A stretch of 28,533 nt of DNA, from IMG/VR virus record IMGVR_UViG_2565956714_000005. One strand, written 5' to 3'. A model generated the notes under the pieces. The model was given only the letters and a program-made list of their open reading frames with translations, had not been told where the DNA came from and did not search any database. Source of the stretch: a virus (lineage: Duplodnaviria > Heunggongvirae > Uroviricota > Caudoviricetes). A program made the position numbers and the translations under genes. Below, one piece after another: positions 1-28,533 of the stretch; position 1 is the first letter of the stretch; every line of letters begins with the position of its first letter.

Positions 1-159
1 AATGCGGCTGTTTTCTGCCGCAACCGCTGCGGTGATCTGCGCGTTCACGTCCGGCTGCGCCGCGCTGGCGTTTTCGCCCTCCGTCGCTGGCACCACGTCA
101 GTAACGTCAGCCTGCGAAGCAGTGGCTGAAACAGTTGTTGATTGAGTCTCTTTGGTCAT
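1..159 (-). CDS. Nu3: Capsid scaffolding protein Nu3, N-terminal part; in-frame internal start within C
   Basis: ATG at 159-157 preceded by GGAGGG; translation MTKETQSTTVSATASQADVTDVVPATEGENASAAQPDVNAQITAAVAAENSRI... in the same frame as C, as in lambda. Confidence 0.6.
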   Translation of the reverse strand, partial: MTKETQSTTVSATASQADVTDVVPATEGENASAAQPDVNAQITAAVAAENSRI

Positions 160-1063
160 TCGCCCTCCTGAGAGACGGGATTTACGTGCATCCAGTGCAT
201 CACGCATGACGGTGATCGCATCGGTGCTGTTAACAAGTTCATCAGCCAGTCCGGCATCAATGGCCTCCTGACCGCTGTACACTGCAGCCTCGGTATCCAG
301 CACAGCCTGCACGGACAGGCCGGTATATGCCGACACCTTCTGCGCAAACATCTGGCGGGTTGCGTCCATCCGGTACTGCAGTGTCTCCCGGACGTCATCC
401 GGAAGATGGCTGTAGGGGTTGCCATCCACCTTATGGCTGCCGCTGTAAATCAGCGTGATTTCCACACCCTGTTTCTCCAGCGCAGCACCGTAATTACTGT
501 GAGCCATCATGACGCCGATGGAGCCTGTCCGGGCGGTCTGCGTGACCAGACGCCGGGAGGCGGCACTGGCAAGCAACTGACCTGCACTGCAGTTCATGTC
601 GTTGGCAAGCGCCCATACCGGTTTTATGTCACGCACACGGGCGATGATGTCAGCGCAGTCAAATGCCCCCGCCACCATCCCGCCGGGCGTGTCCATATCG
701 AGCAGAATGCCGTCCACCATCGGATCGCTGGCAGCCTGTTGCAGACGGGCGATAATGCCGTTGTAACCGGTCATCCCCGAGTACGGCTGCAGCGCCCGCG
801 TCCGGCTGACCAGCGTGCCGGACACCGGCAGCACGGCGATGCCGTTCATGACCTGATAACTGCGGGCCTGTCGTGGTCCGTCATCATCACCGGATAATGC
901 CAGCGTCGCGAGTGCCTCCTGGGCAGTCAGGCTGTCGCCGGACACCGCATCCGTCAGGCGGCTGATCCCAAGCTGGCCTGCAAGCGCACAAAAGAAAACC
1001 CGCGCATAGGCGGGTTCAAGCATCAGCGGCTCATTAAAGGCCATGCTGGCAATATGCGGGAGA

Positions 1064-1083
<20 letters not shown>
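1..1083 (-). CDS. C: Lambda-type head protein C (minor capsid protein / prohead protease), first 361 codons only; gene runs off the window start
   Basis: GTG at 1083-1081 lies 19 nt inside the 3' end of B, as in lambda. The minus-strand frame is open to position 1 and translates to ...AFDCADIIARVRDIKPVWALANDMNCSAGQLLASAASRRLVTQTARTGSIGVMMAHSNYGAALEKQGVEITLIYSGSHKVDGNPY..., recognised as lambda gpC. Absent from the ORF track because it is partial. Confidence 0.85.
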
Positions 1084-4764
<3,681 letters not shown>

Positions 4765-4790
<26 letters not shown>

Positions 4791-5310
4791 TCAGCAACCC
4801 CGGTATCAGTTCATCCAGCGCGGCTGCTTTGTTCATGGCTTTGATGATATCCCGTTTCAGGAAATCAACATGTCGGTTTTCCAGTTCCGGAAAACGCCGC
4901 TGCACCGACAGGGGGATCCCGTCGAGAATACTGGCAATTTCACCTGCGATCCGCGACAGCACGAAAGTACAGAATGCGGTTTCCACCACTTCAGCGGAGT
5001 CTCTGGCATTTTTCAGCTCCTGTGCGTCGGCCTGCGCACGCGTAAGTCGATGGCGTTCGTACTCAATATTCCCTGGCTGGAGATCTGTCTCGCTGGCCTG
5101 CCGCAGTTCTTCAACTTCCCGGCGCAGCTTTTCGTTCTCAATTTCAGCATCCCTTTCGGCATACCATCTTATAACGGCGGCAGAGTCATAAAGCACCTCA
5201 TTACCCTTGCCACCGCCTCGCAGAACGGGCATTCCCTGTTCCTGCCAGTTCTGAATGGTACGGATACTCGCACCGAAAATGTCAGCCAGCTGCTTTTTGT
5301 TGACTTCCAT
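4765..5310 (-). CDS. Nu1: Terminase small subunit (lambda Nu1), 181 aa
   Basis: ORF track 181 aa MEVNKKQLADIFGASIRTIQNWQEQGMPVLRGGGKGNEVLYDSAAV...; full length, whereas the K-12 Qin homologue nohA sits beside a deleted head region. Confidence 0.95.
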
Positions 5311-5560
5311 TGTTCATTCCACGGACAAAAACAGAGAAAGGAAACGACAGAGGCCAAAAAGCCCGTTTTCAGCACCTGTCGTTTCCTTTCTTTTCAGGGG
5401 GTGTTTTAAATAAAAACATTAGGTTACGGCGAAGAAGAACGGAAACGCCTTAAACCGGAAAATTGTCATAAATAGCGAAAACCCGCGAGGTCGCCGCCCC
5501 GTAACCTGTCGGATCACCGGAAAGGACCCGTAAAGTGATAATGATTATCATCTACATATC
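5311..5560. promoter_or_regulatory. cos: cos packaging site: cosB between Nu1 and cosN; cosN 12-nt cohesive-end sequence AGGTCGCCGCCC at about 5488-5499; cosQ side to the right
   Basis: Sequence ...cgaaaacccgcgAGGTCGCCGCCCcgtaacctgtcggatcaccggaaaggacccgtaaagtgataatgattatc... is the reverse complement of the joined lambda right and left ends as I recall them; about 190 nt from the Nu1 start as in lambda. Confidence 0.8.
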
Positions 5561-5698
5561 ACAACGTGCGTGGAGGCCATCAAACCACGTCAAATAATCA
5601 ATTATGACGCAGGTATCGTATTAATTGATCTGCATCAACTTAACGTAAAAACAACTTCAGACAATACAAATCAGCGACACTGAATACGGGGCAACCTC

Positions 5699-5893
5699 AT
5701 GTCAACGAAGAACAGAACCCGCAGAACAACAACCCGCAACATCCGCTTTCCTAACCAAATGATTGAACAAATTAACATCGCTCTTGAGCAAAAAGGGTCC
5801 GGGAATTTCTCAGCCTGGGTCATTGAAGCCTGCCGTCGGAGACTAACGTCAGAAAAGAGAGCATATACATCAATCCAGAGTGATGATGGATGA
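5699..5893 (+). CDS. Small hypothetical protein, 64 aa, with a possible ribbon-helix-helix signature
   Basis: ATG ORF MSTKNRTRRTTTRNIRFPNQMIEQINIALEQKGSGNFSAWVIEACRRRL...; basic N-terminus then G-S-G-N-F-S-x-x-V-I-E motif typical of RHH proteins; weak Shine-Dalgarno; corresponds to the strand opposite the lambda late genes. Confidence 0.3.
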   Translation: MSTKNRTRRTTTRNIRFPNQMIEQINIALEQKGSGNFSAWVIEACRRRLTSEKRAYTSIQSDDG

Positions 5894-6143
5894 ACATCCC
5901 GGTTTCTTTACCTTCCCTCCCTCCCCGCACAGAACTGGCGAGCGTGAGGGACCAATATGTGAGCCATAAATGCCTTATCTTCAGAAATGCAGTTGGTATC
6001 CGAATAGAACGATATTGTAAATTCACCTAAATACGAGGCATTGCTGTAGTTGAATTGCAGTACTGTATTAGCCTGACAGTGACAGAATACGATATTGACT
6101 CTGTCACTTGTGAAATGGTCAGAATGGTTAGCAGTTATGGTGA

Positions 6144-6350
6144 TCAGTCAACCAACAGGGAATAATCCTTCGTATTCTTATCGTGCTTTACTAACGCGGC
6201 CTCAATTGCCCTGAATGCTTCCAGAGATACTTGATGTTCTATACATGCAATTACAACATCCGGGTAACCCATCGAAATGGTGCTATTAAGCATAGTTTTT
6301 ACACGAACCTGCTCCTGGGAGGGGGTATCAATGTATTGATCTTTATGCAT
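6144..6350 (-). CDS. Small hypothetical phage protein, 68 aa
   Basis: [74 protein letters not shown]; by position equivalent to the small unnamed ORF near the right end of lambda; IS2 sits 61 bp upstream of its start. Confidence 0.4.
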
Positions 6351-6501
6351 TTTGTCGCTCCATTCGTTTGCTCTTCACTTGCGGCTAAAAATATAACGTC
6401 AAATCACTCAGTAGACTGCCCCCTGAATCTCCAGACAACCAATATCACTTAAATAAGTGATAGTCTTAATACTAGTTTTTAGACTAGTCATTGGAGAGCA
6501 G

Positions 6502-6867
6502 ATGATTGATGTCTTAGGACCGGAGAAACGCAGACGGCGTACTACACAGGAAAAGATCGCTATTGTTCAGCAGAGTTTTGAACCGGGAATGACAGTCTCC
6601 CTTGTTGCCCGGCAACACGGTGTGGCAGCCAGCCAGTTATTTCTCTGGCGCAAGCAATACCAGGAGGGAAGTCTTACTGCTGTGGCCGCAGGAGAACAGG
6701 TCGTTCCTGCCTCTGAACTTGCTGCCGCCATGAAGCAGATTAAAGAACTCCAGCGCCTGCTCGGCAAAAAAACGATGGAAAATGAACTCCTTAAAGAAGC
6801 CGTTGAATACGGGCGTGCAAAAAAGTGGATAGCGCACGCGCCCTTATTGCCCGGGGATGGGGAGTAA
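6502..6867 (+). CDS. insC: IS2 transposase OrfA (InsC)
   Basis: [56 protein letters not shown]...; the ORF track's upstream extension to 6457 uses a non-ATG start. Confidence 0.9.
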
Positions 6868-7730
6868 GCTTAGTCAGCCGTTGTCTCCGGGTGTCGCGTG
6901 CGCAGTTGCACGTAATTCTCAGACGAACCGATGACTGGAAAGATGGTCGCCGCAGCCGTCACTCAGATGATACGGATGTGCTTCTCCGTATACACCATGT
7001 TATCGGAGAGCTGCCCACGTATGGTTATCGTCGGGTATGGGCGCTGCTTCGCAGACAGGCCGAACTTGATGGTATGCCTGCGATCAATGCCAAACGTGTT
7101 TACCGGATCATGCGCCAGAATGCGCTGTTGCTTGAGCGAAAAACCGCTGTACCGCCATCGAAACGGGCACATACTGGCAAAGTGGCCGTGAAAGAAAGCA
7201 ATCAACGATGGTGCTCTGACGGGTTCGAGTTCCGCTGTGATAACGGAGAAAAACTGCGAGTCACGTTCGCGCTGGACTGCTGTGACCGTGAGGCACTGCA
7301 CTGGGCAGTCACTACGGGCGGCTTCGACAGTGAAACAGTACAGGACGTCATGCTGGGAGCGGTGGAACGCCGCTTCGGCAACGAGCTTCCGGCGTCTCCA
7401 GTAGAGTGGCTGACGGATAATGGTTCATGCTACCGGGCTAATGAAACGCGGCAGTTTGCCCGGATGTTGGGGCTTGAACCGAAGAACACGGCGGTGCGGA
7501 GTCCGGAGAGTAACGGCATAGCAGAGAGCTTCGTGAAAACGATAAAGCGTGACTACATCAGTATCATGCCTAAACCAGACGGGTTAACGGCAGCAAAGAA
7601 CCTTGCAGAGGCGTTCGAGCATTATAACGAATGGCATCCGCATAGTGCACTGGGTTATCGCTCGCCACGGGAATATCTGCGGCAGCAGGCCAGTAATGGA
7701 TTAAGTGATAACAGGTGTCTGGAAATATAG
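6825..7730 (+). CDS. insD: IS2 transposase OrfB (InsD), DDE integrase-type catalytic domain; expressed by -1 frameshift from insC
   Basis: ORF track 301 aa ...[41 protein letters not shown]...[11 protein letters not shown]...; GTG at 6825 overlaps the AAAAAAG slippery site. Confidence 0.9.
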
Positions 7731-7984
7731 GGGCAAATCCACTCAGCATGAAAGAGTGAAAGTTTCAGCGCGTTTCCCTTACATAATCTGTCGTTTGTAT
7801 TCTCTTCAGGCATACCGGAAAGACTAGGTATTGTCACACAACCAATACCATCGACAATCGAGATTTATATCTATTCGGTAATGTTTAAATATAACAAAAC
7901 CCCGTAAAAACGAGGTTTATGGGTAATTTGTATTGTTGAATAGCATCTGATGAGAAATTGATGCTAATACTATAAACATACTAG

Positions 7985-9179
<1,195 letters not shown>

Positions 9180-9353
9180 CTAGATTAAATCAATCTTGAT
9201 ATCATAGTTTTCAAGACCAGTCATTTTTTCCCGTGCAGTAAACTGGATACTGGTAACTTCTTTCCCGGTCTTTTTCTTAAGCTCAATGATTTTTTTTGTT
9301 ATATATTCAGAAATATCTGCTTCTGTTTTTGTTTTTAACTCTTCAATGTTCAT
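9180..9353 (-). CDS. gnsB: GnsA/GnsB-family small protein, 57 aa
   Basis: MNIEELKTKTEADISEYITKKIIELKKKTGKEVTSIQFTAREKMTGLENYDIKIDLI; strong SD AAGAGGA upstream of this Met; family recognised from E. coli GnsA/GnsB. Its stop codon lies within the CTAG target repeat of IS5. Confidence 0.75.
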   Translation of the reverse strand: MNIEELKTKTEADISEYITKKIIELKKKTGKEVTSIQFTAREKMTGLENYDIKIDLI

Positions 9354-9525
9354 CATTTCCTCTTTTAGTCTGTTATGACTTTCCTGGTACACAGTAGTGT
9401 CAATTATATGGAGCAAACGTATAAAAGATAAGATGAAACATCGCAATAATCAACATACGACGGTCTAAATTTCACACAAACAGATAAAGATGATTATCAT
9501 TTATTATCAATGCATTAGAATCAAA

Positions 9526-9756
9526 TCAATTCAAGAGTCTCATTGCTGCTTCCAGAATTTCTTCTGAAGTTACATGTCGATCCGCTGCTACATAAATGAC
9601 TTTATGATCTCCGGTCAGAGATGGAAACCCTGCAGCCATTACAGTGAGGTGTGTTGTTTCGCCATTTGGGTATTCACGCATGATGGTGTTAACTCCGGTC
9701 ATCACTGGCACTACCATTGCTGGTTCAGAGTTAAAAAAAACTATTATTTTTTTCAT
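9526..9756 (-). CDS. Hypothetical small protein, 76 aa (position of ynfN in K-12 Qin)
   Basis: ATG ORF MKKIIVFFNSEPAMVVPVMTGVNTIMREYPNGETTHLTVMAAGFPSLTGDHKVIYVAADRHVTSEEILEAAMRLLN; weak RBS; no family recognised. Confidence 0.4.
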   Translation of the reverse strand: MKKIIVFFNSEPAMVVPVMTGVNTIMREYPNGETTHLTVMAAGFPSLTGDHKVIYVAADRHVTSEEILEAAMRLLN

Positions 9757-9798
9757 ATGTTACCGTAATATGTGAGTATTCATCGACTAGACACTAAG

Positions 9799-9821
9799 CA
9801 AAAAAGCTCCCGAAGGAGCCT
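9799..9821 (-). terminator. Rho-independent terminator downstream of cspI
   Basis: Minus strand reads GGCTCC-TTCG-GGAGC followed by TTTTTT. Confidence 0.6.
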
Positions 9822-10026
9822 TCATTTTCACTTTCTTAAATCTAACGACAGATGGCTAACATTTAAGTATTGTGAAATATTATCAAATGTAATCATCATT
9901 GATTTACAAAAGATACATTTTGCCCCGAAAGGATTCATGTCAGAAACATCAAAAGATGATGTTCTATACTGGGAACCATGACAACACGGGCATCTAAAGT
10001 GAATATGGTTTGTAATATTGTCTACC

Positions 10027-10239
10027 TCAAAGCGCCACTACATGAACAGCGGCAGGACCTTTAGGTCCGTTCTCAATACCAAATTCAACTTCCTGATTCT
10101 CAGTTAATGTTTTGAAATCGTTGCTCTGAATTGCTGAGAAATGGACAAACACATCTTTGCTGCCATCTTTCGGCGTGATGAAACCAAAACCTTTTTCAGG
10201 GTTAAACCATTTCACTAAACCAGTCATTTTGTTAGACAT
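10027..10239 (-). CDS. cspI: Cold-shock protein, CspA family, 70 aa
   Basis: [70 protein letters not shown]; RNP1/RNP2 motifs; long 5' leader upstream, typical of csp genes. Confidence 0.9.
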
Positions 10240-10601
10240 AATTATTACCTTTTGAAGAAATTAGCCCTTGGGCAGAATGGTCCGAAAAAAAATATCAGAG
10301 AGAAAAACCAACAAGGAAATCTCAAGAGGTACAAATAATAAAATTATAACAATGACTGCTTCAGATAAATTTGTAACAAACCAGAACACCATTAACGCAT
10401 GATTAACCACCCATAGCAAGGATTACTTTTGTAAAGAAAAACACAGCAATGAAAGAATAGCTTTATTTATTAATAAAACGTGTCATTCTGATTAAGACCT
10501 TTTATCTTACCCTTAAGATTTCAGGAATTTTGGCTCATGGAAGAGTCCTTTTTATTTAAATTTTACATTCCGCGATGTAAATGTTCCGATTTAATATTAC
10601 C

Positions 10602-11625
<1,024 letters not shown>

Positions 11626-11629
<4 letters not shown>

Positions 11630-11937
11630 AGATATTTATGATGAGGACGCTCGTGCTTATTGGCAGGATTTTCAATCTTAAAGGAGTACTGATGCTGCAG
11701 ATAAGACTCAACTTTTTCTGACAATTTTTCTGCTACTTCCAGGAAGACTTGCCGGACGCTCCTTCTGGCTGCTGCCTCATAAAACTCCAGCGCAGCTCCT
11801 TCAACACGGTCCATGGCGACATCCAGGTCAAAAATTTCACCGTCAAAGCGTTCTTTGTCCTGTAAGGCTACAGTTACCGTAACTTTATTCTCAAAATTAC
11901 GGACTCCTTTCACAACCAGTTCATAGTCTTGAGTCAT
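11626..11937 (-). CDS. ydfR: YdfR-like protein (DUF1327), 103 aa, between holin and endolysin
   Basis: ORF track 103 aa MTQDYELVVKGVRNFENKVTVTVALQDKERFDGEIFDLDVAMDRVEGAALEFYEAAARRS...; length and position match K-12 Qin ydfR. Confidence 0.7.
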
Positions 11938-11941
11938 TGGA

Positions 11942-12019
11942 TTACTCTCCTCTCGCAGCCTTACGCCTGTCTTCTTTAATCTTGAAATAAAGATTTGTCA
12001 GATACGTCAGCAGGCCAAA
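11942..12019 (-). pseudogene. essQ: Holin (phage-21 S-type pinholin) C-terminal fragment, separated from its N-terminal part by IS3
   Basis: Minus-strand translation [25 protein letters not shown]-stop immediately left of the IS3 end; the first codon is the AAA/TTT target-site copy. Confidence 0.85.
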
Positions 12020-12049
12020 TGATCCTACCCACGTAATATGGACACAGGC

Positions 12050-12916
12050 CTAAGCGAGGTTCTTGTTTTCAAATTGTTCCGGACTGAGGCCGCCACACCA
12101 ACTGTGCCGCCGCCACCGATTGTAATCACATTCGATATAATTAAACACCGTTGCCCGCATTATTTCCCGGCTGATAAAGTGTTCTCCATGGATACATTCC
12201 ACTTTCAGCGAATGAAAGAAGCTTTCCACGCAGGCATTATCGTAGCAGCAACCTTTTGCGCTCATACTTCCACGCAGATTATGCCGCTTCAGTTGCGCCT
12301 GATAATCTGCTGAACAGTACTGGCCTCCACGGTCCGTGTGAACGATAACGTTCCGGGGCCTCTTACGCCGCCACAGCGCCATCTGCAGGGCATCGCAGGC
12401 CAGTTGCGCCGTCATGCGTGGCGACATTGACCAGCCAATAACGGCACGTGACCACAGGTCAATGACCACTGCCAGATACAGCCAGCCTTCATCTGTACGT
12501 AAGTACGTGATGTCTCCTGCCCACTTCTGGTTCGGGCCACTGGCGTAAAAATCCTGCTCCAACAGATTTTCTGACACAGGCAGGCCGTGTGCGCGGTAGC
12601 TGACCGGGCTGAACTTCCGGGAGGCCTTTGCCCTCAGTCCCTGACGGCGCAGGCTTGCCGCCACGGTTTTTACGTTAAAGGGGTAACCCTGAGCACGCAG
12701 TTCATCCGTCAGGCGTGGGGCACCGTAACGCTGTTTTGACCGGGTAAAAGCCGCGAGGACAACGCTGTCGCAGTGTTGGCGGAACTGCTGACGCGTGCTT
12801 ATCCTTGTCCGCCGCTGACACCACGTATACCAGCCGCTGCGGGCCACCCGGAGCACGCGGCACATTGCTTTGATGCTGAACTCAGCCTGATGTTTTTCAA
12901 TAAAGACATACTTCAT
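12050..12916 (-). CDS. insF: IS3 transposase OrfB (InsF), 288 aa, DDE domain
   Basis: ORF track [57 protein letters not shown]... recognised as IS3 InsF. Confidence 0.9.
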
Positions 12917-13212
12917 TTCAGGCGCTTCGCGAAGTATGTCGCGGCCTTTTGGAGGATAGCCAGCTCTTCATCCCGTTCTGCCAGCTGGCGTTTGAGACGT
13001 GCAATCTCGGTAGACATCTCCAGTTCACGTTCAGAAGACGTCTGCTGATTTTGCTGTTTACTGCGCCAGTTGTAGAGTTGTGATTCATACAGGCTGAGTT
13101 CACGGGCTGCGGCAGTAACACCGATGCGTTCAGCAAGCTTCAGGGCTTCACTGCGAAATTCAGGCGAATGCTGTTTACGGGGTTTTTTACTGGTTGATAC
13201 TGTTTTTGTCAT
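12913..13212 (-). CDS. insE: IS3 transposase OrfA (InsE), 99 aa
   Basis: [54 protein letters not shown]...; start taken at the Met of MTKTV. Confidence 0.85.
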
Positions 13213-13277
13213 GTGAGTCACCTCTGACTGAGAGTTTACTCACTTAGCCGCGTGTCCACTATTGCTGGGTAAGATCA

Positions 13278-13418
13278 AAAAACCAGGCTACCCAGCACAC
13301 CGATTGCAGCCCACTGTGACGGAGTTACTTTATCGAGTAACTGCAATGCCCAGAAACCAGCATTACCCGCCGATGTGCCATAGGCAACACCTGTTGTTAA
13401 CTTATCCATTGATTTCAT
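13278..13418 (-). pseudogene. essQ: Holin (phage-21 S-type pinholin) N-terminal fragment with dual-start motif MKSMDKL; reading frame runs into the IS3 end, where a TGA stop is supplied by the IS
   Basis: [47 protein letters not shown] then stop from IS3 terminal TCA; strong SD GGTGAGGA; joined with the C-terminal fragment gives a 71-aa holin. Confidence 0.85.
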
Positions 13419-13637
13419 ATCCTCACCCCGATGTACACGGATGGTGCAATATGTTTGAAAAGATCGGAGTCTACGGGGTAGTTTTGACAGCACACGTTGT
13501 TCTCAACGGCGCTAAAAAAACATACACATTAAAAATGTGGGTAATTATTTTGAAAGAAAGTCATATATAAAATAATAATACGAGAAATGTTTTCATATTT
13601 AGTGTACTGTATACGGCCATTTATACAGGAAAAGCCT

Positions 13638-13808
13638 ATGTCAGAACGTAAAAACTCAAAATCACGCCGTAATTATCTCGTTAAATGTTCCTGCCCAAAC
13701 TGCACCCAAGAGTCAGAACACAGTTTTTCAAGAGTACAAAAAGGTGCCCTTTTGATCTGCCCTCATTGCAACAAAGTATTCCAGACAAATCTTAAAGCTG
13801 TAGCCTGA
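13638..13808 (+). CDS. Small zinc-ribbon protein, 56 aa (C-x-C-x2-C ... C-x2-C)
   Basis: MSERKNSKSRRNYLVKCSCPNCTQESEHSFSRVQKGALLICPHCNKVFQTNLKAVA; SD AGGA 7 nt upstream of ATG; divergent from the holin. Confidence 0.5.
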   Translation: MSERKNSKSRRNYLVKCSCPNCTQESEHSFSRVQKGALLICPHCNKVFQTNLKAVA

Positions 13809-13864
13809 TTGATTTTATTAGTAACAAGTATTTTTTATATTTTAATAATATATTTAAAGCAGAT

Positions 13865-13890
13865 AATAAAAAACCCGCCTGAGCGGGTTT
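13865..13890 (-). terminator. Rho-independent terminator (strong on the minus strand, weaker on the plus strand)
   Basis: ACCCGC-CTGA-GCGGGT stem-loop; the minus strand has a run of 9 T immediately after it. Confidence 0.6.
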
Positions 13891-14171
13891 GAGATTGTGG
13901 TGCTTTTTGTGGGAGTCATCCACTTACGCACTTTGTTTTGCCATGCCAGCAGTTAGCTTCTGCTGTAAAACTATTCATGCAGCAAACCTGCACTTCACCA
14001 CAATGGTTAGCATACTTTTCCTGATTAAGATTTTGCCAAATATGCTAGCCATTGTTTCATGTATTGGACCTCCTTACTTTTTATTAAAGAGATCCAATAT
14101 TCACTACTCTGTCCGTATCTCTACTCAGGCATCAGCCTTCTTCGTTATCGTATACAGACGAGCGATGAATT

Positions 14172-14387
14172 TTAATCAGTAATGATGACATTTGCTGCTG
14201 CAGGACCTTTAGCACCACTCTCTATAGAGAAGGTAACCTTTTGACCTTCAAATAAGGTTCGATAATTATCATTCTGAATCGCAGAAAAATGCACAAACAC
14301 ATCTTTACTACCATCAACAGGAGAAATAAAGCCGAAACCTTTATCAGCGTTAAACCATTTTACTAAACCAGTCATTTTATTTGACAT
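14172..14387 (-). CDS. cspB: Cold-shock protein, CspA family, 71 aa
   Basis: [71 protein letters not shown]. Confidence 0.9.
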
Positions 14388-14687
14388 TCTACATTCCTTA
14401 ACTTGAGCCTTTCGGCATAAATGGTTTGCATAACAGAAACGACTTCGTACTTAATTGGAGAGACTCAAAGAAGGAATAAGTGAATAACACCTGAAATGAG
14501 AACTGCTTTAGTAAACTACTTCGTATATCGTCTGTTCTTCAAACCGACGCAATCATTAACGCATAGTTGAACATATGAAGCAATGTTTATTTTAGACATC
14601 CAGCCATCTTCAACCCCATCAAAAAACTATAGCTTTCTTCAGGAACGTGTGTATAGTGCGCCAAGTTATCAGTATTAAGGAATTTTT

Positions 14688-14900
14688 TTGTCCCGTAAAA
14701 TGACAGGAATTGTCAAAACCTTTGACGGCAAAAGCGGCAAGGGTCTTATCACCCCATCCGATGGTCGTATCGATGTCCAGCTTCATGTTTCAGCGCTCAA
14801 TCTCCGCGATGCAGAAGAAATTACCACCGGATTACGCGTGGAATTTTGCCGGATAAATGGTCTGCGTGGCCCTTCAGCTGCCAATGTTTACCTTTCATGA
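14688..14900 (+). CDS. cspF: Cold-shock protein-like, CspA family (divergent member), 70 aa
   Basis: [70 protein letters not shown]; TTG start with AAGGA 7 nt upstream; divergent from cspB. Confidence 0.85.
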
Positions 14901-15194
14901 GCTATATTAAAGCTTTAATTTCAGGCCCCATCGGATCACACATGGAGAGTTTTTATGAATAACCCCGTCTGTCTTGATGACTGGTTGATTGGCTTTAAAA
15001 GCTTATGCTGTACTTTGGCCGTAATAGCTCTGCTAATAATATAATAAGCAGACTCATTGTGTTTAGGGACATTGTACTGGAAGAAAACATTTTAAACATC
15101 AGGCAAATAACCAAGTCACCAGCTAAATAATAAGTTAACAGACATGAGTCCCGGGATGAGATTCAACATTACCATTGCCCCATTTAAAGCACAA

Positions 15195-15225
15195 AACCCG
15201 CTCATCAGCGGGTTTTCTACTTTTT
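15195..15225. terminator. Bidirectional terminator-like hairpin: terminator for cspF on the plus strand and candidate tR' for the Q-dependent late promoter on the minus strand
   Basis: AACCCGCT-CATC-AGCGGGTT followed by TTCTACTTTTT on the plus strand and by TTGTGCTTT on the minus strand. Confidence 0.5.
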
Positions 15226-15261
15226 CTTAACGTCGGGTATACAAAGCCCATCGTTGAAAAA

Positions 15262-15290
15262 ATTTTATCCATATTTTTTGAAAAATGCAA
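15262..15290 (-). promoter_or_regulatory. Candidate late promoter pR' (minus strand): -35 TTGCAT, 17-bp spacer, -10 TAAAAT, just downstream of Q
   Basis: Minus-strand sequence TTGCAT-TTTTCAAAAAATATGGA-TAAAAT begins about 30 nt after the Q stop codon; position matches pR' of lambdoid phages. Confidence 0.4.
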
Positions 15291-15321
15291 ACATCATGTC
15301 GCCATCTTCAGCAAAAATCAT

Positions 15322-16074
15322 TTATCTCGTCACCTTCCTCAATTGCGCTTCCGCGTATGCTTCTTCCTGCCAGCACTTTGTTACCAGTTTACCAATGACG
15401 TCCGCATACCCCTTATACCACTGATAATCGGTCAGGTCTGGTACCAGCTTCTGGACATGACGTCGTGCCAGCGTGGTCGGTAAACGACTAAACCGGTTTC
15501 CATTACAACGCCCACAAATCTTATATACCGGTACGCCATGAAACCGGGTTCTTTTTTCATCCAGAACAATCCCTTTACCCTTACACCCTCTGCACGCTGT
15601 GCTGGCTTCGCCCTTACCATGGCAATGCTGACATAGTTCCTTCACCCATTCTTCCTTGATTACAGATTCCCCGCGTCTGTAGTGTTTCACCACTTCGCGC
15701 AATACATTATAAAATCCCGTACCTGAACAATGCTCACAGCGAGCCTTACTTGCCGCAGACCTGGAGTAATCAGCAAAGGCAAAACTCACGAGGTAAGGAA
15801 TAATCTGTAACCGGATTTCTTCACTCAATTTGTTCAATGTCGGGTTATCCAGTGCCATCGCGTAATTTAGCAGGCCTTCAATCGCAAACTGAGGGTCCTG
15901 AACACCAACTTTTGCCAGAAATAAGGCCAACCCAAGTGGTGCTTTCGACTGCACCATCCCCTGCGCTGCCATTACATCCGTAATTGTTAAACAACCGGTG
16001 CCTGTCGCTGGAGCGTCATCGCTCAATTTTGGAGATTTTGGGGAGTAATATTTTGGTAAGGCTTCAAGGTTCAT
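15322..16074 (-). CDS. quuQ: Late-gene antitermination protein Q, 250 aa
   Basis: Cys/His-rich protein (...CEHCSGTGFYN...CQHCHGKGEASTACRGCKGKGIVLDEKRTRFHG...CGRCNGN...) in the Q position; start taken at the ATG of MNLEALPKYY with GGAG SD; the track's longer form starts at TTG. Confidence 0.85.
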   Translation of the reverse strand: MNLEALPKYYSPKSPKLSDDAPATGTGCLTITDVMAAQGMVQSKAPLGLALFLAKVGVQDPQFAIEGLLNYAMALDNPTLNKLSEEIRLQIIPYLVSFAFADYSRSAASKARCEHCSGTGFYNVLREVVKHYRRGESVIKEEWVKELCQHCHGKGEASTACRGCKGKGIVLDEKRTRFHGVPVYKICGRCNGNRFSRLPTTLARRHVQKLVPDLTDYQWYKGYADVIGKLVTKCWQEEAYAEAQLRKVTR

Positions 16075-16087
16075 GCTCGTTCTCCAC

Positions 16088-17137
16088 TTACGCCAGTACG
16101 CCAATTGCCAGCGCGCGATCGATAAAACGAAATATCAGCTCCAGTTGGGAGCCATACTTATCTTCAAATGCCACTGTATCCGTATGCAGCTCGTTGTGAT
16201 GCTTTCTGCACAAAGGCAACACAAAGAGATCATGTGCTTTTGTTCCCATTCCGCCCTGCCCGTGACCAATCAGATGATGCGGATCGTCGGCTGGCATACC
16301 GCAGCAAGCACACGGCTGTGTCTTAACCCAACGTGTGTATTTCTCCTTAACCCAGCGGCGACGTTTAGGCAGCTTCATGAAAGATTCCGGAGACTCTGGA
16401 TCAACGGTGATGCTTACCACCGTCTTTTCCTGTGGTGATTTTTGTTGCTGGTGGGCGTAAGGCAACGGTGCAAGATTTTTTGTGCGTTGTTTCAATATGC
16501 TGGTGGCGGTCTGCTCTCCCGGTACGATGTCGCTTTCGCGGTACACCGAGCAGATTTTTTCCGCTGGTAATCCCAGCGAACGACGCGATACAGCCTCAGG
16601 TAGTGCATCCACCACCTGATTGCAGACCGCCCACCAGGATAATTCAGCCAAAGATAATTCCCGCTCCTGCGTACCGCTTATTGCGTGACGGATGACGTCA
16701 ATCACCCATGCTGTCAGATTTTGTTGAGCAAGCAGCTCCAGTGATTCCGATGTCTGGTCACGCAGTTGGTTGTCGCAGTGCCAGCACAACACCATTGCGC
16801 CGGTACCATAACGGTGAATGACTGTTTCAGTGTGATGGTAATCGCCATTAGGCCACTGGCAGGATGTAACATGACGTAATAGCCAGTCGGACAATGCGCC
16901 AACGCCGCCAGCAGCACGAATCACCCGTTCGTTACTAAAAAACGGCAGCAATGTTTTGTCTTCCGCCAGCGGCTGGCGAACGGCAGGAACGACTCCGGAT
17001 GGCAGATTACGCATGCTTTTTGGTTCCGGTTCCACCAGCACTCGAGGATTATGAAATATCTGTATGGATTCACGGCCCGGCTTAAGGACCACCAGCCCAA
17101 GCTCAGGCACCAGAACAGGTCTAAGTAATACCCGCAC
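16088..17137 (-). CDS. ydfU: YdfU-like protein (DUF968) with Cys cluster and HNH-like motif; start uncertain (GTG 17137 or GTG 17176)
   Basis: ...KTQPCACCGMPADDPHHLIGHGQGGMGTKAHDLFVLPLCRKHHNELHTDTVAFEDKYGSQ...; GTG at 17137 has GGAGG 5 nt upstream and gives 349 aa. Confidence 0.7.
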   Translation of the reverse strand: MRVLLRPVLVPELGLVVLKPGRESIQIFHNPRVLVEPEPKSMRNLPSGVVPAVRQPLAEDKTLLPFFSNERVIRAAGGVGALSDWLLRHVTSCQWPNGDYHHTETVIHRYGTGAMVLCWHCDNQLRDQTSESLELLAQQNLTAWVIDVIRHAISGTQERELSLAELSWWAVCNQVVDALPEAVSRRSLGLPAEKICSVYRESDIVPGEQTATSILKQRTKNLAPLPYAHQQQKSPQEKTVVSITVDPESPESFMKLPKRRRWVKEKYTRWVKTQPCACCGMPADDPHHLIGHGQGGMGTKAHDLFVLPLCRKHHNELHTDTVAFEDKYGSQLELIFRFIDRALAIGVLA

Positions 17138-17138
17138 G

Positions 17139-17417
17139 TTACCTCCAGATCCGTTGCTGGAAAGTGCGGGACGCACGTGGTGGGTGTTCGGAATAAGGCA
17201 GCCTGACAGAGATTATCCAGTGCCGATAGTCGAGACTGAGAGCTTTCTTAACCTCGAACCCGCGCCTGCGGTAAGAATGAATCAGCCATTCGGCCTGTTC
17301 TGCAGTGCATGGAGGGTGCTGGAACCATTCAGACTTGAATGCGTGAGAATACCGCCCGTGCGTGCAGGCAAGAACGGGCGAATTATCAGAATTGTAATAT
17401 TTTGCGTTGCGTGCCAT
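17139..17417 (-). CDS. Hypothetical protein, 92 aa, translationally coupled to ydfU
   Basis: ATG with SD GGAGAAAA; MARNAKYYNSDNSPVLACTHGRYSHAFKSEWFQHPPCTAEQAEWLIHSYRRRGFEVKKALSLDYRHWIISVRLPYSEHPP...; stop 1 nt before the GTG of ydfU. Confidence 0.5.
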   Translation of the reverse strand: MARNAKYYNSDNSPVLACTHGRYSHAFKSEWFQHPPCTAEQAEWLIHSYRRRGFEVKKALSLDYRHWIISVRLPYSEHPPRASRTFQQRIWR

Positions 17418-17483
17418 CGGTTTTCTCCGGTGGCACGGTGTTACTCAGCGGGAGTTCAGCCCCGCGCAAGATTGTAGATGAGT

Positions 17484-17735
17484 TTATTCTCCTGAAAAAG
17501 CAGAAAAGCCAGCTTTTATTCCGATCTCTTTCAATGCCTGTAATGAAGTGACAAACTCACCTTCGCGCAAGATAAATCCGTCCGTGACCCGAGCATCCAC
17601 AAAATTAATTAACGCAGCCCCATTCTTTCGCAAACACATAATGCGGTAATGACTAACAAGATTTCCATTTTCAACGCACACAGCATAGAGGCCATCTTCA
17701 CAAAAAATTTTACGCAGTTCTTCGATGTTCATCAT
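17484..17735 (-). CDS. rem: Rem-like small protein, 83 aa
   Basis: MMNIEELRKIFCEDGLYAVCVENGNLVSHYRIMCLRKNGAALINFVDARVTDGFILREGEFVTSLQALKEIGIKAGFSAFSGE; size and position match K-12 Qin rem. Confidence 0.6.
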   Translation of the reverse strand: MMNIEELRKIFCEDGLYAVCVENGNLVSHYRIMCLRKNGAALINFVDARVTDGFILREGEFVTSLQALKEIGIKAGFSAFSGE

Positions 17736-17852
17736 CAGAATCCTTCCGGATAATTAGCTCTCCCCTTTAAGGGACCATCCCTCTTATCCCTGCGCGCTAC
17801 TTAAGTATTTTTGATTCTATTCCGGCACCGTCCAGAACTTCAAACGCGTTGA

Positions 17853-17881
17853 AAATAAAAACAAAAACCCGCCGAAGCGGG
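17853..17881 (-). terminator. Rho-independent terminator downstream of hok
   Basis: Minus strand CCCGC-TTCG-GCGGG followed by TTTTTGTTTTTATTTTC. Confidence 0.7.
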
Positions 17882-17951
17882 TTAAGTGCGGGTGCGTTGA
17901 GGATGCCTGCCACATCAGAGGTGGCGAGGGATTTCTCCCCCGCCGGGTCTC

Positions 17952-18107
17952 TTACTCCTCAGGTTCGTAAGCTGTGAAGACAGCGACCTCCGTCTGGCCG
18001 GTTCGGATTCGTACCTCGCAGAGGTCTTTCCTCGTTACCAGTGCCGTCACTATGACGGTTAAACAGATGACGATCAGGGCGATTAACATCGCCTTTTGCT
18101 GCTTCAT
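17952..18107 (-). CDS. hokD: Hok-family type I toxin (membrane-depolarising peptide), 51 aa
   Basis: MKQQKAMLIALIVICLTVIVTALVTRKDLCEVRIRTGQTEVAVFTAYEPEE; SD AAGGAGAAG; the track ORF extends in frame upstream to 18164. Confidence 0.85.
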   Translation of the reverse strand: MKQQKAMLIALIVICLTVIVTALVTRKDLCEVRIRTGQTEVAVFTAYEPEE

Positions 18108-18365
18108 AGCCTGCTTCTCCTTGCCTTTCGGCACGTAAGAGGCTAACCTACATGTGTCTAGCATGAAATTGGCCTCAGATTAATGTTAAGCGTCTTGCAG
18201 GACGCGTAATGTTAACTGGGGCTTTTCTCTATCTGCCGTTGGTGTCCATGCCCGAGGCAGATAGCCTCAAGCACCCGCAGTCATTCTACTTAACTAAGAT
18301 TTCCCCGCAAACCGTTTTTGTCCAGCACAGTAAATATCCAACTAAACCAATGGAGTTCGCTGTAT

Positions 18366-18545
18366 TTACCGCCAGTATTCAATGCACATGACCGCCATGA
18401 ACACCCCTAAAAAAAGGGCATTTATATATCCAAATATTAATATCAAAACATCAACTTTTTCCATATACCTTGCTGTGAAGATGATGGGCATACATGATGC
18501 GAACAACCAGAACGCAACAAACAAAAACTGCAATGCGTTTTTCAT
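18366..18545 (-). CDS. Small hydrophobic membrane protein, 59 aa, two predicted TM helices
   Basis: MKNALQFLFVAFWLFASCMPIIFTARYMEKVDVLILIFGYINALFLGVFMAVMCIEYWR; strong SD AGGAGGA 5 nt upstream of this ATG. Confidence 0.5.
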   Translation of the reverse strand: MKNALQFLFVAFWLFASCMPIIFTARYMEKVDVLILIFGYINALFLGVFMAVMCIEYWR

Positions 18546-18799
18546 TATTCCTCCTACAATCAATGTGCAATTACATTTAAACACACCTCAATTTGGCCGG
18601 ACATATAAATATCTAAACCAGAAAAAATCACTTACATAGCGTTACAAACTCTTTAGTCTAAAGGTTCATCGTAAAACATTCCCCATACTTATCAGTCCGT
18701 TCCGCGCCAGGTAGCTCATTGCCTTATCTGGCAACCTGTAATCAGGTTTCCGCTTTTTCAGTTGGCTGGTCGTTTAACCGACATAGTTAATCCATTAAT

Positions 18800-19087
18800 C
18801 TAGTTGCCGGATGTTGGTGGATTTTCGCGTTTTAGTTGTTCATAAAAGTGCACAGCTTTAACCAGTTCTTCTGATGTAACTGGGACTGGTGAGGCAGTGA
18901 ATAAGGCCTGAATTTGATAGTTCGGCCTGTCGTTACAATCCTCTTTTTTCGGTACATATTTCCAGTCACCAGACCACTACTTCCCCTGAAAGTCCGTAAC
19001 GCCTTTTTTCACGTAGCGATATCGCCATGCCACTGGTTTTGCTTGCCCCGCCGTTTCATGCCCTTCCTGATAATTAATCTCGCTCAT
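18800..19087 (-). pseudogene. About 95-codon ORF interrupted by one in-frame amber (TAG) codon at 18977-18979
   Basis: MSEINYQEGHETAGQAKPVAWRYRYVKKGVTDFQGK-TAG-WSGDWKYVPKKEDCNDRPNYQIQALFTASPVPVTSEELVKAVHFYEQLKRENPPTSGN; both halves share one frame; left boundary less certain than the right. Confidence 0.3.
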
Positions 19088-19697
19088 TCATCGCCCCACT
19101 CATCACAATATGCTTCGACCGGAGTTTTTCCCGCTTCATAGTCATCACGCTAGGATTCGACATCAGCAGCACTTCCACCGCGTAACTCACCATAGTCCAT
19201 TAATAGTTCATCCCGCTCTTCAAAACTGATGTTATATTTAGCTGAACAAAAATCAGCCACTTTGTTCTTCCTCATCGTCTTTTATTTCGTGGTATGAGTA
19301 ATTGCAGTAGTTAAAGAAAATTTCTTATGCTCCGTCATGAATTTCCTCAGGTGTTGCGTCATCGTCCACTTCGAATACATCCTCAAAATCTCCACCAGCT
19401 ATTCCCGTTTCAATAATAATTTTGAACTTTCGCATTTCACTACCGCCCTTTCGGGCGGCCTCCTGATGTTCTGAGGGTGCAGAAATCCATCCGGTTAAGG
19501 ATTAAATTTTATTTACAGAACTGAATTTAATTATTCAGATATACGTATCTGTAGCCTTACGAATCTACTCACTGGATGCCTCTTTCATAAAAATAATCCA
19601 GTGGGTTTTATCGTTTTTTCCCTGTTCGTTGACAGATAACAGGTTTTCTGTCTGTCAGTGCCAGAATCTGGCTTACCGGTATTTGCGTTTCATTCCA

Positions 19698-20054
19698 TTA
19701 AAAAATCAGAACGCCGTGCGGCCTCAACACCCGAAAGGCTTCTTTAAATCTCTGTCGCGAATCATCACGCCAGGCATCTTTATTCAGCCGTCCATATTTC
19801 TTTCCCATCCAGGCGTTATCACCAACACTCTCAAGATGCGGAGGGTCTAATACAACCATCGAAAAAGATGCGTCTGCAAATGATAATGCACGAAAATCTG
19901 CGATAATGTCAGGGCTGATAATCAAGCGTCTCCCATTGCGTAATGTGTATCCTTCTTTTCTGATATCGCTGAATATCGCCCGTTCGTCAGACTTATCGAA
20001 CCAGAACATGCGGCTGCCACAGCACATATCAAGAATGGTTGCCGGTGCACTCAC
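19698..20054 (-). CDS. Minimal SAM-dependent methyltransferase-like protein, 118 aa, possibly truncated
   Basis: Motif I LDMCCGSRM near the N-terminus, acidic strand-end IFSDI, DPPH tetrad (motif IV) and RVLRPHGVLIF; GTG start overlaps the stop of the upstream gene (GTGA); ends at TAA followed by 29 in-frame sense codons. Confidence 0.5.
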   Translation of the reverse strand: MSAPATILDMCCGSRMFWFDKSDERAIFSDIRKEGYTLRNGRRLIISPDIIADFRALSFADASFSMVVLDPPHLESVGDNAWMGKKYGRLNKDAWRDDSRQRFKEAFRVLRPHGVLIF

Positions 20055-20473
20055 TGCGCCACGTCCTGAAAATTACCCTGATAGAAAGCCAGTATGCGCT
20101 GCATAACTTCGCTCTTCCGGCACTCGCGACAGATTATGTTTAGGCGACTGTCGTAGCGACGTATTTCTCCGTCAGGTGATGACCAGATAAGGTCCGGATC
20201 AACCACAGCAGGTTTCTTCACCTTTGCCCTCGAGAGTTTTTTGCGGGCGTTTTGCCAGTCCTTACGCGCCTGTTCAGAGGTGAATAACCCGTAGCCGGAG
20301 TTGTATACATCGCCACTGGCTACCAGCTCTCTGGCAAGAACGCTCATCAGATATCTAGTCGCACCTGTTTTAGCTTCCAGTTGCCGTAACGTCTCACGGC
20401 CGCTCTGGCGCACGAGTTCCACCACCTGCCATTTAATTTTTTCCCGCTCTTCTTGTGTAAAAACTTTTGCCAC
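20051..20473 (-). CDS. Hypothetical protein, 140 aa, no ATPase motifs
   Basis: GTG start with SD AAGGGGGA; MAKVFTQEEREKIKWQVVELVRQSGRETLRQLEAKTGATRYLMSVLARELVASGDV...; sits where a helicase loader would normally be but has no Walker motifs. Confidence 0.5.
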   Translation of the reverse strand: MAKVFTQEEREKIKWQVVELVRQSGRETLRQLEAKTGATRYLMSVLARELVASGDVYNSGYGLFTSEQARKDWQNARKKLSRAKVKKPAVVDPDLIWSSPDGEIRRYDSRLNIICRECRKSEVMQRILAFYQGNFQDVAQ

Positions 20474-20513
20474 AAGTCCCCCTTAAAATTACCTCATGAC
20501 CTGAAATCAACAC

Positions 20514-21477
20514 TTATCCTCTGAAACCAGGCGGAATTTCTGTATCCGGTTCAGAAATATGATTAACACAACGCTGTACAGGTGAACGTCCCAGGCGGAT
20601 GACCAGTTCGTCCCATTTTTCGCGGAGCTTTGACGGGCTCATGATGTTTTTTACCCAGAATGGATCTCGCTGAACCCGACCAAACATTTCGCAAATTTGT
20701 CTGTGGCTTCTGCCATCCAGCATCCGCATTGTGCGCACGTCATTGGCCCAGGCAGTCCAGTTAGGCTCTTTTGGTCGCATGATCTCGCCATCATCACTGG
20801 CTGCCTGTTCGTAGAGACCCACGATCCGCCCCCAGATCCACTGCGCACACGCCAAATCCTCCCTGCTACCCCACTGGCGTTTTTTCGCACTAAACACAAC
20901 CGCGTCGGAGTTCCGGGTTAAAAAATCCTGTTCAGTCGTCTGCGGGTCCGGTTGCGAAGCTTCCGGACGAAAAGTGTTTTTATTCTCTGTAGTAATCTCT
21001 GTTGTATTCTCTGTAAGATCATCAGGCCATTTTGACCCGATGACATTGGGTCGTTTTGAACCAATGGAGCGTTTCATTTTGACCTCTTCCATCGTGTCAT
21101 TTTGACCTGATGGAGCGGCGCATTTTGAACCGATGGATTCGCTCAATTTGCCACCATCTAAAAGCTCGCTCCCATAGTTGATCGTGTAGAAATTGGTCAT
21201 ATCGCGCTTTGATTTATTGAGCTTTTCACAACGCAAAAGCCCCAGCGTTTTCAGACTTGCAAACGCGCGCTTTAACGTTGACTCTGACCAGAATGGGAAC
21301 TGTTCCAGCCATTGTTCCGTTGTGTTATAAATCCAGCGAACACCATCACATTCCATGCCGGAGTTGGTATCTCTCAACCAGTAGTGCAGTTGTTGCAAAA
21401 CAATGGCTTCGTTTAAGCCAATTTTCATTGCCAGCTGCGTGTTTATAACCAGTGGGCGTTCAGCAAAAAGAAGGCTC
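20514..21477 (-). CDS. Replication initiator: N-terminal phage replisome-organiser-like domain, C-terminal DnaT (primosomal protein I)-like domain; start uncertain (ATG 21477 or 21426; track TTG 21533)
   Basis: C-terminus ...GRSPVQRCVNHISEPDTEIPPGFRG parallels the end of E. coli DnaT (...VSEPDSQIPPGFRG) as I recall it; internal repeated peptides (SIGSK x3, TENTTEITTENK) coincide with DNA iterons. Confidence 0.7.
20981..21016. repeat. Three 12-bp direct repeats (W-W-TCTCTGT-W-G) in an AT-rich stretch beside the iterons
   Basis: TCTCTGT at 20984, 20996 and 21008, period 12 bp. Confidence 0.5.
21028..21144. repeat. Five direct iterons of 23-24 bp, consensus CATTTTGA(C/A)C(Y)GATGG: candidate replication origin inside the initiator gene
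   Basis: CATTTTGACC/CGTTTTGAACC motif starts at 21028, 21052, 21075, 21098 and 21121. Confidence 0.65.
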
Positions 21478-21981
21478 ATAATTCCATCCAGCTTTTTGTT
21501 GGTATTGCTGTCGATACGCAAGTTTGAAAGCAATTGCTTTTTCTATAAGTTCGTCAGTTTCACGATCCACTACGGCAGGATCAGCAAAAAGCAGTCCGGA
21601 CTCCACCACATCGCCATATTCTTTGTTTAACCCGGCGATCATGCACGTGATGCTTTTTCCGTCAGTAATTTCACGATACAACCTGAAATCATTAATCCGG
21701 ATAGCCTCCATAATTGCAGGCACTAGCGCCGTGAACTTTTCACGCTTATCCCTGGTGTCGATAGCCTTCCAGCGTTCAAATATCTTCACTCGATTAACGC
21801 CAAGCGCTCGCTGATCAATCGCGCCACCTTCATATGTGACACGCTGAACATCGATGTTCGGGCGCTCTTTCAAAGCCCAGAATGCTTCAGTGATTAATAT
21901 CGTCGCCTGCTCCTGTGTCATTCCTGGTCGACATATCCAGGCATCCAGAGCCTCACGAGCCTGTTCAGGAGTGATTTTCAT
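21460..21981 (-). CDS. Hypothetical early protein, 173 aa, in the cII position downstream of the Cro-like gene (possibly YdaT-like)
   Basis: ATG ORF MKITPEQAREALDAWICRPGMTQEQATILITEAFWALKERPNIDVQRVTYEGG...; overlaps the dicC 3' end by 17 nt; family assignment not secure. Confidence 0.45.
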   Translation of the reverse strand: MKITPEQAREALDAWICRPGMTQEQATILITEAFWALKERPNIDVQRVTYEGGAIDQRALGVNRVKIFERWKAIDTRDKREKFTALVPAIMEAIRINDFRLYREITDGKSITCMIAGLNKEYGDVVESGLLFADPAVVDRETDELIEKAIAFKLAYRQQYQQKAGWNYEPSFC

Positions 21982-22195
21982 TGTTCAACCGCCCCGCCCG
22001 CTTCGTCTTACGATATTCATCATAAACTTTGGGATCATACTGAAGCTCCCCGCCAGATGCCTCCTGTAGACGCATCGCGCGACCTTCGGGAACTAAATCC
22101 CCTTTCCAGCTATAAAGCGAAGCCAAACGAATACCTGCTGCTTGTGCAAGTTTTGTTTTTGAACCGAAATACAAAAGAGCGTCAGTTTTAAGCAT
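21965..22195 (-). CDS. dicC: Cro-like repressor DicC, 76 aa
   Basis: MLKTDALLYFGSKTKLAQAAGIRLASLYSWKGDLVPEGRAMRLQEASGGELQYDPKVYDEYRKTKRAGRLNNENHS; divergent from dicA. Confidence 0.85.
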   Translation of the reverse strand: MLKTDALLYFGSKTKLAQAAGIRLASLYSWKGDLVPEGRAMRLQEASGGELQYDPKVYDEYRKTKRAGRLNNENHS

Positions 22196-22278
22196 TTAAA
22201 ACACCTTTATTGTTAGTCATAACTAACAAGATAGATGTTAACAAAAACATAGTCAATACGATTTAGCATTAGCTAACT
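22196..22278. promoter_or_regulatory. dicC-dicA divergent promoter/operator region with inverted repeats TGTTAG-N6-CTAACA and TTAGC-N3-GCTAA
   Basis: 83-bp AT-rich intergenic region between divergent repressor genes; palindrome TGTTAGTCATAACTAACA at 22211-22228. Confidence 0.55.
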
Positions 22279-22686
22279 ATGGAAACAAAAAATTTAACTA
22301 TCGGCGAACGCATCAGGTATCGTCGGAAAAACCTCAAACACACCCAAAGGTCTCTTGCTAAAGCCCTGAAAATCTCCCATGTGTCTGTATCACAATGGGA
22401 ACGGGGTGATAGTGAACCTACAGGGAAGAACCTTTTTGCCCTCAGCAAAGTATTGCAATGCTCACCAACATGGATTCTATTTGGCGATGAAGACAAGCAA
22501 CCAACACCACCTGTTGAGAAGCCAGTTGCCTTATCCCCCAAAGAACTAGAGCTCCTTGAGCTGTTTAATGCACTGCCAGAATCAGAACAGGATACCCAGC
22601 TCGCCGAAATGCGAGCTCGAGTAAAAAACTTCAATAAACTCTTTGAAGAATTACTAAAAGCCCGTCAGCGGACAAATAAAAGATAA
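22279..22686 (+). CDS. dicA: CI-like HTH repressor DicA (represses dicB), 135 aa
   Basis: METKNLTIGERIRYRRKNLKHTQRSLAKALKISHVSVSQWERGDSEPTGKNLFALSKVLQCSPTWILFGDEDK...; HTH_XRE motif. Confidence 0.9.
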   Translation: METKNLTIGERIRYRRKNLKHTQRSLAKALKISHVSVSQWERGDSEPTGKNLFALSKVLQCSPTWILFGDEDKQPTPPVEKPVALSPKELELLELFNALPESEQDTQLAEMRARVKNFNKLFEELLKARQRTNKR

Positions 22687-22721
22687 CATCATCAATGAGT
22701 TATCTTTTACCACATCAATTA

Positions 22722-22772
22722 TGTTAGCTATAACATACAAAATCACTTGACCGATATGTTAGTCATGGCTAA
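22722..22772. promoter_or_regulatory. Two further copies of the TGTTAG...CTAA operator-like motif upstream of ydfA; probable DicA-controlled promoter of the ydfABC-dicF-dicB operon
   Basis: TGTTAGCTATAACA at 22722-22735 and TGTTAGTCATGGCTAA at 22757-22772 resemble the palindrome at 22211-22228. Confidence 0.45.
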
Positions 22773-22852
22773 TCTTGTTTGCATCAACACACCGCACGGT
22801 GTTCTCAGCAAACAGTTCCGCTACCCCAGCGTTAAGGGGAAATGAGGTCAGC

Positions 22853-23008
22853 ATGGATACTATCGATCTTGGCAACAACGAATCTCTGGTGTACGGCGTG
22901 TTTCCAAACCAGGACGGCACGTTCACCGCAATGACGTATACCAAAAGCAAAACGTTTAAAACCGAAAATGGTGCCCGTCGCTGGCTGGAAAGAAACTCAG
23001 GTGAGTGA
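22853..23008 (+). CDS. ydfA: YdfA-like small protein, 51 aa
   Basis: MDTIDLGNNESLVYGVFPNQDGTFTAMTYTKSKTFKTENGARRWLERNSGE; SD GAGGT; the track's longer form starts at TTG. Confidence 0.75.
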   Translation: MDTIDLGNNESLVYGVFPNQDGTFTAMTYTKSKTFKTENGARRWLERNSGE

Positions 23009-23009
23009 T

Positions 23010-23138
23010 ATGGATTTCGACACAATCATGGAAAAGGCTTACGAAGAATACTTCGAAGGCCTTGCCGAAGGCGAAGAAGCTCTCAGCTTCAGTGAGTTTA
23101 AACAGGCGCTTTCCAGTTCGGCAAAATCTAACGGCTGA
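23010..23138 (+). CDS. ydfB: YdfB-like small protein, 42 aa (below the ORF-track size cutoff)
   Basis: ATG 1 nt after the ydfA stop; MDFDTIMEKAYEEYFEGLAEGEEALSFSEFKQALSSSAKSNG. Confidence 0.7.
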   Translation: MDFDTIMEKAYEEYFEGLAEGEEALSFSEFKQALSSSAKSNG

Positions 23139-23167
23139 TAAGCGAAACAGCACCGCGAGGAATCAGT

Positions 23168-23386
23168 ATGCAGAAACGAGAACCCGTCATCATCGCGCCA
23201 GACTATACCGATGATGAACTTTATGAGTGGATGCGCCAGAAAATTAATGCAGCGCAGGATCTGAAATGGGCTAATGAAGCCAGGGCTAAGCAGGCTGAAA
23301 ATCTGTCCGCTCTGGAGCAGGATATCACCAATCTGGAAAAAGCAGCGGCATTAAGCATTGCCAGAATGATTACATACCCGCGTTAG
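23168..23386 (+). CDS. ydfC: YdfC-like protein, 72 aa
   Basis: MQKREPVIIAPDYTDDELYEWMRQKINAAQDLKWANEARAKQAENLSALEQDITNLEKAAALSIARMITYPR. Confidence 0.8.
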   Translation: MQKREPVIIAPDYTDDELYEWMRQKINAAQDLKWANEARAKQAENLSALEQDITNLEKAAALSIARMITYPR

Positions 23387-23726
23387 TAGCTAATCAACAA
23401 AGCTAAGGTTAGTAATTAAGGAGTTCTCCACGGGTGAGGTGGAGTGCGTGCGCCGGACACGGGTGCGCATCCGGAACTGACAGTTTACTGAAAGGATATT
23501 TCCCTGAAAAGTCAGACCATAACGCGAAAGCGCACGGCGAGGTAGCTGGTTCATAGATAGCCTGTCGTTAAATTTTCGTCGACCGTGCGCTTCCGGTTGT
23601 GGCAACCCGCGAAATGGCGCGGCGGTAAGTATGGCGGGGTTATTCCTTCCCCGTTGAGGACACCGGGTTGTCAGGTTGACCATACGCTTAAGTGACAACC
23701 CCGCTGCAACGCCCTCTGTTATCAAT

Positions 23727-23779
23727 TTTCTGGTGACGTTTGGCGGTATCAGTTTTACTCCGTGACTGCTCTGCCGCCC
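23727..23779 (+). ncRNA. dicF: DicF small regulatory RNA (53 nt; Hfq-dependent antisense regulator of ftsZ and other mRNAs)
   Basis: TTTCTGGTGACGTTTGGCGGTATCAGTTTTACTCCGTGACTGCTCTGCCGCCC followed by TTTTT matches the DicF sequence as recalled; lies between ydfC and dicB as in K-12. Confidence 0.85.
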
Positions 23780-23953
23780 TTTTTAAAGTGAATTTTGTGA
23801 TGTGGTGAATGCGGCTGAGCGCACGCGGAACAGTTAAAACCAAAAACAGTGTTATGGGTGGATTCTCTGTATCCGGCGTTAATTGTTAACTGGTTAACGT
23901 CACCTGGAGGCACCAGGCACTGCATCACAAAATTCATTGTTGAGGACGCGATA

Positions 23954-24142
23954 ATGAAAACGTTATTACCAAACGTTAATACGTCTGAAGGTTGTTTTGA
24001 AATTGGTGTCACTATCAGTAACCCAGTATTTACTGAAGATGCCATTAACAAGAGAAAACAAGAACGGGAGCTATTAAATAAAATATGCATTGTTTCAATG
24101 CTGGCTCGTTTACGTCTGATGCCAAAAGGATGTGCACAATGA
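23954..24142 (+). CDS. dicB: Cell-division inhibitor DicB (MinC-dependent), 62 aa
   Basis: MKTLLPNVNTSEGCFEIGVTISNPVFTEDAINKRKQERELLNKICIVSMLARLRLMPKGCAQ; the track's longer form starts at GTG. Confidence 0.88.
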   Translation: MKTLLPNVNTSEGCFEIGVTISNPVFTEDAINKRKQERELLNKICIVSMLARLRLMPKGCAQ

Positions 24143-24330
24143 ATTCAGCATTTGTGCTTGTTCTGACAGTTTTTCTTGTTTCCGGAGAGCCAGTTGATAT
24201 TGCAGTCAGTGTTCACAGGACAATGCAGGAGTGTATGACTGCAGCAACCGAACAGAAAATTCCCGGTAACTGTTACCCGGTCGATAAAGTTATTCACCAG
24301 GATAATATCGAAATCCCGGCAGGTCTTTAA
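24139..24330 (+). CDS. ydfD: YdfD-like small membrane/lysis protein, 63 aa
   Basis: MNSAFVLVLTVFLVSGEPVDIAVSVHRTMQECMTAATEQKIPGNCYPVDKVIHQDNIEIPAGL; ATGA overlap with the dicB stop. Confidence 0.8.
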   Translation: MNSAFVLVLTVFLVSGEPVDIAVSVHRTMQECMTAATEQKIPGNCYPVDKVIHQDNIEIPAGL

Positions 24331-24422
24331 AACAGTTCCGTAATAAATATCCGGTTTCATTCTTATATGCCAGCAATGGCAGGGATTTGTTCATCCTTAA
24401 ATCTGTCATGAGGTTAAAACAA

Positions 24423-26894
24423 ATGAGTAAAGTCTTTATTTGCGCCGCTATTCCTGACGAACTGGCAACAAGGGAAGAAGGCGCTGTGGCTGTAGCCACA
24501 GCCATTGAAGCTGGCGACGAACGCCGTGCTCGAGCAAAATTTCACTGGCAATTCCTGGAACATTATCCGGCTGCTCAGGACTGCGCTTATAAATTTATTG
24601 TCTGCGAGGATAAACCTGGCATACCCCGCCCTGCCCTCGATTCATGGGATGCTGAATATATGCAGGAAAACCGCTGGGATGAGGAGTCTGCTTCTTTTGT
24701 CCCGGTTGAGACTGAATCCGATCCGATGAACGTCACTTTTGACAAGCTGGCCCCTGAAGTACAGAACGCTGTCATGGTTAAGTTCGACACATGTGAAAAC
24801 ATCACCGTTGATATGGTTATTAGCGCACAGGAATTGTTGCAGGAAGACATGGCAACATTCGACGGACATATCGTTGAAGCGTTGATGAAAATGCCAGAAG
24901 TTAACGCCATGTATCCGGAGCTTAAGTTGCACGCCATTGGGTGGGTTAAGCATAAATGTATTCCTGGTGCTAAATGGCCCGAAATTCAGGCAGAGATGCG
25001 CATCTGGAAAAAACGTCGCGAAGGTGAACGCAAGGAAACCGGAAAATACACGTCTGTTGTTGATCTCGCCCGCGCCAGAGCCAATCAACAGTACACTGAA
25101 AATTCAACAGGAAAAATCAGCCCGGTCATTGCTGCCATTCATCGCGAATACAAGCAGACATGGAAAACACTGGATGACGAACTGGCCTACGCTCTCTGGC
25201 CTAGTGATGTGGATGCCGGAAACATTGACGGCAGCATCCATCGCTGGGCAAAAAAAGAAGTTATCGACAACGACCGCGAAGACTGGAAGCGTATCTCGGC
25301 ATCAATGCGCAAACAGCCTGATGCCCTTCGCTACGACCGCCAAACTATTTTTGGCCTTGTCCGTGAGCGTCCGATCGACATTCACAAAGATCCCGTAGCA
25401 CTGAACAAATATATCTGCGAATACCTGACGACAAAGGGCGTGTTTGAGAATGAAGAAACAGACCTGGGCACTGTTGATGTTCTCCAGTCATCAGAAACAC
25501 AAACTGATGCAGTGGAAACTGAGGTATCTGATATCCCAAAAAATGAAACCGCGCCGGAAGCTGAACCATCTGTAGAGCGTGAGGGGCCGTTCTATTTCCT
25601 CTTCGCAGATAAGGACGGAGAAAAATACGGTCGCGCAAACAAACTCTCTGGTCTGGATAAGGCACTGGCTGCTGGCGCCACTGAAATCACAAAAGAAGAA
25701 TATTTTGCCCGAAAAAATGGCACATACACGGGCTTACCGCAAAATGTAGATACCGCTGAAGATTCAGAACAACCAGAGCCGATAAAAGTTACCGCTGACG
25801 AAGTAAACAAAATTATGCAGGCAGCCAATATCAGCAAGCCTGACGCCGATAAGTTGCTTGCTGCATCACGTGGTGAATTTGTTGAAGGGATTAGTGACCC
25901 GAATGATCCGAAATGGGTTAAGGGGCTCCAGACCCGCGATTCTGTGAACCAGAACCAGCATGAATCGGAACGGAACTACCAAAAAGCGGAACAAAACAGT
26001 CCAAATGCGTTACAAAACGAGCCAGAAACGAAACAGCCTGAACCAGTAGCGCAACAGGAAGTGGAAAAAGTCTGCACCGCCTGCGGTCAGACCGGCGGCG
26101 GCAACTGCCCTGATTGTGGCGCGGTGATGGGCGACGCAACATACCAAGAAACATTCGATGAAGAGTATCAGGTTGAAGTTCAGGAAGATGATCCGGAGGA
26201 AATGGAAGGCGCTGAACATCCACACAAGGAGAACACTGGCGGCAATCAGCATCACAATAGCGATAATGAAACTGGCGAGACGGCAGATCACCCAATTAAG
26301 GTGAACGGTCATCACGAAATCACATCCACCAGCAGGACGTGTGACCATCTAATGATCGACCTTGAAACCATGGGAAAAAATCCTGATGCCCCGATCATCT
26401 CAATAGGTGCAATATTTTTCGATCCGCAAACCGGAGATATGGGACCGGAATTTAGTAAGACTATCGATCTGGAAACTGCTGGCGGAGTCATTGATCGGGA
26501 CACCATTAAATGGTGGCTTAAGCAATCACGCGAAGCGCAATCTGCCATTATGACCGATGAAATCCCGTTAGATGATGCACTGTTACAATTGCGAGAATTT
26601 ATCGACGAAAACTCCGGTGAATTTTTTGTTCAGGTTTGGGGAAATGGAGCCAACTTCGACAACACGATTTTGCGCCGTTCATACGAACGGCAGGGGATCC
26701 CCTGCCCGTGGCGTTACTACAACGATCGCGATGTACGCACAATCGTTGAGCTGGGGAAAGCCATAGACTTCGATGCCAGAACGGCTATTCCATTCGAAGG
26801 TGAGCGCCATAATGCACTTGATGACGCCCGTTACCAGGCAAAATACGTTTCAGTTATCTGGCAAAAACTGATCCCGAGTCAGGCTGATTCTTAA
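24423..26894 (+). CDS. ydfE: Large phage exonuclease (YdfE-like, full length, 823 aa): acidic low-complexity middle, Cys4 zinc ribbon, C-terminal DEDDh-type 3'-5' exonuclease domain
   Basis: Start at MSKVFICAAIPDE... with SD GAGGT; CTACGQTGGGNCPDCG ribbon; C-terminal motifs HLMIDLETMG, WGNGANFD and HNALDDARY typical of DnaQ-like exonucleases. Confidence 0.7.
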   Translation: MSKVFICAAIPDELATREEGAVAVATAIEAGDERRARAKFHWQFLEHYPAAQDCAYKFIVCEDKPGIPRPALDSWDAEYMQENRWDEESASFVPVETESDPMNVTFDKLAPEVQNAVMVKFDTCENITVDMVISAQELLQEDMATFDGHIVEALMKMPEVNAMYPELKLHAIGWVKHKCIPGAKWPEIQAEMRIWKKRREGERKETGKYTSVVDLARARANQQYTENSTGKISPVIAAIHREYKQTWKTLDDELAYALWPSDVDAGNIDGSIHRWAKKEVIDNDREDWKRISASMRKQPDALRYDRQTIFGLVRERPIDIHKDPVALNKYICEYLTTKGVFENEETDLGTVDVLQSSETQTDAVETEVSDIPKNETAPEAEPSVEREGPFYFLFADKDGEKYGRANKLSGLDKALAAGATEITKEEYFARKNGTYTGLPQNVDTAEDSEQPEPIKVTADEVNKIMQAANISKPDADKLLAASRGEFVEGISDPNDPKWVKGLQTRDSVNQNQHESERNYQKAEQNSPNALQNEPETKQPEPVAQQEVEKVCTACGQTGGGNCPDCGAVMGDATYQETFDEEYQVEVQEDDPEEMEGAEHPHKENTGGNQHHNSDNETGETADHPIKVNGHHEITSTSRTCDHLMIDLETMGKNPDAPIISIGAIFFDPQTGDMGPEFSKTIDLETAGGVIDRDTIKWWLKQSREAQSAIMTDEIPLDDALLQLREFIDENSGEFFVQVWGNGANFDNTILRRSYERQGIPCPWRYYNDRDVRTIVELGKAIDFDARTAIPFEGERHNALDDARYQAKYVSVIWQKLIPSQADS

Positions 26895-26966
26895 TGTTCA
26901 ACTGTCGCCGGTTGTGACTGGTATTCTGCAACCGGCGCTCGTCTGATGTAAGAGATAAAGAAATCG

Positions 26967-27218
26967 ATGAGCGAAGTAATCATGATTGTCTCTCCCGGCA
27001 AATGGGTATCCGAAGAGCAGTTAATTGCGCTGAAAGGAATAAAAAAAGGTACGTTAAAAAAGGCCCGGGAAAAATCGTTTATGGAAGGAAGGGAATATAA
27101 GCATGTCGCTCATGACGGTATGCCATGGGATAACAGTCCATGCTTTTACAACCTGGAAGAAATTGATCGCTGGATTGAGCGCCAGGCATCAGCGAGACCA
27201 AGACGTCATCTTACTTGA
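26967..27218 (+). CDS. xis: Excisionase-like protein, 83 aa
   Basis: MSEVIMIVSPGKWVSEEQLIALKGIKKGTLKKAREKSFMEGREYKHVAHDGMPWDNSPCFYNLEEIDRWIERQ...; immediately upstream of the integrase. Confidence 0.6.
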   Translation: MSEVIMIVSPGKWVSEEQLIALKGIKKGTLKKAREKSFMEGREYKHVAHDGMPWDNSPCFYNLEEIDRWIERQASARPRRHLT

Positions 27219-27237
27219 CTAAAAGCCACACTAACTA

Positions 27238-28533
27238 ATGAGAGAAGTTGAAATGAAATATCCGACAGGCGTGGAAAACCATGGAGGGAAATTACGTATC
27301 TGGTTTGTTTATAAAGACGTAAGAGTCAGGGAAAATCTGGGGGTTCCTGACACAGCAAAAAACAGGCGCGTTGCAGGTGAACTACGCTCCTCTGTTTGTT
27401 ACGCAATAAAAACTGGTGTTTTCGACTATGCAAAACAGTTTCCCTCCTCACGCAATCTGGAAAAATTTGGTGAGGCCCGACAAGATTTAACCATAAAAGA
27501 ACTGGCTGAAAAATTTCTGGCACTGAAAGAAACTGAAGTCGCCAAAACATCACTCAACACATACCGTGCCGTCATCAAAAATATCCTGAGCATAATCGGT
27601 GAAAAAAATCTTGCCTCATCGATTAATAAAGAAAAATTACTGGAGGTTCGTAAAGAGCTACTGACTGGATACCAGATCCCCAAAAGTAACTATATTGTTA
27701 CACAACCAGGGAGATCGGCTGTAACTGTAAATAATTACATGACAAATCTTAACGCCGTGTTCCAGTTTGGTGTTGATAACGGTTACCTGCCAGATAATCC
27801 GTTTAAGGGGATCTCGCCATTAAAGGAATCAAGAACCATTCCGGATCCTCTTTCGCGGGAGGAATTTATCCGTCTTATCGATGCGTGCAGAAATCAGCAA
27901 GCAAAAAATTTATGGTGTGTTTCTGTTTATACTGGCGTTCGCCCTGGTGAGCTGTGTGCACTTGGATGGGAGGACATAGATCTGAAAAATGGAACAATGA
28001 TGATCAGGAGAAATTTAGCAAAAGACCGTTTCACGGTACCAAAAACACAGGCGGGAACCAATCGGGTCATTCATCTTATTAAGCCAGCAATCGACGCTCT
28101 CCGGAGTCAGATGACATTAACGAGACTGAGCAAAGAGCATATCATTGATGTTCACCTCAGAGAGTATGGCAGAACAGAAAAACAAAAATGCACCTTTGTT
28201 TTTCAACCTGAAGTGTCAGCGAGAGTAAAAAATTATGGTGACCATTTTACCGTTGACTCAATAAGGCAGATGTGGGACGCAGCGATAAAACGTGCCGGAC
28301 TCCGCCATCGAAAATCATATCAGTCGAGACATACTTATGCCTGCTGGTCGCTGACAGCTGGTGCTAACCCGGCATTTATAGCAAACCAGATGGGCCATGC
28401 AGATGCGCAAATGGTATTTCAGGTATACGGAAAATGGATGTCTGAAAACAATAATGCACAGGTAGCTTTGTTAAATACACAGTTAAGCGAGTTTGCCCCA
28501 ACCATGTCCCATAACGAAGCAATGAAAAATTAA
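27238..28533 (+). CDS. intQ: Tyrosine site-specific integrase (lambda Int family), 431 aa; stop codon is the last 3 bases of the window
   Basis: N-terminal arm-binding-like region (MKYPTGVENHGGKLRIWFVYKD...) and C-terminal catalytic region ...HRKSYQSRHTYACWSLTAGANPAFIANQMGHADAQMVFQVYGKW... with the conserved R/H/R/Y elements. Confidence 0.9.
   Translation: MREVEMKYPTGVENHGGKLRIWFVYKDVRVRENLGVPDTAKNRRVAGELRSSVCYAIKTGVFDYAKQFPSSRNLEKFGEARQDLTIKELAEKFLALKETEVAKTSLNTYRAVIKNILSIIGEKNLASSINKEKLLEVRKELLTGYQIPKSNYIVTQPGRSAVTVNNYMTNLNAVFQFGVDNGYLPDNPFKGISPLKESRTIPDPLSREEFIRLIDACRNQQAKNLWCVSVYTGVRPGELCALGWEDIDLKNGTMMIRRNLAKDRFTVPKTQAGTNRVIHLIKPAIDALRSQMTLTRLSKEHIIDVHLREYGRTEKQKCTFVFQPEVSARVKNYGDHFTVDSIRQMWDAAIKRAGLRHRKSYQSRHTYACWSLTAGANPAFIANQMGHADAQMVFQVYGKWMSENNNAQVALLNTQLSEFAPTMSHNEAMKN

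Follow-up and report, generated by a model that had tools for sequence, protein, structure and literature searches.

A copy of the insertion sequence IS3 splits the pinholin gene in the lysis cassette of the prophage studied here. We put the probability at roughly 85% that this allele arose by a single recent transposition, private to the strain, into an essQ-type pinholin/antipinholin gene, and that the genes downstream are intact because too little time has passed for them to decay rather than because selection has maintained them. The window, by which we mean the whole stretch of 28,533 nucleotides that was analysed, holds the element and the two gene fragments in the following arrangement.

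13420-13427, minus strand: Shine-Dalgarno-like motif GGTGAGGA, read from the sequence, upstream of the dual start
13278-13418, minus strand: N-terminal fragment of the pinholin gene (essQ / S21-type), codons 1-47, encoding TMD1 and the first half of TMD2 behind a Met1/Met4 dual start
13278-13280: right copy of the target-site duplication AAA, seen on inspection of the sequence
12020-13277, minus strand: IS3, its IRL end lying at 13277 and its IRR end at 12020
13221-12913, minus strand: IS3 orfA, intact, with an HTH_Tnp_1 domain (PF01527)
12916-12050, minus strand: IS3 orfB, intact, with an rve domain (PF00665, E = 5e-28)
12017-12019: left copy of the target-site duplication AAA, where alignment to the intact L001 allele overlaps by exactly 3 bp
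11942-12016, minus strand: C-terminal fragment of the pinholin gene, codons 48-71 plus stop, encoding the rest of TMD2 and the charged tail

Inspection of the window sequence places an element of exactly 1258 bp within the pinholin gene. Its terminal inverted repeats are imperfect (TGATCCTACCCA... and TGATCTTACCCA..., with 25 of the first 45 positions matching), its ends are the conserved TGATC..TACCCA, and an A4G motif for -1 frameshifting (AAAAG, at IS3 position 327) lies just 5′ of the overlap between orfA and orfB. Seven other genomes carry IS3 copies that match this one at 100% identity over 1258 bp, and identity is 99.7-100% over the same length to 18 copies annotated in RefSeq as 'IS3-like element IS3 family transposase'. 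Length, ends, reading frames, frameshift site, target duplication and near-identity all place the element in IS3 proper (IS3 family, IS3 group), and its length, repeats and flanks bear out the coordinates and the 3-bp AAA duplication given in an earlier note on this DNA. The transposase genes run in the same direction as the lysis genes, and IRR faces ydfR at a distance of 83 bp.

When the element and one AAA are deleted in silico, a reading frame of 71 residues (47 + 24) is restored. This frame matches the Pfam family PF04971, 'Bacteriophage P21 holin S' (E = 4.4e-34; positions 1-63 of the 64-position profile), as well as holin PHROGs, which supports the earlier description of a phage-21 S-type holin split after codon 47. 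The reconstructed protein has the architecture of a pinholin, with a weak, SAR-like TMD1, a hydrophobic TMD2, an MKSM dual start and a basic C-terminal tail; its 19-residue hydropathy peaks are 0.70 (residues 10-28) and 1.72 (residues 36-54). Pinholins of this type, which are class II holins, depolarise the membrane through small heptameric holes. The break after residue 47 lies within the second peak and bisects TMD2, so the allele should be a pinholin null, and in place of an intact reading frame that would make the hole-forming TMD2 the window carries a disrupted PF04971 member, that is, a pseudogene. An amber allele of S68 at V43 is listed in a published study, and the window fragment is just two residues longer in the numbering of our own alignment.

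The N-terminal fragment ends at a TGA (13277-13275) that comes from the end of IS3 and directly follows codon 47. It retains the dual-start MKSMDKL motif, with both Met1 and Met4 present. The Shine-Dalgarno sequence, previously described as strong, is good as a motif, but only 1 nt separates it from Met1, against 10 nt from Met4, a spacing that favours Met4. Translation of the C-terminal fragment was considered and rejected: although the fragment is in frame with orfB, a stop codon lies between the two and there is no ATG, GTG or TTG start.

The remainder of the lysis cassette, and the other prophage features that bear on its interpretation, are as follows.

10602-11099, minus strand: Rz-like i-spanin (DUF2514), intact, with an N-terminal TMD; phrog_312 Rz-like spanin, E = 4e-57
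10652-10906, minus strand: Rz1-like o-spanin (RzoQ-like, 84 aa), intact, in the +1 frame inside Rz, with lipobox LTSC; phrog_11621 Rz-like spanin
11096-11629, minus strand: SAR-type GH24 endolysin (RrrQ-like), 177 aa, intact; lysozyme PF00959
11626-11937, minus strand: ydfR (DUF1327), intact; PF07041, E = 1e-53
15322-16074, minus strand: Q-type late antiterminator (ydfT/quuQ-like), encoded upstream of the lysis cassette; phrog_127, E = 3e-105, and annotation of a near-identical locus
17952-18276, minus strand: hokD toxin gene and sok antisense RNA region; phrog_251 host killing, and Rfam sok at 114 bits
23728-23779, plus strand: DicF sRNA
23954-24142, plus strand: dicB; DicB phrog_1251
24139-24330, plus strand: ydfD; YdfD phrog_1092 and DUF1482

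Reading frames and profile matches thus agree with the earlier note that the YdfR-like gene, the SAR-type endolysin and Rz/Rz1 are uninterrupted, and PHROG matches likewise agree with it that the prophage encodes Hok and DicB/YdfD. The ribosome-binding site of ydfR, AGGAG, falls inside the 3′ end of the holin gene. In the endolysin, the translation reveals the catalytic triad E35-X8-D44-X5-T50 and a weak, Ala/Gly-rich N-terminal TMD (residues 9-27, hydropathy 1.67) that has the character of a SAR domain at the level of sequence, and the two spanin genes have the features of an embedded two-component pair (Rz/Rz1). Terminase, portal, exonuclease, xis and int are present along with IS2, IS5 and IS3, while the tail region of the prophage falls outside the window; the prophage is a Qin/Tritos-like lambdoid one. 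Hydropathy, Pfam and PHROG screens for an intact second holin, a possibility that had been raised before, found none in the window. Two unannotated frames with two TM segments were rejected as candidates, having no Pfam or PHROG match and neither lying in a lysis context; one of the two, at 10261-10419, is inside the cspI 5′-UTR thermoregulator.

Sequence comparisons indicate that the insertion is private and recent, because its junction is absent from the collections searched, its flanks equal the K-12 allele and its IS3 equals other copies of the element. Deleting IS3 leaves an allele that matches that of K-12 strains (essQ) at 100% identity over 339 bp, and for 1,497 records the best match to it reaches at least 99% identity. 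The flanks are 99.96-100% identical to strain CUVET17-972, in which the holin is intact, and the identical 71-residue holin is encoded by the phage genomes HannyBb, Tritos and PhiR42_1; that holin and the matching S-ydfR-R-Rz order of Tritos speak for a functional ancestral allele. The holin::IS3 junctions gave no single-piece match of at least 99% identity in 5,426 complete E. coli genomes, and the junction had no match in GTDB species representatives or in metagenome contigs. Twenty genomes that seemed to share the allele were discounted, since the one inspected carries IS3 in the lysozyme gene and an intact holin, rearranged BLAST pieces having been joined. Also discounted were 18 Logan contigs with the exact 47-residue fragment, whose 3′ ends read ...GTTTTTGG, as in the intact allele, and not ...GTTTTTTGATC, and which are contig-end truncations. 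Elsewhere in the prophage, the hokD-side junction without relBE is common (2,220 genomes). With an event so recent, the intactness of the downstream genes says nothing about selection.

As in phage 21 (pinholin S68 / antipinholin S71 from S21, and endolysin R21), the reconstructed holin matches PF04971 over its full length and has Met1/Met4, a weak TMD1, a strong TMD2 and a charged tail. Alignments of the endolysin to R21 (3HDE) and to RrrD (4ZPU) run end to end, starting at residue 9, inside the SAR domain, although R21 is only a distant relative (E = 2e-16). Unlike phage 21, the window has a holin that is split by IS3 and should be non-functional, and an extra gene, ydfR/DUF1327, between S and R. 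The K-12 Qin prophage (essQ-ydfR-rrrQ-rzpQ/rzoQ) shares the gene order and the neighbours Q, cspB/cspF, ynfU, cspI, hokD, dicB and ydfD, but its essQ is uninterrupted, whereas the window prophage is much more complete (terminase, portal, exonuclease, xis and int) and carries IS2, IS5 and IS3. In Escherichia phage Tritos (OV696610) the genes follow the same layout as in the window, int-xis-exo-ydfD-dicB-DicF ... hokD ... ydfU-Q-cspB-S-ydfR-R-Rz-cspI, and ~49% of the window aligns to this phage at 84-99% identity. However, the deposited Tritos genome has no IS elements, an intact lysis cassette and one annotated holin, and its head genes differ from those of the window, as is expected of mosaic lambdoid phages.

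Insertions of the same element into such cassettes are known from other strains. The holin::IS3 allele of OW1E2 lies 8 nt from the window site in the same orientation with a clean target duplication, and holin::IS3 in F3_13_1_3 and rrrQ::IS3 in the CUVET17-972 lineage likewise combine this element and cassette with clean duplications; across the IS3-disrupted S21-type cassettes, sites and host lineages differ from those of the window, and it is mostly the endolysin that is struck rather than the holin. Altogether, 19 distinct IS3 sites in 44 of 5,426 genomes lie within ~0.7 kb of S21-type holins, event counts that are small and in which independent sites are tallied without phylogenetic correction. 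The same or nearly the same positions are reused, and about half of the other independent insertions in or near the cassettes (9/19) destroy the endolysin, with others in ydfR or Rz. Among control segments of comparable prevalence, the Q-gene segment and the ydfU segment each have one IS3 site nearby, which suggested a lysis-gene-specific enrichment of more than 10-fold. This claim was dropped, because a third control, ynfN, which lies downstream of the cassette in the cold-shock/moron region, is struck at a similar rate to the cassette (13 genomes and ~7 sites among ~2,095 copies); the excess is thus regional and not specific to lysis genes. That IS3 is commoner near the cassettes than near the two other prophage segments may reflect some selection or target bias.

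These counts bear on the alternative that loss of lysis has been selected, such that IS3 knock-outs are recurrently favoured because they stop host killing by leaky or induced late expression, and the window is one case of many. The number of sites near S21-type holins and the single sites near Q and ydfU count in favour of this alternative. However, the rate in ynfN counts against it, a knock-out of Q would also abolish late lysis and yet is rare, and the counts are small and uncorrected for phylogeny, so that we judge selected loss to be unlikely.

Under the preferred reading of a fresh, private transposition, the consequences for lysis can be outlined. The allele would make neither a working pinholin (S68-equivalent) nor a working antipinholin (S71-equivalent), and the sharply timed depolarisation that normally frees the SAR endolysin would be lost with them. 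Nevertheless, ydfR, the endolysin and Rz/Rz1 would still be transcribable, either by Q-antiterminated late transcription through IS3, which has no convincing intrinsic terminator on the lysis-gene strand, or from promoters of IS3 itself that would read in the same direction; P3L and P3R have both been reported to point in the direction of the transposase (PMC8860574). On induction of the prophage, lysis would be expected to be delayed and gradual rather than abolished, and a collapse of the proton motive force could provoke it. The earlier claim that pinholin loss should block timed lysis stands in so far as TMD2 is cut and a null is expected, and the proposal that a SAR endolysin can be released by depolarisation alone is physiologically sound, SAR endolysins being freed even without a holin, though later and less sharply. 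Phage Mu, which lyses its host with the SAR endolysin gp22, the releasin gp25 and spanins but no holin (PMC9239132), exemplifies what the window cassette would need. In Mu, however, this is an evolved arrangement with a dedicated releasin, whereas in the window cassette the holin was lost by accident, through transposition, and no releasin can be seen. Reassembly of the gene by frequent precise excision of IS3, which the earlier note had also considered, runs against a report that excision of IS3 is rare when the excision enhancer IEE is absent (PMC8860574).

The same promoters raise the possibility that IS3 has rewired the cassette, with P3R driving ydfR, the endolysin and Rz/Rz1 constitutively and uncoupled from Q, which would create a standing pool of membrane-tethered SAR endolysin. 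The orientation fits, in that IRR faces ydfR across a short interval; P3R is reported to be a strong outward promoter in the transposase direction (PMC8860574); two promoter-like hexamer pairs occur within the final 290 bp of IS3 on this strand; and ydfR keeps its own ribosome-binding site. However, the hexamer pairs are consensus matches only, and constitutive SAR endolysin is expected to be harmful through spontaneous release. Moreover, the independent insertions show no significant orientation bias, with 13 co-directional and 6 inverted (same-strand joining had biased the early searches, and a reversed-end query supplied the inverted sites). We therefore consider such rewiring to be distinctly improbable.

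The earlier note had instead seen domestication that keeps a conditional lysis capacity, whereby the host would have had the lysis timer removed while retaining lysis triggered by depolarisation, possibly coupled to Hok, DicB or YdfD. It is true that every component for holin-independent lysis is intact, that hokD/sok, dicB and ydfD are present, that SAR endolysins respond to depolarisation and that domestication has been proposed (PMC7918800) for the related cassette (essD-ybcS/rrrD-rzpD/rzoD) of DLP12, a defective lambdoid prophage with a homologous S21-type module. The DLP12 lysis module is reported to affect cell-wall turnover, biofilm formation and vesiculation (PMC7918800, PMC12287860). 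Claims of domestication there, however, rest on an intact, conserved and expressed operon together with deletion phenotypes, whereas the window holin is broken and its allele private, the holin::IS3 junction being found nowhere else in the collections searched and hence not conserved across lineages. In an allele this young, conservation of the downstream genes carries no information, and the destruction of the endolysin by so many of the other insertions is the opposite of preserving a capacity for lysis. Deletion in K-12 of the Qin genes rrrQ and essD-2, the latter for the Qin holin, had no effect on peptidoglycan or vesicles, unlike deletion of DLP12 genes (PMC12287860). Finally, phages of this type, Tritos included, carry hokD, dicB and ydfD as standard cargo; the three genes are not an addition peculiar to the strain. 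We therefore regard adaptive domestication as very improbable; no data here indicate co-option of the lysis module by the host, and the event is ordinary prophage damage. It is hardly credible that the insertion is an artefact of assembling a repeat-rich genome, with IS3 wrongly placed in the holin, even though the element is multicopy (a median of several copies per genome) and the junction is found in the window alone, because a full-length element, a perfect 3-bp duplication and exact restoration of the frame are the signature of a real transposition and not of a collapsed repeat, and comparable genuine insertions with duplications exist elsewhere, including the one in OW1E2.

Insertions of IS elements into prophage genes are routine, and the single recent transposition that we favour is a fresh example of a well-known kind of event. 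The allele could nevertheless serve as a natural pinholin null in an otherwise intact S21-type cassette, one in which to see what a Qin-type SAR endolysin does in the absence of its holin and whether the outward promoter of IS3 feeds the downstream genes. The only part of these findings that might merit a systematic, phylogeny-aware study is the uneven spread of IS3 along these prophages, with lysis genes struck repeatedly. We tentatively suggest, while considering it somewhat doubtful, that in Qin-, Rac- and DLP12-type prophages IS3 lands or persists far more often in two adjoining stretches, the late lysis cassette and the cold-shock/moron region, than in neighbouring Q and ydfU. Either a regional target preference of IS3 or recurrent selection against late prophage functions would explain such a pattern. 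If it is true, then insertion of IS3 would be one of the main ways in which E. coli disarms the lysis modules of its lambdoid prophages.

The split holin gene results from a recent and unremarkable transposition, in which IS3 knocked out the essQ-type pinholin of a Qin/Tritos-like prophage; the allele is new, although the kind of event is well known. Every coordinate assigned to it in the earlier note proved correct by sequence reading, ORFs and removal of IS3 in silico. Deletion of the element together with one AAA restores a 71-aa ORF, which matches the Pfam family 'Bacteriophage P21 holin S' nearly end to end (E = 4.4e-34) and also matches holin PHROGs.

12020-13277, minus strand, IS3 element (1258 bp, read from the sequence and ORF listing)
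13221-12913, minus strand, IS3 orfA (102 aa; transposase HTH, PF01527)
12916-12050, minus strand, IS3 orfB (288 aa, overlapping orfA; integrase core PF00665 and related domains)

AAA stands on each side of this element, whose two ends form the imperfect inverted repeats of IS3. An AAAAG slippery motif is located immediately 5′ of the orfA/orfB overlap. In other E. coli genomes, 18 annotated IS3 copies match the whole element at 99.7-100% identity.

The holin is interrupted after codon 47, where a TGA at the IS3 terminus provides an immediate stop. TMD1 is weak (hydropathy peak 0.70, residues 10-28) and TMD2 strong (peak 1.72, residues 36-54), so that the break falls within TMD2 and bisects it. 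The C-terminal 24 codons lack a start codon, and an in-frame stop separates them from orfB. The truncated product, at 47 residues, extends two residues beyond that of the V43 amber allele of S68, the phage 21 pinholin (numbering inferred from alignment, with S68 starting at Met4). This amber allele appears in the strain table of PMC9239132 and is, on our own reading, presumably a non-functional control; we infer that the IS3-split allele is null. The orfB stop (12050-12052) shares its frame with the C-terminal holin fragment (11942-12019), 10 codons upstream of it, and its read-through would join the transposase to the holin tail, with no start codon between; the shared frame is probably a coincidence. 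Frequent reversion by loss of IS3 is unlikely, because excision is rare without the excision enhancer IEE (PMC8860574).

The IS3-deleted sequence is 100% identical to K-12 derivatives over 339 bp, has a best match of at least 99% identity in 1,497 records, and occurs as a near-full-length copy in 2,112 genomes. A search of 5,426 complete E. coli genomes gave no single-piece match of at least 99% identity to either IS3 junction, and both are absent from GTDB species representatives and from the metagenome contigs searched. Because the junctions are missing from all of these collections and a strain whose holin is intact matches the flanks at 99.96-100% identity, the insertion is recent and private to the source strain. 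Two sets of apparent carriers were rejected: in 20 'full-coverage' genomes IS3 sits in the lysozyme, and 18 Logan contigs with the exact 47-aa fragment end there, reading into the intact allele.

The prophage was mapped by annotation transfer from a near-identical locus, family searches and Rfam.

1-5310, S49 peptidase, portal, head-tail joining protein, large terminase and nohA
6457-7730, IS2 (ORFs of 136 and 301 aa), moron region between gnsB and ynfO
8131-9147, IS5 (338-aa transposase), moron region between gnsB and ynfO
Next in the map, gnsB, ynfN, ymcF and cspI with thermoregulator
10000-10385, minus strand, full-length cspA-type thermoregulator 5′ UTR (Rfam RF01766) preceding cspI
10602-11099, Rz
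10652-10906, Rz1
11096-11629, 177-aa lysozyme (SAR-type endolysin)
11626-11937, ydfR/DUF1327
After the split holin and before Q, ynfU, cspB and cspF
14156-14548, minus strand, full-length cspA-type thermoregulator 5′ UTR (Rfam RF01766) preceding cspB
15322-16074, Q antiterminator
After Q, ydfU and rem
After rem, hokD/sok, then the replication and immunity region with dicC/dicA
After the dicC/dicA region, DicF, dicB and ydfD
Last, 835-aa exonuclease-domain protein, excisionase and integrase (ending at 28533)

Three different IS elements (IS2, IS5 and IS3) thus lie within 28.5 kb of prophage. The two thermoregulator UTRs flank the lysis cassette on both sides, with cold-shock morons inside the late transcription unit. 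Relative to the CUVET17-972 locus, the window lacks a 3.3-kb block beside hokD (relBE, ydfV, flxA, ydfW and an ISNCY remnant; junction at 18106-18121, block at L001 21623-24897), and likewise an IS66 element further along; the relBE-less junction is common (about 2,220 genomes). The deposited phage Tritos encodes an identical holin protein in matching gene order, with one annotated holin, and is 84-99% identical over about 49% of the window.

At sequence level, the description of the lysozyme as SAR-type is justified by its E35-X8-D44-X5-T50 triad, a weak, Ala/Gly-rich N-terminal TMD predicted by the hydropathy screen, and alignments with two structures, 3HDE (phage 21 SAR endolysin) and 4ZPU (RrrD), that run from its residue 9 to the C-terminus. 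An intact second holin, which would have undercut the proposal of the earlier note, was not found in the window by hydropathy, Pfam or PHROG searches; the tail region and the rest of the genome lie outside it. Apart from Rz, Rz1, the endolysin SAR domain, HokD and YdfD, all already known as membrane proteins, the hydropathy screen picked out ORFs that for the most part overlap with known genes or IS elements, on the opposite strand or in a different frame. It also flagged two small 2-TM ORFs, one of them within the cspI 5′-UTR thermoregulator; neither matches Pfam or PHROG, and both were rejected as holin candidates. Just upstream of hokD/sok lies a 72-aa ORF (18366-18584, minus strand) with two predicted transmembrane segments and no Pfam or PHROG match; the equivalent stretch is unannotated in a near-identical RefSeq locus.

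The remaining cassette genes should still be expressed upon induction, because the lysis strand near IS3 shows no terminator-like hit other than a weak stem of 6 pairs at the junction, Q-modified polymerase ignores terminators, ydfR retains its own AGGAG ribosome-binding site, and the IS3 promoters point towards ydfR. These promoters, P3L and the outward P3R, are both oriented with the transposase (PMC8860574), whose direction in the window is towards that gene. Even without a holin, a low rate of spontaneous escape frees SAR endolysins from the membrane, giving later and broader lysis (PMC9239132). The predicted phenotype would be a loss of timing rather than of lysis, with sensitivity to depolarisation.

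Since other strains had IS3 in the neighbouring lysozyme, we searched the 5,426 complete genomes for IS3 ends lying no more than about 0.7 kb from an S21-type holin gene and counted them; control segments (Q, ydfU and ynfN) were run with identical query design, and the place counts of the searches supplied the copy numbers.

IS3 near cassette and control segments (counts uncorrected for phylogeny)
S21-type holin: 44 genomes, 19 distinct sites, approximately 3,671 segment copies
Q gene: 3 genomes, 1 distinct site, about 2,757 segment copies
ydfU: 1 genome, 1 distinct site, about 2,388 segment copies
ynfN (downstream of the cassette): 13 genomes, about 7 sites, about 2,095 copies

Near the holins, IS3 is co-directional in 34 genomes and inverted in 8; two more carry it within the holin itself. 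In OW1E2 (L002 4069-5326), whose holin allele is about 86% identical, IS3 follows nt 133, only 8 nt away from its position after nt 141 in the window; the orientation is the same but the duplication is GAC, and the event is independent; F3_13_1_3 has an inverted IS3 near codon 14. One locus was fetched per geometry and its IS3 ends mapped, giving the 19 sites, which extend from -626 to +783 when counted from the holin ATG. Clean 3-bp duplications occur at 15 of them, and the CUVET17-972 site (L001 15068-16325) fits a 4-bp duplication. The endolysin holds nine sites, the others including ydfR, Rz and upstream positions. One endolysin site, within the SAR domain, is common to 13 genomes; around the holin, their prophage otherwise matches the window at 99.96-100% identity. 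PSJ-36 and ET82 use one endolysin position in opposite orientations. This reuse and the 8-nt spacing suggest a local target preference of IS3. Orientation is not significantly biased among the sites (13 to 6). In 19SZHZ886Rt (L017 1355-1888), whose lineage has IS3 and IS1 upstream of ynfU, the Qin-type endolysin gene rrrQ is in addition annotated as a pseudogene, broken by an internal stop; here the same cassette is decaying stepwise.

The earlier note took the split gene for domestication that keeps a conditional lysis capacity. Its physiological premises hold, but the evolutionary claim is unsupported, since a recent private insertion has left no time for decay and intact downstream genes are the null expectation. 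The hokD, dicB, ydfD and DicF genes are standard cargo for this phage type, Tritos included. Deletion of the K-12 Qin endolysin or holin left peptidoglycan labelling, peptidoglycan content and vesicle output unchanged, whereas DLP12 homologue deletions did alter labelling, content or vesicle output (PMC12287860); the DLP12 operon, unlike the split-holin cassette, is intact and conserved (PMC7918800). The IS3 counts also argue against domestication, because most of the events abolish lysis capacity. As a side observation, IS3 is unevenly distributed along these prophages in counts uncorrected for phylogeny, and the excess spans the lysis cassette and the adjoining AT-rich moron region rather than being specific to lysis genes. 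That IS3 clusters regionally, in the late part of such prophages, is the sole lead that merits systematic follow-up.

Follow-up and report, generated by a model that had tools for sequence, protein, structure and literature searches.

In the Qin prophage of Escherichia coli K-12, the toxin gene hokD (relF) is the third gene of the relB-relE-hokD array. The 28,533-nt stretch of phage DNA analysed here (IMG/VR record IMGVR_UViG_2565956714_000005, called the window below) encodes an identical 51-aa toxin behind a long structured leader. This raises the question of what kind of locus this is, and which of the two arrangements is the complete one. The window locus very probably represents a type I toxin-antitoxin module, hok/mok/sok, which belongs to the hokD/hokW subgroup, is complete and apparently intact, and is carried by a Qin-type lambdoid prophage. 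It was identified as hok/mok/sok because the toxin belongs to the Pfam family HOK_GEF, the Rfam model RF01794 extends over the whole leader, and the DNA is 94% identical to the annotated locus of phage 933W. Earlier work had already described the hok/sok family and the folding pathway of its RNAs, as well as hokW-sokW, a nearly identical copy in a prophage.

The hok gene, its leader and its prophage context

The locus is situated between the replication genes and the Q antiterminator gene, and it is co-oriented with both. The following features of the hok mRNA and its reading frames were assigned:

17952-18107, minus strand: hok toxin gene, 51 aa and stop codon (open reading frame list, Pfam, identity to HokD)
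18117-18122, minus strand: hok Shine-Dalgarno sequence AAGGAG; the K-12 breakpoint lies at its 5' edge (18121/18122)
17952-18164, minus strand: 70-aa mok reading frame, which shares the frame and the stop codon of hok (open reading frame list)
18173-18176, minus strand: mok Shine-Dalgarno sequence GAGG, transcript nt 101-104, 8 nt before the mok ATG (read from the sequence)
18283-18310, minus strand: putative hok promoter, -35 TTGCGG (18310-18305), 16-nt spacer, -10 TAGAAT (18288-18283) (read from the sequence)
17866-18276, minus strand: full-length hok mRNA, about 411 nt from the inferred +1 (G at 18276) to the last nucleotide of the terminator stem
17852-17883, minus strand: intrinsic terminator of the hok mRNA

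The toxin, whose conserved look had been pointed out in a preliminary description of this DNA, is encoded at 18107..17952 (minus strand) and is 100% identical to K-12 HokD, 92% to HokW of 933W, 82% to HokC and 39% to R1 Hok. It scored 82.9 bits against Pfam PF01848 (HOK_GEF; cut-off 22). The in-frame upstream extension noted in the same description is the 70-aa open reading frame at 18164..17952 (minus strand), a homologue of mokW of 933W. Its layout is the same as that of the annotated mokW (933W) and mokC (K-12), and the 70-aa product matched PHROG 251, 'MokW-like host killing', with an E value of 7.7e-33. At the matching places, the RefSeq annotation gives 'hokD' only and omits mok and Sok.

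A covariance-model search, which had been suggested earlier, was carried out with Rfam. Model RF01794 matched 18276..18102 (minus strand) over model positions 1-157 of 157, with 114.3 bits (gathering score 59) and an E value of 1.3e-25. The structured leader ahead of hok is 169 nt long. The fold of the 411-nt transcript, in which the 5' and 3' ends are paired, has a minimum free energy of -171.1 kcal/mol and a z-score of -7.4. Taken with the E value of the RF01794 match, this z-score indicates that the leader signal did not arise by chance. The model is named 'sok' in Rfam and is oriented as the hok mRNA leader, with a consensus running from tac to the hok AUG. In K-12 and 933W it falls opposite the annotated sokC, sokB, sokE and sokW (L003, L004, L007, L008, L010). 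Because of this orientation, the match shows the locus but the wrong strand for Sok. A Sok gene on the minus strand, as the match would suggest, was rejected, since RF01794 marks the hok-leader strand in every reference locus.

The start of the hok mRNA was placed at 18276, by homology alone, since the RF01794 model begins there and the alignment with the R1-type and 933W loci agrees. The -10 box ends 6 nt ahead of this position, and a -10-like hexamer occurs at an equal distance from GGG(T/C)GCTT in the hok homologues. Judged from its sequence, the putative hok promoter is weak. The sigma-70 consensus scan reported neither the hok nor the Sok promoter, both of which are non-consensus; its only match was at 17843-17814 (minus strand), downstream of the terminator and ahead of rem. 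Both promoters were therefore placed by homology and conservation. The terminator that had been described after hok was found as a stem at 17883-17866 with 7 pairs (5 G-C), followed by a T run. Its helix fails to align across homologues (32.8% paired), which is uninformative on the window's own terminator because the 3' flanks vary between loci.

Just upstream of the hok promoter, at 18369-18545 (minus strand), there is a 59-aa, strongly hydrophobic open reading frame (MKNALQFLFVAFWLF...) with an AGGAGG ribosome-binding site. It had no match in Pfam, NCBIfam or PHROG and is unannotated in the RefSeq and phage records examined. Rfam also detected two cspA-type thermoregulator leaders at 14156-14548 and 10000-10385 (both minus strand), which belong to cspB- and cspI-like genes of Qin, and a full-length DicF small RNA at 23728-23779 (plus strand). 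These matches confirm the Qin-type prophage context. A 707-nt segment (7036-7742) matches the IS2E remnant of K-12 Qin at 95.9%, and its position in the prophage differs from that in K-12.

Predicted alternative pairings of the hok mRNA and the putative Sok antisense RNA

Homologues were collected with a single Hok protein query and one genome per species, which gave 53 loci. The alignment was built from 41 non-identical complete hok loci of 8 or more genera, taken from Escherichia, Shigella, Kluyvera, Photorhabdus, Pantoea, Erwinia, Citrobacter, Pseudocitrobacter and Kalamiella together with 933W and an R1-type plasmid. Decayed relatives were also met: L013 (E. coli) has an eroded tac and leader, L055 (Shigella flexneri, hokC-type) a frameshifted toxin, and L051 a damaged relE-hok. 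The RNA elements and the Sok gene were located as follows:

18265-18276, minus strand: tac (translational activator), GGGUGCUUGAGG, transcript nt 1-12
18248-18274, minus strand: metastable hairpin of 11 bp at the 5' end of the nascent transcript, nt 3-29
18229-18264, minus strand: upper tac-stem hairpin, CUAUCUGCC / GGCAGAUAG, present in minimum-energy folds
18218-18224, minus strand: ucb, anti-Shine-Dalgarno of mok, AAGCCCC, nt 53-59
18135-18177, minus strand: Sok target hairpin formed by the mok Shine-Dalgarno sequence and dcb (GAGGC / GCCUC), with the mok AUG in the stem and CUAG (YUNR motif) in the loop
17923-17945, minus strand: 3'-UTR stem-loop, CGGCGGGGGAGAAAUCCCUCGCC, found in full-length and truncated folds
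17890-17902, minus strand: fbi (fold-back inhibitory) element, CCUCAACGCACCC, which is the complement of tac apart from a single bulged C
18121-18149, plus strand: Sok promoter, -35 TTGCCT (18121-18126), 17-nt spacer, -10 TAACCT (18144-18149) (homology and conservation)
18156-18229, plus strand: Sok antisense RNA, about 71-74 nt, with ends transferred from the sokW annotation of 933W (18156-18226)

The partner of tac depends on the length of the RNA that is folded: it is fbi in the full-length mRNA, ucb in the truncated and 60-nt RNAs, and nt 19-29 in the nascent transcript. In the minimum free energy and centroid folds of the full-length mRNA, tac (nt 1-12) pairs with fbi (nt 375-387). This duplex has an energy of -21.5 kcal/mol, lies at an equal 3'-UTR offset (45-56 nt) in nearly all homologues, and is 89.2% paired across the 41 homologues, with pair 4 being UA in 25, CG in 12 and UG in 3. 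When the first 35 nt were folded, the metastable 5' hairpin was obtained at -18.8 kcal/mol (z-score -4.7); in the 41 sequences it is 95.8% paired, versus 30-51% with a slid partner. Position 4 of tac covaries with both partners (UA/CG 25/12 with fbi and 26/12 with the metastable-hairpin partner), and such coupled covariation is the pattern expected for mutually exclusive pairings.

The mok Shine-Dalgarno sequence likewise pairs in two ways. In the full-length fold, nt 101-104 are sequestered by AGCCCC of ucb, and in the truncated fold ucb pairs with tac instead. GAGG is invariant in 41/41 aligned sequences. The tac/ucb helix is 99.3% paired and never varies in the 41 sequences, so that it has no covariation support of its own. 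The hairpin of the mok Shine-Dalgarno sequence with dcb (-13.6 kcal/mol, z-score -2.5) is present in the truncated-mRNA fold and carries two-sided changes in 7 of its 14 pairs. Among the states recovered, the truncated, 60-nt and 35-nt folds together yielded the tac/ucb helix, the SD/dcb hairpin and the metastable hairpin. The 9-bp-stem hairpin of the preliminary description was reproduced in minimum-energy folds: CTATCTGCC (18264-18256) pairs with GGCAGATAG (18237-18229), the stem is 95.7% paired over the 41 homologues, and 3 pairs show a two-sided change.

The whole full-length structure of the window was also projected onto the 41 homologues. In total 83.6% of the cells were paired, compared with 37-43% for slid partners, and 47 pairs of the structure showed changes on both sides. 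Every RNA element of the hok family is present; covariation was seen for tac/fbi, SD/dcb and the metastable hairpin, and tac/ucb is invariant. The computed folding states agree with those of the R1 hok model in the summary given by Le Rhun et al. 2022 (PMC9841398). By analogy with R1 as described there, the 3'-UTR stem-loop (95-96% paired across homologues) presumably forms the protective 3' end that the hok mRNA has after processing. Within the toxin gene, TACGAA at 17964-17969 (minus strand) is invariant in 41/41 aligned hok loci; the Tyr47 codon TAC occupies 17969-17967.

A Sok-like antisense RNA had been suspected on the plus strand. In agreement with this, sokW of 933W maps to 18156-18226 (plus strand), and the sequence supports a Sok gene on this strand with a promoter and a terminator hairpin, which would overlap the mok start. 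The predicted Sok fold consists of a 9-nt single-stranded 5' tail, a long hairpin and then GGGGCUUUUCUC, a U-rich tail (-30.3 kcal/mol, z-score -5.5). In the promoter, the TTG of the -35 box and positions A2 and T6 of the -10 box are invariant in 41/41 sequences. The consensus scan missed it because the -10 box matches at only 3/6 positions. The corresponding -10 box of sokW was mutated by Takada et al. 2021 with primers YO-421/422, and this change of TAACCT into GAGCCG silences sokW (PMC8621323). These mutagenic primers alter TAGGTTA on the hok strand, which equals the TAACCT box at 18144-18149 of the window.

The helix common to the hok leader and the Sok hairpin (helix 5; 18176-18218, alignment A2 columns 73-128) showed 0 one-sided and 6 two-sided changes. 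All of them are Watson-Crick to Watson-Crick changes, whereas other helices tolerate G-U intermediates; the restriction to double changes fits selection on the folding of both strands. The window Sok differs from SokW at 7/71 positions, of which 6 are within the first 16 nt (18156-18171, plus strand, versus L003:710-725). These differences are situated in the Sok recognition tail and the adjoining stem, which may limit cross-repression with SokW. The comparison suggests that paralogous hok/sok copies in one genome could be insulated from each other.

From the computed structures, and from homology to R1 hok/sok and hokW-sokW as regards function, the following course of events is proposed. The weak promoter would start the hok mRNA at about 18276, and the metastable hairpin would hide the 5' tac in the nascent RNA. 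In the finished 411-nt mRNA, end pairing of tac with fbi would then lock the molecule, while ucb sequesters the mok ribosome-binding site; the locked mRNA would be neither translated nor bound by Sok. Slow 3' trimming would remove fbi, upon which tac could capture ucb and the mok Shine-Dalgarno sequence would shift into the SD/dcb hairpin that displays the CUAG U-turn loop. Sok, an unstable RNA of about 71 nt transcribed from the plus strand (18156-18226), would pair through its 5' tail with the CUAG loop and the mok start, so that mok and coupled hok translation are blocked and the duplex is degraded. Should Sok transcription stop because the prophage is lost or induced, or because transcription is blocked in general, the processed mRNA, which is stable, would be translated, and the 51-aa Hok peptide would damage the inner membrane. 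For the window locus, we infer the start sites, the 3' processing and the instability of Sok. In published work, repression by Sok, trimming of the hok mRNA at its 3' end and the toxicity of Hok have been demonstrated for R1 and for hokW-sokW.

The relBE-hokD junction of K-12 and rival readings

The K-12 relBEF arrangement had been taken as the reference in the preliminary description, with the missing relBE as an oddity. The comparison with K-12 Qin inverts this reading. In a blastn search, window positions 13278-18121 matched K-12 Qin at 99.96%. The match breaks off at 18121, which is 14 nt ahead of the hokD ATG and marks the 5' border of the hok Shine-Dalgarno sequence, and it resumes at 21702. 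The 3.6 kb in between (18122-21701) are absent from K-12 Qin, which has relE-relB-ydfV-flxA-ydfW (2.1 kb) instead. In the window this segment contains the hok leader, Sok, a small membrane open reading frame, a methyltransferase-like gene, a DUF977 (Ren-like) gene and an O-like replication gene. Both loci belong to the same prophage and the same chromosomal neighbourhood, and over the stretch that begins 14 nt ahead of the ATG and takes in rem, ydfU and ydfT, their DNA agrees at 99.9%. The window has all of the hok promoter, tac, ucb, the mok start, dcb and the Sok gene with its promoter, whereas K-12 hokD has none of them. Since the homology ends 14 nt before the ATG, this sequence comparison identifies K-12 hokD as a truncated, rearranged form and the window locus as the complete one. 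Published accounts (PMC12214031; bioRxiv 10.1101/2025.08.07.668861) describe K-12 hokD as inactivated by a genomic rearrangement that removed canonical toxin-antitoxin components.

The frequency of both forms was determined in 5426 complete E. coli genomes, where a genome was counted if it had a place covering at least 80% of the probe. With 240-nt probes centred on the junction, the K-12 relE|hokD junction was found in 1165/5426 genomes and the leader|hok junction of the window in 4022/5426, the latter count including close paralogues such as hokW. The genome of E. coli C (NZ_CP029371) agrees at 100% with the whole 240-nt leader|hok probe. A 621-nt probe for the window-specific context was found in 1655/5426. 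The complete hok form is thus commoner in E. coli than relE|hokD, close paralogues being counted. An arrangement related to that of K-12 occurs in Kluyvera sp. CHPC 1.2972 (L035:1-792), where relB-relE-hok is 90% identical to K-12 over about 800 nt, and also in L014 and L051. The Kluyvera array ends in a different, Citrobacter-like hok allele with a toxin 70% identical, and its junction is without the GGAG of the hok Shine-Dalgarno sequence.

It had been stated that no relE or relB occurs in the approximately 260 nt ahead of hok, and the 258 nt from the hok ATG to 18365 are indeed free of both. The relBEF arrangement, with relE ending right upstream of the hokD Shine-Dalgarno sequence and relB before relE, is absent from the window. 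Relics that might have been overlooked were sought in the whole window: tblastn with K-12 RelB and RelE gave no match at E<=10, and blastn detected no K-12 relBE DNA. Hidden relBE remnants were consequently rejected at the sequence level. Decayed copies do exist elsewhere (the eroded leader of L013, the frameshifted hok of L055 and the damaged relE-hok of L051), and one may ask if the window locus is itself a decaying remnant, with hok a member of a pseudo-operon as in K-12. We consider this highly improbable, as the window shows no damage to the open reading frames, to either Shine-Dalgarno sequence, to any pairing element or to the terminator. The earlier view of a stand-alone hok/sok-type locus is borne out by the RF01794 match of the leader and by 933W, which has mokW, hokW and sokW at homologous positions.

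Structural completeness is no guarantee of activity, since native chromosomal hokA, hokB and hokC are reported to lack post-segregational killing (bioRxiv 10.1101/2025.08.07.668861). Together with the weak hok promoter, this speaks for a structurally complete but physiologically silent prophage passenger, from which too little Hok is released, for example owing to inefficient processing or translation. We regard such silence as unlikely. Activity has been shown for the hokW-sokW locus, which is 94% identical. Takada et al. 2021 (PMC8621323) found that HokW is toxic and is neutralised by sokW when the latter is expressed from the sokW promoter, that mutation of the sokW -10 box releases the toxicity, and that phage release drops by half once hokW-sokW is deleted. 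Continuing selection on the folding pathway is, moreover, indicated by compensatory changes in several helices that exclude one another. By comparison with hokW, the window locus is probably active. The same work found that HokW production after mitomycin C needs RecA and that sokW RNA vanishes on induction (PMC8621323). This, and the position of hok between and co-oriented with dicC, the O-like and Ren-like genes and Q, would suit an expression of Hok mainly by read-through from the early-right operon instead of its own promoter, which would couple Hok release to induction. Antiterminated transcripts from upstream would have no tac at their 5' end and would converge on the Sok promoter. We find it doubtful that read-through is the main source of Hok, for conservation extends to the hok-family 5' end, to tac and to a -10 box at constant spacing, and this speaks for use of the locus's own promoter; read-through would also supplement the canonical mechanism and not replace it. 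Two rather speculative readings can be added, which we hold to be quite unlikely. In the first, induction-timed read-through Hok would serve as a lysis helper in Qin-type phages: antiterminated read-through could yield hok RNAs without the tac lock and interfere with the convergent Sok promoter. In the second, the relBE-hok fusion would, to judge from the Kluyvera sequence (L035), have arisen long ago as a mobile composite module and would be no accident of K-12.

Our preferred reading, that of a complete hok/mok/sok module, is of practical value for annotation: the K-12 relBE-hokD is best read as a rearranged, regulator-less form and not as the reference arrangement. As a discovery it has little weight; most complete E. 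coli genomes carry complete copies of a locus of this type.

Comparison with known hok systems

The hok/mok/sok (parB) locus of plasmid R1 and the window locus have the same architecture, the same alternative RNA pairings, the same Rfam model and a CUAG loop in the target hairpin. They differ in the toxin, which is 39% identical, in the loop of the upper tac-stem, which is longer in R1-type loci, and in the Sok hairpin, which is shorter there. The R1 locus is plasmid-borne, whereas that of the window is prophage-borne. The hokC (gef)/mokC/sokC locus of E. coli is closer to the window; its toxin is 82% identical, mok is in frame with hok, and tac is the same. Its leader, however, is about 20 nt shorter and does not have the insert that lengthens the Sok hairpin. 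Moreover, hokC is a locus of the chromosomal backbone, disrupted downstream by IS186 in K-12. In K-12-like hokC loci, IS186 separates the gene from fbi (L023, L007).

The version of the window itself is found in phage HannyBb at 99.3% identity, between a Ren-like gene and the Q gene. The nearest described system is hokW/mokW/sokW of phage 933W and the Sakai prophage Sp5 (AF125520), which shares 94% nucleotide identity with the window over 401 nt. The 933W record of 1999 annotates mokW, hokW and a 71-nt 'SokW antisense RNA'. Like the window, the 933W locus has a 169-nt leader, identical tac and fbi, an in-frame mok, the Sok promoter boxes and a long Sok hairpin, and the loci of 933W/Sp5 and the window are both in lambdoid phages or prophages. 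The C-terminus of Hok reads VFTAYEPEE in the window and VFVDYESEK in HokW. Downstream of fbi, terminator included, the 933W sequence is unlike that of the window. The genome position also differs, since the window locus lies between the replication genes and Q and the 933W locus near the right end. Candidate roles of hokW are to maintain the prophage, to assist lysis upon induction and to defend against phages.
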